Origin: Nitrososphaeria archaeon
GTDB lineage: Archaea; Thermoproteota; Nitrososphaeria; JACIWG01
Direction of reading: 5' to 3'
NCBI GenBank assembly: GCA_963752255.1
Contig: CAVVXT010000014.1
Coordinates: forward strand, 146,022-210,021
DNA: 64,000 nt
Shown here piece by piece: positions 1 to 64,000 of this stretch. The notes beneath the pieces were generated by a model. It was not told where the DNA came from and did no database searches. It saw only the letters and a program-made list of their open reading frames with translations. The translations under genes were made by a program, and so were the position numbers. Within the stretch, counting starts at the first letter, position 1; every line of letters starts with the position of its first letter.

Positions 1-1352
1 ATTTCAGCCCATTTAACGTTAGGTGTCTCCAAGAACACTTCCCTTAGTGCGGAAGGCTGCACATCTTTCAAAGCCTTCTCGAAATCGGACATCGTAACTT
101 GCAGCTTCATCAGCGTTTCATAGTTTAATCTTTCCTCTTCAAGTTTAAGCTCGGGCAGAACCCTTCTAATAGCCTTCATGCCGGCTTCTTTGCAGAGGTA
201 CTCCAGGTCCGCCCCTACAAAACCATGTGTAATAGCGGCGAATCTTTCGATGTCAACATCTTCCGCGAGAGGCATGTTCCTTGAATGGATCTGTAAGATC
301 TCTAACCTTCCCTTCTTGTCAGGAACTTTTAACTCAATTTCCCTATCAAAGCGGCCAGGTCTTCTTAATGCAGGATCAATCGCATTAGGTCTATTCGTTG
401 CTGCTATGACTATAACCTTTCCTCTTGCCTCAAGACCATCCATAAGTGATAAAAGCTGGCTTACTACTCTTCGTTCAACCTCTCCGGTAACTTCTTCACG
501 TTTAGGTGCTATAGAATCGATTTCGTCGATAAAGATTATAGATGGAGCCTTCTCTTTAGCTTCCTTGAATATCTCCCTTAATCTTGCTTCTGATTCGCCG
601 TAATATTTACTCATTATTTCGGGTCCACCAATACTGGCAAAGTTTGCGTTGCTTTCATTTGCAACCGCTTTAGCCAGCAATGTTTTACCTGTTCCCGGTG
701 GGCCAAATAGCAATACACCCTTTGGAGGCTCTATTCCTAGGCGCTCGAAGATTTCAGGATGTCTTAGGGGTAACTCTATCATTTCACGCACTTTCTGTAT
801 TTCATCCTTAAGACCGCCTATGTCTTCGTATGTGATTTGCGGAACACCCTTCAAGGCCTCCCCTCTTTCTGAGATCACAAACTCGGTTCTCTTGGTAATT
901 ACAACAGAATCCACATTTGGAGCAATTGAGATTACGTTGAAGATCAACTTACTGCCAAAATATGGGACCATAATATTGTCTCCTTTTGTAACAGCAAGAC
1001 TCTCAAGAACTTCTGCAAAGTACCTTTTATCTAAAGGAGGATAACCTTCAGGTGGTATAAGAGTGATCTTTTCCGCTGGAAGGGCATTAATTTTCCTTAC
1101 CATGACCGTGTCTCCTAAAGGAACATCTGCGTTATTTCGTGTGATACCATCGATTCTTATGATGTCTTTTCCTTCATCGGATGGGTGCACTGGAAGAACT
1201 TTTGCAACAGTTTTCTTTCTACCTCTAATTTCTATTACGTCACCTGTATGAGTTTGTAGAAGGTCCATAATTGAATAGTCTACCCTAGCTATTCCACGGC
1301 CTACATCGCGTGTATAAGCCTCCATAACCTGAAGTTTTATTAAATCGCTCAT
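1..1352 (-). CDS. cdc48: CDC48/VCP family AAA+ ATPase (5' part; continues beyond left edge)
   Basis: Manual translation from ATG at 1352: [25 protein letters not shown]..., Walker A GPPGTGKT, Walker [34 protein letters not shown] upstream. Absent from the ORF track because no stop lies in the window. Confidence 0.97.
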
Positions 1353-1369
1353 GTCCGTCACCACTATTA

Positions 1370-1882
1370 CTAAATGATGTTTATATTTGTAAACCCGTCT
1401 TTAAATTCCTTAAGTTTAAATTTTACAGTCAAGATTCCGTTCTTGAATGCACTTAATGCAGAAGACGTCTCCACTTCCGAATCAAGAATTACTTCTGCAT
1501 TATATGATCGATCTTCGTTCTTGGCATCAAGCACCAGTTTATTCGTTGAAGATTTAAGCTGTATTTCTTCCTTTTCAATTCCTGGCAATTCGAAGATAAC
1601 AACGAGCTCCTTCCTTTCCTTATCAATGTACTGATCGTAAAAGGGAGTCCTTACGTCTTTAGATTGCATAAGGCTGTCTCCAAATTTCGTTAACTTCGGC
1701 ATGCCATTATCATTCATCTGTATTGAAAAGCCATAAAATCTTGGTTTATCAAGTTCCTTTACATCCTCACTTCTGAGAAGTATTCTCATCGATTTCTCAA
1801 CGTCCTCCAGAGCGTTATCTATCATCTCTTCCAGTTCTTCAAAGAAGTCTTCATATTTTTTATTGTTGCTTTCCTCTTCCAT
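1370..1882 (-). CDS. hsp20: Archaeal small heat shock protein Hsp20
   Basis: FYGFSI...G.P..KFG motif and alpha-crystallin domain ([20 protein letters not shown]); directly upstream of cdc48. Confidence 0.92.
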
Positions 1883-1893
1883 TTCTTACCACC

Positions 1894-1924
1894 GGTTAAT
1901 TAACCAAAGGTTAACTTTATAAAG
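1894..1924. promoter_or_regulatory. Divergent promoter/operator of hsp20-cdc48 and the ArsR-type regulator
   Basis: Perfect palindrome GGTTAATTAACC (1894-1905), near-palindrome AAAGGTTAACTTT (1906-1918) and symmetric TTTATAAA TATA box (1916-1923) in a ~60 bp intergenic gap. Confidence 0.55.
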
Positions 1925-1943
1925 GTTTCTCTATCATATACTG

Positions 1944-2391
1944 TTGATGGGTAAGGATAGCATCAAACAGCTCTTCCAAATTATCGGAACATACAATAGG
2001 TTCAAAATGTTAGAGATGCTTTGCAAGAAACCATTGACAATGAATGAATTAGCTAAAATGCTTAACATCTCTGTACCGGCAGTTTTAAAAAATCTTACAA
2101 CGTTAGAGGGAATAGAGATTGTAGCCTCCAGAAAATATTGAAGGTACAGAAGGTCGGCCAAGGAAGGTCTATTATCTGACCCAGAAGGTCATTCCAAAGA
2201 TCATTATTGATGACGAAATTGAGGCGATTGAATTCTACAGAGTGAAGCCAAAACCTGGAAAAGAGGAGGTTGTAGATAAAAAAGACCTTGAATTAAGAAA
2301 GACAGTGCTTAAAATAAAGTTGAAAAGATTGGAGAGGAAGAGGTTAAAGATCATTAAAGAACTTGAAAGATTAGATAATGTTAGGATGTAG
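1944..2391 (+). CDS. ArsR/Phr-HSR1-like winged-HTH regulator with C-terminal coiled coil (frameshift near 2133)
   Basis: HTH (RFKMLEML...ELAKMLNISVPAVLKNL). After a shift in the A-run near 2133 it continues NIEGTEGRPRKVYYLT...LERKRLKIIKELERLDNVRM* to TAG 2389-2391. Confidence 0.75.
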
Positions 2392-2434
2392 TTCCCCGAT
2401 CAAGTTTATAAGATAAATCTGAACCAAGGTCCTA

Positions 2435-3235
2435 ATGAATGAAGACTATTTTAGCACCAATGATGACGGATACTTTAGTGAAGGTATCAAAGTACTGCAT
2501 GATTCTATAATAGATTTGGGTAAGACTCTAATTATTGCACCAGAAGGGCTACAGAGTTTTGCAAGCATGAGTCTAACTTTTCACAAGTCTCTTGGAATCT
2601 TAAAAACGGTAACGAAAAATACTCTAGCTTATGTGGTATCGGGTAGTCCTGCTGACACTGTCATACTTGGAATCCATTCCATTTTTGAGCAAAATCTGAT
2701 ATTGTTATCTCAGGAATTAATTATGGAGACAATTGCACATTCCAAGACTGTTCCACGAGCGGTATAGTTGCAGCCGCGATCGAGGGGGCGACAAACAAAA
2801 TACCTAGCATAACTTTCTCAATGGTTGTTCCAGAAACGGCCATTTTCTTTCTTCACTAATGGATTTGAGTTTTGAGAAGTAGGTCCAATTGCTAAAACGA
2901 TAACATCCTAGGTTCTTGAGAAAGGGATTCCTTAGGGTGTTGATCTTTTAAACGTCAATTTTCCACTTCATGTAACCCCCTTCTACGACGACGCCCATAA
3001 CAAAGTTGGCTAAGCGTAAGTACCACGATTACGTTTTCATAAGAAAGGATTCTGGAAGTAGACCATACTTTGGATCTGGGGCAAGAGATTTAGTAAATTC
3101 GAGAAATGGACTGACGCGTAAGCGATACGCTATGCCAAAGCGATTTCAATAACGCCGATAAGCCTCAATTTGACAGCGGAAATCGAAAGAGACAGTCTTA
3201 ACGAACTTGCTAATCCTGTCAAAGAAAAACTTTAA
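2435..3235 (+). pseudogene. surE: 5'/3'-nucleotidase SurE pseudogene
   Basis: TNDDG, SGSPAD, LSGINYG, SGIVAAAIEGA and LLNVNFP motifs spread over several frames, with in-frame TAG and TAA stops. Confidence 0.88.
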
Positions 3236-3251
3236 ACGTTTTAATCAATTC

Positions 3252-3575
3252 TTAGGGTTTGACCTCATCCTTCGAATAGTATTCTACAGATACGACCGCT
3301 GAATCCTTTGAAGACGAAATATAGAGATTTTTTGCGTCCAAAATCACAAAAGAAGATTGTGGAGATTTGATTAAATTAGCTATCGCAATTTCTTTGCCTG
3401 AACGTGTTGTGATAGCGACGGTTATCGAAGAGACCTTAAGAGTTAGACCAGAAAGGGCATCACCATCTCTGAAGACAAGGAAACCGTCTTCTATCCCGAT
3501 AAAGTTCAACTTTACAGGTTGTTCAAAAAGATATTCCGAACTCAATTCATCACACCTTACTTCAGTAACGTTCAT
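3252..3575 (-). CDS. Hypothetical protein
   Basis: 107-aa ATG-initiated ORF with protein-like composition; no motif recognised. Confidence 0.6.
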   Translation of the reverse strand: MNVTEVRCDELSSEYLFEQPVKLNFIGIEDGFLVFRDGDALSGLTLKVSSITVAITTRSGKEIAIANLIKSPQSSFVILDAKNLYISSSKDSAVVSVEYYSKDEVKP

Positions 3576-3605
3576 AACCTTTGCTTTAATATAGTGTTCG
3601 GTAGG

Positions 3606-3893
3606 ATGGTTAGTACACCGTACTATAAAGGAAGAAGCAGAGAATATAAGGTAATGTCAATGCTGAGGGAGGACGGTTGGGTGTGCAGTCGAAGTGCGAT
3701 GTCCCATGGCCCCGTAGACGTCTTTGCCGGAAGAGACGGAAAAACGATCTTAGTGCAGGTAAAGTGTGGCAAAGCGAGGATGGGGAGATTGGAAAAAGAA
3801 GAGCTTGTAAGATGGGCTAAAGCTTTCGGAGCTAAAGCAGAAATATGGTATTTTAGAAACAGAAAAGGTGTTATAAAAGAGAAGTTAAGTTAG
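3606..3893 (+). CDS. Hjc-like Holliday junction resolvase / PD-(D/E)xK nuclease
   Basis: KGRSREY...L...GW...RSA.S.GPVDVFA...ILVQVK pattern; likely start ATG 3606. Confidence 0.75.
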   Translation: MVSTPYYKGRSREYKVMSMLREDGWVCSRSAMSHGPVDVFAGRDGKTILVQVKCGKARMGRLEKEELVRWAKAFGAKAEIWYFRNRKGVIKEKLS

Positions 3894-4159
3894 TATTTTT
3901 TAATATCTTTGAGCTTAACCTCGTAAAACAGAATTAGCAAGCCTAAAAGACCGAACGCGACTGCTAGAAATCCCAAAGCGAACATGAAGTATGGATCGTT
4001 TATCGCCAAAACCTGCAAGTTCATATATTTCATCCTTCTTGTGTCCTAAGATTATATAACCTTTTAAAAGGCATCTTTTTCGCTTAACAAAAACATTCAC
4101 AGGTCCTTCCACAATTCAACAAAAATGTTAAATAGTAACCTTTTACGCAATTACTATTC

Positions 4160-5596
4160 GTGAAAACGCAAAACATAGACTCGGAACTGCCTTCTTATGT
4201 GATTGGACTAGCGGAAAAAGCTGGAGCTGAATATGCTGAAGCACGTCTCCAATCAGACGAGCACATAGTATGCATGCTCAAAAATGGCCAGCAGCAGCCC
4301 ATTGCAATCGGTGAATCTTTGGGACTTGGCATTAGAATCATACTAAATGGTGGACTCGCCTTCTCCGCTACGAATATCCTTGACAGAATTCAAATACGGG
4401 AACTTGTCGAAAACACTGTCAAGAAAGCGAAAGCAACCTCAGAGCTTCTCAAGAATAAGATAAAGTTTAGCAGGGAAAAAAAGTTAAAGAAAAAATGGCA
4501 GGCTGAAGAGAAGGAGAAGCTTGAAGACAGAAACTTTGAAGACATGATTAAAACATTGAAGGATTTAGACGGCATTATTATAGAAAGAAAGGAGTATATC
4601 CCAATGAGATTTATAGAAATGGAAATTTCTTTTGATAGCAAGATCTTTGAAAATTCTCAGGGAGCGCACATAGAAGGGTATGTGCCAAGACTGTATGTCT
4701 CAGGTTTTTTAACAGGAATGAAAGGTGATAAAATGGCTCAGAAGTCAATAGAGTATGGAGGCAGTGGTGGATGGGAGCTACTTGAGAAACTCAAGATTAG
4801 AAATGGATTGGAACACCAAACCAAAGTAATAAAGGACATTATTGACGAAGGCCGTAAGATGGTTCCAGGCAGCTACGATATAATAACCGGTTCAGAAGTC
4901 ACAGGTATAATGGCACATGAGTCCATCGGACACCCCTTTGAAGCTGACAGGATACTTGGGAGAGAGGCCGCGCAAGCGGGCGAGTCCTACTTACAACCGT
5001 CCGACGTCGGGAGAAAAATTGGAAGTGAACAGGCTAATATCAGCGACGATCCTTCTATTCCTAATTCGTACGGCTTCTACCTATATGATGATGAAGGGAT
5101 TGCATCTAGGAAGAGGAAACTCGTTGTAAACGGTGTTGTAAACGAACTTTTACACAATAGAACTACCGCGAGAACGTTCAAGACAAAGAGCAATGGCGCA
5201 GCACGATCGGTTGGGTTCGACAGAGAGCCTATTATACGCATGGCAAATACTTTCGTGGAAGCCGGAGACTATACTTTTGATGAACTCATAAAAGAAGTCA
5301 AACACGGCATCTTCATCAACTCTTTTATGGAATGGAACATCGATGACATAAGGCAGAACCAAAGATATGTGGGGCATGAAGCTTACGCAATAGAAAAGGG
5401 TGAAATAGTGAATCCCCTTGTCAATCCCATTATTGAAGTAGCGACAGAAAGGTTGTGGAGCAGTCTTGATGCTCGCGGAAATAACTTGGATTTTTGGGCC
5501 GCGACCTGCGGTAAAGGAGACCCTTCACAGGGCGCTCCCGTCTGGGCAGGCGGACCCAGCCTAAGGTTTAGGAACATGATGGTGAAAACCAGATGA
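4160..5596 (+). CDS. tldD: TldD metalloprotease subunit
   Basis: HESIGHPFEAD zinc motif, RMANT, CGKGDPSQ. Confidence 0.93.
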   Translation: MKTQNIDSELPSYVIGLAEKAGAEYAEARLQSDEHIVCMLKNGQQQPIAIGESLGLGIRIILNGGLAFSATNILDRIQIRELVENTVKKAKATSELLKNKIKFSREKKLKKKWQAEEKEKLEDRNFEDMIKTLKDLDGIIIERKEYIPMRFIEMEISFDSKIFENSQGAHIEGYVPRLYVSGFLTGMKGDKMAQKSIEYGGSGGWELLEKLKIRNGLEHQTKVIKDIIDEGRKMVPGSYDIITGSEVTGIMAHESIGHPFEADRILGREAAQAGESYLQPSDVGRKIGSEQANISDDPSIPNSYGFYLYDDEGIASRKRKLVVNGVVNELLHNRTTARTFKTKSNGAARSVGFDREPIIRMANTFVEAGDYTFDELIKEVKHGIFINSFMEWNIDDIRQNQRYVGHEAYAIEKGEIVNPLVNPIIEVATERLWSSLDARGNNLDFWAATCGKGDPSQGAPVWAGGPSLRFRNMMVKTR

Positions 5597-6930
5597 GCGT
5601 CGAAATTCTAGATAGGATAATTGAAGCGACGTATTCGAAAGCTCTCGCATTAAAGCCCGACGATATCTCAATTATTTCGGCTTACAGCGAAGAATCGATG
5701 CTGAGGTTCAGCAATAATTCCGTTACGGTGATTGATACACTAAAAGAAGTGGCTGTGTTCCTATATATGGCAAAAGAAGAAAAAAAAGTTGTAGGTGTAA
5801 CATCCACTGTAAATGAATCCAATTTAGACAGTTTTGTCGAGCGACTGTTTTCCAGCATAAAATTCACAGAAAAAAGTGTGGATTACGTTCCTCTTCCAAA
5901 GATTAAATCTATTTCTACTTCAAGGAACTACGATAGTAGAATAGAGAAGTTGGGAGAAAAAATTGCTGACTTGGGTGGTGCGGCAATAAATGCCGCACTC
6001 AGGGAAGGGGCTGAAAGAGTTTCTGGGGTCTTAACGGCGAACACAGAATCGTACAAAATAAAGACTTCAGGAGGAGCGGAAAATTCAGACAAGGTGACCT
6101 CGATATCGATAAACGTAAGAGCTTTTTCAGGCACTAACTCAAGTGGTCACGGGCTTTCTTGTGCTGCTTCACTTCCGAACTTCAACGGAGTTGAAGCGGG
6201 AAGCACCGCTGGTAGATTCGCCAAAGAATCTCAGAAGACCGGCCATTGGGAAGAGGGCGAATATACGCTGATAATGGGGCCTACTGTAACAGCAGATTTC
6301 CTAGAAATAGTGGGTTACTCTTCTTCGGCTTTCCGTGTTGATGCTGGAACCTCTTTCTTAAAGGATTCTTTGGGTAAGAAGATTGCGACCGAGGATTTAA
6401 CGCTCGAAGACTATGGAGCAATTGAAGGAGGACTGGCAGGCAGGTCATTTGACGATGAAGGTGTTCCAACTCAGAGAACGGGCATAATAGACAAGGGAAC
6501 GTTAAGGACTTACCTTCATAATTCGTCTACGGCAAAGAAATACGGTACGAAGACTACTGGAAATGCGGGCATCATCGCTCCTCATCCTTGGAACCTCGTC
6601 GTCACGTCAGGAAAATCTGATTTGGATGAAATGATTCGAGAAACTAAGAAAGGGGTCTATGTTACGAACAACTGGTATACAAGGTACCAGAATTATGTGG
6701 CAGGAGAATATTCAACGCTTCCAAGAGATGCGACTTTTCTTATCGAAAATGGTTCAATAAAGTACGCTATCAATGGCACAAGGATAAGCGACAACGTACC
6801 GAGACAGCTGCTGAACATCAAGGGGATCGGCAAAGAAAGAAAGTGGATTGAATGGTGGGAAGTGGAAACACCGATATTGACACCTACATTGGTTATAGAC
6901 AACGTTGCAATAACTAAAGCACAGCTATAG
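5593..6930 (+). CDS. pmbA: PmbA/TldE subunit
   Basis: RFSNN, FDDEG and TTGNAG motifs, no HExxxH; ATGA overlap with tldD. Confidence 0.9.
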   Translation: MSVEILDRIIEATYSKALALKPDDISIISAYSEESMLRFSNNSVTVIDTLKEVAVFLYMAKEEKKVVGVTSTVNESNLDSFVERLFSSIKFTEKSVDYVPLPKIKSISTSRNYDSRIEKLGEKIADLGGAAINAALREGAERVSGVLTANTESYKIKTSGGAENSDKVTSISINVRAFSGTNSSGHGLSCAASLPNFNGVEAGSTAGRFAKESQKTGHWEEGEYTLIMGPTVTADFLEIVGYSSSAFRVDAGTSFLKDSLGKKIATEDLTLEDYGAIEGGLAGRSFDDEGVPTQRTGIIDKGTLRTYLHNSSTAKKYGTKTTGNAGIIAPHPWNLVVTSGKSDLDEMIRETKKGVYVTNNWYTRYQNYVAGEYSTLPRDATFLIENGSIKYAINGTRISDNVPRQLLNIKGIGKERKWIEWWEVETPILTPTLVIDNVAITKAQL

Positions 6931-6959
6931 TGCATCCCATAGACACCAGAGTTTGGCTG

Positions 6960-8204
6960 CTAGTCTTCGACAATGTGCCTAATGTACATATGAGTCTGAT
7001 GTATTGTTTGCTTCTTTCCCTCGTATGTGCCAGTGTTCAGTAGATAGAATGAGACACCGCAGCTGTAGAGTTTTCTAAAGAAAGCTTCTTCAGCGCTCAG
7101 GTTGTGCTCTGGTGGATACGGGTTATAGAAAGGCTCGTAACCGTACTGCCCCCATTTCTCAGGTGGGCCTGAACCCGGTCGTATTATAAACTTCCCTTCC
7201 TTGAGCACCCTAATCGCTTCATCTATGCCCAGAAGTGTTACAGGCTTTGTGGTGTCATCGCGAGTTAAGAGCAGCACATATTTTACACGACATTCGTTTG
7301 ATAGGTTCTCTTTCCCCTTGGGAACTTCGACGAGGTTTCCTAAGGCGTCTTTTATCATCATAGGAAAACGGTCCCTTGGAAACATAACCCTAGAGTTGGC
7401 ATATGACCAATAACATCTGTCCGCGTTTAGGTCGAAGACGCATTTTCTTTCCCCGTTCATTACAGCTTTATAGCATTCACCTATCTTTTCTCTTTCTATA
7501 GAGTATTGAGCGCATTTGGCTTTCTCGTTCACGATGTTTTCGAGTGGTAAATCGTTGAAGAACTTGGTAAATATTGGGTGATTAAGGGCGATCTCAGACC
7601 TCATATAGAGCCAACTTTCTGTAGCGTAGGCAATGGGATCAGGTTTAAAGAAGACAAAGACATAGTCGTCAGAGTGAACTTTAGCATCTCTTATATTATA
7701 TATTAGTTCATGGAACTGTGAAGTCTTACCCGTGCCTGTTGGTGCGACGATGACGACTCCGTCATAGCCGTGACTGTTAGGTACGCCAACACATGCGCCG
7801 TGAATCGCGTACCCTCCTCTTTTTTCCAACAGACGCGTTGACAAACCCAGTGCGCCAGCGGATTTTGCTGCTCCATAGTATTCACAATTAACTATAAGAA
7901 CCCTGCTTGTTTTAAAATCATAGTAGATGGACGGCTCTAAGTCTTCAACATCATTAATGTCATAGATCCAGCCGTCTATTTTATCTTCCTTTGAACCTGG
8001 AAACCAGTTAAGCTTCCAGTATTCATACACGTGGCTAGAATTTGTCATCAGCTTTATTCTGACACCACATATGTCGGCAACTGCTTCAAAAGGCAGATCT
8101 TTGTGGGTTTTAAGAATTCTATCTATCTCCCCTTTATCCTTTACCTTTGGAGGACGACGGTCGGGATAAGTGAAATAGTTGTTCTTTATCTTAGGGTCCT
8201 GCAT
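6960..8204 (-). CDS. PEP carboxykinase/HPr kinase-like P-loop protein with Cys-rich insert
   Basis: IHGACV, APTGTGKT, VHSDD, NSRVMFP, LLLTRD and YLLNTG occur in the same order as the PEPCK nucleotide-domain motifs. Confidence 0.7.
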   Translation of the reverse strand: MQDPKIKNNYFTYPDRRPPKVKDKGEIDRILKTHKDLPFEAVADICGVRIKLMTNSSHVYEYWKLNWFPGSKEDKIDGWIYDINDVEDLEPSIYYDFKTSRVLIVNCEYYGAAKSAGALGLSTRLLEKRGGYAIHGACVGVPNSHGYDGVVIVAPTGTGKTSQFHELIYNIRDAKVHSDDYVFVFFKPDPIAYATESWLYMRSEIALNHPIFTKFFNDLPLENIVNEKAKCAQYSIEREKIGECYKAVMNGERKCVFDLNADRCYWSYANSRVMFPRDRFPMMIKDALGNLVEVPKGKENLSNECRVKYVLLLTRDDTTKPVTLLGIDEAIRVLKEGKFIIRPGSGPPEKWGQYGYEPFYNPYPPEHNLSAEEAFFRKLYSCGVSFYLLNTGTYEGKKQTIHQTHMYIRHIVED

Positions 8205-8595
8205 CGCAAAAAACCCACTAGACAGCCCTCCTATAAACTTTCAAATGGTGATAGTAGCAAAATGATAGACAAAACGCAATATAGTTTAACTATTTTTGGC
8301 ACTTTAACAATTCTTGATTCCCTTAGAAGTATAGATGCTATTTAACTTGGCACTTCCTTTATTACCTTGTGGATTAAGGAATAAGTCCGGAGAAGAGGCG
8401 GCGATTAAACCTAGCCGACTATGTTGACTGGCGGGGGAAGAAGCTGTCCTAGGATCCCAGTGTTAGATTATTTTTTCAACAAAATTTTAATTATTCATAA
8501 TTTATAAAATAATTATTACTCGAATTACAAAAATATAATTAATATTCGACCAAAAAATATATAAGAAGCATAATTAGGGGTTAAAGGTTAATTAA

Positions 8596-9975
8596 GTGAT
8601 TGGTAGAAAAAATATGTTGAATTTCAAAAACGCCATATGGAAAGAAAACGTTACTAGAGTCATACAGCAAATCGGTGAAAATGAAATAAAATTCGTGAAG
8701 CTTCAGTTCACCGACATTAACGGAATCCTCAAAAATTTGTCGGTTCACTCTAAAGGTATCGAGAGCATGTTCGAAAATGGGCAGTCGTTTGATGGGTCAT
8801 CTATTACCGGATTTAGACCTATAGAAGAATCGGATATGGTGCTCTATCCAGATCCAACAACATTTGCTATCATACCGTGGAGGCCCCAGGAAAAATCCTC
8901 TTGTAGACTTATTTGTGATGTTTATACTCCTGACAATAAGAGATTTGATGCAGATCCAAGATATGTCCTTGAAAGAGCAATTTCTAAATGTAAAGAAGCC
9001 GGCATGACTTTTATCTGTGCACCAGAGCTAGAGTTCTTTCTTCTTAAAGAAAATGAAGGTGAAAACCCCACACCTATAGATCTCGCTGGCTACTTTGACT
9101 ATCACCCAGGTGATTTGACTGATGGTTTACGTAGAGAAATAGCAGATTCAGCTGAACTTTTTGGAATAGAAATTGAGAAATCACATCACGAAGTTGCTCT
9201 AGGACAAAATGAAATCGACTTCAAATACGACGATGCTCTGCAAACAGCTGATAGAACGATAACGATGAAGATGATTACAAAGACCGTTGCCGCAAGAAAC
9301 GGATATCTGGCAACCTATATGCCTAAACCGTTCTTTGGAATAAATGGTTCAGGAATGCACGTGCATCAGAGCTTTTGGGACGGGGGGGTGACAAAAAACC
9401 TCTTCTATTCTGAAGATGAAGGGACAGGATACATTTCTGAGATCGCAAGGTATTTCATAGGAGGACAATTGATGCATGGAAAAGAGATGGCCGCTATTCT
9501 TGCTTCTTGGCCCAATTCTTACAAAAGACTTGTTCCTGGTTACGAGGCGCCGGTGTACCTTGCTTGGGCTTTCAAGAACAGATCCCCCTTAATCAGAGTT
9601 CCTAACTTTGGGGGGAAAAGAAATGCTGCACGCTGTGAAATCAGATGCCCAGACCCTGCAGGCAACCCGTACCTACAATTCGCTGTTCTCTGTATAGCAG
9701 GACTAGAAGGTATAAAGAAGAAAGTGAACCCTGGTGCCCCCACTGAGCTTAACGTATACGAGATGAGCTATGACGAAAGAAAAGCTAAGAAGATCGTCTC
9801 ACTTCCTGAATCCTTGAAAGAAGCCCTTGACCTGATGGAAAGGAGCGAATTCATGGAAGAAGCTCTCGGCGAGACGTTATTCTCAAACTACCTGCAATCA
9901 AAGAGAAAGGAATGGGACTTATATAGAACACAGGTAACCGAATGGGAGATTGATCGATACATCAGAAGACTCTGA
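8596..9975 (+). CDS. glnA: Glutamine synthetase type I
   Basis: FDGSSI, PELEFF, HHEVA, MPKP..GINGSGMHVH, YKRLVPGYEAP, EIRCPD. The true start may be ATG 8614. Confidence 0.97.
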   Translation: MIGRKNMLNFKNAIWKENVTRVIQQIGENEIKFVKLQFTDINGILKNLSVHSKGIESMFENGQSFDGSSITGFRPIEESDMVLYPDPTTFAIIPWRPQEKSSCRLICDVYTPDNKRFDADPRYVLERAISKCKEAGMTFICAPELEFFLLKENEGENPTPIDLAGYFDYHPGDLTDGLRREIADSAELFGIEIEKSHHEVALGQNEIDFKYDDALQTADRTITMKMITKTVAARNGYLATYMPKPFFGINGSGMHVHQSFWDGGVTKNLFYSEDEGTGYISEIARYFIGGQLMHGKEMAAILASWPNSYKRLVPGYEAPVYLAWAFKNRSPLIRVPNFGGKRNAARCEIRCPDPAGNPYLQFAVLCIAGLEGIKKKVNPGAPTELNVYEMSYDERKAKKIVSLPESLKEALDLMERSEFMEEALGETLFSNYLQSKRKEWDLYRTQVTEWEIDRYIRRL

Positions 9976-10153
9976 TGGAAATAAGACTGTTGTAATAATC
10001 TTAGTAGAATCGTTTTCGTCCATTTTGAGCGAAGATGCATGTGTAAAGGAACCCAAAGGGATTAGTTCTCTTAGGTACCGAATGTTAAACTATGCGAGCG
10101 TAGCATCAGTGCGAGGAGAGGCTCCGTCAATCCTCCGGTTGTTGAAACTTAAA

Positions 10154-10699
10154 CTATACGATTCTACAAAAGTTCAGAATCAACTCTGCGTTAAGTACCT
10201 CAGGATGGAATAGACAGCCGTATATTTCTTGATCTTTCTGTTTAATTATACTCGCTATGCAACCAGTTGCAGCGATCACATCGAAACTGCTATTTACCTT
10301 AACTATTTTAGAAACCAGAAAATATGAATAGAACTCCCCGCTAGATGCTATAGGATTCTGCTTCTTAATCTTGACCACATGTTGACCGATTATTTTTCTA
10401 TCCAACAGTTCACAACTAAACGTCTTCGCTATTATCTGCATTCCTGCACAGATACCTAGAACAGGCTTGCCTAGCCCATTTAGATACTTGAAAGCGTCAA
10501 TATGATGAAGGTATTCAAAGTCTTTGAGGGAAGTACCACAAATTATGATCTTATCTACATTTACCAGTTCATTTGAATCGACTTTTAAATAATGTTTTAC
10601 TTGGAAGACACCATTTACTTTTTCAAGAATTTTACAGATCGGTTCGACGAATTCTAACTCACTTAATCTATCAAGGCAGACGTTAACTATCAGAATCAT
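10154..10699 (-). CDS. Stand-alone class I glutamine amidotransferase (GMP synthase A-like)
   Basis: Intact catalytic triad motifs PVLGICAGMQ and FHPE. Confidence 0.88.
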   Translation of the reverse strand: MILIVNVCLDRLSELEFVEPICKILEKVNGVFQVKHYLKVDSNELVNVDKIIICGTSLKDFEYLHHIDAFKYLNGLGKPVLGICAGMQIIAKTFSCELLDRKIIGQHVVKIKKQNPIASSGEFYSYFLVSKIVKVNSSFDVIAATGCIASIIKQKDQEIYGCLFHPEVLNAELILNFCRIV

Positions 10700-11376
10700 T
10701 TCTCTACCAGCCTAGCTTTCTTTATTTCAAACCATCCAGAGTAATTTTTGTAGACTATATCGTGCTCTAAGATTTCTATTTCCTTTTTAAAGAAGGGTGC
10801 GTTGATAACTGTTGTCTCTATTTCACCACCTTCTCCGGCGGGGTTAAGACCATATTTCCTTGCGTACATCTCTAATTTTGCTATCATATCATCATTGACG
10901 GTCTTTCCCAAGAAGTTAATGTTCAGTGGATAAGCAAAGACACCTGAAATGATTGTCTTGATTTCAACTGATAGGCCTTCCCTTAGAACCTCGACCTGAT
11001 CTCTTAACCATAGAGGATTAAAGCACCAAAGAGAAAGTTTGTCGCAGCTTTTCTGTATCCTGCTGGCTTGATAGATTGATTTTATAGCTCCTGTAACAAC
11101 CCCTTCGATTTCAAACTTCTTTTTAGCGATCAATATCGCCTTCTCAAGATCTAACAGTTCCTCTTCCTTCTTTCCTTCTGTTAGCTTCTGTATCAAAGGC
11201 AGGCCTATTGCCTGAGCCTGCAGTGATGTAATGGAAATATTGGGCACATGGAACATGTAACTCTCTCTATTTTTAGAAATTAGACTGATCAAACAGACAA
11301 CATCATGATATCTTCTAGCTTTGTAAAAGGCTAAACATGAATCCTTTCCACCTGAGAAGAGTATGCCGACTCTCAC
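10696..11376 (-). CDS. dph6: Diphthine-ammonia ligase (MJ0570/Dph6 family PP-loop ATPase)
   Basis: FSGGKDS, SYMFH, GAIKSIYQ, PLW and GEGGEIET motifs. Confidence 0.9.
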   Translation of the reverse strand: MRVGILFSGGKDSCLAFYKARRYHDVVCLISLISKNRESYMFHVPNISITSLQAQAIGLPLIQKLTEGKKEEELLDLEKAILIAKKKFEIEGVVTGAIKSIYQASRIQKSCDKLSLWCFNPLWLRDQVEVLREGLSVEIKTIISGVFAYPLNINFLGKTVNDDMIAKLEMYARKYGLNPAGEGGEIETTVINAPFFKKEIEILEHDIVYKNYSGWFEIKKARLVEK

Positions 11377-11739
11377 AATGTATCACAGAACTTCAATATC
11401 TTATAAATGCTATTCAAAAGGTAGTATAGTATAAAAAAAGATCTTATTATGCACACTAGGCACAACATATTTTATTGAACACCAACCATCGCCTAATTAA
11501 ATCTCGACAAGACTTTAATTCTAGTTAGATTTGTTAAAAGTTTATATTATTTAATTATTTGGGTGTTTTGGCCAAAATTCTCCATCAATTGGTTCTTGAC
11601 GGATGAATGGGGGCTTAGTTTTTGAGCCCTCAACATTTTGGCCTAAAAAACTGCTATCATCTATCTCCTTTTAATCGATGGTTGCAAGACTTGTCTATCC
11701 TTAGTTGTGAGTTAACAATATTAAGCCTATTTTTCATTC

Positions 11740-12029
11740 AATCTAATTTATTCGTTTCCCTCCCTCTTTTTATTTAGTAATCCTCGGAAAGCTTGGCGAC
11801 AAAAATCAGATATCTACGATCACATTAGCCGCCGAAAAATATTGGGATTCAATGATTCTTGGAATAAGGATGGCTTTCGCAAGCACAGTTGGTGTTGCAA
11901 CGATTCTTGGGGCAAAAATAGTTGTCCTCTCTTCTTAAAAAATGGCTGAGAATCGGTTCATATGGCTTGTTCATAGCTATTGGAATAATCTCTGTCATAA
12001 GCTCAATTATTGGGCTAAGTATCTTTTAA
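11740..12029 (+). pseudogene. UPF0016/GDT1 (TMEM165) membrane protein remnant
   Basis: LGKLGDKNQISTITLAA resembles the ExGDKTQ motif and is followed by hydrophobic helices; broken by a frameshift near 11935 with a degraded 5' part. Confidence 0.6.
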
Positions 12030-12334
12030 AAACGTTATCCTGGAAAATCTGGCTGTTTAATATGTTCCGAAGGAAAATTTAGTGCGTTATCCTTCTCTCG
12101 GTGCTCATTTTTTACAAACTTTTTTTTGCATTTATTATGGTTTCGATGAACTGTATGCTGAACAGAATCAGATCCTTAAGAAATATAGAACTAATAATTT
12201 ATATAGACATTTTCCAACTGGATAGATACCAACCATGCGCAAGAGAATAGATAAAAAAGAGTTTAAACTTGGTGAAGAAAGGTCCACCACATTATCAGTG
12301 CTCTGGTTGTCTAAAGTGCATTTTAGGTGATTGG

Positions 12335-13172
12335 ATGATTCATGATAAAATAATGGTCTCTTTTCAAGGAGAGTTTGGAGCGTATAGCGAAGAAGCCGCA
12401 TTCAAATTTTTTGGCGATAAGATGAAGACGCTTCCCTGTAAAACGTTATCTGACGTCTTTAAAGCTGTAGAAGAAAAGAAGGTCAAGTACGGCATAGTTC
12501 CAGTGGAAAATTCTATTGAGGGAAGCATTTTTCAAACATACGATTTGCTGCTGCAGTCAAACCTTAAAATCTGCGGGGAGATAATACTCAGGGTAGCTCA
12601 CTGTCTTATTTCATGCGAGAAAGAAATGACCTCTGTGAAAGAGGTTTATTCTCACCCTCAAGCCTTGGCGCAGTGTAGAAAGTTTCTGGAGGAGCTAGGA
12701 TGCATTGTGACACCTACTTACGATACTGCAGGTAGTGTTAAGATGATTAAGGAGAGAAATCTGAGGAACGCGGCAGCGATTGCAAGTGAAAGGACGGCTC
12801 AAATATACGGCATGAATGTTCTTAGCACGGCATTTAGAAACGAACCCCCAAAATTATACTAGGTTTTTGGTCATATTCAGCAGGGACCACAAGATGACGG
12901 ACAATGACAAGACTTCGATAATCTTCTCAACAAAGGACATTCCTAAAGCTCTTCTAAAAGCACTTGTACCACTTGCTAAGAGAAATATAAATCTCATGAA
13001 GATAGAGTCTCGTCCCATAATCGGAAAGCCTTGGGAATATAACTTCTACCTCGACTTTGAGGGTCACAGGGGAGAGGAAAGGGTTCAGAAGGCTTTGAAA
13101 GAATTGGGGATGAATTCAACTTTTTTGAAGATATTAGGTTCTTATCCGAAGGCGAAAGAAGATGCTGTATGA
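12335..13172 (+). CDS. pheA: Prephenate dehydratase with ACT domain (frameshift near 12820)
   Basis: FQGEFGAYSE, PVENSIEG, SHPQALAQC, then NYTRFL and IESRP in the next frame; AGGTGA RBS before ATG 12335. Confidence 0.92.
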
Positions 13173-14232
13173 GATCGCTGAAAAAGTGATAAAGCTTCAG
13201 AATGAAGGAAGGAAGATAATAAAGTTCAACGTGGGCGATCCGGATCAGTCTACGAATGAAGAAATTGTGGACACAGCATTTAAAGCGATGAAAGCTGGAA
13301 AGACAAAGTACGGTTCATCTTCTGGAGAGAAAATGCTTAGAGAAAAACTGGCCGAAATCTACAACGTTAAGGCGGAAAATGTAACAATCGCGCCTGGATC
13401 AAAGTGGGCAATTTTTTCATCGATGTTTGTCACGCTTAAGAAAGGTGACAACGTTGTTCTTCCATCTCCCCATTGGAATGCGTATTCACTTATGGCGCAA
13501 CAGATGGGGGTGGAAACAAGGCTTTTGAAATGTGAACTAAAATCGGACTGGAAGATAAACGTGGACAAGATGAATGACCTGATAGATGAAAGAACTGGGA
13601 TGATAATCTTGAACAATCCGAACAACCCGACCAGCAAGGTTGTGGACGGAAAGACCGTTGAAAAAATAGTTGAATTGTCAAGAGAAAACTGCTTACCTAT
13701 TCTTTCAGACGAATCCTACAGCGACATAAGCTTCCTTAAAGTAAGGAGTATCCTAGATTTTCCAAGGGACAATATCTTTGTAAACAGTTTTTCGAAGACT
13801 TTTGCGATGACGGGGTGGAGAATAGGCTTCACGATATCAAATAAAGAATTGGCTGAAAAACTCACGAGGTTAAATCAGATAACTATTTCTTGCGTTCCAC
13901 AGTTCATTCAAGAAGCTGCCATTAAAGCTCTGGAGCTGAGGGATAGAATTGCAGATGAAGTTAAAGAAGTGTATAGAAAAAGGGTGGAGCTGGCTTACGA
14001 CATTCTTTCAAGAAGCAAACTGGAATTTTCTAAGGCTGATTCACCCTTCTACCTGTTTCCAAGATGCGGTGGAGACTCGGAGAGGTTTGCCCTTAGAATG
14101 CTTGATGAGGGCGTCGCCGTAACCCCTGGAACCGCTTTCGGAGATTATAGGGAACACTTCAGAATTGCCCTAACAGTCCCGGATGTGGAAGTTGAAGAAG
14201 GGTTGAATAAGATAGCTGAGATGTTTCCATGA
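13162..14232 (+). CDS. PLP-dependent class I/II (aromatic/aspartate) aminotransferase
   Basis: NNPNNPT, SDESY, SFSKTFAMTGWRIG; located between pheA and tyrA. Confidence 0.92.
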   Translation: MLYEIAEKVIKLQNEGRKIIKFNVGDPDQSTNEEIVDTAFKAMKAGKTKYGSSSGEKMLREKLAEIYNVKAENVTIAPGSKWAIFSSMFVTLKKGDNVVLPSPHWNAYSLMAQQMGVETRLLKCELKSDWKINVDKMNDLIDERTGMIILNNPNNPTSKVVDGKTVEKIVELSRENCLPILSDESYSDISFLKVRSILDFPRDNIFVNSFSKTFAMTGWRIGFTISNKELAEKLTRLNQITISCVPQFIQEAAIKALELRDRIADEVKEVYRKRVELAYDILSRSKLEFSKADSPFYLFPRCGGDSERFALRMLDEGVAVTPGTAFGDYREHFRIALTVPDVEVEEGLNKIAEMFP

Positions 14233-15056
14233 ACTTGAAGAGTGTTGCGATAATAGGCGGAGCTGGGAAGATGGGGCGATGGTTCGCGAGATTTTTTGTC
14301 AAAGAAGGCTTTAGGGTTGTGGTCTCAGGTAGGACTCAAAGCAAATTAGCTAAGCTTAAGGAAGATATACCAGAAATTGAAGTTGCAGAAGATAACGTTG
14401 CAGCAGTGAAGGACGTCGACATGGTTGTGATTTCTGTCCTTCAACAAAACTTTGAGTCTGTTATAAGAGAAATAAGCTCTTATCTGAAGCCTAGGCAGAT
14501 AATAATCGACATAACATCAGTGAAGGAGTCTCCTGTAAAGATAATGCACAGATACATCAAAGGCTGTGTGACTCTTGGGACACATCCGGTGTTCGGTCCC
14601 TTAGTAACAGACTGCAACCAAAACTTTATTCTCACCCCAACCAATAATAAAGAAAAGGATTTTGCAGTAGGGTTCAAGAAATGGCTTGAGGAAAGGGGGT
14701 TCAGAGTGAGTGTAATGTCGCCTAAAAAGCACGATTATCTTATGAGCACTGTACTGGGGCTCTCGCATTTCATAGGATTTGTAACCTGTGAAACCTGGTT
14801 GGACATGAATCTGAAGGAATTGAAGAAGGTTAGCGGAACCAGCTTCAAAATGCTATTTAACCTAGTGGATAACGTTGTACACTCTGACCCAGAATTCTAT
14901 TCTGAGCTGCAAATGAGCTTTCCGGACGTAGATAGAATTGAAGAAAGATTTGAGTTCAACGTTAGGAAATGGTTAAAAATAGTGAAGAGCAAGAACAAGA
15001 ATAGATTCACAAATGAAATGGAGAGATTAAGGAAGAACCTCGATAATCTAGGATAG
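14229..15056 (+). CDS. tyrA: Prephenate/arogenate dehydrogenase
   Basis: IIGGAGKMG, DITSVK, THPVFGP, HDYLMS..LGLSH. Confidence 0.93.
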   Translation: MNLKSVAIIGGAGKMGRWFARFFVKEGFRVVVSGRTQSKLAKLKEDIPEIEVAEDNVAAVKDVDMVVISVLQQNFESVIREISSYLKPRQIIIDITSVKESPVKIMHRYIKGCVTLGTHPVFGPLVTDCNQNFILTPTNNKEKDFAVGFKKWLEERGFRVSVMSPKKHDYLMSTVLGLSHFIGFVTCETWLDMNLKELKKVSGTSFKMLFNLVDNVVHSDPEFYSELQMSFPDVDRIEERFEFNVRKWLKIVKSKNKNRFTNEMERLRKNLDNLG

Positions 15057-15184
15057 GCTGCCGCAGACGGGAACTTTTGTCATCATCTTTCTCGTTCCCT
15101 TCTAGAAATCAGTTTGTTTGACAGGTATCCATTGCATAAAGAGACTGCAATCGTCCATTTACTCTGGACAAACTGTTGATCCTT

Positions 15185-15478
15185 TTAATCTGCGTGGTCC
15201 TTGATATTTTCCGCGTTTCTGCACAACTTTATTATTTCTTTAAAAACGGTTACGCAATCTTCTGGACTTGTCCCAAGTTGCTTTGCACTATCTTCAATTT
15301 TCTTATAAATTGCGGTTTCTCTTCCAGAGTCTAAAACTGGTCTGTTAAACTTCTTTTTTACTTTCCCGATGTCTTTAGCGAGGTTAACTCTCTCAGATAA
15401 GAGCTCCATAATGCGCTCGTCTACGGCATCTATCCTTTTCCTAAGTAGAGCTATTTCTTCTTCACTTGCCAAAGCCAC
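15185..15478 (-). CDS. Chorismate mutase (AroQ type)
   Basis: LRKRIDAVD..IMELLSER...IGKVK...D.GRE. Confidence 0.92.
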   Translation of the reverse strand: MALASEEEIALLRKRIDAVDERIMELLSERVNLAKDIGKVKKKFNRPVLDSGRETAIYKKIEDSAKQLGTSPEDCVTVFKEIIKLCRNAENIKDHAD

Positions 15479-16574
15479 CGCCTCTTAAAACTCTGGGTAG
15501 TAATCCGGCTCTTATGGTGTGGTCTGCGAGCACGATCGCGATCATGCTCTCAACAACCGGTACAGCACGTGGCACAATGCATGAGTCGTGTCTTCCATCA
15601 ACTTTTAATTTTACAGGTTTCATCTTCTTGAGGTCGACGGTGTCTTTACTTTTTTGGATTGAAGGCGTGGGTTTAACGGCTACTCTCAATAGGATTGGCA
15701 TTCCGTTACTTATTCCTCCTAGGATTCCGCCGGAGCTGTTACTTTTTGTGATCACTTTTCCTCCCTTAACTGTGAAGACATCGTTACTTTCTGACCCCTT
15801 CATACTCGAAAGCTTGAATCCGGACCCGAATTCAACCCCCTTTACTGCAGGAATTGCGAAAAGTGCTTTAGCCAGGTCGCCTTCTAATGTATCAAAAATC
15901 GGCTCGCCGAGGCCAACCGGCACATTAAGGGACACACTTTCTATTACTCCCCCTACGCTGTCTCCTTCGTCCCTCGCTGCCTGAATACTTTTAATCATTT
16001 TTTCTGCAGCGGTGAGGTCGGGGCATCTAACTGAATTCTTTTCAACGTTACTTATGATTTCTTTTATCGTCTTCGGTTCAGCCTTTATGCCGGAGATTTC
16101 CAGCGTATATGCGATGATTTCGATATTCAATAAAGCTAACAATTTTTTTGCGACCATTCCTGCCATTACAAAACCGGCTGTAATCCTGCCAGAGAACCTG
16201 CCTCCACCTCTGTAATCGTTGAAGCCTCCGAATTTGGTAAAGGCGGTGAAGTCAGCGTGTCCTGGTCTTGGTGTAAACTTTATTTTTTCATATGCGCTAG
16301 ATTCTATGTCTTTGTTCCACACAATCATGCATATTGGAGCACCAGTAGTGAACCCATTGAATGTTCCCGAAACGATTTCTACTCTATCTTCCTCCCTTCT
16401 TTGGGTCGCAAAGAAGCTTTGACCTGTCTTCCTCCTTTCCAGCTCCCTCTGAACAGTATCTTCCGAGATTTCAAGGCCTGCTGGACATCCGTCCACGACT
16501 GTACCAACACATCTTCCGTGGCTTTCCCCAAAACATGTTACTTTGAACGCCACACCTATGGTGTTCACACTCAT
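15462..16574 (-). CDS. aroC: Chorismate synthase
   Basis: FGESHG, PRPGHAD, RGGGRFSGR, GGILGGIS, GRHD; likely start ATG 16574 overlapping the aroA stop. Confidence 0.96.
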   Translation of the reverse strand: MSVNTIGVAFKVTCFGESHGRCVGTVVDGCPAGLEISEDTVQRELERRKTGQSFFATQRREEDRVEIVSGTFNGFTTGAPICMIVWNKDIESSAYEKIKFTPRPGHADFTAFTKFGGFNDYRGGGRFSGRITAGFVMAGMVAKKLLALLNIEIIAYTLEISGIKAEPKTIKEIISNVEKNSVRCPDLTAAEKMIKSIQAARDEGDSVGGVIESVSLNVPVGLGEPIFDTLEGDLAKALFAIPAVKGVEFGSGFKLSSMKGSESNDVFTVKGGKVITKSNSSGGILGGISNGMPILLRVAVKPTPSIQKSKDTVDLKKMKPVKLKVDGRHDSCIVPRAVPVVESMIAIVLADHTIRAGLLPRVLRGGGFGK

Positions 16575-17824
16575 GCAACCTCCTCCAAGTTCGCACTCAA
16601 ACATTTTATTGCGCCCCAAAAGTTTGGGAAGGACTTGCTTACACATTCGGCGTTCGTTATCACCGTCTGCCCTTCCGCTGTTAGGCCAAGTATCGCCGAA
16701 GCCATCGCTACTCTATGGTCGTTAAAAGGGTTTATCTTTGCGCCGATCGGTTTAGAGCCAAATATTTTCAAGGACCCATCTTCTATTGTTGTTTTAATAC
16801 ACATCTTTTCCAAACATTTTACCATAGTTTTAACTCTATTTGATTCTTTAAACTTTAGCCTACCTATTCCAGTTATTTCACTCACACCTTTTGCTCTCGC
16901 GCACAGAACACAGAGTGGAAGGAACAGGTCTGGACAGTGGGATACATTAAATTTTATCGGCTTGGGAACGGATTTTCTGACCGTAATCGTTTCCCCCTGT
17001 TTTTCAACCCTAATTTCCATCATCTCCATAACATCAATTATCACCCTGTCGGCCTGTATGCTTTTTAGATCTAGACCGCTGACGGTTACCTTACCTGTAA
17101 GTGCGCCAGCAACTAAAAAATAGGACGCTGAACTCCAATCGCCTTCAACCTTAAAAGTGGTTGGTCTATACCGTTGAGGTGGAACCTCGAATCTCAAGTC
17201 TCCAAAGCTTTCCACTTCTACTCCAAATTCTTTTTGTACATTTAGAGTCAAAAGCACATAAGGCTTGGATGGAACCGATGTGACGGATTTGATGGTGGCT
17301 CCATGTTCGATTAGAGGAGCTATCAGTAGCAGCGCTGAGATGAACTGTGAACTCATGTCGCCTATTACATCGATTTTTCCACACTTCGGCTTACCTTTAA
17401 CAGATATGATCATATTTTTTTGATAGCATTCTACCCCTAAGTGTTTGAGAGCATCAATCAACGGCTTCATAGGACGCTCCATCAAGCTCTTGTACCCGCT
17501 AAGTTTACATTCTTCTCCAACCAGACAGCAGACAGCGGTAAGAAAACGCAGTGTTGTCCCCGAAGCGCCACAAAAAATCTCTCTCTGAGGCCTTTTCAAC
17601 CTGCCGCCTTCCGCGATCAGTTTGTCCTCTTTAACATCCAGCACAACGCCTAATCTTCTTAAGCCTTCTATTGTAGCCAGTGTGTCATCACACAATAAAG
17701 GAGATCGCAGTGTGCTTCTGCCATCCGCTAAGCCAGCACATACGAGTGCTCTATGTGTAACGCTTTTTGAAGGTGGCGCTTGGAAATTCCCCTCAATTTC
17801 ACTTTTTCTTACTTTCACTTGCAC
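16571..17824 (-). CDS. aroA: EPSP synthase
   Basis: PSKSVTHR, SGTTLR, SSQFISALL, KESNR, DHRVAMA. Confidence 0.96.
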   Translation of the reverse strand: MQVKVRKSEIEGNFQAPPSKSVTHRALVCAGLADGRSTLRSPLLCDDTLATIEGLRRLGVVLDVKEDKLIAEGGRLKRPQREIFCGASGTTLRFLTAVCCLVGEECKLSGYKSLMERPMKPLIDALKHLGVECYQKNMIISVKGKPKCGKIDVIGDMSSQFISALLLIAPLIEHGATIKSVTSVPSKPYVLLTLNVQKEFGVEVESFGDLRFEVPPQRYRPTTFKVEGDWSSASYFLVAGALTGKVTVSGLDLKSIQADRVIIDVMEMMEIRVEKQGETITVRKSVPKPIKFNVSHCPDLFLPLCVLCARAKGVSEITGIGRLKFKESNRVKTMVKCLEKMCIKTTIEDGSLKIFGSKPIGAKINPFNDHRVAMASAILGLTAEGQTVITNAECVSKSFPNFWGAIKCLSANLEEVA

Positions 17825-18347
17825 CTATACCACAACTCTTTCTAACAATTTCAGTAACCTTTTCTGCTACCTCTTCTGCGTTTAATTCTGTAGTATTAAT
17901 TACGTAATCAGCTGAATTTTCGTACAAGGGTTCTCTGAAATTAAACATCCTCTTAATTTCCTCTGTTCCGCCTTCAGCCATTAAAAGAGGCCGTTTTCCT
18001 TCTTGCTTTGAACCCCTCTCTAGGATAGCATCAAACTCCGCTTTAAGCAAAAATATGATTCCGTTTTGTTTGAGCCTGTCGATGTTCACCCTACTCATGA
18101 CTACGCCTCCACCACAATCGATAACCACATCTTCCATTTTGGAAACTTCTTCTACCGTATTTATCTCCTTTTTTCTAAACACTTCCTCTCCTTCTTCATA
18201 AAATATTTGCGCAACCGTCTTCTTGGATTTTTCTACTATCAAGTCATCTGTGCTCACATATTTCCTCCCTAGTTTCCTTGCTACTTCCTTAGCAACGCTA
18301 GTCTTTCCTGTAGCCATGAAACCTATGAAAACTACATTTTCCTTTAT
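17799..18347 (-). CDS. aroK: Shikimate kinase (bacterial AroK/AroL type)
   Basis: In-frame upstream extension IKENVVFIGFMATGKT (Walker A), GEEVFR, CGGG, RPLL; apparent start is ATA at 18347. Confidence 0.9.
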   Translation of the reverse strand: MKENVVFIGFMATGKTSVAKEVARKLGRKYVSTDDLIVEKSKKTVAQIFYEEGEEVFRKKEINTVEEVSKMEDVVIDCGGGVVMSRVNIDRLKQNGIIFLLKAEFDAILERGSKQEGKRPLLMAEGGTEEIKRMFNFREPLYENSADYVINTTELNAEEVAEKVTEIVRKSCGIGASESKKK

Positions 18348-18353
18348 TTAGGC

Positions 18354-19208
18354 TCACCCTTTTAACGCTTCAACTGCAACATCTTTCATTACATCGACGG
18401 GCGCTTTGCACCCTGTCCATATTTCAAAGGAGAAGGCCGCCTGATTAACGAACATATCTACTCCATGTATAACTATCGCGCCGGCTTCTCTGGCATCTTT
18501 CAACAATCTTGTCTCAAATGGAACGTATACTATATCCATGACTGCAAGCCCTTTCCTCAAGAGATTTTTTGGAACCAGTGTTCCATTAAGGTCAGGCGCC
18601 ATACCGACTGAGGTGCAGTTTATGATCAGATCCGTATCTCGTATTTCATCCTTTAACGACTGATTTTCTAGCTTCTTTGCCGTGACTGGAATGCCTGTTT
18701 TAGCAGAGACCTTGTCAGCGAGTTCCTCAGCCTTCTCTTTAGTTCTGTTCAGTATCACTATGTCATGTGGTTTCTCTTTTGCGACTGAGTATATGACAGC
18801 TCTTGCGGCACCTCCCGCTCCGAGAACAAGAACTTTCATGCCCTGAAGAGATATTCCACTTTTGACCAAAGATCTTAAGGCTCCTTCTCCGTCCGAATTG
18901 TATCCAACGAGGATTCCGCTGTCGTTTACAATTGTGTTAACGGCCCCAATGTCGTTTGCGACTTCGTCTACAGCATCAATGTAGTCCATAACTTTGACCT
19001 TGTGGGGGATGGTAACATTCATCCCAAGTATGTTAAATGCTCTCATGCCATCAATCGCACCTTCAAGCATCTTCTCCCCTACCCTAAATGCGACGTAAAC
19101 AAAGTCCAAGTCAAGGGTTTGGAACGCTTTATTATGGATTATAGGTGAAAGTGTGTGTTCTATCGGATCACCAATAACGCAGCAGATTTTTGTCTTATAC
19201 GATGTCAT
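18354..19208 (-). CDS. aroE: Shikimate dehydrogenase
   Basis: HTLSP, NVTIPHK, GAVNT, GYNSD, LGAGGAA. Confidence 0.95.
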   Translation of the reverse strand: MTSYKTKICCVIGDPIEHTLSPIIHNKAFQTLDLDFVYVAFRVGEKMLEGAIDGMRAFNILGMNVTIPHKVKVMDYIDAVDEVANDIGAVNTIVNDSGILVGYNSDGEGALRSLVKSGISLQGMKVLVLGAGGAARAVIYSVAKEKPHDIVILNRTKEKAEELADKVSAKTGIPVTAKKLENQSLKDEIRDTDLIINCTSVGMAPDLNGTLVPKNLLRKGLAVMDIVYVPFETRLLKDAREAGAIVIHGVDMFVNQAAFSFEIWTGCKAPVDVMKDVAVEALKG

Positions 19209-19888
19209 AGATTATCACAAGATGAAAGCTCGGACCCGAGCATTTCATATACTTCTCTAAAGCTGTTTAATTCAATCTGTCCGCCAGCGGATTCTAAACC
19301 AGCCCCAGCCGACACGTAAGCAAAATCACTTCCGAATAGGGGTGAGAGCACCCTGCTGATGGAACCTTTTTCACCCATACAGAAGGAGATAAGGCGTGTG
19401 CGATTCGCAAATTCTTGAAGAAGTTTAAGGGCAGTCAAGTTGTCTTCAAACTTTTCAGCCATCACAACCACTTTACATAAATCAGCATCTAAACCCATCT
19501 GTTTCCTAACGATCTCCCTAAGCTTCTCAATTCCAGGTGTCCCTTTAAAGTCATGGAAAGAAATGAGAACTTTACTATCCTTTCCTTTAACAAGTTCAAT
19601 GACTTTCTGTATGTTAGGCGAATTAAGTTCTATGTCGATAAAGGATGCTCCTAGAGAAGCCGCTCTCAAAAGTTCTTTGATTCGATCTTTTTCATTTCCA
19701 GACCAGAAGCCTCCCTCACTTCTTAGCCTGTTGCATGCTATCCAAGGCCTCTTGAGACCTTTAGGCAACTCGGACCAAGAACTTCCTATAATATCTATTC
19801 TTACTTCTATGAGATCCGCTTTGTTGACAACTTTTACGCTCTTCCTGTCGGTGTTTGTAAGCACGGCACAAAGTTTAGGTTTTAGCAT
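19205..19888 (-). CDS. aroD: Type I 3-dehydroquinate dehydratase
   Basis: EVRID, R...EGG, ISFHDF, MGEKGSISR; likely start ATG 19888. Confidence 0.92.
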   Translation of the reverse strand: MLKPKLCAVLTNTDRKSVKVVNKADLIEVRIDIIGSSWSELPKGLKRPWIACNRLRSEGGFWSGNEKDRIKELLRAASLGASFIDIELNSPNIQKVIELVKGKDSKVLISFHDFKGTPGIEKLREIVRKQMGLDADLCKVVVMAEKFEDNLTALKLLQEFANRTRLISFCMGEKGSISRVLSPLFGSDFAYVSAGAGLESAGGQIELNSFREVYEMLGSELSSCDNL

Positions 19889-19895
19889 CCATCGA

Positions 19896-20933
19896 TCACC
19901 CTGCAAGGGCCTCAAGTAGATCTTTCTGCTCCACTTCCCTGACCACAACCTTCCCTATCCGCTCTGGTAGAACGAGCACCGTTTTTCCGTACCAAGCTTT
20001 CTTATCCTTCAGCGTTTCTTCGACTATTTTCCTCCTCTCTAGCCTTGTCGAAATGGGTAGGCCAAACTTTTTCAGAATATTCTCCACCTCCTTTTTCTGC
20101 TCGAATCCGATCATCTTTTCTGCAACATTGCACGCCATCATGATACCTATTGAAACTGCGAAGCCATGTCTTATCTTGTAATTTGACATCTTTTCTATAG
20201 GGTGACCAAAGGTGTGGCCGAAGTTTAAGATTCTGCGAAGGCCCCCTTCTCTCTCATCTCTTTCCACTACATCAACCTTCATAGAGATACATCTTTCTAC
20301 AATTTTCTGTATGATTTCTTGATCCTTTGCCAGAACCTTTCCAGCATTATCTTCAAGGAATCTGAAGAAATTTTCATCAAATACAACCGCGTATTTGACT
20401 ACTTCAGCTAAACCGTTCAAAAATTCCGCCGTAGGCAAGGTGTCTAGGAATTGCGTGTCAACCAAAATAAACTTGGGCTGATAAAAGGTTCCAACAGTAT
20501 TTTTTCTTTTGAAGTTCACTCCAGTTTTACCCCCTATGCCTGCATCAACTTGTGAAAGCAATGTTGTTGGCACCTGGGCAAAATCCATCCCACGCATAAA
20601 AGTTGACGCAGCGAAACCCGTTACGTCGCCTATTATCCCACCGCCTAAGGCTATAAGTAGGGATTTTCGTGTGAAATCTTTTTCAATAAGTTTTTTCCAA
20701 ATTAATTCCGCAGTAGCCAAACTCTTGTATCTCTCTCCATCGTCGATTTCGATCATTTCTAAATTGTTATCTGAGTCGATGAACTCAGCCACTTTATCTA
20801 GCCAGAAGGATGCAATAGTCCTGTTTGTCACAATACAAACCTTTGAAGGACTTATTTTTTCAATTTCTGCATTTATCTGATTTAGCACATTCCTTCCAAC
20901 CACTATGCTGCTGAACTTACTTTTTATCTTCAC
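19896..20933 (-). CDS. aroB: 3-dehydroquinate synthase (bacterial type)
   Basis: GGGIIGD, PTTLLSQVD, GGKTG, LNFGHTFGH. Confidence 0.95.
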   Translation of the reverse strand: MKIKSKFSSIVVGRNVLNQINAEIEKISPSKVCIVTNRTIASFWLDKVAEFIDSDNNLEMIEIDDGERYKSLATAELIWKKLIEKDFTRKSLLIALGGGIIGDVTGFAASTFMRGMDFAQVPTTLLSQVDAGIGGKTGVNFKRKNTVGTFYQPKFILVDTQFLDTLPTAEFLNGLAEVVKYAVVFDENFFRFLEDNAGKVLAKDQEIIQKIVERCISMKVDVVERDEREGGLRRILNFGHTFGHPIEKMSNYKIRHGFAVSIGIMMACNVAEKMIGFEQKKEVENILKKFGLPISTRLERRKIVEETLKDKKAWYGKTVLVLPERIGKVVVREVEQKDLLEALAG

Positions 20934-21721
20934 TTTAATTCATCCAACTCATGCATCAACTCTTTGAAAGCATCAAAATCGAGCTGCTGTTTGTTGTCGC
21001 TCAATGCATGTTTAGGGTCTGGATGCACTTCGATTATGAGGCCGTCTGAGCCTATTACCTTAGACGCCTTAGCTAAAGGTTTAACAAGGTCACTGGAGCC
21101 AGCGGCGTGCGAAGGATCGACTACCACCGGCAGGCTTGAGAGCTTCTTGATTATTGGTATCGACGCTAAATCTAAAGTGAACCTGGTTTCCGTTACAAAG
21201 GTTCTGATCCCTCTTTCGCATAAAATTACGTCGTGGTTACCTTCGCTCATAACATACTCAGCCGCGCTAAGCCATTCCTCTAACGTCGCGCTAATTCCCC
21301 TTTTCACTATAACTGGTCTGTTGGCCTTTCCAACTTCCTTTAACAAGGCGAAGTTTTGCATGTTTCTTGCACCTACTTGAACTACATCAGCTATTTCGCA
21401 GACCCGTCTTACATCACGTGGATCAAGGACCTCTGTGACAACAGGTATATTCACCTCATCCTTCACCTTCTTCACAATGGCTAATCCATTAATGCCAAGG
21501 CCTTGAAAGGAATAAGGAGAAGTTCTTGGTTTGAACACCATCGCCCGAAGAAGGTGAGCACCGCAAGCTTTAACAAATTGGGCAGTGTTGAGCAATTGCT
21601 CCCTAGATTCTACAGAGCAAGGCCCTGCCACAATTGTGAAGTCTTTTCCTATTCTTAAGTCGCCGACCTTTATCTCCCTTTCTTTTTTTTCTAAGACAAG
21701 CTTTAGGTCCATTTTTTTCAC
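20930..21721 (-). CDS. aroF: DAHP synthase type I-beta
   Basis: AGPCSVES, FKPRTSPYSFQG, GARNMQN, CERG, DPSH. Confidence 0.95.
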   Translation of the reverse strand: MKKMDLKLVLEKKEREIKVGDLRIGKDFTIVAGPCSVESREQLLNTAQFVKACGAHLLRAMVFKPRTSPYSFQGLGINGLAIVKKVKDEVNIPVVTEVLDPRDVRRVCEIADVVQVGARNMQNFALLKEVGKANRPVIVKRGISATLEEWLSAAEYVMSEGNHDVILCERGIRTFVTETRFTLDLASIPIIKKLSSLPVVVDPSHAAGSSDLVKPLAKASKVIGSDGLIIEVHPDPKHALSDNKQQLDFDAFKELMHELDELK

Positions 21722-22641
21722 TTTATAAAGGATGAAATCTGCTTGGTTATACCATCAACGTCTAGTTCGAGCTTTTGTAAGAGTTCTTGGTAGTCCCTTG
21801 AAGATTCGCCGAACATATCAGCCACGCCTATTCTCTTCACCCTTATGCCGTGTTCGGAGAGTGCTTCACAGACCGCAGACCCCAATCCGCCGATGATGTT
21901 GTGCTCCTCTATTGTTACCACTCTCCCAGAGTTTTTGCAGATTTGTATCAGCTTTTCATCCATAGGCTTTATTGTGTGAAGATCGACAACGGACGATTTT
22001 AAACCCTTCTTAGCCAACTTTTTGCTTACATGCAGGGCGAAAGAAACCATTACGCCGCATGCAACTAGAACAAGGTCATCTCCATCTTCCAAGACTTTAG
22101 CCTCTCCCAATTTGACTTCGTCTTCGTCTACGTAGATATTAGGACAGAAGTCTCTGCCAATTCTCATGTAGACCGGCCCCTTGGCCATCACAGCCTGTTC
22201 AAGGAGACCACGTGTAGACGCGGCATCAGAAGGTATGATAACCCTCATACCTGGTATTACTCTCATCAGGGCAATATCCTCTAGGCACTGATGAGATGAG
22301 CCATCAGAAAAATCGCTCAACCCACCGTGTGTGGTTACGATCTTGACATTTAGATTATCCCTTGCTATAGTATTCCTTATCTGCTCCCACGCTCTTAGGA
22401 TAAACATCGAAAATGCTGTAGCCACAGGGATCATCCCTTCCAATGATAGGCCCGCGGCTATTCCTATCATATCTTGTTCACTTATCCCCACGTTTATGAA
22501 TCGGTCTGGGAACCTCTGTCTAAACAAAGCTGTCTTAGTTGAATCCCCAACATCTGAATCTAAGACTATCAGCTGCCTATTCCTTTTCCCAAGTTCCTGC
22601 AGCTTTTCCCCTAACGCATTTCTAAAGCTTTCAGCTTTCAT
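21718..22641 (-). CDS. Transketolase C-terminal subunit
   Basis: GISEQ, DGSSHQ, GPVYMR, EEHNIIGGLG. Confidence 0.94.
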   Translation of the reverse strand: MKAESFRNALGEKLQELGKRNRQLIVLDSDVGDSTKTALFRQRFPDRFINVGISEQDMIGIAAGLSLEGMIPVATAFSMFILRAWEQIRNTIARDNLNVKIVTTHGGLSDFSDGSSHQCLEDIALMRVIPGMRVIIPSDAASTRGLLEQAVMAKGPVYMRIGRDFCPNIYVDEDEVKLGEAKVLEDGDDLVLVACGVMVSFALHVSKKLAKKGLKSSVVDLHTIKPMDEKLIQICKNSGRVVTIEEHNIIGGLGSAVCEALSEHGIRVKRIGVADMFGESSRDYQELLQKLELDVDGITKQISSFIK

Positions 22642-23794
22642 TTATATCAATCACCGCTCTTTCGTACTCCTCAGGTGTTGGGACGTAGTGAAAAAGGTTT
22701 TTCTTAAACGACTTTATTCCCCCACTCCTCTCGGTTAAAGCGATAACAACCACAGGTCTAGTCTGGTTTGACTTGAGTTGCTCAAATATACGTACAAGTT
22801 TTTCCGGGTCATGCCCATCCGTAACCATCGTTTCCCATCCAAAAGATGACCATTTTTCCTCAAGTGGCTCTAGCCTTTTTATTTCTTCCGTGTTACCGTT
22901 CAGTTGGAGAAGATTTCTATCGACTATCGCGATAAGGTTATCCAGTGTATGATGTGCACCACTCATAGCGGCTTCCCATATCTGGCCTTCGTTTAGCTCA
23001 CCGTCCCCTAACAGAACTATGACTTTTCCTTCTTCCCCCTTGATCTTTTTACCCAAAGCTATACCTACTCCAATGGATAATCCCTGGCCAAGCGATCCTG
23101 TTGAGACCAAAGCTTCCGGCAAATATTTCCTCTCAGGGTGACTTTGCAGCCTTGAACCAAGACTCCCAAGAGACAACAGCTCTTCCTCGTCGATCGCTTT
23201 CTCTTCAGCTAGCATCGCATATAACGCGGAAGCAGCATGTCCCTTGCTCAAAACGAGAGAATTACAGCTATTCATTATGTTTGGTGAAAACACTCGGAAG
23301 ATAGATGCGATCAAATCGCTTGCCGATAGAGAAGAAGGAAGGTGACCTACCCCTGTGGAAAATCCCTGCTTCAAAACCTTTGTTTTTGCGCCCTTGAAAG
23401 CTTGGTCCTCGCTAAACGATTTCTTGGAAACATGTTCCTTTAAGGGAACAAGCATGTCGACGAGCATTCTTCCAGTCGCCGTAAGCTTAATCGGCCTAGT
23501 TTTACCTGCTGTGTAATAGGTTAACAGACCGAATTCCCTAAGAATTCTTGAATTAAGTTTAAGGCTTGATAAAGAAACGTCTGAAGCCTTCGATAATTTT
23601 CTGAGAAACGAAGAAGCAGGTAGGTTTCGGCTTCCCTTAATGTTTGAAAGAATAAGTAATTGGTCTTCATTAAGAGCATTAAGTAAATGTTTTGCGAGTG
23701 CTACTCTGTTGTTTAAGGATATTGGTTTTCCATTTCCACTCTCACTTAACGAAATTGGCTACCCATGCCCACTCTCTTCTAAAGTTCCTAGCAA
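22631..23794 (-). CDS. Winged-HTH domain fused to transketolase N-terminal (ThDP-binding) subunit; one in-frame TAG at 23761-23759
   Basis: TK motifs LSKGHA, STGSLGQG, GDGELNEG. The frame stays open for 97 codons upstream of the tracked ATG 23467 and encodes LNEDQLLILSNI...FLRKLSKASDVSLSSLKLNSRILREFGLLTY...PIKLTATGRMLV. An in-frame TTG lies at 23794. Confidence 0.75.
23711..23776 (-). repeat. Imperfect 33-bp tandem duplication at the 5' end of the wHTH-TK gene
   Basis: GAGAGTGGGCATGGGTAGCCAATTTCGTTAAGT versus GAGAGTGGAAATGGAAAACCAATATCCTTAAAC, 24/33 identical. Confidence 0.75.
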
Positions 23795-23861
23795 AGGGGT
23801 TTAAAAATGTTACTAACATTCAGAGCACATAGATATAAAACAGACGGAAAACTGCATCCAC

Positions 23862-23930
23862 TAGCGTTTTAAAATAGTTAACGTAGATTAAGTGAAAACC
23901 AAATCTGCATGATCATGTAGTAAAACGCTA
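23862..23930. promoter_or_regulatory. Nested inverted repeats between divergent aro operon and V4R gene
   Basis: TAGCGTTTTA (23862-23871) / TAAAACGCTA (23921-23930); internal palindrome CATGATCATG (23908-23917). Confidence 0.5.
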
Positions 23931-23971
23931 AACATTTTATGCGCAACACTTAAAAGGTTAAAAGAGATGTA

Positions 23972-25045
23972 ATGTATTGGGCGCTGAAATTGTCTGTTAA
24001 ACCTTTTGATGAAACCGAAGCCCTTGAAGCTGTAGACCAGATCGTCGGCAAGTCTCAGTACGTCAATTATATATCAAGGCAGGCGTACAAATCAATAGAA
24101 GAAGCTCTTAAAAAGTCTCTAGAAAGGTCAAGGGTTGTAATCCCTGTCACGGACCCTACTCGTGTGATTTTAAGGGGGACCACATTCCAAATGCTGCTAG
24201 ATGGGATAAGGAATTATGTAGGTCCAGATGAGCATAAGAAACTTCTTCGAATGTTGGGGGAAGAAATAGGAGAAAGTTTCGGACATGCCCTCATCGAAAC
24301 GCTCAAACAAAAGGGAAGACTTCCTAAAACAAGTAAGACTATACTCGTCGTTTGGTCAATTTTTGATAGCTCCGCCAGATGGGGGGATATATCAGTAGAT
24401 CTATTTGATGAAACGAGAAAGCGTGCGGAAATAAGGGTGAGCAAGAATTTCCTAACAAGTGGTTACGAACATGACAGACACCGTCATTGCTCCTTTTTTG
24501 AGGGCTACATAATGGGCGTAGCTAATCAAGCGTTCATGGAATGGGGGAGGTGGGTCAAAGGATTATATCCTTCCTCAAGCATTCTTTTATGCGAATCCAT
24601 AGTGGAAACACAACAAAATGAAAACTGTATTTTCAGTATGAAATTTAAGGAGGAAGAGTTGACTGGGGCCTGTGACAGGTTAGTTGAAGCTATTAAAATG
24701 CATGATAATGGTAAATGGGAAGAATCTGTAAAACTTTCCTCAGAAAGCTTGGAAACTGCTTTAAAGGAAAAGGTTGATTGGACCAACGGGAAGTTTAGCT
24801 TTAGCCGAGCCTTAACAGTCTTCCCTAAAGTCTCAGTAACTTTACCTTCGTCTAATCAAGCGATCAAATTTAACAAGTTCGCAGGTGAAGTTGTACGTCA
24901 TAAACTGGGGCGTGTGGTTACAGACGAAGATTCTCATGCATTTGTTGTTTTCGCAAGAAGGTTCATCACTGAACTAGAAGAAATTCGGTTAGGAGAAAGG
25001 TTAAGGACACTTGTTAAAAGGTCCATTCAGACAGATAAGGGTTAG
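23972..25045 (+). CDS. V4R (4-vinyl reductase/Bet3-like) domain plus C-terminal HEPN-like helical domain
   Basis: G..IG..F, WG, HCSFFEGYIMG, E...C.F (V4R-like); LVEAIKMHDNGKWEESVKLSSESLETALK...RH...VTDEDSHAFVVFARRFI (HEPN-like). Confidence 0.6.
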   Translation: MYWALKLSVKPFDETEALEAVDQIVGKSQYVNYISRQAYKSIEEALKKSLERSRVVIPVTDPTRVILRGTTFQMLLDGIRNYVGPDEHKKLLRMLGEEIGESFGHALIETLKQKGRLPKTSKTILVVWSIFDSSARWGDISVDLFDETRKRAEIRVSKNFLTSGYEHDRHRHCSFFEGYIMGVANQAFMEWGRWVKGLYPSSSILLCESIVETQQNENCIFSMKFKEEELTGACDRLVEAIKMHDNGKWEESVKLSSESLETALKEKVDWTNGKFSFSRALTVFPKVSVTLPSSNQAIKFNKFAGEVVRHKLGRVVTDEDSHAFVVFARRFITELEEIRLGERLRTLVKRSIQTDKG

Positions 25046-25219
25046 ACAGCTATAGTCGTCCTACAAGAAATGATAATAAATTTTTTTAACAGAGAATCCT
25101 CAACTTTAGACTCGTCTAGGAGAGCATTTGTCTTTACTTCAGAATGCAATAAACGGTTTACGCAGATGGAGAAAAAGGTAAAAATTATCTAGTAACTTTA
25201 TTATAAGTGTCTTGGAATG

Positions 25220-26121
25220 TTATCGAATTCTAAGGTCTTTACTTTCACTTCTGCTCTTCAATAGGTAGGCTAAAGATATTATAATTACGGCAGCAATTAA
25301 TAATCCATAGACAATCAGTATTATGGAGTCCGATTCCGAGCTCGGCGGAGAACCTGCTAACGGAGTTTGATAGGAACTTGCTTCAGTTGACATTCCAATA
25401 TCGCTATTGTTACAGTTAACATTCCAAAACCTAGAGCTGGAGCTAGTAGTTGTTGCCATTGTGCTGTGGTAGGGTAAGTAGGTGTTTAAGGGGTTGTTGT
25501 TGTGGTTGATGTTATTCCAGTTGTTAAAGTTATTGGTTGTTCCACAGGATATTCAGAACCAGTTGGTAACGTTATTGTTGTTGGGGTTGTTGATGTAGTA
25601 AAGGTTGATGTTGTAGTTGTCGTCGGTAATGTGCTCGTTACAGTTGTAGGCATCTTACTATCGTCCAAAACCGCGACGGATGCAGAAGAGCCGTCAAAAC
25701 ATTTGACAAAATAGCGCCCTCCAGGTATGTCCTTCGGTGTTGGGATGTTGATCCAATTGTCACCTATGTAGATACCGCTTGAGAGTGTGGTTGTGGGATT
25801 ACGTAGATCGACAACGTTAAAAGTCGGTGAGAATCTGAAGTCGCCAGCTGAAATCTGAGAGAAGCCGTCTGCACTCCATACTAAATAGAATTGGCTGCCT
25901 GAAAAAGTTACCTGCGCAAAGTTAAGGGTTAAGTTTTCCCCCACAGTAATATATACGGGTAAAGTCGATATGATATGGGTTTGAGGAGGTACCCCAACAA
26001 GTATGTTTCCAGACGACGCGTTCGCGACCTTGACGAAGGATAAGAATGATATAAAAGTAACTGGAAGCAGTAATGCTAGTATTATGACTGTTTCCTTTTT
26101 ATTTAGTTTTTGCACCTTCAA
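25220..26121 (-). CDS. Secreted/cell-surface protein with Thr-rich linker and C-terminal membrane anchor (split near 25486)
   Basis: Signal peptide and a domain paralogous to 27773..29212. The T-rich tail stops at 25486; the TM helix plus basic tail lie in ORF 25220..25459. Confidence 0.7.
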
Positions 26122-26194
26122 CTTAGACAGCTGCTAATAATAAAGTAGCACACTAACTGCTATTTAATCTTTTGATTATATTTGCAGTGTTGTT

Positions 26195-26584
26195 TTAAAA
26201 AAATTTTATTTTAGTTACGGGTTTGCTCAGAGAATATATTAAGTCGGCTCTTCTCAGTAAAGTCCAATCGTAACCGACCTCTATGGACTGAATAAAATCT
26301 ATTATCTTCCTCTCATGTTCAAGCTTATAGATCGTGAACATCAAAATGACCGCCGAATTATCAGATTCAATTTTTAGGCTCAACATTATTCCCAACCTAG
26401 CATATTTTTTGAGGGAAACCTTCAGCTTATCAAGCCTCGTGGGGACAACGTTTGATGCAGAAAAAGTGACATAGTGTTCGAACCTATTTTCTGTGAGACC
26501 CCTTCTGAGGTACATTATAAATAAATCTTTAGAGGACAGGGCAAGGTGTGGCCAGTCGGCCTCCGACCTCCTTGGTTCTTCCAT
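26195..26584 (-). CDS. Hypothetical protein
   Basis: 129-aa ATG ORF; no motif recognised. Confidence 0.55.
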   Translation of the reverse strand: MEEPRRSEADWPHLALSSKDLFIMYLRRGLTENRFEHYVTFSASNVVPTRLDKLKVSLKKYARLGIMLSLKIESDNSAVILMFTIYKLEHERKIIDFIQSIEVGYDWTLLRRADLIYSLSKPVTKIKFF

Positions 26585-26702
26585 TCGATTACATTATCTA
26601 TAGGCCCCACTTTTTGGGCTAGGAACCCTGTCAGACCTTGAAAATGTTTTCGCCAAATTTTTTATATCGTGTTCCAGTTATAGTCTGGTAGAGTGGTAAA
26701 TA

Positions 26703-27623
26703 ATGAGAATTTTCAAGCCGACTAAATATTATAGTACATATAGCGCCTTACATCCGCCAGCCTTTGAAGTGGAGCCTGGTGAAACATTCACGGTCGAAAC
26801 CGCAGACGCATATAGAGGGAAAATTAGGTCAGAATCAGACCTGCCAACCCCCGATAGAATACCTTCCGAGAATGGTAATCCGCAAAGTGGTCCGATCTAC
26901 GTCAAAGGCGCAGAAAAAGGGGATGTGCTTTCTGTTGAAATAGTCGATATAGTGGTTAATGCAAACCACGGTGCGACAACGATAGCCCCGGATATGGGGG
27001 CTTTAACGCGCACGAACAATACAAGATTATTAAATGATCCTCTTCCACCAATTACAAGGATATGTCCTATAAAAGATGGTAAGATCTACTTCTCAAATAG
27101 AATTATAATACCTATGGAACCTATGATAGGGACAATTGGGACCGCTCCCGAATTTGAGTCAATAACGAGCTTATCGCCTGGTCCTTATGGGGGAAATATG
27201 GACTGCCCCGATATATGTATCGGCAACAAAATCATGTTACCAGTCAACGTTAAAGGTGCTCTTCTCTTCGTTGGAGACGTCCACGCGGTTCAAGGCGATG
27301 GGGAAATCTCTGGTTCAGCAATAGAAGTGCCTGCGGCATGCGTTTTGAAAGCCGATTTGATCAAAAAAAGAAAGATAAACTGGCCACGGATAGAATCAAA
27401 AGATTACATCATGACGGTTGGTAGCAGTAGACCATTAGAAGATGCCTCAAGAATCGCACTCACTGAACTGATACTCTGGCTTGAGGGAGAATATAAATTC
27501 GATAAACTTGAAGCATACCAGCTTTGCAGTCAAGTCGCAAAGATGAGGGTAGCGCAAATGGTCGATCCTCTCTATACCATCGTCGCAAAGTTTCCAAAAA
27601 AATATCTTCCCAGAATTACATAA
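26703..27623 (+). CDS. Acetamidase/formamidase family protein
   Basis: NPQSGPIYVKGA, PMIGTIG, GGNMD, GDVHAVQGDGE. Confidence 0.93.
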   Translation: MRIFKPTKYYSTYSALHPPAFEVEPGETFTVETADAYRGKIRSESDLPTPDRIPSENGNPQSGPIYVKGAEKGDVLSVEIVDIVVNANHGATTIAPDMGALTRTNNTRLLNDPLPPITRICPIKDGKIYFSNRIIIPMEPMIGTIGTAPEFESITSLSPGPYGGNMDCPDICIGNKIMLPVNVKGALLFVGDVHAVQGDGEISGSAIEVPAACVLKADLIKKRKINWPRIESKDYIMTVGSSRPLEDASRIALTELILWLEGEYKFDKLEAYQLCSQVAKMRVAQMVDPLYTIVAKFPKKYLPRIT

Positions 27624-27772
27624 CACCAAATTTCTCTGTCCCAAAATCCAGGTGTAAAAAATTGGAAAAGGGAATACCCTTGTTCTTAATCATAATTAAG
27701 TAGAGGCAGCTGGCTTCAAATATGTTAAGGTTTTGTAGACTAGGTTACCGAACCAGCTCAGATTTCCTATGT

Positions 27773-29212
27773 CTATTTTCTTCTACTCCTTAATAGAAGG
27801 ATTGCGGCAGCCGCCACTATCGCAATAAATATCACTAGGACAGCAGGTATTAGTAAATTTGATTCAGGACCAGATGGTGTAGTTGTTGATGTAGTTGAGG
27901 TGGAGGTTGTTGTCGTAGACGGCGTGCTTGTTGTAGTAGAGGTTGAAGTTGTTGTAGATGTTGTTGAAGTTGTAGATGCCGAAGTTTGACTGGTTTTTGT
28001 ACTTGTAGATTGGGTTGTAGTTGAAGGGCTTGTCGCAGTTGTAGTAGTTGTTATAGTTACTGTTGAAGTTGTTGTAGTTGGTATCGTCGTAGTAATCGTT
28101 TTTGTGGTTGTAGTGGTGGTTGTGCTCGTCGTTGTAGTCGTCGTGGTTGACACCGTAGTCGTCGTTGTAGAAGTTGTTGTAGTTGTAGTTTGATTAACTG
28201 CGTCTTCCAACGTAATTCTATGTGTTCCTATCGATGTTATAGGCACCCTCACTGTCGTGTTAAAGAATCCTGAGCTGTTCGTCTGCGCTGTGCCCATGGT
28301 CGCATTATCAAAATAGATGGTTACAACCGGTGGGTGAAAGTAATTGCCTGCGATTCTAAGAGAATCGTTGACATGAACCTGGACCGTAGCGAACCCTGTA
28401 TTGTTGCCGAACATGTCGCCGGGAAGGGGATAAACGTTACCAACCTGAAGAAGGCCCCTTCTGCCTTCCATATAATCGGCTTCGGCTTGGTATCCTGTTG
28501 CAGTGTCATTACTAAAAAACTTGATCACATCGAATGTTATCGGATTTTCTCCAGCTGGCATCCACTGTTTTAGGTCCGGAGCTGTAGTTGCGTATGCGAA
28601 ATGACCTTGTGCGTCGGTTGATACTGTCGCAAGCGTTTTATTCACAGCTGCAATGGGGTCATAATAGGTTAACTTCACAGCACTGTTTGCGATAAAAGCA
28701 GTGCCTTTTAGAGAAATTGGAGAGCCTCCTGCCCCCTTTGTAAATGGGGTGACTTCTAGTATTGAGAGCATGTCAACGTAGTTGTTTGAAACTGCCACAG
28801 ATGTTGCGCTACCGTCAAAACATTTTACGTAGTAGTGTCCACCAACCACCGCCGTTGGTATCGAAATGTTAACCCAATTGTTGCCTACATAGATGCCGTT
28901 TGAGAGCTTTCTGGATCCATGTAGGTCAACGATGTTAAAAATTGGTGAAAACTTGAAGTCGCCTATTGAGATCGAAGAGAAGCCGTCTGCACTCCATACC
29001 AAATAGAACTGGCCACCTGAAAAGGTCACGGCTCCAAAGTAAACACTAATGTTTCCACCTGCACGTACGCTTACAACAGGGGCAGGCAGCGTGGTTAGAC
29101 CAATAAGTATGTTTCCTGTAGACGCCTTCGAAGCAGGCGTGAATGGGAAGAAAGCTATGAACATTGTTGAAATAAGTATCGTGAGAAATATTACAGTCTT
29201 AGTCTTTTTCAT
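27773..29212 (-). CDS. S-layer-like surface glycoprotein with long Thr/Ser-rich stalk and C-terminal TM anchor
   Basis: Signal peptide, beta-rich domains with N-x-T/S sequons, ~100-aa T/S tract, hydrophobic helix followed by RSRRK. Confidence 0.85.
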   Translation of the reverse strand: MKKTKTVIFLTILISTMFIAFFPFTPASKASTGNILIGLTTLPAPVVSVRAGGNISVYFGAVTFSGGQFYLVWSADGFSSISIGDFKFSPIFNIVDLHGSRKLSNGIYVGNNWVNISIPTAVVGGHYYVKCFDGSATSVAVSNNYVDMLSILEVTPFTKGAGGSPISLKGTAFIANSAVKLTYYDPIAAVNKTLATVSTDAQGHFAYATTAPDLKQWMPAGENPITFDVIKFFSNDTATGYQAEADYMEGRRGLLQVGNVYPLPGDMFGNNTGFATVQVHVNDSLRIAGNYFHPPVVTIYFDNATMGTAQTNSSGFFNTTVRVPITSIGTHRITLEDAVNQTTTTTTSTTTTTVSTTTTTTTSTTTTTTTKTITTTIPTTTTSTVTITTTTTATSPSTTTQSTSTKTSQTSASTTSTTSTTTSTSTTTSTPSTTTTSTSTTSTTTPSGPESNLLIPAVLVIFIAIVAAAAILLLRSRRK

Positions 29213-29349
29213 ATCTTCTTTACACCTTCGTACATAGACAGTCTTTAAGAAAACCGCATGCTTGTTATTTATCCTTTTACCATTTAAAAAAAGTAGAAAA
29301 GTAGAAATTAAAAGATTTTGTCGATATTGATTATTAACTTTTTGATTTC

Positions 29350-29748
29350 TTACTGTGATAATGTAAGGGGCACAGAGGCTAAGATCGCTACGGCGCCTGA
29401 TGAAGTAGCCTGCCCTATTATAAATATCTTTGCGCCAACGACGTTACTTCCTACTTCGTAAGAACCTGTCATTGTGCTTTTGGTTGCTGTAAAACTACCT
29501 GAATGTAAGACGCTCCCATTTAGGTCAGCTCCAACGATATAGCTTTCTCCTTTTATCAAGCCTGAAGCTGTCCACATTATTGTGTCACCTACAACGTAAC
29601 TTGTCCTGTCTGTAATTATTGTGTAGGTGGAGGTCGTTTTTTGAAAAAGGTAGTTTGATCCTCCTCCAAGAATTAATAATATTACCGCCGCGATTAGAGC
29701 GCCTTTAGCAACCCTCTCCTTAAATTCTGACATATCTTTCCATTGCAT
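29350..29748 (-). CDS. Small membrane-anchored exported beta-rich protein
   Basis: N-terminal TM helix then TDRTSYVVGDTI, an Ig-like start motif. Confidence 0.7.
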   Translation of the reverse strand: MQWKDMSEFKERVAKGALIAAVILLILGGGSNYLFQKTTSTYTIITDRTSYVVGDTIMWTASGLIKGESYIVGADLNGSVLHSGSFTATKSTMTGSYEVGSNVVGAKIFIIGQATSSGAVAILASVPLTLSQ

Positions 29749-30209
29749 TTATTTTGCATAGATATATCACTTACCTAGAATCATTCATCAATTATTATTA
29801 TGACTAAGGTTAAGTTGTCAAAATGCTTCGGCAACAGGCATATGCGTACGCTGTTGAATACGTTTTAAATAGCACAATTTGAAAATGAGTTTAGGCTATA
29901 ACAACAAAACAGGCTCAATTGTTCACAATTTAACCTTCATATTATTCTTACTGAACTCATGCCAAATCATCGCTAAAATTGATCTAGATCTATCCACGAC
30001 CAACCCCATCGTATATTCATCATAATGTTGGCCTTAGATTTTGATGCACCAGAAAAATCATCCAAAGAATTTATTGCAAATATACTGAGGTCATTTTTTT
30101 ATCTGGCTGCAATTTTGGGTTAGCATTAGATTTTATTTTCCTAAAAAGGTTTGATCTGGGAATTATCTTTATGACCTTAAGGGGTTCCATCTTTTTTGAT
30201 AAATAGGCT

Positions 30210-30383
30210 GTCAAGTCTGTTAAGTCGGCGTTAAGTTTGCCGTTAAGTTTGCTGTTAAGTCGGTGTTAAGTTGTGCGTTAAGTTTTCCGTTAAATTTAAG
30301 TTTTTTAACGCCAAAAACTGTGTCCGGTTTTTACCTCATCATTTTCCAGTAGACTTGTCTGGGGCATCTGTTAAGTGTTAAGC
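30210..30383 (+). repeat. Iteron-like GTTAAGT direct-repeat array
   Basis: GTTAAGT at 30219, 30230, 30242, 30254, 30265 and 30277 (11-12 bp period) and again at 30370; variants at 30210, 30289 and 30377. Confidence 0.85.
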
Positions 30384-30932
30384 TGTTTTCCTTGACGCAG
30401 CATTTGCAGGCCTTTGTCCGTCAATTGGGCCTTTACACCATCTGATCCAGATGTCAATATCACGGTTCCCTCTTTCTAGTACTTATGCAGGTAGTCTCAG
30501 GCGTTCTCCCTGGTAGTCCCAAATTTTGTCCCCCTCCATATTGAATAATGGAGGGTTATTAGGGCTCAATTCAAGCCTTCTTAGACAAATAGAAAACGCG
30601 TCGATTGTGGAGGATTGGCACGCTAGAGTTATGGTACAAGGTCTGGTCAAAGCAAAGCTAAAGCCTACCGATCGACTTAGAATTACAACGTGTAAAGACT
30701 ATAGTAGATTGATAAAAATCCTTACATCAGTTCTTTAACATTATAGTTTAACGCTTAAGATCCTATATTTCTGCCTGTTCTATCGTTGATCATTAACTTC
30801 TTTGTTCTTCGAACTGTTTCTCAAAACCTTTTCAATCTCCTCTTTTTTTGATCAATCATTTGAGGATATCTCATGGAATAGTCTGAAGTATACAGCACGT
30901 GCCGCATAGACATCTTTTTAGCGATAAATTCT

Positions 30933-31517
30933 TCAGGTCTCTGTTTTACTTTTTCCTCTTCGCTTAAACTTTGGACATGCCGTACATGTTAATGGGTGTT
31001 CCTTTACGTTCATCTTTACCAAATTAACTTCCTTTGTCTGATCCAGCCGACGCCAAAATGTGCAGAAGCCGTCTTTATCGATCATCTTACAGCCATATTC
31101 GCGATCAGAAGCCCTAAGACTTGCAATCATTTGCAACGAGTCTACGCTTTCCAAAAGCTTTTTGAGCCTTAAATCAGCTGACCCAATACCTTCTTTGAGG
31201 CTTGTTAATTCGTCATCAACTCGAGACATCCTCTCGCTGAGATCTTTTATCGTTTTCACTTCCTTGAGCTGATCGCTTATATCGTCAGCTACTTTGGTGA
31301 GCTCGTTTAACCTCGCATTTAGTTCATCTATCCTTTTGTCTAGCTCTGCGACCTGCGTAATCTTGGGCTGATGGCTTTCGTACGGTGATATAAGCTCCCA
31401 AGTCTTGTAGCTGCTTCTTCCCAGCTGTTTCCCTATTTCTCTATAGCTTAAGCCATTTCTTCTAAGCTCCAACGCCTTCCTTGTCAGCTCGTCGTCATCT
31501 CCCTTTTTCCTTGGCAT
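30933..31517 (-). CDS. HTH - coiled coil - C4 zinc-finger protein
   Basis: ALELRRNGLSYREIGKQLG (HTH), heptad-rich middle, C-x8-C...C-x2-C C-terminus; start ATG 31517. Confidence 0.8.
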   Translation of the reverse strand: MPRKKGDDDELTRKALELRRNGLSYREIGKQLGRSSYKTWELISPYESHQPKITQVAELDKRIDELNARLNELTKVADDISDQLKEVKTIKDLSERMSRVDDELTSLKEGIGSADLRLKKLLESVDSLQMIASLRASDREYGCKMIDKDGFCTFWRRLDQTKEVNLVKMNVKEHPLTCTACPKFKRRGKSKTET

Positions 31518-31518
31518 A

Positions 31519-31567
31519 ATAACGTTATATGATAACGTTATATAAGAACATTTTATAATAACGTTTG
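31519..31567. promoter_or_regulatory. Array of ATAACGTTAT palindromes at 13-bp period over the HTH gene promoter
   Basis: Exact copies at 31519 and 31532, degenerate copies at 31545 (AGAACATTTT) and 31558 (ATAACGTTTG); overlaps a TTATAAAA TATA box on the minus strand. Confidence 0.7.
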
Positions 31568-31736
31568 ACAAAAAGCTGGTGCCCAAACATATCCGTATAC
31601 CCGTTTATATTCATCGGACATGAGCTCTTATATCATGCTCCAACTTAAACCGAAGTCCTTTTCAAGCTGCTTCATTATGTCTGTGCTCTCGGTCATACTC
31701 CTATCCCCTTTTGAGCGATACTATTGCCCTGTTGAT

Positions 31737-31860
31737 ATAGGGTACCCTATTGTCAACTTTGACAGTTGGTCAAGTGATGGCGGATGATGAACGCCGATGA
31801 TGGATGTTGATGGTTGATGATGGAAGATGATGATCGTTGATGATGACTGTTGATGACTGA
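31737..31860 (+). repeat. Two adjacent palindromes followed by a GATGATG repeat tract
   Basis: ATAGGGTACCCTAT (31737-31750), TGTCAA-CT-TTGACA (31751-31764); GATGATG at 31783, 31796, 31816, 31826 and 31839. Confidence 0.7.
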
Positions 31861-32655
31861 GTCTGGCTAATAGAATAGCACGGGAACTCTAGGAAAAGCC
31901 TCAGACAGCTATTACAGATATTGTATGAGGTTTGGAGAGGGAATTAAGAAAAGGATAAGGAATGTGGACACTTTTACCAGAACCATTTATCATCATCAAT
32001 TATAACTTACCAGTATTTGGGTTTATTATAATATCTAAGATTGTACCCGCCGATGTCCTATAATGTACCTGACTGTTCGATTTTATGCATGTGATTGTCC
32101 CATAGTTGCAAAGGAAAAAATAAGGATATCGTTTAATAATTTGAACTAAGAATTCAAACGGTTTCTTAAATTTGGGGAAAGACATCCAGCATGTCCATGC
32201 CAAGGAAAATTAGGTGAGGTTGACAATCAAGCTCTGTTGTAGGGGGCAACCATGATTTGATTTCATGGAATGGCCGGGTTTGGCGATGCTTCAGTGAGGT
32301 TTATGATTTTGCCGCAAAGAACTATAGATAATCATGAAATTTACTATAAAAAACCAGTTATCATAGGCTTAAGGATACAGTTTTCAAAGATAGTTTTCCA
32401 CAATAGGAAATATGAAAAATCCTTTATTGCTAATTCATATTTTTTCCTTAAACTAAATAGAAGAAATAAATGCTACATTTAGTTTTAAAGGTGCTTGTGT
32501 TTATTTTGCGGCTTTGACAGAGCTAGTTTATTTATTTCTTTTAATGCTATATGTCATTTTCTTATTATATTACAATTCTTAATGAATTATCATGTTGTTA
32601 TACAAACGGTTTTAAAGTATTATATACGAATTAATACAGTTTTTGATAGCGCTGT

Positions 32656-34083
32656 ATGAGCAACAAGGGTAATCAATCCTACAAGTGGGCTGTTCTCCTG
32701 ATAACTTCAATTGGCGCTTTTATGTCCCCCCTCGATAGTACAATAGTGAGTGTTTCACTTCCATCGATAGCATCAGGCCTAGGCATCGATTATGCTACGG
32801 TCATATGGGTTCCAACCGCGTACCTGACATCCCTTGCCGTTCTCCTTCTGACCGTTGGAAGGCTGTCCGACTTAAGGGGAAGGAAAATGCTATTCATCTC
32901 GGGGCTTTCTATATTTGTTTTATCGTCATTGCTCTGCAGTCTGTCTAACTCTGGTCTTCAGCTCATAATATTCAGGTTTATGCAGGGAGCTGGAGCCGCA
33001 TTCATGGGATCTACTTCAACCGCTATAATTACAGACGTATTCCCAAGCAAAGAAAGGGGCAAGGCGTTGGGGATAAACACGATGTCGATCTATGTGGGAC
33101 TTTCAGTTGGCCCAAGTCTGGGCGGTTTCTTAACTCAGCTTCTCGGATGGCGCTCAATCTTTTACATAAATGTTCCAATAGGCGTCCTGACTATTGTTTT
33201 AGCCCTCTCAAAGTTAGAGGAATCCATGACCAACCCCCAGAGGAAACGTTTTGACCTGTTGGGGGCATTAACATTTTCTTGCGGCCTCGTCGCCCTATTG
33301 GTGGCTCTTACATTGAGCGGAAATTATGGATGGGGGGCTCCCATATTCAGCCTCCTGTTAGCTGGTGTGTTCCTATTGCTAATCTTCATTCTCATTGAAA
33401 AGAAAAAGGGTGCTGAAGCCATGCTCGACATTTCACTCTTTTCCCACAATAGGCTGTTTGCAGCCGCAAATTTCTCCGCCTTATTGAACTATACATCCTA
33501 CTTTGGTGTGAGTTTGTTCATATCGTTCTACCTCCAGAGGATCCTGAACTACTCCCCCTTGAGAGCGGGGATCATACTTTTCACAATGCCAGTTATCATG
33601 TCCATTTTGTCTCCTTTCAGCGGCTGGATTTCCGACAGAATTGGTTCAAGAACTTTAAGCTCGTCGGGCATGTCTCTTATGTGTCTTGGGCTCCTGCTTA
33701 TGACAACATTAGACGTCAGTTCTTCCTCTTTAGATGTGTCGATTAGGCTCTTTATCATAGGCTTTGGTATGGGGCTATTTTCCTCTCCCAATACGAGCGC
33801 TGTGATGGGCTCCGTTGAAAAGGACAAATTGGGTGTAGCATCCGGCACGTTGGCGACGATGAGGTTCTTAGGACAGTCAATGAGCCTAGCTGTGATGGGT
33901 GCCATCGTTGCTACAGTTGTTCCCAGCAAAGTTCTATCCGATCTTTTCATAGGCCTTTACCCTTCCGGTAGCGAAGTTGTAGCAAAGGCCTTCGTAGAAG
34001 GAATAAGGCGAGCATTTATCGTTTCAGCATTTATAGCCGCCTTAGGCGTCTTCACATCTCTAGTTAGAGGGAAGGGAAAGTAA
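32656..34083 (+). CDS. MFS drug:H+ antiporter (EmrB/QacA, DHA2)
   Basis: LDSTIVSVSLP, GRLSDLRGRK, WRSIFYINVPIG; about 14 hydrophobic segments. Confidence 0.93.
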   Translation: MSNKGNQSYKWAVLLITSIGAFMSPLDSTIVSVSLPSIASGLGIDYATVIWVPTAYLTSLAVLLLTVGRLSDLRGRKMLFISGLSIFVLSSLLCSLSNSGLQLIIFRFMQGAGAAFMGSTSTAIITDVFPSKERGKALGINTMSIYVGLSVGPSLGGFLTQLLGWRSIFYINVPIGVLTIVLALSKLEESMTNPQRKRFDLLGALTFSCGLVALLVALTLSGNYGWGAPIFSLLLAGVFLLLIFILIEKKKGAEAMLDISLFSHNRLFAAANFSALLNYTSYFGVSLFISFYLQRILNYSPLRAGIILFTMPVIMSILSPFSGWISDRIGSRTLSSSGMSLMCLGLLLMTTLDVSSSSLDVSIRLFIIGFGMGLFSSPNTSAVMGSVEKDKLGVASGTLATMRFLGQSMSLAVMGAIVATVVPSKVLSDLFIGLYPSGSEVVAKAFVEGIRRAFIVSAFIAALGVFTSLVRGKGK

Positions 34084-34242
34084 AAGAAGCTTGGAAGCAA
34101 AGATAACTACTGTATCCTCTATTAATTTACACAGCGAGATTCATAATATCCTTCGAAAAACATGTACTTCAAACTAATTTTGTCTTGTTGGCGAACTTAA
34201 ACGCTTAATAATTGATGGTTTACTGAGTTGCATTAGGTTTAG

Positions 34243-34707
34243 ATGAAAGTTCTAATCGTCTATGATTCTGTTTCTCCTATGAAGTTGACGGCGAAGGTGG
34301 CTGAAGCGATTGTTGAGATGTTGAAGGAGAAGGGAATTGAAGTTGACTCCTTCTTCGTAAACGATATTGACAAGGCTATTGTTAAGAACTACGACTGTTT
34401 AATTGCTGGTGCGCCCACGATGGCTTTCAGGGCATCGAAAGGGATTATGCAGTTTCTTAACGGTTTGTCAAGCAAAGAATTTTCTGGAAAGCTGGCTGTT
34501 GCTTTTGACACTCAAATTTAGTCAAGGTTCAGCGGAAGCGCAGCTAAGGGTATAGAAGGCAAACTTAAGGGTCTTGGTTTCAGGCTTGTCACCGTTCCTC
34601 TGATTACGTACATAGAAGGCAAGGGGAACGACTTGCATCTGAAAGAAGGTGAGCTAGAGAAAGCCAAGAAATGGGCGCAAAGAGTTGCAGAAGCTCTATC
34701 TAAGTAG
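34243..34707 (+). pseudogene. Flavodoxin-like protein with single in-frame TAG at 34519-34521
   Basis: VYDS...T.KVAEAI, GAPT, AFDT; the same frame continues SRFSGSAAKGIE...LKEGELEKAKKWA to TAG 34707. Confidence 0.85.
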
Positions 34708-34968
34708 GACCACTTACCACCTTTAAATCTGCCATCTTCTATCTTATGATGTCAGTGCGTCCCTTCTAGGCAGTTCTCCTACTCAGCGACCTGTTTTCAA
34801 ACGAAATCCCGGTATCTGGGATGAAAGGAGAGGTTAACAAGTTTTTCGGAACACAGCGGTTTAACAACAGATCTGCAAAGATCCCTGCAGGCGCCATGAG
34901 TTAAACCTCCTTTTAACCGAACGATTTAATTTCTGACTTTGTATAGCGTTTGGTACGGGAGGACTGTG

Positions 34969-36003
34969 ATGAGGTTCGATGTAGTTGGGTTAGGAATAAG
35001 CGTTATAGATTGCCTGCTTCTAGTAGAAGATCCTAATGTAATTTTCAAAGGTAAATATACTCAGTTTAGACCTGACATCGAGCTCCCTGTTAATTCTAGG
35101 AAGTTTTCCAAATGGTCAATTCAGGGAGGCGGATTAGTAGCCACAGCGATGGCTGCGGTCGGCCGTTTAGGTGGAAAAGCAGTGATGATATCAAAGGTTG
35201 GAGACGATGAATGGGGTAAATTCGCTATCTCCGATTTTAAGAAGTACAACGTAGAGACAAGCCATGTATTCGTTGACAAAGGCATCCAAACTTGGCTGAC
35301 TTTCATCCTTTTGGGCAAGGATGGTACTAATCAGTGGGTAGAAGCCAAGTATCTCAAGGACTTTAACCTACCTCCAGACATACGCCGTGCAGCTATGTGG
35401 GCGATGGCAAACCCACTGACCGCAGAGGAGATGAAGAGACACGAAATCTATTCAAATGAACAGCTAGATATTTTGACGGAAGGAAAGGTGCTCAATTTAG
35501 GGGAATGCTCCGATGCAACCCTTGATGCTGCCCGTACGGCCAAGAGGAATGGTGTTCCAACTTGCTATGATATGGAAACCTATTCGCATCCTAAACTGCT
35601 CGAGTTCTTGAAGAACATAACATACCTCATTCTATCTCGAAAGACGGCGATGGAGTTCACCAAGGAAACGGATCCCGTTGCCATGTGTAAGAAGCTTCTC
35701 CCGTATGGCCCGGAGGTTGCTGGGGTCACACTTGGGGAGGATGGCTCGGTGTTCGCAGTCGGGAATGAAGTCATCGTCCGAAAAGCGTTCAAAGTCCAAG
35801 CTGTGGACACAACTGGTGCTGGTGATGTCTTCCATGGCGTTTTCAGCTATGGGATTGCCCAGGGATGGGATATTGTTAGAGCAATAGAGTTTTCGAGTGC
35901 TGTATCGTCCATTAAGTGCACAAAAATGGGAGGTAGGGCAGGTATCCCCAGTCTGACGGAGGTCGAAGCATTCCTGAAGAAACGCGTTGAGGAGATACGC
36001 TGA
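34969..36003 (+). CDS. PfkB/ribokinase family carbohydrate kinase
   Basis: GGGLVATA...GRLG, VGDDEWG, VTLGEDG, VDTTGAGDVFHG. Confidence 0.92.
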   Translation: MRFDVVGLGISVIDCLLLVEDPNVIFKGKYTQFRPDIELPVNSRKFSKWSIQGGGLVATAMAAVGRLGGKAVMISKVGDDEWGKFAISDFKKYNVETSHVFVDKGIQTWLTFILLGKDGTNQWVEAKYLKDFNLPPDIRRAAMWAMANPLTAEEMKRHEIYSNEQLDILTEGKVLNLGECSDATLDAARTAKRNGVPTCYDMETYSHPKLLEFLKNITYLILSRKTAMEFTKETDPVAMCKKLLPYGPEVAGVTLGEDGSVFAVGNEVIVRKAFKVQAVDTTGAGDVFHGVFSYGIAQGWDIVRAIEFSSAVSSIKCTKMGGRAGIPSLTEVEAFLKKRVEEIR

Positions 36004-36380
36004 CACTACGATTCAGCTTCTGTTTATATCTTTGGAGGAAACGCGTATCCTATGTTACAGCTTCCTTGCATTCAGGTACTCGTCAAATTCGGGGAAAAGC
36101 CAGAGAGGCGGCTGCGTTCATACTTTTTCTAGTGCATCTAATAACGGAAAGGCGAACCTTAAACTCTCAAATCCCATAACGTTTATGAAAAGTAAGGGAC
36201 ACCCTGAACCTAAAAGTGTTACGACTGACGAAATGGCTAAAATTTTTCTTGCCTTTTTCTTTTACTATTGTAGGCATAAAAAAATATTATTTTCATCATA
36301 CATAAGTTAATGCTTTAGTACATCAACCATGTTTGCCTTCGTAAATAGTAAATTGGTTACTACCACTTCTGCACAGTCTT

Positions 36381-37475
36381 TTAGTCTTCTCTCCATTTGA
36401 ACAGTCTTACTGCGGCCACAAAGATAACCACAGTGATCACGCCTGCGACGACAAGGTCTACGGATGCCTGTCCAAAGTTTCCGTAGATCATGACCGCGTT
36501 AAGGCCGTCTGTAATGTAGAACAGTGGAAGCACGCGTGCAACATACTGCAGATATTGGGGCATTATCGATATGGGGAAGAAGGTGCCTGCGAGAAACATC
36601 ATCGGGAAAGTTATGACGTTTCCTATAACACTGGCTGTGTCTGTGCTCTTGGTAATTGTCCCCACCAGCATACCTAACGAGGCGAAAAGTATCGGACCCA
36701 GAACAAGGAACGGAACAAGCCAAATTGAAAAAGTGATATGTGCACCAAATAGGAAAATTCCGACACCGGTCATGAACAGGAAAGATAGCGCTGAAAGAAC
36801 AATATAGAACAGAACCTTGGAAGTCAACCATTCAAGTTTTGTGAGAGGTGTCAAAGACAGTTGTTTAAAGAGCTTCAATCTCTTGTACTCTGAAGAAATG
36901 TTCACGAGAGAAAACATAGGACTCACAAGAATGGAGAAACCTATCAAGCCCGGGATCAAGTTATCAACGTATGAAATCACTCGAGAGTTCACAGTGGCCC
37001 GATTAACCCCTATAACAGGCGAGCCTCCGTAACGCTTCAGATTGAAGCCATTTATCACACCGGTAACGGTTCCGATAACGATGACACTGGAGCTTTGCGC
37101 GGGATTTCCATATAAAGTCACGTTAACTGGTTTTCCGGCTAGGAAACTAGAAGAAAAATTCTCTGGTATAATTATTCCATCGGAAGAGGAGTGCGCAGCT
37201 AAATAATTTGAGAAATTTTCTGATGCGCTTACCTGTATTATGTGCACGGTGCCAGTGCCGTTAAGCGCCTGCACGAAGAAGGTTGAGACCTGGCCGGCAT
37301 CCTTGTTTTGAACGTAAAGGTTAATCGCGCCATTGGAACCACCGGAAAAGATGGCACCGAAAATAATTATTATAATAACTGGAAACACAAGACCAAAGAA
37401 CAATCCGACCCAGTTTCTCAAGTATCCACGACTGAACAAGCGAAGATCAGCAACCGTTCTTCCCAAACTTGCCAT
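36381..37475 (-). CDS. ABC-2 type exporter permease
   Basis: N-terminal TM, extracellular domain, PGLIG, FLAGTFFP, multiple TMs. Confidence 0.92.
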   Translation of the reverse strand: MASLGRTVADLRLFSRGYLRNWVGLFFGLVFPVIIIIIFGAIFSGGSNGAINLYVQNKDAGQVSTFFVQALNGTGTVHIIQVSASENFSNYLAAHSSSDGIIIPENFSSSFLAGKPVNVTLYGNPAQSSSVIVIGTVTGVINGFNLKRYGGSPVIGVNRATVNSRVISYVDNLIPGLIGFSILVSPMFSLVNISSEYKRLKLFKQLSLTPLTKLEWLTSKVLFYIVLSALSFLFMTGVGIFLFGAHITFSIWLVPFLVLGPILFASLGMLVGTITKSTDTASVIGNVITFPMMFLAGTFFPISIMPQYLQYVARVLPLFYITDGLNAVMIYGNFGQASVDLVVAGVITVVIFVAAVRLFKWRED

Positions 37476-37480
37476 AGCGA

Positions 37481-38443
37481 CTAGCGCCTCCGATTACTGG
37501 GGTCAGAATTACCGTTTTCAATCCTAACTTCTTCCTGCCTATCTATTGCTACACTAACGAGCTTGACAAACACGTCATCCAGACTGTCGCGACGAGTACG
37601 GATTTCTCCCCAGTCGAGTCCCGATTTTTGGACAGCGGCCAAAGCCGTTAAAGCGTCAATCTTTTGCTTGAGACTAATGCTGATCAAACCTTTACCGTTG
37701 TACTCAACGTTCAGATTCGTGTTCGAACGGAGATATTCAGCTAACTCTTCGGACCCGTGAATTTCAAGATGTTCACCAGAGCCATGAGCTTCAATGATCT
37801 CGTCAGAAGTTCCCATAGCCACTACTCGCCCGTGGTTCATAATAGCCACCCTATCCGAGAGCTGCTCAGCCTCTTCAAGGTAGTGTGTAGTTAAAATCAC
37901 GGTTTTCCCGTTGCTCTTCAATCCTCTAATTACTTCCCAGATCGCTCTTCTCGCGTTAGGGTCTAGTCCTGTGGTTGGCTCATCAAGAAAAAAAAGCTCG
38001 GGAACATTTACAAGCGCAAGAGCTAGCCCCATCTTCTGTTTCTGTCCTCCTGAAAGGTTTTCGAAAAGAATACCTGCTGAATCCTCAAGCAAAACTTCTT
38101 TAAGGATAGCGTCCGGGTCAACGCTTACGCCAAAAAGGCTTGCGTAATATTTTATCGCCTCCCTTGGGTTCGCCTTTTCAAAGAAGGTGAAGTTCTGCGG
38201 TATAACACCAATTCTTTTATGCAGGTCGTAGCCCTTTTCCCAAGGGTCAAGGCCCAACACTTTCACACTACCGTCATCCCTCTTCCGCAAACCCTCCAAA
38301 ATCTCTATCAGAGTTGTTTTACCGGCTCCGTTCGGGCCGAGCAGAGCAAAAACCTCACCTTCGTCAACAGAAAATGTAACTTCATCCACGGCGTTTAAGT
38401 TACCGTAGCGCTTTCTGACAGAAGAGATTTCAATCGGAATCAT
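37481..38443 (-). CDS. ABC exporter ATP-binding subunit
   Basis: GPNGAGKT, LSGGQ, FLDEPTTGLD, TTHY. Confidence 0.95.
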   Translation of the reverse strand: MIPIEISSVRKRYGNLNAVDEVTFSVDEGEVFALLGPNGAGKTTLIEILEGLRKRDDGSVKVLGLDPWEKGYDLHKRIGVIPQNFTFFEKANPREAIKYYASLFGVSVDPDAILKEVLLEDSAGILFENLSGGQKQKMGLALALVNVPELFFLDEPTTGLDPNARRAIWEVIRGLKSNGKTVILTTHYLEEAEQLSDRVAIMNHGRVVAMGTSDEIIEAHGSGEHLEIHGSEELAEYLRSNTNLNVEYNGKGLISISLKQKIDALTALAAVQKSGLDWGEIRTRRDSLDDVFVKLVSVAIDRQEEVRIENGNSDPSNRRR

Positions 38444-38734
38444 TTAAACAACAACCTTATGCGACAAAAGCGTCTCCAAATGTTCAAATCAGGTTAGTTT
38501 AAAGCCAAGACATGTTCACTTTTACATATGTTGATTCGCGTTCCATTAAAAAGCTTCCTCGGATTCCTCTCATAGAAAAGCTATTTAAAAGGTTTAAAGA
38601 GCATCTGTAAAAAATAGCTATATTATTTTTTGATCTATATTGGTAATTTTTGCAATGGTTTTTACTAGATTTTCGCCTTTGAAGTTTCTGCTAAAGATAA
38701 AGTTCTATGTTATATATATGTATATAATCAATAA

Positions 38735-39502
38735 ATGGATGTTGTAGAGTTGATAGAAAAACCAGAATATGGCAACTGGGTTTCAAAAAGGCTTATCATT
38801 TTTTCTTCTGTACTGGGATTAGGGTTCTTGGGATTAGTCCTTCTTTCAAAGATCTTTGCTATTCCTGCTGGACTGTTCTTCTTATTCTCAGCGTATTTTA
38901 CCTATGCTCGTTACAAGTTCTCTCCCAAAGGTGGAAATGTACAAGGACGTATACTTGATTTGCTACTGACACATTTGGACTGGAATGGAGAAGGGTTAAT
39001 ACTAGATGTAGGCTGTGGAAATGGCGCTCTCGCTATCAAGCTCGCTCACAAGTATGCGATAGCTCGGGTAATAGGGATCGACTATTGGGGAGGAAACTGG
39101 GAATACTCGAAAGAAGCATGTGAATCTAACGCAAAGATTGAAGGGGTTGCTGATCGTACAACCTTCCAGAAAGCAAGTGCCACAGCTTTGCCTTTTGAGG
39201 ATGAGCATTTCGATGCCGTGGTCAGCAATCTGGTATTTCATGAAGTAAAAGATGTAGCAGACAAACGTGAAGCTATCAGAGAAGCATTGCGTGTGTTGAA
39301 GAAAGGTGGGAAATTCGCTTTCCAAGATCTATTTTTAGTTAAGCGGACATATGGAGACCCAGATGATCTAGTTACTACTCTTCTTGGTTGGAAAATAAGA
39401 AGTGTGGAGTTCGTTCATACGCGAGATGCAACATTTATTCCACCAGCGTTGAAACTGCCTTTTATGGTTGGAACCATCGGGGTTATCAAGGGAGAGAAAT
39501 GA
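38735..39502 (+). CDS. Membrane-anchored class I SAM-dependent methyltransferase
   Basis: Two N-terminal TMs; ILDVGCGNG, LPFEDEHFDAVVS, RVLKKGG. Confidence 0.92.
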   Translation: MDVVELIEKPEYGNWVSKRLIIFSSVLGLGFLGLVLLSKIFAIPAGLFFLFSAYFTYARYKFSPKGGNVQGRILDLLLTHLDWNGEGLILDVGCGNGALAIKLAHKYAIARVIGIDYWGGNWEYSKEACESNAKIEGVADRTTFQKASATALPFEDEHFDAVVSNLVFHEVKDVADKREAIREALRVLKKGGKFAFQDLFLVKRTYGDPDDLVTTLLGWKIRSVEFVHTRDATFIPPALKLPFMVGTIGVIKGEK

Positions 39503-39670
39503 GCGTTAGCTATTTTGGGAGTCAATTAAATGAATACTTAATATACAAGTGAAGCTATTTTGTAATTATTATTCAATTAAACAAATAATTCAAAGATGCC
39601 GTTTATTGACATCTTTTTTGAAAAGTTAAAATAAAGGGTTCCTGAACAAACAACCTTCAAAGAATATGGC

Positions 39671-39691
39671 GTCTCTTAGATTCTAAGAGAC
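39671..39691. terminator. Perfect inverted repeat just downstream of pirin (convergent gene end)
   Basis: GTCTCTTAGA-T-TCTAAGAGAC; the 1-nt spacer makes a protein-binding site equally possible. Confidence 0.4.
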
Positions 39692-39696
39692 CGTGA

Positions 39697-40566
39697 TCAG
39701 TTTCGATAAAAGCCACTTGAAGGCTTTACTTTTCCCCCATCTTTGATGAAGGTGCCTTCATCCAGTTCTCTGAATGCTCTGATCAGCTCTTCCTCAGTGT
39801 TCATAACAATGGGCCCTCCCCATGCTATTGGCTCATGTAGCGGTTTACCTGCGGCAAACAAAAAGCGAACGCCGTCTTTCGTACCTATTCTTATGGTGTC
39901 ACCGTCACCGAAGAGAGCGCAGTGCTCCGGCCTGATCGATGAACCACTTGAGTAGGCTGATCCCTTGAATATGTACGCAAACGCGTTCCACCCCCTTTTA
40001 ATAGAACGCTCGAAGGTCTTACCGGCTTTCAATTCTATATCAAAATATTCGACGTCTACAACTAGGTCTTGAACCTGCCCATCTATTCCATCGATCTTAC
40101 CCGCAATAACCTTAACATTTGCCTCTTCCGTTTCCATAGAGGAAATGAATTCTTTTGTTACACCACGGTATCTAGGAGCAATCATCTTCCTTTTAGCAGG
40201 TAAGTTTACCCAGAGTTGGAAGCCCAGCATCATGCCATCGTACCTTCTTGGCATTTCCTGATGAATTATCCCTGAGCCTGCGGTCATCCATTGGATGTCA
40301 CCGGAAGCGATCAACCCGCTGTTGCCGATGCTGTCGCCATGCTCGACTTCCCCATCTAACATGTAGGTGACTGTCTCGATTCCTCTATGGGGGTGCCAGG
40401 GAAAGCCTTTAATATAGTCCTCAGGGTTCTCTGAACCAAAGTGATCAAGGAGCAGAAAGGGGTCAAACAGTGGAACCTCATTGTAGCCAAAGACACGCTT
40501 AAGCCTTACCCCTGCCCCTTCAAGAGTCAACCTGCTTTTGAGAATTTGCCTAACCATCCTTTCCAT
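39697..40566 (-). CDS. Pirin family protein
   Basis: DPFLLLD, GFPWHPHRGIETVTY, WMTAGSGIIHQE, QLWVNLP; likely start ATG 40566. Confidence 0.94.
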   Translation of the reverse strand: MERMVRQILKSRLTLEGAGVRLKRVFGYNEVPLFDPFLLLDHFGSENPEDYIKGFPWHPHRGIETVTYMLDGEVEHGDSIGNSGLIASGDIQWMTAGSGIIHQEMPRRYDGMMLGFQLWVNLPAKRKMIAPRYRGVTKEFISSMETEEANVKVIAGKIDGIDGQVQDLVVDVEYFDIELKAGKTFERSIKRGWNAFAYIFKGSAYSSGSSIRPEHCALFGDGDTIRIGTKDGVRFLFAAGKPLHEPIAWGGPIVMNTEEELIRAFRELDEGTFIKDGGKVKPSSGFYRN

Positions 40567-41020
40567 TTTAACATCACAACACAAGTTATTTCTTAACCTA
40601 CCTAATAATGGTAACGATCCAGTCTTACTTCGGATGCGAAATAACCATTCAATATTAGGGTTCGAGTGTGGACGGTTTAAAGTTGATGAAGATAAGATAT
40701 GGACAAGTTCTGCTGGAGACTCCATCGTTATAAACTGTTTAATCTTTTTATCCCAAATATTCAAATAAGCCCTGAAGTTCAATTGATTTTACATTATCTT
40801 TAGTTTCCAAAACAACAGTAAATTTTTAATTACACAGTTACGCGTACGAATGCGTGCGGGTGGCGGTCCTCCCGCCGTTCCGCGGAATAAACCCCGGGAG
40901 GGAGGTAAATTGAATTTGGAAAAAGAAAGTAAAATAGAGTATAGTAAGAGGAAAGAATTCTCGCTATCTATTCTGATAAACCTTTGATAAGGTGATTGAT
41001 TAACGCAATCTAAAAAAGGA

Positions 41021-41479
41021 TTGAAACCTACTAAAATACAGCAAATTGGTATCACCGCTGTATTCGCTGCAACATACGCCGCACTTGGTTATCTATTCGC
41101 GCCCATTTCATTCCTCGCCATACAAGTTCGAGTCGCTGACGCAATTCTCCCATTAATGGCGTTGTTCGGTTGGCCGTCATTAATAGGCGCCCAGTTAGGA
41201 CTATTCATATTGAACCTGTCAAGCCCGCTTGGACTTATCGACATGACTCCTATATTTGTCTTCATTCCACCATCCTGGCTTGTAGTCAAATATGGTGTTA
41301 AAGCAGTGCCCGTATATGTCGCTTGCATAGGCGTCTGGGTTGGAATTGAATTGTTCCTCGTCTATAACGTGCCGCTACTGTTGACTATGCTTTACGTTGG
41401 TATAGGCGAATCCATAGCGCAAATAGGAATAGGATTTCCTCTCTACTACGCTGTCAAACGAAGGCTCGGATTGAAATGA
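41021..41479 (+). CDS. queT: QueT family (putative preQ0/preQ1) transporter
   Basis: AATYAAL..LFAPISF.AIQVRVADA, G.Q.G..I.N..SPLG..D, GE.IA. Confidence 0.82.
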   Translation: MKPTKIQQIGITAVFAATYAALGYLFAPISFLAIQVRVADAILPLMALFGWPSLIGAQLGLFILNLSSPLGLIDMTPIFVFIPPSWLVVKYGVKAVPVYVACIGVWVGIELFLVYNVPLLLTMLYVGIGESIAQIGIGFPLYYAVKRRLGLK

Positions 41480-41699
41480 CTATAATCCGTTGTCTCGCGT
41501 GTCCATCGTTCGCTGTCGAATATCAGGCCATAAACCGCAAATACGGTTTTATGACCTTCCCACTTTTTTAGATAACGAATTTATACGATTTCATAAAGCG
41601 CAAGTTAAACATTTCACTAAAATCCTCGACAAATACAGGGACAAAATTGAATATGCAGTTTATCCCGACTACGAATATGACCAAATATGTTTGCTCACA
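41476..41699 (+). pseudogene. N-terminal fragment of a possible TGT/DpdA-like TIM-barrel protein
   Basis: ATG overlaps the queT stop (ATGA). With one base added in the T6 run near 41565 it reads MTIIRCLAC...FPLFLDNEF...EYAVYPDY. Confidence 0.35.
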
Positions 41700-42083
41700 C
41701 TAAGGGTCTCCGACGCGCTTATACCTATAAGCTATAACAGGAGGGTAGGTAAGGCCGCTATATACGGCACAGCGCTAGGTGCCATGGTCTCCAACATCTT
41801 ATCATTCTACGGCTTCTACGATCTGTTTCTTGGGACGGTCGCGAACTTCTTTGCGAGCTACGCCGCCTACATGTTTTCGAAGCGTGAGGGCAATCTATGG
41901 AAAGTCTTAGCGGCGGTCTCATCGTGCGCAGTAGTGATCTTCTTCATAGGCTTTCTCCTGTTCCATCTAATATTAAACTTGCCCTTGGAATCCTCGTTAA
42001 TCGGGATATCCATCGGATCCTTCGTTTCGATCGTCCTGCTGGGAATGATCTTGATGGTCGCTTTGGGAAGGATATACCGATAA
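41700..42083 (+). pseudogene. queT: Second QueT gene lacking its N-terminus, fused to the upstream fragment
   Basis: LRVSDALIP...G.ALG..VSNILS.YG.YDLFLGTVAN plus TMs; first QueT helix absent. Confidence 0.7.
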
Positions 42084-42257
42084 TTTACGGTGGAAATTTC
42101 TCAGCCTTCCCGTATTATCGACTTGCTCGCCTGGAAACCCCTTTTTGTCAACTTTTCAAATCGAGGTGGATCGAAATTCCAGTTGGTTTAGATGGTACAG
42201 AAATGGTTCTCTCTTTGTGAACAAAAATTTATATAGATTTAGCAATTTTTAGGAAGT

Positions 42258-42857
42258 ATGTCAGAAGTTCTAGAGAACCATATTGTAATAAAGCTTCATC
42301 GCCCCAGTATATATGAAAAATTGTTCTTCCTTACCTCAGGAATTATTATAAGTGTTCCCTTTACTTTCTTTTTGGAGACTCTAGCTGACCAGTACTTTCT
42401 TTATATACCAAAATTTTACTTTACTATCTTTACTGTCGCAATTCTGGCGCCCTTAATTGAAGAATTCGCGAAAGCCTACCCATTATTCTTTCGCCATGGT
42501 GAAACAGAGAGGTCAATTTTAATCCTAGGTCTCCTTGTGGGATTGGGTTTTGGTTTATCAGAATTTTTTGTCTACATATTTGTATATGGTGCACCAATAT
42601 ATTCGAGGATTTCTGGTATAATCTTCCACGCATCCAATACGTCTATAGTCGCATATGGAGTAGCAAAAAGGCGAATTCTCCTCTTTTATTTTATTTCAGT
42701 ATTTTTTCACTCCATAATTAACCTCTCAATATTAATTGGAAATTTCTATTTAGTAATAGGATTTATTTGTACTCTATTATCATACTTCCTTCTATTTTAT
42801 TTTTTCGCAAGAACAAAAGAAAACTTCTGTAGAGACTCTAGCTGTCTACCTAACTAA
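42258..42857 (+). CDS. PrsW family intramembrane protease
   Basis: APLIEEFAK, GLGFGLSE, IFHA, FFHSIIN. Confidence 0.85.
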   Translation: MSEVLENHIVIKLHRPSIYEKLFFLTSGIIISVPFTFFLETLADQYFLYIPKFYFTIFTVAILAPLIEEFAKAYPLFFRHGETERSILILGLLVGLGFGLSEFFVYIFVYGAPIYSRISGIIFHASNTSIVAYGVAKRRILLFYFISVFFHSIINLSILIGNFYLVIGFICTLLSYFLLFYFFARTKENFCRDSSCLPN

Positions 42858-42969
42858 AATAAATTAATAAAAACATAAAATTAACTAATTTATGATAATT
42901 TCGGATAAAAGAAGATTTGTGTTAAAATTGTATTAAAATTTAAATATTGGTTTTTTTACATTTACAAGC

Positions 42970-43968
42970 ATGAAATACAGACGTCTTGGAAAATCTGGAG
43001 TAAATGTATCTGAATTATGTCTGGGTACCATGGGATTTGGAGACGAAGTTGATGAGGCTACTGCTGCACAAATTATTAAGAGGGCCGCTGACTTAGGAGT
43101 CAACTTTGTTGATACGGCAAATGTTTACGCCAAAGGTAGGTCTGAAGAAATCGTGGGTAGAGCGATCAAGGGCATGAGGGAAAGCCTCGTTCTGGCTACA
43201 AAGGTCCGTCACGAAATGGGAACTGGCCCTAACGATGAAGGATTAAGTCGAAAACATATAATACATCAAGTCCAAGAAAGCCTCCGCAGGCTGGACACCG
43301 ACTACATCGACATCCTATACGTTCATAGACCAAGCAACGTAGATATGATGAAGGGGTTCATCGGAGAGCCTGTGCCTTTAGAGGAGACACTCGGGGCTCT
43401 CACTGATCTGGTCAGATGGGGAAAAGTTCATTACATTGGATGCTCAAACTTTCCAGCTTGGCTTCACTGTAAAGCTCTTTGGACAAGCGATGTCCATGAC
43501 TTTGAGAAAATGGTTGTCAGTCAGCCTAGATACAACCTCCTCCAAAGGGAGATCGAACGCGAAATTATACCTTTCTGCGTAGACCAAGGGATCGGAATTG
43601 TACCATACAGTCCTTTGGCTGGAGGATCTTTGACTGGAAAGTACAGGGCCGGTAGTCCTCCTCCAAAAGGCAGCCGAGGTGCTATCAAACCAGGATTCTT
43701 CCCGAGACATGGATTTCACTGGGAGGACCCGCACAACCTGAAGGTAATTCAAGGTTTAGAAGCCTTCTCAAAAGAGATCGGCAAGCCAATGGCGCAGATC
43801 GCTTTAGCCTGGATGCTTGCCAACCCTGCTATAACCTCGCCCATTATAGCCGCTACTAACACAAGGCAGCTTGAAGAGAATCTGGCTGCAACAGAACTCA
43901 GTCTCAGCAAGTCTGATCTTGAGAGGATTGACCAAATAGCGCCAGTATTAGGACCCTACTTCACATAA
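42970..43968 (+). CDS. Aldo/keto reductase
   Basis: LCLGTM, DTANVY, LATK, SLRRLDTDYID, YSPLAGG. Confidence 0.95.
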   Translation: MKYRRLGKSGVNVSELCLGTMGFGDEVDEATAAQIIKRAADLGVNFVDTANVYAKGRSEEIVGRAIKGMRESLVLATKVRHEMGTGPNDEGLSRKHIIHQVQESLRRLDTDYIDILYVHRPSNVDMMKGFIGEPVPLEETLGALTDLVRWGKVHYIGCSNFPAWLHCKALWTSDVHDFEKMVVSQPRYNLLQREIEREIIPFCVDQGIGIVPYSPLAGGSLTGKYRAGSPPPKGSRGAIKPGFFPRHGFHWEDPHNLKVIQGLEAFSKEIGKPMAQIALAWMLANPAITSPIIAATNTRQLEENLAATELSLSKSDLERIDQIAPVLGPYFT

Positions 43969-44225
43969 TGGATTAAACTAATATAACGTAAGATTTAAAG
44001 AAAATTCATGCTAATATATTGCATAATATTTCGGATTATGGATTATTAGAAGTGCACAGTTTACCATTTGCTTTAAAGTGATTGCGTAAGAGTCGCACTG
44101 AATGAAGTAGATTTGAACCTCGTGCTATTTGTATGAACAACAATGACCTCAGTCATTACCCTCTAATAGTTGTCTAGCCGTTTAAAGGTTAATCATTAAA
44201 TAAATAGCTAATTAAGATGTAAGGT

Positions 44226-45196
44226 ATGGTAAAGAGTCGCGCTGCCTTTTTTGAAGGCCCTGGTAAAGTTTATCTGAAAGAGCTTGACATCGCACCCGGT
44301 CCTGACCAGGTTCTTGTAAAAACTTTTCAGGCATCGATCTGCGGTACTGACAAAATAGCTTATCGAGGAGACATTTCTGGGGAAGTTAAGCTGCCGATCT
44401 TTCCCTGGGGGCATGAAGGCGGTGGAACAGTGGTTGAAGTGGGATCCGAGGTGAACGGTTTTTCGGTTGGCGATAAAGTGATGTCATTTGGGAAGGGTAC
44501 CTACGCCGACTACGTCTTGTTTGATGTGCCGTATGGCTGCCTGCCTGCTCCTGAAGGCGTGGACATGGACATAGCCTGCTTAGGTGAACCTTTGACGTGT
44601 GCCGTTTTCGCTAGCCAGCTTGTTAGTAAGAGTATACAAGTAGGCGATATCGTCGCTGTAATCGGTGCAGGTTTTGCAGGCCAAATTCTGGCACAAGGTG
44701 CTAGAAAGGGGGTGCAGAAAAGGTGGTTGTTATTGATATTGTTGACGAAAAACTTGACCTTGCAAAACGATTAGGTGCGAACACAATCGTGAACCCAAAA
44801 AAAGAGAACCATGTAGAAGCTATAAAGGCCATCTCTGATGGCCGAGGTGTAGACGTTGTTGTTGAAGCTTCAGGTTCGGGGGAAGGGTTAAATATTGCAT
44901 CAAATATCGTCAGGCGCAACGGAACCATTGCTATTTATAGTCACTATATGAAACCGTTTACCGTCAACATGTACAGATGGCATGAAGATGCGCTTAATAT
45001 AGTGCACACATGTCTTATGCACCGAACAAAAGAAGAGATGGTTGTTGGTATCAGAGATGCATTCAGGCTAATAAAACGAGGTATATTCGACGTTAGGCCT
45101 CTACTAAATCGTAAGTACAAGCTTGAGGAAATAAAGGAAGCTTTTGAGAATGAAATAGTTGATCAAACGTCCATAAAGACATTAATCCTACCATAG
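44226..45196 (+). CDS. Zn-dependent medium-chain (polyol/sugar) dehydrogenase (frameshift in G-run 44708-44712)
   Basis: ICGTD, GHEGGG, GAGFAG; adding one G joins ORFs 44226..44774 and 44723..45196. Confidence 0.88.
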
Positions 45197-45392
45197 CTTT
45201 TCATTTTGTGACTACTCAGAATGTTTAAGGCAGGCTTATAAGACTCTAAACATAAAAATTATCGAAGTTTAACTGTACATCTTATATTAACGACGCGTTC
45301 AGAAGAAAGTAAAGTTGAATTTATTATTCAAGTTGACTTTTCTATTGGATGAAAATATAAACTTAAATACTACTTAAAATAATTTCCTGAAC

Positions 45393-45611
45393 ATGACTAA
45401 TCAACAGCGAACAAAAAAAAACTTTAAGGGATTTGCAGTTCCAATATTAATTCTTATTATTATTATCTCAATGTTAATTGTTGCAGGTTTCACAACTAAT
45501 GCAATATTGTTCCAATTTTTACTAGCGTTACTAGTTCTTGTTATGGCTGGTTGGATGATTGTACCTCTATTATTACCAGGTTCGTTCAAAGGAAGAACGT
45601 TTAATAAATAA
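45393..45611 (+). CDS. Small two-TM membrane protein
   Basis: 72-aa ORF with two hydrophobic helices. Confidence 0.5.
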   Translation: MTNQQRTKKNFKGFAVPILILIIIISMLIVAGFTTNAILFQFLLALLVLVMAGWMIVPLLLPGSFKGRTFNK

Positions 45612-45775
45612 TAGTTGTTTTCTTTTTTTCAAAATGTTTATAAAATTCATATAATAAGTATAATTAAATCTAGTATTTTGTAAAATTGAATAAATAAGAT
45701 AACAAATGATATAAAGTAATATGATATAATAAAAAGATAGGAGAGTTAAAATAGTAGTGTTCGTCACTATATACC

Positions 45776-47222
45776 ATGGGTCAAGAACCTAAAAAAATGG
45801 ATAGAAGGAACTTCATATATGCGGGTCTTGGTGCTGCAGTTATAGTAGTAGGCGGTGTCGCGGTATATTCTTTAACTCGAGCGCCACAAATTAGTACAAC
45901 AACTGCAACAACAACTGCAACAACAACTGCAACAACAACTGCTTTTACAACATCTACAAAATCAACATATAGTCTACCAATAACTTCAAAATGGACTGGT
46001 CCCACAACAACTATAAATGTAATCGCAGAAGATGGGCCTCAATGGGACATTGCCGCAAAATATGCGGATGAATGCTTGGCAGAAACAGGGGTGACTGCTA
46101 ATGTCGCTTTCTATGCTGAAAATGACCGCAGAGCAAAAATATTGCTGGACGCTTCCACAGGAGCTGGTGCTTTCCAAGTTTATCATATTGACGAGGCAGA
46201 TACAGCAACATTGGGAGCGAACAATTGGGTACTTCCGATCAAAGACTATTACCCCTCGGCATATGATTTCGACGATTTCGTTGCTCCACAAAAAAACACC
46301 TTGAGCTATAAAGGGGTGAATTACGGTGCTCCATTCCTTGCTGAAATGGACTTAGTTTTCTATAGGAAAGACGTGTACTCGAAGGCAGGAATTAATCCTC
46401 CTGTAACAACTGACGATTTCTTAGCAGACGCTCAAAAATTCCAAAACCCACCGGCTATGTGGGGATGTGGAACAAGGGGGGAGCGTGGATCTGGGGCGAA
46501 TGTTTGGAGATGGAGCCCGTACTTGGTCAGGTGGGGTGGAACATACCTCGATTCTTCAGGGAACCCTGTTTTCAACTCTCAAGCAGCGATTGACGCGACA
46601 GCATATTACATAAAATTAATTCAACTGTCTCCAAGCCCTACAATGCTTTGGTCAGATATACAGTCCGGTTTTTGCGCTGGGAACTTTACTATGCCTAGAG
46701 GACGCACATTTGTGGTATGACCAATTCAATGACCCAACTAAATCGACGATAGTCGGTAATGTTGGCACAACTTTACCAAGTGCAAATTCAGAGACAGGTA
46801 TAAACGTTTCAGCTATGTGCTGTCATGGAGCAGGAATATCAACAGCCGGTTGTAAAACAGCAGATCAGAAAAATGCAGCCGCTAGGTACATCGCGTGGCT
46901 AACATCGAAAAATATGGAAATGGCCAGAATTCACTCTGGTTATGGCTTATATATCTCTAGGACCACTTCTTACAACAGCCCTGACTTGGCAGCAGTATAT
47001 CCGGCAGACTTCATAAAGACACAAAATGGTTGTATACCACTTCAAAAGCTCTGCATACCACAGATTCCACAATGGCCACAAATTGGAGACTACTTGGGAA
47101 TAAAGCTTGAAGAGTTGTTCACTGCGGCATTTGCTGGGACAACAATAAGTACTAGCACTATTAAGGCATCCTTAGACGACGCAGTGTCGTACGCTCAGAA
47201 AGCTATAACGACCACATCATAA
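45776..47222 (+). CDS. Sugar ABC transporter substrate-binding protein, Tat-type signal (frameshift ~46670-46695)
   Basis: MDRRNFIY twin-Arg signal, T-rich linker, YGAPF...FYRKD, AARYIAWLTS, PQIPQWPQI. Confidence 0.88.
45896..45942 (+). repeat. Coding tandem repeat ACAACAACTGC(A) x4 (TTTA linker)
   Basis: 12-bp unit visible directly in the SBP linker. Confidence 0.85.
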
Positions 47223-47282
47223 ACTACAACTACCTAATTTCGACAACATCAACTCAACATCACAAAAAGTAGGAAGGTTAAA

Positions 47283-48149
47283 TTGAAACAAAAAACCTTC
47301 TTCCTCCTCTTTTTTATTCCAGCTTTAGTATTCATTTTCTTTTGGGCATTTTATCCTATGTTCGAAGTAGTCTATCTAGCATTTACAAACAGGGATTTTA
47401 GAGTAGGGGGTTCTGGTAGCTTTATTGGGCTAACAAATTTTGTACAATTATTCAGCGATAGCCGATTTTATAATGATCTTGGTATTACTTTACAATGGTT
47501 ATTGACAACTATTATTGGTGGTGTAGCTCTTGGACTTATACTTGCTTCAATAGTCTTTGAATTTACTAGTGGAAAGTTTAGGTCTGTCTGTTTATTAGCA
47601 TTTGTAATACCTGCGATGCTTCCCAGTGTTGCAGCAGCTTATATGTGGAAACTCATGTATTCACCTTCAATAGGGATAATATCTTACCTTTTTAGTCTCG
47701 TAGGGGTGCCTGGACTCGCACTATTGAGTCTTCCATCTGTAGCACTGTATGCATGCGCGTTAATACAAATCTGGCAGTGGGGTTGTCTTCTCGGGGCTCT
47801 TATAGTAATATTACTTGAGACAGTTCCGCGGGATGCCATAGAAGCCGCAAGGGTTTTTGGTGCTGGTGGCTTAACACTTTATAGAACTATTCTTTTTCCA
47901 ATAATTGCACCTGGCTTGACTAGTCTGATTTTCCTTAATATGATAATTTCCCTAAGAAGCTTTGACTACATATACGTTCTCACTGGCGGAGGACCTGGAC
48001 TAGCAACAGAAACAATAGATTTGTATGCTTATTGGGAAGCTATTGGATCATCAGGACTAGTTTCATATGCGTGTTGCATGTCTATTATTATGTTATTAAT
48101 CACGATGGTAATCATGACTGTTTTTTGGAGAGTGACTCATCGCTCTTGA
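47283..48149 (+). CDS. Carbohydrate ABC permease (MalF-like)
   Basis: FIGLTNF, EAARVFGA, FDYIYVLTGGGPG. Confidence 0.93.
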   Translation: MKQKTFFLLFFIPALVFIFFWAFYPMFEVVYLAFTNRDFRVGGSGSFIGLTNFVQLFSDSRFYNDLGITLQWLLTTIIGGVALGLILASIVFEFTSGKFRSVCLLAFVIPAMLPSVAAAYMWKLMYSPSIGIISYLFSLVGVPGLALLSLPSVALYACALIQIWQWGCLLGALIVILLETVPRDAIEAARVFGAGGLTLYRTILFPIIAPGLTSLIFLNMIISLRSFDYIYVLTGGGPGLATETIDLYAYWEAIGSSGLVSYACCMSIIMLLITMVIMTVFWRVTHRS

Positions 48150-48952
48150 AAATTAAGAAATTGATAACCAATATTATTATTATAATAATCTTACTGGGTA
48201 TTCTATTCCCGGTTATTTGGATGGTGCTTACTTCTTTTAAACAAACAGTAGACATCCTCACTTTTCCTCCAAAAGTGTTTTTCAACCCAACATTAGCTAA
48301 TTATATTTCTGTTCTAACAACACAACGAGTCGCCAAGGGGCTAGAAAATAGTTTAATCGTTGTTCTAAGTGCATTGGGTTTAGGATGTTTGCTTGGCATA
48401 CCTTTGGCATATATCTTTGCTCGTTTCGAGTTCTCGAATAAAAATGGCTTGCAATTTTTTATTGCTACTCTAAGATTCATGCCTCCTGTTACAATTATTA
48501 TCCCTTTCTTATTCATATGGCTGAGTTTAGGGCTTTACGACACTTATCCTTCGATCATTATATCATATTTGATTACAACTTCAAGTACGATGATCTGGTT
48601 ATCAATTGAATGTTTTAAATCTATACCACCGCATTGCGAAGAAGCTTCCGCTGTAGACGGTTGCACTGATTTCCAAACTTTTTCTAAGATCGCTTTACCT
48701 CTTGCCCTCCCAAGTATTCTAGGAATGACTGTTTTCGGTTTTCTTTTAGTATGGAATGAATTCTTCCTAGCATTTGTTCTTACTGCCGTCAAATCGTTTA
48801 CTCTACCAGTAGCAGTCGCTTCAGCTGTCTCGTTCGCTCAGGAAGTTCCGTGGGGAAGGGTTTCCGCTATGGTTATTCTGCTTTCAATTCCGCCATTGGT
48901 GTTAACGTACTTTCTTTTAAGATTCCTACCATATTACTATAAAATGCAATAA
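48146..48952 (+). CDS. Carbohydrate ABC permease (MalG-like)
   Basis: FPVIWMVLTSFK, EEASAVDG, WNEFFLA; likely TTG start 48146. Confidence 0.93.
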   Translation: MKIKKLITNIIIIIILLGILFPVIWMVLTSFKQTVDILTFPPKVFFNPTLANYISVLTTQRVAKGLENSLIVVLSALGLGCLLGIPLAYIFARFEFSNKNGLQFFIATLRFMPPVTIIIPFLFIWLSLGLYDTYPSIIISYLITTSSTMIWLSIECFKSIPPHCEEASAVDGCTDFQTFSKIALPLALPSILGMTVFGFLLVWNEFFLAFVLTAVKSFTLPVAVASAVSFAQEVPWGRVSAMVILLSIPPLVLTYFLLRFLPYYYKMQ

Positions 48953-49271
48953 CTCAATATTCTAATTGGCTATTTGAAAATAAAGGCCTCAAAATTTAGC
49001 TTTGATGATGTCCTATTAGATGTAATGCAGACAAATAAGATGAAAAGCGTTTTTCACTAGAAATGAATTAAATCCATATTCCTTACTTTTATCTTGCTTA
49101 TTTCTAGTGTACATCTTTCTTTCCCAACTTGAAAAAGTTTTAAACAGTATTTTTGAGGAAATAGCATGCGATATCAACTTAACTGCTTGTACATCATTTT
49201 ACAAAATTCCAAATACCTTGATGGAGAAGTATACGAAATGTTTAAAAAATAAAACATTTTAACGTAAAATT

Positions 49272-50015
49272 ATGATCGAAAAAATTAGGAAGACCAAAGA
49301 TATAAGTGAGATGGGTAACGTTGAAATAATGCAGGAACTCAGGAAATTTGATACAGCTACAATCTGCAACGTGGTCGCGACTTATCAACCTCATGATGGT
49401 GATATTTGCCTAAAACTTTACGATGCGTGGTATGGAGAATACTATACTAACACAACTCTTCATTGCATGTATCCTTCAATTGAACCTTTATGTGGTTATG
49501 CTACAACTGCATGGTACTCGCAAACTTCTGAATCTTATACTGAACTTGATAATTGGGCATTATATGATCATATAGAGCAAATCAAAAAACCCATAATCCT
49601 TGCTACAAAGCAGACGTATCCATCTAAGTTATCTGGGCTAGCCGGTCTTTTCGGTGGTAATTTTACAGCACAATTAAAGTTTTTGGGTGTTATTGGTGTT
49701 GTAACCGATGGGCCGATGAGAGACTACGAAGAAGTAAAAGATATGAACTTTCAATATTTGGTGTCTGGACTTACTTCAGGGCATGGTCCTTTAATGTTGC
49801 GGGGAGTGGGTATACCTATCAATATCGCAGGGATGGCCGTTCAACCTGGAGATATAATACATATGGATATATGTGGCGCTGCTAAGTTTCCAGAAAAATA
49901 CCTTCCAAAAGTTTTGGAGTATTCAACTGAATTAAGGAAACGTGAAAAAAAGTATCAAAGTAGATTCCATGATCCAGAGTTCAGTTACAAGAAATGGAAA
50001 GAGAGTTCAAAATAA
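49272..50015 (+). CDS. RraA/HMG-CHA aldolase family protein
   Basis: DTATICN, GYATT, FGG, GVVTDGPMRD, VQPGDIIH.D..G. Confidence 0.88.
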   Translation: MIEKIRKTKDISEMGNVEIMQELRKFDTATICNVVATYQPHDGDICLKLYDAWYGEYYTNTTLHCMYPSIEPLCGYATTAWYSQTSESYTELDNWALYDHIEQIKKPIILATKQTYPSKLSGLAGLFGGNFTAQLKFLGVIGVVTDGPMRDYEEVKDMNFQYLVSGLTSGHGPLMLRGVGIPINIAGMAVQPGDIIHMDICGAAKFPEKYLPKVLEYSTELRKREKKYQSRFHDPEFSYKKWKESSK

Positions 50016-50450
50016 ATGTAAATCATCTTGTTTATTTTTCTTTTATATATAGAAATCATCTTTTTTTAAATTCCAATGTTTAAGGTAATTTGGGCTAAGA
50101 ATCGGCTATCGCCTAGAATAAATATCGTCATTAAAAAAATGGTTTTATATGCGCTCTAAACTTTAGTGGGAGTAACCTACGAATAAGTAATAAGAAGGTA
50201 TTCCGCATTTTATCAACAGATCATCTTCTATATTAACCAAAGATAATAGAATGATGTAAAATAGATCAAATTTTATTTAAAATCTGCTAAAGTTTGATTT
50301 AGGTTTGAATCTGAGTGTATTCAAGTGACGAATTTGCATAGAACTTGAAGATTGAACCAATTGTCACTAGCATCCTCATCAATTTCTTTTAACATTCCCT
50401 GCAGATTAAAATAAATAACACACGATCTCTGAGTTTCACTAACAACTTCT

Positions 50451-50984
50451 CTATGGTATTATTTGTTCTGGAGGCCTGCGGGGATTATCTGCAGGAATAT
50501 ACGTAATTTCGTATATGAAGCCCATTTTAGGTGCTGTGTCAAAGTAGAAGTATTGTTCATGTTTTTCTTTTGTACCGAATTTACCAGTTTGAATCACTTT
50601 TATTCCTTGCTTTTCGAACCTTCTTATCTCCCGATTGACATCATCCCAAGAGTTATAGAATCGAGCAACATGGTGGAGCATACCATCTTTTCCCTCTTTA
50701 AGAAACTCCTTATAGATGCTTGGTCCCTCAAGAGGTGCAATTATTTCGAATTGTACCGGACCCATGCATGCTGTAGCATTTTTATGAGAATAAAACACTG
50801 GATTACCTCTGACCTGAGTATCAAAATGATTGGGTGGTCCAAATGTGGTGACTTCCCACGACCCTAACGCTAGAGTGTTACTTACTTTTTTGACAGCTTC
50901 ATCAAGATCACTCACAACAGTTGCTACTTGGTTAATTTCTTTGAATCCTTCAAAAAAACTAAATGGTCTGCATATTATTGACAT
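50451..50984 (-). CDS. VOC family protein (methylmalonyl-CoA epimerase-like)
   Basis: NQVATVVSDLD, FEIIAPLEGPSIY, LHHVA, YFDT...G.IYE. Confidence 0.88.
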   Translation of the reverse strand: MSIICRPFSFFEGFKEINQVATVVSDLDEAVKKVSNTLALGSWEVTTFGPPNHFDTQVRGNPVFYSHKNATACMGPVQFEIIAPLEGPSIYKEFLKEGKDGMLHHVARFYNSWDDVNREIRRFEKQGIKVIQTGKFGTKEKHEQYFYFDTAPKMGFIYEITYIPADNPRRPPEQIIP

Positions 50985-51274
50985 AGAAATATATTAAATA
51001 AAAATGTAGTAAATAAACTTTTTTCAAGTTTCTGTTTCTCGCTAAAATATTCCTATAATTGCTAAAAATATTTTGAATTAATAAGGTGATTCCTTTGTCG
51101 AAAATTCATGTTGTTGCGGAATACTATAACCTAAGTAAATCAATGTGGTACTTGAACATGAGATCTAAGCTGTGTCAGAGTTTAGTCTTTGATTAGAAAT
51201 TACCCAATTATATTCTTTAACTAAGTTTAGATAATAAAATATTCCCAAATTAGATAAGTTCGTCGCTTAACGCT

Positions 51275-52345
51275 CTATTGCTTAGGATGACGATAAATCT
51301 CTGGATTCAATACGTTTTCCATTTTCTCTCCACGTAAAAATCTTGCAATATCTTCTGTTAGGATACATGCACCTCTGTAGAACATGTCGTCAGATGGGCC
51401 TGCAATATGAGGTGTAAGGGTTATGTTGCTTAAATGGATGAACTTATTGTTAGGATCCTTGTATATTGGTTCGTTAACGAAAACGTCTAGGGCAGCACCT
51501 GCTATATTCTTTTCCATTAAGGCGTTGTACAGTGCATTTTCATCTATGACTTCTCCTCTCGAAGTGTTTATGAGAAAAGCTGTTTTCTTCATTAGGGCCA
51601 GTTCTTTTTCTCCAATTAGATGTGTAGTCTGCGGAGTTAATCTCATATGGATTGTTACAAAATCTGCCGTTTTGAGTAGAGTATTCAAGTCCACCTTTTC
51701 CGCATCATAGTTCCTCATCGTCTCTTTAGGGACAAAGGGATCATATCCAATAATTTTCATACCAAACCCCTTAGCTCGTTCAGCAACCTTGCTCCCGATT
51801 TTTCCGAAACCAACTATGCCTATGGTCTTTTCTCTTAATTCAGGTATAGACTTTCTCCAATTTTCAGTGGAAGCAGGGTATGTCCCATTACGTACGGCTT
51901 CAAACGACCTTGCAATATGTCTGATCTCTGCCAAAATAAGGCCCATCGTAAAGTCTGCAACTGAATCAGCGTTTCTGCCAGGTGAATTGATTACTGGTAT
52001 ATTTTTGTTCGTTGCGGCTTGCACATCAATATTTACTGGCGTCGATCTATTGCATGCGACCAATTTTAGGTTCTTTGCTGCCTCAAAAACTCTCTCGGAT
52101 ACTGGAGAGAACTGCACGACAAGTATTTCTGTGTCCTTGGCTAAGTTAGCCACTTCTAAAGGATTTCCAGAATATTCTTTTATCCTCTTATATTCTGGCT
52201 TGTGGTCCCATCCTTCATATTCCTCCTTCAGCTCATAAAAGCTAATGTCTACTTTGCTATATAGATCTCCTAGATACTCTCTGAAAGCTTTTCTCCATTT
52301 TTCTTCAGGCAGAAATTTATCTGGGATGACAGCTATTTTCATCAA
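51275..52345 (-). CDS. D-2-hydroxyacid dehydrogenase (SerA-like catalytic domain)
   Basis: NADSVAD, GIVGFGKIG, INTSRG, LDVF..EP, TPHIAG. Confidence 0.93.
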   Translation of the reverse strand: MMKIAVIPDKFLPEEKWRKAFREYLGDLYSKVDISFYELKEEYEGWDHKPEYKRIKEYSGNPLEVANLAKDTEILVVQFSPVSERVFEAAKNLKLVACNRSTPVNIDVQAATNKNIPVINSPGRNADSVADFTMGLILAEIRHIARSFEAVRNGTYPASTENWRKSIPELREKTIGIVGFGKIGSKVAERAKGFGMKIIGYDPFVPKETMRNYDAEKVDLNTLLKTADFVTIHMRLTPQTTHLIGEKELALMKKTAFLINTSRGEVIDENALYNALMEKNIAGAALDVFVNEPIYKDPNNKFIHLSNITLTPHIAGPSDDMFYRGACILTEDIARFLRGEKMENVLNPEIYRHPKQ

Positions 52346-52665
52346 TTTAATTTACCTTAAGCATGATTCCAATATTTTTATTTATAAATCTTGCTAGAAG
52401 AGCAGGAATTAAATTTTTTATAACACTAAAAGATTGTTATATTAAAATTTGAAGTAAAAAATTGTAGTGTATGCTGTTCAATAAGATATCATATTGCTGC
52501 CATATTATACCGCGAAAATGTTGGATTGGAAGGCATTCGAGCGCACTGAAAAAAGAAGTTTTTAGGCGTTCAAAAAGCCTTAGAATAGGAAAAAAGTTGT
52601 ATTTCCGACATCAAAAACTAGAATATGAGAAAGATTTAATAGATGTTACTAGATCAAATGGTCTG

Positions 52666-54219
52666 TTGAAAATACAAGATAACTCGAAGGAAGATGGCTA
52701 TTTGATGGGTATTGATATAGGCTCGACTAATATCAAGGCAGTTATTTGCGATACGCACGGAGGAGAGGTGGCAGTAGAATCTATTAAGCTCCAAGTAGAA
52801 CAACCTAATGTAGGATGGGTTGAGAGAGACATGGACATCATGTGGAACTGTACAAAGGATGTGATCAGACAGTCTTTGTTTAGGACCAAGATAGATCCAG
52901 CTTCTATTATTGGAGTAGGGGTTTCTGGACAGGGTGATGGCTTATATCTCTTGGATATAGATGGGAAACCTGTACGCAAGGGAATCCTGTCCATTGATTT
53001 CAGGTCGGTTGATATCGTAAGGGAATGGGAGAAGAATGGGAAAAATGACAGTATATTCCCAGTCATAGGGCAGAGGCCTTCTATGGGCACTCCAGTCAGC
53101 ATTTTAGCTTGGCTTAAACGTAACGAGCCTAAAAGTTACTCTAGGGCAAAATGGATTATTTTTTGTAAGGATTACATAAAATATAAACTCACAGATGTAA
53201 TTTGCACCGATGAAAGTGACGCATCTGCATCTCTTACCGACGTAAAAACAAGAAGATACTCTGATAAAATCTTCGAAATTCTAGACTTGGAAGAATGTAA
53301 GGAAAAACTTCCTCAAATTATGCCAGGGTGGATCAAATGCGGTGAAGTAACCTCAAAGGCTTCAAGTGAAACTGGACTAAAAGAAGGGACAGTAGTTGCA
53401 TCCGGACTCCACGATATTAGCGCTACCGCTTTAGGCGCGGGCTGCGTAGAACACGGACAATTGCTTATTATTAATGGCACATGGCAAATAAACGAAGTGA
53501 TAATTGACAGACTAATATTAGATCCAAACAAGATATGCGTGACTAGAGCGACTGGGATTCCAGGCAGATGGATAATAGCAAACGCTTCATCGGTGGGAGT
53601 TACAAACCTTAACTGGTTCATTGATCAATGTGGAAGCGAAAATCGATTGGAAGCGGAGAAAATGAAAATGACGACACATGCATACTGTGATAGACAAATA
53701 GAGTCTATTCCAGCTGGCTCAGAAGGAGTTTTATATCATCCTTTCCTTTATGGTTTTGGTTATCTACCTAACGCGAAAGCGGGCTTCTACGGAATTGATG
53801 GTAGACATTCGCAGAAGCACTTACTAAGGGCTGTTTATGAAGGTGTGGCATACTTATCGTTCATGCAAATTGAGGATTTAAGAAAAGTTGTTGACATAAA
53901 AGAAGCGAGGATTGCAGGTGGAGGAAGTAAGAGCAGAATCTGGGTTCAGATATTTTCAGATGTAATGAATTTCCCGATTAAGGTGCCACGTAGTAGCGAG
54001 TTGGGGGCATTGGGAGCTATAATGATCGCTGGAATCTGCACTGGAGTCTACAGAAATCATGAGACAGCTGTGAGAGAAGCCACCTCAGTATCTTACGAAT
54101 CGATACCGAATCCGGAGAACGTACAAAAGTACAGATCAATTTATAAGATATTTAAGAAGTCAATATATAGAATGTCAGAAACTTGGAATGAACTTGAAAG
54201 CTTGAGAATGAGTCAATAA
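52666..54219 (+). CDS. FGGY carbohydrate kinase (L-xylulose/erythritol kinase-like)
   Basis: GIDIGSTNIKA, SGQGDG, KDYI, GLHD, GTW, GGGSKS; likely TTG start 52666. Confidence 0.9.
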   Translation: MKIQDNSKEDGYLMGIDIGSTNIKAVICDTHGGEVAVESIKLQVEQPNVGWVERDMDIMWNCTKDVIRQSLFRTKIDPASIIGVGVSGQGDGLYLLDIDGKPVRKGILSIDFRSVDIVREWEKNGKNDSIFPVIGQRPSMGTPVSILAWLKRNEPKSYSRAKWIIFCKDYIKYKLTDVICTDESDASASLTDVKTRRYSDKIFEILDLEECKEKLPQIMPGWIKCGEVTSKASSETGLKEGTVVASGLHDISATALGAGCVEHGQLLIINGTWQINEVIIDRLILDPNKICVTRATGIPGRWIIANASSVGVTNLNWFIDQCGSENRLEAEKMKMTTHAYCDRQIESIPAGSEGVLYHPFLYGFGYLPNAKAGFYGIDGRHSQKHLLRAVYEGVAYLSFMQIEDLRKVVDIKEARIAGGGSKSRIWVQIFSDVMNFPIKVPRSSELGALGAIMIAGICTGVYRNHETAVREATSVSYESIPNPENVQKYRSIYKIFKKSIYRMSETWNELESLRMSQ

Positions 54220-54406
54220 GAGAGCTAAGTTTAGAAACTCAAAACAAATTTTAGACTAAGATTAAGATAAAGTTGAGATGCCTAATATGTGATAACTTCA
54301 CTAAACAATGCCAAAGAACATAAGGTAGGTTACTGCTCTTAAACTATTGGACTCGAAAAAAAGATTATAACCAAAGCTTGGCATTTTATCATCGTGGTGT
54401 TTTATT

Positions 54407-55915
54407 TTGTCTGACAAGAATTTTGTAATTGTGCTTGATGCAGGAGGAAGTGGGGCAAAGTGCTCTATTCTGACAACAGAAGGAAAGATCATAGGAGATT
54501 CTATCAAAGAATGGAATCGCAACAAATGGGATCCTACGACTGGTTGGGAATCTTTCAAGAGTGTAATACGGGATACTCTCGGGAGGACAAATGTAAACCC
54601 ATCTCAAATCTTGGCTATAAGCTCAACTGCATTTAGAGAAGATTTTGTGCTTATCGACAAGAAAGGCGAAGAAATTCTTTTTTCCCCTGATGATAGAATC
54701 TTCACCATAGGCAAGGATTTAGAAGAGAGATTTGGCAAGGAAATGTACCGGAGATCAGGACATTGGCCCACAACACCCCTGATGCCACCAACAAGGTTAC
54801 TTTGGCTAAAGAAGCATGATCTAAATTCATTTTGTAAAGTTTCTAAGATGCTAATGGTAAGCAATTGGATACTTTATAGATTGACAGGTGAATGCGCCTG
54901 TGAACCTTCTAATGCTGGTTCATCCTGCTTATTCGATGTTTTCAAGAAAGACTGGAATTGGAAAACGATCAATGAAATTGGTTTACCAGAAGAGATATTT
55001 CCAAAGGTACTCCAAAGTAGCGAGATTCTAGGAGAAGTTAGCCCGAAAGCTTCTTCTGAAACAGGTTTAACAAAGGGAACCTTAGTCGCCATGGGAGGAG
55101 CTGACGCACAATGTGGTATCCTTGGCTCTGGGGGAGTCGATGTAGGTGACACTGTGGCTGTTGGAGGAACTACTACACCTATTCTTATGGTGACAGACAT
55201 ACCTATTATTGATAGAAAAATACGAACGTGGTTTGGCAATCATGTTGTATCAGGAAGATTTTTCATAGAAAGCAATGCGGCAATCACTGGTTGGAATTAC
55301 AGGTGGTTCAGAGATAACTTTGCCGAGCTAGAGACAATGGCATCGAAGGCCATCGGTGTAGATGCATATGAAATCCTAAACCGTGAGGTGGAATCTGTTC
55401 CTGCTGGTCATTCAAAAGTGCTAGCATTTTTAGGTTCAATTATAATGAACCAAAAAAAGTGTGCTCTTCCAAAAGGTGCTATTATGGGACTGGAAACATG
55501 GGCATCAGAACCTACTAGAAAGGCTGAAATCGCGAGGTCAATAATCGAGAGCGCATGCTATGCTATAAGAGCAAACTGCCTACAAATTGAAGAAATAACA
55601 AAGGATAAGATTAAGAAGTTTGGATTTTGTGGTGGAGAGTCCAAGAGCCAGATTTGGTGTCAAATATTAACTGATGTACTTGGTAGGCCTATTACAGTTC
55701 CTATAGTCAATGATTCCACTACTGTTGGTGTATCACTTTGTGCATTAGTTGGTGGGGATAGGTATAGTAATTTATTAGAAGCGGTAAAGGCGTGTGTTAA
55801 GACAAAATCTGTTGACCCCATCCAAAAAAATGTTAAGATATACGATAAAGGTTATTCTAAATGGAGAAAAGTGTATGACAAGATTCAAGAAATTTCATCA
55901 TTGATAGATAGTTGA
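54407..55915 (+). CDS. FGGY carbohydrate kinase (LsrK/AI-2 kinase-like)
   Basis: LDAGGSGAKC, STAFRE, EPSNAGSS, GGADAQ, ESNA..TG...RWFRD. Confidence 0.85.
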   Translation: MSDKNFVIVLDAGGSGAKCSILTTEGKIIGDSIKEWNRNKWDPTTGWESFKSVIRDTLGRTNVNPSQILAISSTAFREDFVLIDKKGEEILFSPDDRIFTIGKDLEERFGKEMYRRSGHWPTTPLMPPTRLLWLKKHDLNSFCKVSKMLMVSNWILYRLTGECACEPSNAGSSCLFDVFKKDWNWKTINEIGLPEEIFPKVLQSSEILGEVSPKASSETGLTKGTLVAMGGADAQCGILGSGGVDVGDTVAVGGTTTPILMVTDIPIIDRKIRTWFGNHVVSGRFFIESNAAITGWNYRWFRDNFAELETMASKAIGVDAYEILNREVESVPAGHSKVLAFLGSIIMNQKKCALPKGAIMGLETWASEPTRKAEIARSIIESACYAIRANCLQIEEITKDKIKKFGFCGGESKSQIWCQILTDVLGRPITVPIVNDSTTVGVSLCALVGGDRYSNLLEAVKACVKTKSVDPIQKNVKIYDKGYSKWRKVYDKIQEISSLIDS

Positions 55916-55974
55916 TACTATTTAATTACAATTCTTTGTCTTAGTCCGATGAAAAAAGAAAAGCTAAGTTTGCA

Positions 55975-56600
55975 ATGTAAATTTAAGGACATGTTAAAGG
56001 AACATCTTAAAAACCGTTAAAGAACCCTTTAACCTTTAAATTTAAAGGAGCTTAATAGTCCAACTGGGCACAGACGGTAAAGAACGTTAAAGAACAGTAT
56101 AACCTTTAAATCACTTCATGCAGTTTAAAGGAGTAAAGCTTTATCATAAAGAAAATAAAGAAAATAAAGAACGGATAAAGAAAAATAAAGCGAACGAATA
56201 GCACGAACACAGCGAACAAGGGAACTTTTAAAGAAAAATAAAGAGCTGTTAAAGGAATTTAAAGACTTTTAAAGGAAATTTAAAGAAACTTTAAAGACGT
56301 TTAAAGAACTCGTAACCTGTAAATTTACGGATGCTTAACTGTTCAACTGGGAACAGAGGGTAACAGGCGTAAAAAAAGGTACATCCTTTAAACTGCTTCA
56401 TGCAGGTTGCGGAAAGCCTAACGTAATTTACGGAGTTTACGGCCTTTTACGATGATTTTACGGGCGCGTAAAAAAAGTTTACAGAATTTACGGAGTTTAC
56501 GGTATTTTGTATGCTCGTAACAATCAAGATCATAAGAGCATTTAAGGGTATAAGAAATTTAAGAACTTTAAGAACTCCTATTTAGGAAATTTAGGAACTC
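55975..56600 (+). repeat. Non-coding ~10-bp periodic repeat block with changing core word and an internal ~110-bp duplication
   Basis: About 20 TAAAG words, a CGAAC patch, about 8 TTTAC(G), then TTTAAG/TTTAGG; 56016-56126 is similar to 56300-56408. Confidence 0.8.
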
Positions 56601-56667
56601 TGAACCTATAATTTAACAGAATCGCTCTTAGAGAACTTTAAATATGTGCAATGGAAAATTAAATAAT

Positions 56668-57462
56668 ATGAAGTTAGAGAATAAAGTTGCATTAATAACA
56701 GGGTCTTCGCGTGGAATAGGTAGAGCAACCGCACTTACGCTCGCTAAAGAGGGAGCAAACGTAGTTGTAAATTATTCTAAAAGTAAAGATCAAGCAGAAG
56801 AAGTTCTTGATAAAATAATAAAAATGGGACGGAAAGCTATCGTCGTTAAAGCAGATGTCTCAAAAAAAGAAGAGGTCTTTAATATGGTAAATAGAGCATT
56901 TAACGAATTTGGCAAAATAGATATACTGGTGAACAACGCTGGGAGTGCCGTAAATAGTCCTAGTTACCTAGAGGCGACAAAAGACGACTGGGATTATGCT
57001 ATGGGAATCAATGTCTATGGAGCGTACTACTGTGTTCAAGCAGTGGCACCAAAAATGATCGAAAGAAAATACGGTAAAATTATCAATATATCTTCAATTA
57101 CAAGTTTAGGAACACCTGGAAAAATAAGTTCAAACAGTGTCTCTTATGCGCCTTCTAAGGCTGCACTTAATGTGCTTACTAAAAGATTATCTTATGTTCT
57201 TGGCCCACATAATATAAACGTGAATGCTATAGCACCTGGAATGATTATTACTGAAACCATGAAAATGCGTATGAACAATCAAGAGGGATTCAATAAGGCT
57301 CTTGAAGACATACAAAGTGCCACCTCGCTTAGACGTTATGGTGAACCTCAGGATATTGCTAATTTAGTTTTATTCCTAGCTTCAGACGAATCAAATTTTA
57401 TCACAGGTCAACTAATACTTTGTGATGGTGGAAGATTCGATTACTTAAGTCACAGCATATAA
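56668..57462 (+). CDS. Short-chain dehydrogenase/reductase (FabG-like)
   Basis: TGSSRGIG, NNAG, YAPSK, ITGQ...DGG. Confidence 0.94.
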   Translation: MKLENKVALITGSSRGIGRATALTLAKEGANVVVNYSKSKDQAEEVLDKIIKMGRKAIVVKADVSKKEEVFNMVNRAFNEFGKIDILVNNAGSAVNSPSYLEATKDDWDYAMGINVYGAYYCVQAVAPKMIERKYGKIINISSITSLGTPGKISSNSVSYAPSKAALNVLTKRLSYVLGPHNINVNAIAPGMIITETMKMRMNNQEGFNKALEDIQSATSLRRYGEPQDIANLVLFLASDESNFITGQLILCDGGRFDYLSHSI

Positions 57463-57545
57463 TCACCATTTTACGTATCTGCGGATAACTTAGAACAAAG
57501 GTAGATTGAAAATGGACGACAACCCGAAAGTGGACGACTATTTAA

Positions 57546-58001
57546 TTGATTCTTCCACAAGGTGCGATTGTAGGACTTGAAACTTGGTCATCTGAATCCA
57601 TTAAAAAGGCAGAAATTGCTAGGGCAGTAATCGAGAGTACCTGCTACGCTATTAGAGCAAACTGTCTTCGGATAGAAAATAGAGCGAAGAGAAAAATCGA
57701 GAAAATCGGATTCTGTGGAGGGAATTCAAGTAGTCAAATATGGTGCCAAATATTAGCTGATATACTTGGCCGGTCGGTTATGGTCCCTGAATCAAAGGAC
57801 TCTACAACTGTAGGCGTAGCGCTTTGCGCGTCAGTTGACGGAGGAAAGTACTCTAATCTATTGGAAGCTGAGAAGGTGTACGTTAGGAAAAGATCAGTTA
57901 ATCCCGTTCAAGGGAATGTCAAAATATATGACAATCTTTATGTTAAATGGAGAAAGGTAAATGACAAGATTTTAGAAATTTCCAAACTGTTAGATAATTG
58001 A
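57546..58001 (+). pseudogene. C-terminal fragment of a second LsrK-like FGGY kinase
   Basis: LPQGAIVGLETW...KAEIARAVIESTCYAIRANCL is colinear with the last ~150 aa of 54407..55915; N-terminal domain absent. Confidence 0.85.
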
Positions 58002-58256
58002 AATTAATTTATTTACGTCATTCCATCCGATTCTGACTAAAATTTTCCAGAATAGGAGATAAAATGTCATTGATTATATACACCTTCAAACCACTAAATT
58101 AAGGAACTATCTCTTCTTCCCGCTACCCTTCCATTTTTCATATTTCAAGTCCGAAACATGGAATCCACTTTGCCGTTTGATTTCGCGTTTCATTACTTCA
58201 CGCTAATATTCTAGAATCAAGGGCAAGTACTTTTCTGAAAACTTTCTAATCATACT

Positions 58257-58583
58257 TCATTCGTATAGTTTTATCTCAACGGACTTGAGTCTACTACCCA
58301 TAGCCTTGAAGCTATGATCCTCCCAGCTGTCAAAGATTATCAGTTCACCAACCTTAACATCGATCTCTCTGCCACCGCAGATCATGGTACCCTCACCTTC
58401 AATTATGAAATTAAATTGTCTCTCCTTGTGCGAGTGAACTAGTTTTGGCGCACATGAGTCAGGCTCTATCGTAGTTAACGTTATCCCTATTTTTTCAGCC
58501 TTGAACAGGTTCTGGTAATTGATAAAGCCTTTTTCGCCAGGGACCCTGTTGACATCGACATCTTTTTCATTGATTATTTTCAT
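58257..58583 (-). CDS. Cupin domain protein
   Basis: HSH.E.Q...IIEGEG...H motif. Confidence 0.88.
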   Translation of the reverse strand: MKIINEKDVDVNRVPGEKGFINYQNLFKAEKIGITLTTIEPDSCAPKLVHSHKERQFNFIIEGEGTMICGGREIDVKVGELIIFDSWEDHSFKAMGSRLKSVEIKLYE

Positions 58584-58646
58584 ACCTCTCTTCCACCAAC
58601 TTCTTACGAAGTTACAAAGAAAAATATTGTCCTTTACACACTGTAC

Positions 58647-59825
58647 TTAACTTTGACCAGAGGCAGCAGGTTTTTGTTCAGGTTGATAGGGGTGTTTAAT
58701 TAATACTTCTTCCTTGACCTTACCGATGCCCAGTCCAGGCTTGGTTGAAGGTATTATGTAGCCTTTCTCAATTTTTATTGGAACCTCCACAATTTCTGCA
58801 TGGAAGCCGCCCATGGTTTCAATACCTTCTTGTGCAAGGAAGTTTGGAACTGTCACATCGAGCTGTATGTTTGCTGCAGCGGCCACAGGTCCACAGTACA
58901 TCCAGGGTGATATCTGAGCATAGTATGCTTCAGCCATACCTGCTATCTTCTTAGCCTCGAGTATTCCGCTTAAGCCAACATTGACTTGTATAATCTGTGC
59001 AGCCTGTTTTTCGAGTAGAAGACGATAATCCCACTTTGTTGATAGCCTTTCGCCTGTAGCGATGGGAACATTTGTATGTTGAGCGACCCTAGCCATCTCA
59101 TCTATGTTTTCTGGTGGAACTGGTTCTTCAAACCATAATATGTCGTACTTCTCCAAGATTTTTGCTAATTTAATTGCACTATGGGTATTATATTGTCCAT
59201 GAGTGCCACATCCTATATCACAGTTGTCACCAACCGCGTTTCTAATATTCTTGAATACAGCATCAGCGTATCGCAGCTCCTTTAGAGAGATTTCCCTAGG
59301 CTGCGGTGAAATAGGATGTAGAGGATCAAGTTTGAAGAGTGTAAAACCCTTCTCTACTAACTTTAAGGCCGCAGGCCCAGCCTTTTCTGGTGGATCTCCA
59401 GCAGCCCAATCGTAAAGATATGTGTAAGCTCTTAACTTCTCATTTTTATTGCCACCAAGCAACCTGTATATTGGTTGGTTCAACGTCTTCCCAACGATGT
59501 CCCAGCATGCCATCTCGTAGGCGGCTATGACCTGACCTGTGAGGATTCCGGGATGTTGGAAGAAGTGAGCAGAATATTCTTTTGTTGATTTGTATAACGC
59601 TTCCCAGATTTTTTCAATATCGAATGGATCCTGTCCGATGATGTATTTTTCGCTAAGCTCCTTAATCAACTGCACTAGAGTATATTGTCTCAAGAATGAT
59701 GCGTTACACTCGCCCCAGCCTTCTATACCCTCATCGGTTGAAAGTTTTAGAAAAACCCAGTTGCGTCCACCACGATAGGGTGGCGGATTTCCAACAATGT
59801 AGGTCTTCACATCAGTTATTTTCAT
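58647..59825 (-). CDS. Mandelate racemase/muconate lactonizing enzyme family (DgoD-like dehydratase)
   Basis: EMACWDI.GK, KLDP, GTHGQ, WFEEP, IATGE, PGLG. Confidence 0.92.
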   Translation of the reverse strand: MKITDVKTYIVGNPPPYRGGRNWVFLKLSTDEGIEGWGECNASFLRQYTLVQLIKELSEKYIIGQDPFDIEKIWEALYKSTKEYSAHFFQHPGILTGQVIAAYEMACWDIVGKTLNQPIYRLLGGNKNEKLRAYTYLYDWAAGDPPEKAGPAALKLVEKGFTLFKLDPLHPISPQPREISLKELRYADAVFKNIRNAVGDNCDIGCGTHGQYNTHSAIKLAKILEKYDILWFEEPVPPENIDEMARVAQHTNVPIATGERLSTKWDYRLLLEKQAAQIIQVNVGLSGILEAKKIAGMAEAYYAQISPWMYCGPVAAAANIQLDVTVPNFLAQEGIETMGGFHAEIVEVPIKIEKGYIIPSTKPGLGIGKVKEEVLIKHPYQPEQKPAASGQS

Positions 59826-59984
59826 GTTTTCCTCTCATAGAACCCGTATATATAATATTTATTAAATACGGAACTGATTTGTGAGTTAAGTTCTCATCGC
59901 ATTTAAAGATTGTCTTTCATATTCTAAAAAAGGTTAAGAGAAAGAAAAAAAGACTTATATGCAAAATCTCAAGTATACGTATTC

Positions 59985-61124
59985 ATGAGAATAACAGAAG
60001 TTCAGACATATGCGGTTAAGAATCCTCCTCCGCATCATGGAGGACTAAACTGGATATTTATAAAACTAGTGACGGGCAACGGAATAGTGGGCTTCGGCGA
60101 AGCCTACAGTGTACCGTTTAACCCTCAAACTACTGTGAATCTGATTCAAGACGTCGGTATAAGCGATGTTGTTGGCTCTGATCCTTTCAAGATAGAAAGT
60201 CTGTGGCGTAAACTATACACTAGAATGTACACGGAGCATCCTGATCTGATCATGTTGGGAGTGATCAGCGCATTTGAAATGGCATGCTGGGATATTATAG
60301 GCAAAGCCTTGGATCAACCTATCTACAATCTACTCGGGGGGAAATACCATGAAAAACTGAGGTCTTACACTTACATCTACCCGTACGCAGCTGGTGAAGG
60401 TTTGTTCGATGACCTAGAGCGTTTTGCACAAAGGGCAATGGAATATGTAAAGCAAGGCTTTACCGCTCTTAAGTTCGATCCGCTTGGGCCTGCCGTATCT
60501 TCTCCCGAGCAACCTTCATTCGAAACCCTCCAGAACGTAGAAGCTATTGTTAGAAGTGTGCGTGAGACCATTGGTGAAAAATGCGACATACTGATTGGAA
60601 CCCATGGCCAGATGACGACCTCCGGTGCAATCCGATTGGCTAAGAGGCTTGAGAAGTACGATCCGTTGTGGTTCGAGGAGCCTGTTCCCCCAGAAAACGT
60701 GAAGGAAATGTCTAGGGTTGCCCGATCTACGAGCATACCTATAGCAACCGGTGAGAGGCTGTCAACGAAATACGAGTTCGCTGAATTGTTAGAGAAGCAA
60801 GCAGCGTCGATTCTACAGATGGCCCTTGGACGAGTTGGAGGGATCCTAGAAGCTAAGAAGATTGCTGGGATGGCGGAAGCACATTATGCGCAGATCGCGC
60901 CTCACCTATACGCCGGCCCAATCGAAGCTGCCGCGAATATTCAAATTGATACCTGTAGCCCCAACTTCTTGATTCAAGAAGGAATAGAAACGTTGGGTGG
61001 ATTCCACACCGAAATTCTAAAGGAACCTATACGGTGGGAAAATGGTTACATAATACCGCCGACTAAACCTGGCCTCGGCGTGGAATTAAACGAGGAAGTT
61101 GTAACACAACATCCAGCCTATTAA
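59985..61124 (+). CDS. Mandelate racemase/muconate lactonizing enzyme family (paralog)
   Basis: EMACWDIIGK, KFDP, GTHGQ, WFEEP, IATGE, APH. Confidence 0.92.
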   Translation: MRITEVQTYAVKNPPPHHGGLNWIFIKLVTGNGIVGFGEAYSVPFNPQTTVNLIQDVGISDVVGSDPFKIESLWRKLYTRMYTEHPDLIMLGVISAFEMACWDIIGKALDQPIYNLLGGKYHEKLRSYTYIYPYAAGEGLFDDLERFAQRAMEYVKQGFTALKFDPLGPAVSSPEQPSFETLQNVEAIVRSVRETIGEKCDILIGTHGQMTTSGAIRLAKRLEKYDPLWFEEPVPPENVKEMSRVARSTSIPIATGERLSTKYEFAELLEKQAASILQMALGRVGGILEAKKIAGMAEAHYAQIAPHLYAGPIEAAANIQIDTCSPNFLIQEGIETLGGFHTEILKEPIRWENGYIIPPTKPGLGVELNEEVVTQHPAY

Positions 61125-61299
61125 CCGTAGAATTCTGGGTTGAGGTTTAACACCTAAATCGGACATAAGTAGCTCTTTCTCCTACTGCGAGGCAGATGTA
61201 GCGCTATCCAGTAAAACATGAAATGTTCACACCTTACACCATGCATCTGTATTCTATCAAAGAATTATATTTATATACTAAAAGATAGAATAAAACTTT

Positions 61300-62082
61300 T
61301 TGAGTATACAAATGAAGACTTTCAATTCAACCTTTTTGAGATGGTTAAACATCATTGCTTATGTGCTTACTGTGCTGGTTAACGGCTTAGCCGGTAGTAC
61401 TACGATTCTCGGTGGTAGAAACACAGCTCAGGTTTCTGATGCGAACCCAACGTTAGTAACTCCTGCAGGTTACGTATTCTCTATCTGGGGTGTCATTTAC
61501 ATCCTGTTAGGGGTTTTTGTAGTCTTTCAAGCATTGCCCGCTGAGCAGGGGAAAAACTTTCAAAAACGTATTGGCCCACTATTTATCTTGAGCAGTATAT
61601 TGAATATTACATGGCTTTTCCTTTGGCAGTATGAGTTTCTTAGTCTGTCCGTTGTTCTCATGTTCCTGTTACTTGTAACTCTGATTTTGATATACCTGCG
61701 CCTTAACATCGGAAAATCTAAGTCTCCGACGCGTGAAAAACTGGCTGTTAATCTGCCTTTCAGCGTTTACCTAGGTTGGATCACCATCGCATCTATTGCC
61801 AACGTATCTGTCACGCTGGTTTCAATGAAATGGGACGGATTCGGAATAAGCCCAGAGACATGGGCCACCCTAATCATAATCGTCGCCATGGTGATTGCTC
61901 TACTAGTTATAGCAACAAGGAAAGACGTAGCGTATGGACTAGTCATCATCTGGGCGCTAGTCGGCATCTCTGTAATGCAAAGCGGAAATCAGAGCATAGT
62001 CACAACAGCTGAAATAGGTGCAATTATCTTAGCAATATCATTGATTGTCATTGTCGTCTTTGTAGAATTCAAGCGTCGATGA
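61300..62082 (+). CDS. TspO-like tryptophan-rich sensory membrane protein
   Basis: TPAGYVFSIWGVIY, LNITWLFLW, PFSVYLGWITIA. Confidence 0.82.
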   Translation: MSIQMKTFNSTFLRWLNIIAYVLTVLVNGLAGSTTILGGRNTAQVSDANPTLVTPAGYVFSIWGVIYILLGVFVVFQALPAEQGKNFQKRIGPLFILSSILNITWLFLWQYEFLSLSVVLMFLLLVTLILIYLRLNIGKSKSPTREKLAVNLPFSVYLGWITIASIANVSVTLVSMKWDGFGISPETWATLIIIVAMVIALLVIATRKDVAYGLVIIWALVGISVMQSGNQSIVTTAEIGAIILAISLIVIVVFVEFKRR

Positions 62083-62130
62083 ATTCCCTTAGGATTACAA
62101 AATGGTGGACTCTTAAGAAGCATAATTTAA

Positions 62131-62660
62131 TCAATGTATCGGATTTGGGGTTATGCGAGCTAGTGGTTGATCAAATTTTGTAGTCTCTAGGTGACCCCCC
62201 CCCCATTGCTCAATTTTGGGTAAGGAGGATTTTGAGGATCTAAAATGTATCATTATTCCTGCTTGATCAAGTTTTGTATATTTGGCAAACATTTTGAGAT
62301 CTCCGTATTTAATTGCTTCCAAGGGCATTTCGCTGCGAAAGATAGATTCACGCCAAGATGCCCTACCAAAGATGAAACCTCCAGATATGTGGCAATACAC
62401 GTGAAGAAAGAAACTTTCTCCATCGTCTTCCTTCCATTCAGCCAGTATTTCATCACGCATAAAGTGTGTGTAGATCCTTGGTATCTGTTTACTATTGTAA
62501 TCGGGTCCGATTGTGAGAAAAAGTCGCCTGCGGTGTCAAAATGAGTAAGCGTGTACCTTCTAGGTAAAATAAGAATTTCTTGTGAGGCTCCTGGTGCAAA
62601 CAGGACATGCAGTTTTTTCGGATCGAGGCGACCCAAATTAATATTTTGCCTCCTGATCAT
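62131..62660 (-). pseudogene. Staygreen (Mg-dechelatase-like) family protein, frameshifted
   Basis: PRRYTLTH.D..G then, after a shift near 62520, FLTIG...MRDEILAEW...LHVYCHISGG...IF..E.PL.AI.YGD...E.WG; possible second shift in the C-run near 62195. Confidence 0.85.
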
Positions 62661-62663
62661 TGA

Positions 62664-63527
62664 TTAGTAGGAAGTCAAACCTAAGATTTCTAGCGTCTTT
62701 TCCCATAATTGTTTTTGCAATTGCCTATCCTGCGATATTTGTGGAGTTGTTTTTTCCTGTTTCTTTGCAAAACATTTTCCAGTAACGTTGCTTACATCTT
62801 CGGACGAGGCTACATAAAGAGAAGTTTCAGCTCCCTTCTCCGCGCTAACCTGCATGGGACGAACCAGCTTGAACATTATGGAAGATACAAGGCTTCCGCT
62901 GTTTCTTCCAAGATTTGTTGCAACGAAGCCGGGTAAAACTACGTTGGCAGTTACTCCAGTACCCTCAAGCCGGCGCGCAAGCTCATAGGTGAACATGGTG
63001 ACCATCAGTTTGGCGTTGGCATAAACTGATGGTCCTGAATGGTTAAACTCTTTTTCACCTTTTAGGCCGTCAAGATCGACTTGCCCACTCTTTTGTAGCC
63101 CTGAGCTCAAATTTATTATTCTTGAGGGCGCGCTAGACTTGAGCAAGGGTAAAAGTTCATGAGTAAGCAGAAACGGCCCAAAATAGTCTACGGCTAAAGT
63201 CCTTTCTAGACCCTCAATTGTTACTTCTCGGGAGTTGAAGGCTGCTCCCGCATTGTTAATCAGCACATCTAGCCTATTATATTTGCCTCTGAATTCCTCG
63301 GCAAATTTTCGTATCGAATTCATCAACGAAAGGTCACAATTCATAAGGTCTATGGAGCTATTCCCGCTTTTGTTAATTATTTCAGCTCTGGCTTTTCCAC
63401 CACGTTCCATGTTGCGCACCACCATTACGACGTACGCGCCCATCTGCGCTAAACCCAAAGCAGTCTCTTTTCCAATACCCGAGTTACTTCCTGTTACAAT
63501 ACAAACCTTACCTGTCATTCCATTCAT
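62664..63527 (-). CDS. SDR family oxidoreductase (retinol dehydrogenase-like)
   Basis: TGSNSGIG, DLS, INNAG, YANAK, PGFVAT. Confidence 0.93.
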   Translation of the reverse strand: MNGMTGKVCIVTGSNSGIGKETALGLAQMGAYVVMVVRNMERGGKARAEIINKSGNSSIDLMNCDLSLMNSIRKFAEEFRGKYNRLDVLINNAGAAFNSREVTIEGLERTLAVDYFGPFLLTHELLPLLKSSAPSRIINLSSGLQKSGQVDLDGLKGEKEFNHSGPSVYANAKLMVTMFTYELARRLEGTGVTANVVLPGFVATNLGRNSGSLVSSIMFKLVRPMQVSAEKGAETSLYVASSEDVSNVTGKCFAKKQEKTTPQISQDRQLQKQLWEKTLEILGLTSY

Positions 63528-64000
63528 TTTTCATTCACGACCCTGATTTTTGATTGCAGCTGCATTTGAAATCTTGAGATTCCTTTACTCATTCTATTCA
63601 GCTCAAACAACATATTTAGTCCCTTTACCAGCATTTTCAACGCATAAGCTAATAGAATCAAATAATAAAGTAAATCGGAAACAAAACACATTTTTGGCAG
63701 TCAACTATTCGGCCGTCGATGAGGTCCCTTTAAGACCTGATGTAACAATGTTATTAGAAAACTAAGCATGTATTCTAATACTAAACCTAATTATTCTCAG
63801 AAAAATTGGATCAATAAGGCTATTTCCATTAAATTAAAAGCTCTTTTTCACTATCTAAGCGCGTTGCTGGCTGAATATATCGCCATAACTCCTTCCAGAT
63901 CCCTCACCGCTAACTCGAGTGGGAAGGGAACTTCAGAGTTCTCTTCGATGCTTTTTTTAAAATCCCAGCAATACGTAATCTGTCAACACGCACACAACAT

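Follow-up and report, generated by a model that had tools for sequence, protein, structure and literature searches.

In a Nitrososphaeria archaeon, the first gene of a chorismate (aro) operon combines, in one reading frame, a winged-helix regulator of the Tar/TK0271 family and the ThDP-binding N-terminal subunit of a split transketolase, and the regulator part of this frame contains no canonical start codon. Two short leader ORFs, offset from the regulator frame by one base, place a Phe or a Tyr codon directly behind a C-CAA site. We propose, with a probability of roughly 60%, that this arrangement acts as a starvation switch in which the regulator frame is entered by a -1 slip at C-CAA when the sensor codon stays unread. 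Judging from their sequences, more than 100 relatives likewise seem to make the regulator only upon a one-base backward slip, at a codon that specifies the amino acid under control. How archaea sense a shortage of amino acids is largely unknown, and if the proposal is correct, it would provide a mechanism that links tRNA charging to transcription, can be programmed by a single codon, and is present in at least three archaeal phyla.

A Tar-like winged helix fused to transketolase

All coordinates given here refer to the window, i.e. the complete stretch of 64,000 nucleotides that was analyzed, and the features of the locus are compiled in Table 1. The frame encoding the regulator-enzyme (frame A) is located on the minus strand and is open from 23758 to the stop codon at 22633-22631. 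At its 5' end, it is closed by TAG 23761-23759, immediately upstream of CCA 23758. A preliminary description of this DNA had pointed to 97 open codons (23758-23468) upstream of the tracked start and continuous with the transketolase subunit, and these codons can be confirmed; they contain not a single ATG, GTG, or TTG. The earliest canonical starts within frame A are ATG 23467, which had been chosen by the gene caller, and ATG 23455. No stop codon intervenes between the winged-helix domain and the transketolase N subunit. Given that the contigs of four independent DNA assemblies, obtained in four studies, display 0 indels across 23400-23900, an assembly error as the origin of the start-less frame is ruled out.

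Table 1. Coordinates of the features at the fusion locus and in its leader.
Feature	Position	Strand	Remarks
Regulator-enzyme frame (frame A)	22631..23758	-	375 codons plus stop; 339-409 codons in relatives, continuous with Transketolase_N
TATA-like box TTTTTAAA	23800..23807	-	33 nt 5' of the ATG of the first mini-ORF; putative promoter element, predicted from sequence
Mini-ORF 1 (frame B)	23746..23766	-	ATG-GGT-AGC-CAA-TTT-CGT-TAA; putative slip site C-CAA plus Phe codon TTT at 23758-23752
Mini-ORF 2 (frame B)	23713..23733	-	ATG-GAA-AAC-CAA-TAT-CCT-TAA; putative slip site C-CAA plus Tyr codon TAT at 23725-23719
Tar/TK0271-like winged-helix domain	23450..23698	-	residues 21-103 of frame A; NCBIfam NF053753, AlphaFold2, Foldseek
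Internal in-frame ATGs	23453..23467 (23467-23465, 23455-23453)	-	only possible starts if the transketolase N subunit is made separately
Transketolase N-terminal (ThDP-binding) domain	22736..23347	-	Pfam PF00456, E 2.9e-26, 92.7 bits (cut-off 22)
Transketolase C-terminal subunit	21718..22641	-	Pfam Transket_pyr and Transketolase_C; 11-nt overlap with the end of the fusion gene
Remaining aro operon	15462..21721	-	DAHP synthase to chorismate synthase; all Pfam matches above cut-offs

The peptide strings quoted in the preliminary description, as well as the motifs GH, SKGH, GDGE, and TERSGG, are all present in the translation of frame A, which carries GDGELNEG (ThDP motif GDG...N). Apart from this PF00456 domain, the genome (94.7% complete) contains no further match to Transketolase_N, and the partner C-terminal subunit is encoded adjacent to it. 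According to the ORF list and Pfam, nine minus-strand cistrons extend from 23758 to 15462, in the order fusion gene, transketolase C subunit, DAHP synthase, DHQ synthase, type I DHQ dehydratase, shikimate dehydrogenase, shikimate kinase, EPSP synthase, and chorismate synthase. The fusion gene therefore heads the aro operon, as had been stated, while the ten genes counted previously are obtained only if the winged-helix domain is considered separately. The internal ATGs 23467 and 23455 are not preceded by a GGTG/GGAG-type ribosome-binding site (the transketolase C cistron has GGTGAT with 8 nt to its ATG at 22641), and the Met at the internal start is unconserved among relatives.

The extension alone matches NCBIfam NF053753, the TK0271 family, with an E value of 3.2e-18 and 65.7 bits, whereas the whole of frame A reaches 4.3e-19 and 68.5 bits, and the genome scan 71.5 bits (E values down to 1e-19). 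All of these scores miss the curated cut-off of the family, which is 130 bits, and by sequence the extension is a clear relative of the TK0271/Tar family rather than an equivalog. Prediction of its structure, as suggested in the preliminary description, yielded a winged helix: the AlphaFold2 model of the domain, built on a 135-sequence alignment (pLDDT 84.9, pTM 0.76), is composed of four helices, a beta wing, and a C-terminal helix, and Foldseek ranks MarR-family and other winged-helix proteins highest among its matches (TM 0.60-0.69, E about 2e-3). When compared to solved structures, the 135-sequence profile gave weak winged-helix matches only (best E 0.01). The model of the full fusion (pLDDT 81.4) contains a low-confidence linker at residues 95-105. 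By profile match and structural model, the extension represents a DNA-binding winged helix of the Tar/TK0271 family, and a short linker connects it to the transketolase N subunit; the fusion of a winged helix to this subunit had been surmised. It is not a chance open frame, because it matches NF053753, adopts a winged-helix fold in the prediction, and shares the frame of Transketolase_N in relatives.

A search of archaeal genomes for the combination of both domains, which had likewise been suggested, retrieved 23 unique loci from several lineages in which the domain and Transketolase_N are encoded in one frame, and this holds for every relative whose contig permits reading. L188 is a further likely fusion that is not among the 23 (no Transketolase_N score). 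The ORFs downstream of six fusion loci (L034, L042, L044, L048, L050, L105) and of L188 all encode transketolase C subunits, and in the three of these loci whose second ORF was also analyzed, the C subunit is followed by DAHP synthase. The sensor codons of all 23 fusions specify Phe and/or Tyr. Since 22 of the 23, including the window's locus, have an in-frame start of some kind within the linker, a separate transketolase subunit may also be produced from ATG 23467. The domain is found in nine out of nine other genomes of the archaeon's own family and in 8/14 genomes of a second family. Its phylogenetic tree (97 columns) is poorly resolved; by parsimony, there are eight fusion changes, only two of which are forced by supported branches.

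The leader cassette and its putative sensor codons

The winged-helix domain is preceded by two tandem 6-codon mini-ORFs (ATG 23766 and ATG 23733) in a frame that is offset by one base from frame A. Each encodes Met-x-x-Gln, followed by Phe (TTT) or Tyr (TAT), one further codon, and a stop, and the mini-ORF cassette forms one unit of a tandem repeat of 31 nt, with 77% identity and a spacing of 33 nt. Frame A looks hidden because translation seems to start elsewhere, namely in these offset mini-ORFs. The preliminary description had recognized the domain as hidden and had missed this reason for it. In the relatives L004-L011, the TATA-like box is located 29-34 nt 5' of the first ATG.

A cassette consisting of a start codon, a few codons, and C-CAA or C-CGA in the offset frame is present at 132 of 138 homologous loci, compared to 25/138 and 12/138 for the other two frames of the same stretch and 9/138, 2/138, and 20/138 for a downstream stretch; the 138 loci are unique, but mutually related, and these counts hence overstate independence. 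Cassette loci span Nitrososphaeria, Bathyarchaeia, and DPANN archaea. At L087, a Met-Ala-Ser-Gln-His leader is in frame with the domain and no shift is needed, and L047 has an ordinary ATG and no cassette. The cassette is also not a feature of the entire superfamily, because a distant clade (L183-L187, L191, L196) employs an ordinary in-frame GTG without it; L184-L187 and L196 of this clade precede sodium:solute symporters. A candidate Leu sensor in the distant clade L190, L193, and L195, consisting of a Met-Arg-Gly-Leu-stop mini-ORF, found no support: the downstream genes encode PAPS-reductase-domain proteins.

Genome scans detected the domain in 18/401, 37/301, 75/301, and 43/401 genomes, whereas a word-indexed profile search of 5.8 billion protein sequences retrieved 11 family proteins of 45-167 aa, with no Thermococcales member among them. 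Entry into the regulator frame by slippage, if true, would explain why this family is nearly invisible in protein databases. It would also mean that annotation should not shorten start-less genes of this regulator family to the following ATG.

The codon following CAA matches the aminoacyl-tRNA synthetase in all 19 loci at which such an enzyme could be assigned among the first two downstream ORFs. Specifically, Tyr sensors accompany TyrRS at seven loci (L067, L158, L160, L161, L167, L169, L179), Pro sensors accompany ProRS at six (L060, L101, L128, L166, L173, L180), and His sensors accompany HisRS at four (L079, L087, L110, L119), with single cases of a Thr sensor and ThrRS (L070) and of a Phe sensor and PheRS-alpha (L178). 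Among biosynthetic loci, Trp sensors are located ahead of TrpB-like enzymes (L125, L137), and Pro sensors ahead of proB, P5C reductase, or ornithine cyclodeaminase (L141, L177, L101). Upstream of prephenate dehydratase/dehydrogenase, Phe hydroxylase, or a relative of tryptophanase/Tyr phenol-lyase, the sensors are Tyr codons (L049, L181, L164, L182). The cassette at L182, which is part of a complete genome, reads Met-Pro-Arg-Gln-Tyr-stop. Four DPANN loci have multi-sensor leaders, reading Phe, Trp, Tyr at L172 and L179, and Tyr, Trp, Tyr at L176 and L181. Tyr or Phe sensors also occur at about 25 Bathyarchaeial loci where no aromatic link of the downstream genes is evident; these genes encode PAS histidine kinases, DHDPS-family proteins, and ~580- and 359-aa proteins without a Pfam match. 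Away from HisRS, His sensors are mostly found ahead of M20 peptidases or unknown proteins.

Entry into the regulator frame

In the starvation switch that we propose, ribosomes would begin translation at ATG 23766 and ATG 23733 of the leader ORFs and would normally stop after Met-Gly-Ser-Gln-Phe-Arg or Met-Glu-Asn-Gln-Tyr-Pro, respectively. While peptidyl-tRNA(Gln) waits on CAA in the P site, the A site would be occupied by the Phe codon UUU or the Tyr codon UAU. If charged Phe- or Tyr-tRNA were scarce, the A site would stay empty, tRNA(Gln) could slip one base back onto CCA, and the ribosome would read on in the regulator frame. Codons 23758-22634 would then give rise to a single polypeptide comprising the Tar-family regulator and the ThDP-binding N subunit of the split transketolase. 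A shortage of Phe or Tyr would in this way result in the production of an activator together with its fused enzyme subunit, which produces erythrose 4-phosphate (E4P), and the activator would turn on the aro operon. P-site slippage with a vacant A site is regarded as an established mechanism under aminoacyl-tRNA limitation in a 2021 review (PMC8211752). For the archaeal leaders, a dependence of the slip on tRNA charging receives indirect support from the match between sensor codon and synthetase at the 19 loci. The preliminary description had envisioned sensing of ThDP or sugar phosphates; given that frame A is start-less and that the start codons reside in offset mini-ORFs, sensing of the Phe/Tyr-tRNA supply at the ribosome is more likely than sensing of ThDP or sugar phosphates alone.

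At the window's locus, the start codon lies in the 0 frame and the functional body in the -1 frame, and both frames overlap. The sequences C-CAA-UAU and C-CAA-UUU do not conform to the canonical slippery heptamer X-XXY-YYZ. When CAA is exchanged for CCA one base back, the first and third positions could re-pair, that is 2/3 only, and this concerns the P-site tRNA alone.

A frameshift could also be required and yet occur at a fixed rate, so that the leader would set a low, constant yield of the regulator, and the codon after CAA would be a slow codon that senses nothing. Many programmed frameshifts are reported to give a set ratio (PMC8211752), and a downstream hairpin, which is common in the family, would fit classical stimulated -1 frameshifting. 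Relative to shuffles, the 48 nt after the sensor reach a mean fold z of -1.50 among 100 representatives, while a stretch located 150 nt further downstream reaches -0.10; the shares below z -1.5 are 47% and 9%, respectively, a difference that also speaks for the proposed starvation switch. In the window's leader, no significant hairpin was found downstream (z -0.09 and 0.02), and the value for its genus is z -0.30. We nevertheless regard a fixed-rate shift as doubtful: the codon after CAA tracks the specificity of the downstream gene at the 19 synthetase-linked and at many biosynthetic loci, and some leaders hold Phe, Trp, and Tyr codons in a row. In addition, a two-tRNA slip is impossible, because a -1 shift would move the tRNA in the A site from UAU onto AUA, where it cannot pair.

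Alternatively, the regulator frame might be reached without any frameshift, through initiation at ATT 23755 or ATA 23722 or through reinitiation past the mini-ORF stop, with the mini-ORFs serving as modulating uORFs. In Tyr and Phe cassettes, CCA-ATA/ATT indeed puts a near-cognate start at the conserved site. Reinitiation could work at some loci, because the sister genome has GTG at codon 20 of the regulator frame, and L013 and L015 have a GTG or ATG touching the mini-ORF stop (TAGTG at L013 and an ATGA stop-start overlap at L015). More generally, 69/138 unique loci contain at least one canonical start in the regulator frame ahead of the domain, whereas the other 69/138 have no ATG, GTG, or TTG between the upstream stop and profile position 10. 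What makes this route unlikely is the composition of the remaining cassettes: with His, Pro, and Thr sensors, the regulator frame would be entered at ACA, ACC, or AAC, codons that are not near-cognate starts, and several loci of these types (for example L119, L121, L129, L130, L131, L177, and L180) are devoid of a canonical in-frame start. At the loci from Bathyarchaeia, the offset frame continues for 46-52 nt beyond the site and terminates within helix 1 of the domain, where there is no start. Furthermore, the ribosome-binding sites of many relatives (e.g. L036, L045, L048, L104), which are of the GGAG/GGTGA type, are located a few bases 5' of the offset-frame start and 16-22 nt 5' of ATA; the window's own leader has no clear site of this type.

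The ORF caller reports exactly the 278-codon product starting from ATG 23467, and no start precedes the domain, which would agree with an untranslated winged-helix part that decays as a remnant of Tar while only the transketolase subunit is made. However, the domain is 97% identical to that of the sister genome and 45-57% identical across the family, contains no stop in any copy, and retains the invariant residues of the family. The leader cassette itself is conserved and duplicated, and at L005, the entire stretch from the domain to the transketolase core is free of in-frame starts, all of which renders a remnant very improbable. A +2 hop from CAA past part of the sensor codon would also reach the regulator frame, and the transcript itself might be corrected through polymerase slippage or editing; both routes are hardly credible, given that there is no homopolymer run at the site for polymerase slippage and that the match between sensor and target points to decoding as the regulated step.

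Relation to known control systems

In the autoregulatory frameshift of bacterial prfB, which encodes release factor 2, slow decoding of the codon in the A site allows the tRNA in the P site to slip, and the rate of the shift reports the supply of the factor that reads this codon (see also PMC5009743). The mechanism proposed here follows the same logic, but prfB shifts by +1 at a stop codon, whereas the archaeal leaders would shift by -1 at sense codons and the product would be a regulator. Attenuation leaders, such as trpL, pheL, hisL, and thrL, contain a short ORF with codons for the regulated amino acid. Similar to attenuation and T-box control, the cassettes are associated with amino acid biosynthesis operons and aminoacyl-tRNA synthetases. 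Unlike in these systems, there is no alternative of terminator and antiterminator (0 terminator-like sites in 23400-24000), the leader overlaps the frame that it would control, and the output would be the reading frame, and hence synthesis of a regulator, rather than elongation of the transcript.

For Archaea, a 2021 review names fucA1 of Saccharolobus solfataricus as the only reported -1 programmed frameshift (PMC8211752). fucA1 differs from the loci described here in that its heptamer, A-AAA-AAT, is canonical, in that only this one gene of a few strains is concerned, and in that no sensing role is known for it. In a comprehensive review from 2016, starvation-induced frameshifting at hungry codons has been suggested as a possible source of trans-frame proteins with a starvation-specific function, with the addition that "no examples are known" (PMC5009743). 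In the literature searched, mostly at the level of titles and abstracts, we found no description of a frameshift in the Tar/TK0271-like family. Taken together, we lean towards the view that the cassettes constitute a large, unannotated archaeal system based on a -1 slip at C-CAA, in which exchange of a single sensor codon (Tyr, Phe, Trp, His, Pro, Thr) would re-aim the switch. Such a system would correspond in archaea to attenuation and T-box control and would be the first instance in which hungry-codon frameshifting is used in nature, and its aro version would integrate tRNA charging, via synthesis of the regulator, with the level of a precursor, via its activity. It could also serve as a portable switch in synthetic biology.

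Trigger enzymes, such as PutA and BirA, unite an enzyme and a DNA-binding regulator in one polypeptide. The predicted fusion protein resembles them in that a DNA-binding domain is joined to a catalytic domain of the controlled pathway, but of the split transketolase it contains a single subunit only. Tar/TK0271 has been shown experimentally to activate aromatic amino acid operons, and E4P, a product of the transketolase reaction, releases the T. kodakarensis protein from DNA in vitro (PMC6737238). Because the Tar family activates aromatic operons and E4P releases Tar from DNA, a role of the fusion as an enzyme-regulator, which had been put forward previously, is plausible by analogy. The aro version of the switch would then weld the regulator to the subunit making E4P, the one ligand known to release Tar.

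The preliminary description knew of no described example. The regulator family has, however, already been described, as a separate first aro gene in Thermococcales. The Tar paper reports that the genes of Tar homologues all sit within aro operons, states that Crenarchaeota must use another regulator, and asks how the cell recognizes the lack of any one aromatic amino acid (PMC6737238). The window's version shares with Tar the profile family, the small winged helix, and the position in the first aro cistron; it differs in being fused to the transketolase N subunit, in its start-less frame and leader cassette, in its profile scores (see above), and in a promoter without a recognizable Tar operator. 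This operator is a palindrome, TGGACA-N8-TGTCCA, located upstream of the BRE/TATA elements. Neither its core nor a half-site is present in the promoter of the window or of the sister genome, and a search for words shared between the window's promoter and the region upstream of the neighboring tyr-branch genes returned nothing usable. Across the related loci, the core GGRCA-N8-TGYCC occurs directly upstream of the TATA box in 26/138 cases and in 0/138 control stretches, and a half-site beside the TATA box is found at 42/138 loci, again compared to 0/138 controls.

A start-less Tar-type regulator fused to transketolase

The regulator frame is open for 375 codons on the minus strand, with no ATG, GTG or TTG among the first 97 (table below). 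Because its first canonical starts lie behind this extension, ORF callers give only a 278-codon transketolase subunit. The preliminary description had noted 97 open codons upstream of the tracked start and continuous with that subunit, and the frame is indeed laid out in this way; the peptide strings and transketolase motifs quoted there are both present in its translation. Across 23400-23900, contigs of four DNA runs from four studies contain no indel (two span the whole stretch), and the layout is therefore not an assembly artefact.

Features of the aro region in window coordinates
Feature	Position	Strand	Detail
Regulator frame	23758-22631	-	winged-helix extension and Transketolase_N
Closing TAG	23761-23759	-	upstream limit of the frame
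Stop	22633-22631	-	end of the frame
First canonical in-frame starts	23467; 23455	-	both ATG
Mini-ORF 1	ATG 23766	-	Met-Gly-Ser-Gln-Phe-Arg-stop
Mini-ORF 2	ATG 23733	-	Met-Glu-Asn-Gln-Tyr-Pro-stop
Divergent ORF	23972-25045	+	357 codons, adjoins the aro promoter
Inverted repeat	23862-23871 and 23921-23930		TAGCGTTTTA / TAAAACGCTA, perfect, 10 nt, 49 nt apart
Palindrome	23905-23920		same intergenic region
Aminotransferase (class I/II) and prephenate dehydrogenase	13162-15056	+	convergent with the aro operon end

The 97-residue extension has no match in Pfam and matches the NCBIfam profile NF053753, "TK0271 family transcriptional activator" (E 3.2e-18, 65.7 bits, profile positions 2-77 of 89). This score falls far short of the curated 130-bit cut-off, so the extension is a relative and not an equivalog. 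An AlphaFold2 model from 135 homologues (pLDDT 84.9) has the order helix-helix-helix-wing-helix, bearing out the helix-helix-helix-wing pattern proposed earlier, and in the PDB Foldseek places the model nearest to MarR-family and other winged-helix proteins (TM 0.60-0.69, E about 2e-3). TK0271 is Tar of Thermococcus kodakarensis, an activator of aromatic amino acid operons whose gene stands first in the aro operon TK0271-TK0262 and which is released from DNA by E4P and not by chorismate, Trp, Tyr or Phe (PMC6737238). The window protein adds a new architecture to the Tar family; apart from the Tar paper, the literature searched contained nothing on these regulators.

The remainder of the frame is a Transketolase_N domain (Pfam), the sole one in this 94.7%-complete genome. 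It is followed by a transketolase C subunit (11-nt overlap) and seven shikimate-pathway genes, making nine cistrons where ten had been claimed. The winged-helix domain is present in 14 of 41 related genomes, including all nine others of the window's family; among 401 genomes sampled from the class, 9/9 of this family and 8/14 of a second one carry it, and the other families searched gave none (e.g. 0/224 and 0/78 in the two largest). Wherever the contig permits reading, domain and Transketolase_N form one open frame of 339-409 codons. A one-genome-per-species scan gave 110 relatives, with 16 fusions among the best 80, including records labelled Thermoprotei, Bathyarchaeota and Methanomethylicia. 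Searched for in archaeal genomes, the suggested architecture was recovered at 23 unique loci in total; L188, outside this count, is a further likely fusion. The ORFs downstream of the six fusion loci scanned and of L188 are all transketolase C subunits, DAHP synthase comes next in 3/3 of those loci with a second ORF scanned, and at no locus examined does a stand-alone transketolase N gene follow the domain. The model of the whole fusion (pLDDT 81.4) contains two confident domains with a low-confidence joint at residues 95-105, and the domain tree is too short for counting origins of the fusion. Observation, Tar identity and fusion are almost certainly genuine.

Four loci near-identical to Bathyarchaeial ones (L054, L069, L089, L106) lie on contigs of MAGs labelled bacterial (Aquificota, Patescibacteria, Desulfaltia, Krumholzibacteriaceae), and are likely mis-binned archaeal contigs. 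A word-indexed profile search for proteins of 45-167 aa among 5.8 billion sequences retrieved only 11 "hypothetical" proteins; this near-absence from protein databases fits genes without a start for callers to use.

Offset mini-ORFs and their putative sensor codons

Alignment of 5' ends revealed that absence of the start codon is typical of relatives and no accident, and that what they conserve at the 5' end is a short ORF shifted by one base relative to the regulator frame. The window's two mini-ORFs form a 31-nt tandem repeat whose copies are 77% identical and spaced 33 nt apart, and the CCA overlapping the first CAA is the exact point at which the regulator frame opens. We scored as a cassette, within the open regulator frame, a start codon and up to ten codons followed by C-CAA or C-CGA, using 138 pooled, de-duplicated loci (profile E ≤ 1e-10, upstream sequence of 150 nt or more). 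At least one cassette is present in 132/138 loci, compared to 25/138 and 12/138 for the same stretch read in its other two frames, and 9/138, 2/138 and 20/138 in a downstream stretch. Half of the set (69/138) has no canonical start in the regulator frame before profile position 10. Getting out of the mini-ORF frame and into that of the regulator takes a -1 shift, and a shift of frame is probably required.

There are exceptions to the offset cassette: L047 has an ordinary start, and in L087 (= L118) a Met-Ala-Ser-Gln-His leader upstream of HisRS shares the winged-helix frame, so that no shift is needed there; L087 could represent a fixed variant or one of inverted logic, or else an indel in its assembly. 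Clades further out in the superfamily start conventionally and lack a cassette. Loci from other families of the same phylum (L183-L187, L191, L196) carry an ordinary GTG in frame, with a conserved N-terminal Ser-x-Phe-Ser after it, and have no cassette; five of these (L184-L187, L196) lie upstream of sodium:solute symporter genes. In L190, L193 and L195, from another distant clade, a distinct 4-5-codon mini-ORF (Met/Val-Arg-Gly-Leu-stop) overlaps a start-less regulator frame (Ala-Gly-Ile-Val...), and PAPS-reductase-domain proteins are encoded downstream of L190 and L193.

The putative sensor codon, i.e. the codon right after CAA, is Tyr (TAT/TAC) and/or Phe (TTT/TTC) in 23/23 fusions. Among stand-alone DPANN homologues (domain matches of 37/301 and 75/301 in two phylum samples) it varies and agrees with the downstream genes.

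Sensor codons and downstream genes at homologous loci (L-numbers) in other genomes
Sensor	Downstream gene	Loci
Pro (CCA/CCT/CCC)	prolyl-tRNA synthetase	L060, L101, L128, L166, L173, L180
Pro	proB; P5C reductase; ornithine cyclodeaminase	L141; L177; L101
His (CAC/CAT)	histidyl-tRNA synthetase	L079, L087, L110, L119
Thr (ACA)	threonyl-tRNA synthetase	L070
Phe (TTT)	PheRS alpha subunit	L178
Tyr	tyrosyl-tRNA synthetase (7/7 above the TyrRS cut-off)	L067, L158, L160, L161, L167, L169, L179
Tyr	prephenate dehydratase; prephenate dehydratase and dehydrogenase	L049; L181
Tyr	phenylalanine 4-monooxygenase relative; tryptophanase/tyrosine phenol-lyase relative	L164; L182
Trp (TGG)	TrpB-like enzymes	L125, L137

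Sensor codon and synthetase specificity coincide in 19/19 loci with an assignable synthetase among the first two downstream ORFs, which, the loci being related, are not 19 independent trials. His and Pro sensors occupy several separate places on the domain tree. Four DPANN leaders carry several aromatic sensors (Phe, Trp, Tyr in L172 and L179; Tyr, Trp, Tyr in L176 and L181), with three C-CAA sites in a row within a single leader ORF, upstream of an amino acid racemase-family gene, prephenate dehydratase and dehydrogenase, or TyrRS. Counting against sensing, about 25 Bathyarchaeial Tyr/Phe-sensor loci precede genes without an evident aromatic link, e.g. those for PAS kinases, DHDPS-family or unknown proteins.

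Also in Bathyarchaeia, paralogous regulators with a Tyr sensor precede a conserved ~580-aa protein (L052, L055, L061, L064, L096, L107, L111), and others with a Phe sensor a ~359-aa protein (L045, L063, L075, L076, L082). Neither protein has a match in Pfam, nor do the representatives L052 and L045 in NCBIfam; both are candidates for aromatic amino acid-related functions. His-sensor regulators of Micrarchaeota type (L129, L130, L138, L142, L143) precede M20-family metallopeptidase/deacylase genes rather than HisRS, and these enzymes might release histidine.

A candidate codon-programmed switch

A classical two-tRNA slip is excluded, since the tRNA in the A site would find no match one base back (UAU to AUA). 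Every CAA follows a C, and P-site tRNA(Gln) moved from CAA to CCA can still pair at positions one and three; the same holds for the rarer C-CGA variant and for single C-CTC and C-CGC variants. P-site slippage with an empty A site is described as well established when aminoacyl-tRNAs are limiting, and is said to need no stimulatory structure (PMC8211752). Many subfamilies have a hairpin that starts ~6 nt after the sensor, differing in sequence between subfamilies (mean folding z -1.50 for 100 representatives vs -0.10 for controls); the window's genus has none. With ample Tyr- and Phe-tRNA, the ribosome would complete the hexapeptide and stop, while an empty A site would let it slip and make the regulator-enzyme, which, by analogy with Tar, would activate its own operon. 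We infer the slip, its dependence on charging, the activation of transcription and any response to E4P, and put the probability that the shift senses aminoacyl-tRNA supply at roughly 0.6.

For aromatic cassettes, a competing reading is reinitiation or a near-cognate start at ATA/ATT: some in-frame start exists in half of the loci, and L013, L015 and the sister genome have an in-frame GTG or ATG near the mini-ORF stop. However, it fails for His, Pro and Thr cassettes, since the initiation codon would be ACA, ACC or AAC and several loci are without any in-frame start. A separate transketolase subunit could be started in the window at ATG 23467, but this ATG lacks a GGTG/GGAG-type ribosome-binding site, which the next cistron has, its Met is not conserved and the entire linker of L005 contains no in-frame start. 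A +2 hop in place of the -1 shift is less plausible.

The leader would combine features of prfB-type sensor frameshifting and of leader-peptide attenuation, yet belongs to neither: unlike in prfB, its A site holds no stop codon, and it offers no terminator alternative. Nor is the proposed slip site a canonical slippery heptamer, the X-XXY-YYZ motif being absent from the window leader, which counts against frameshifting. According to a 2016 review, starvation-specific hungry-codon frameshifting had no known natural example (PMC5009743), and a 2021 review gives a single reported -1 frameshift in Archaea (PMC8211752).

In 26/138 loci (0/138 in controls), the TATA box is immediately preceded by a Tar-type operator core; none is seen in the window's own promoter. 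By analogy with Tar, the earlier idea of an enzyme-regulator is plausible, with E4P as a concrete candidate ligand. We consider the codon-programmed leader the larger finding.

The ORF divergent from the aro operon has no Pfam match at E 1e-5. Between the two, the inverted repeat and the palindrome are possible operator sites. At the other end of the operon, the convergent aminotransferase and prephenate dehydrogenase place the tyrosine branch next to the chorismate genes.
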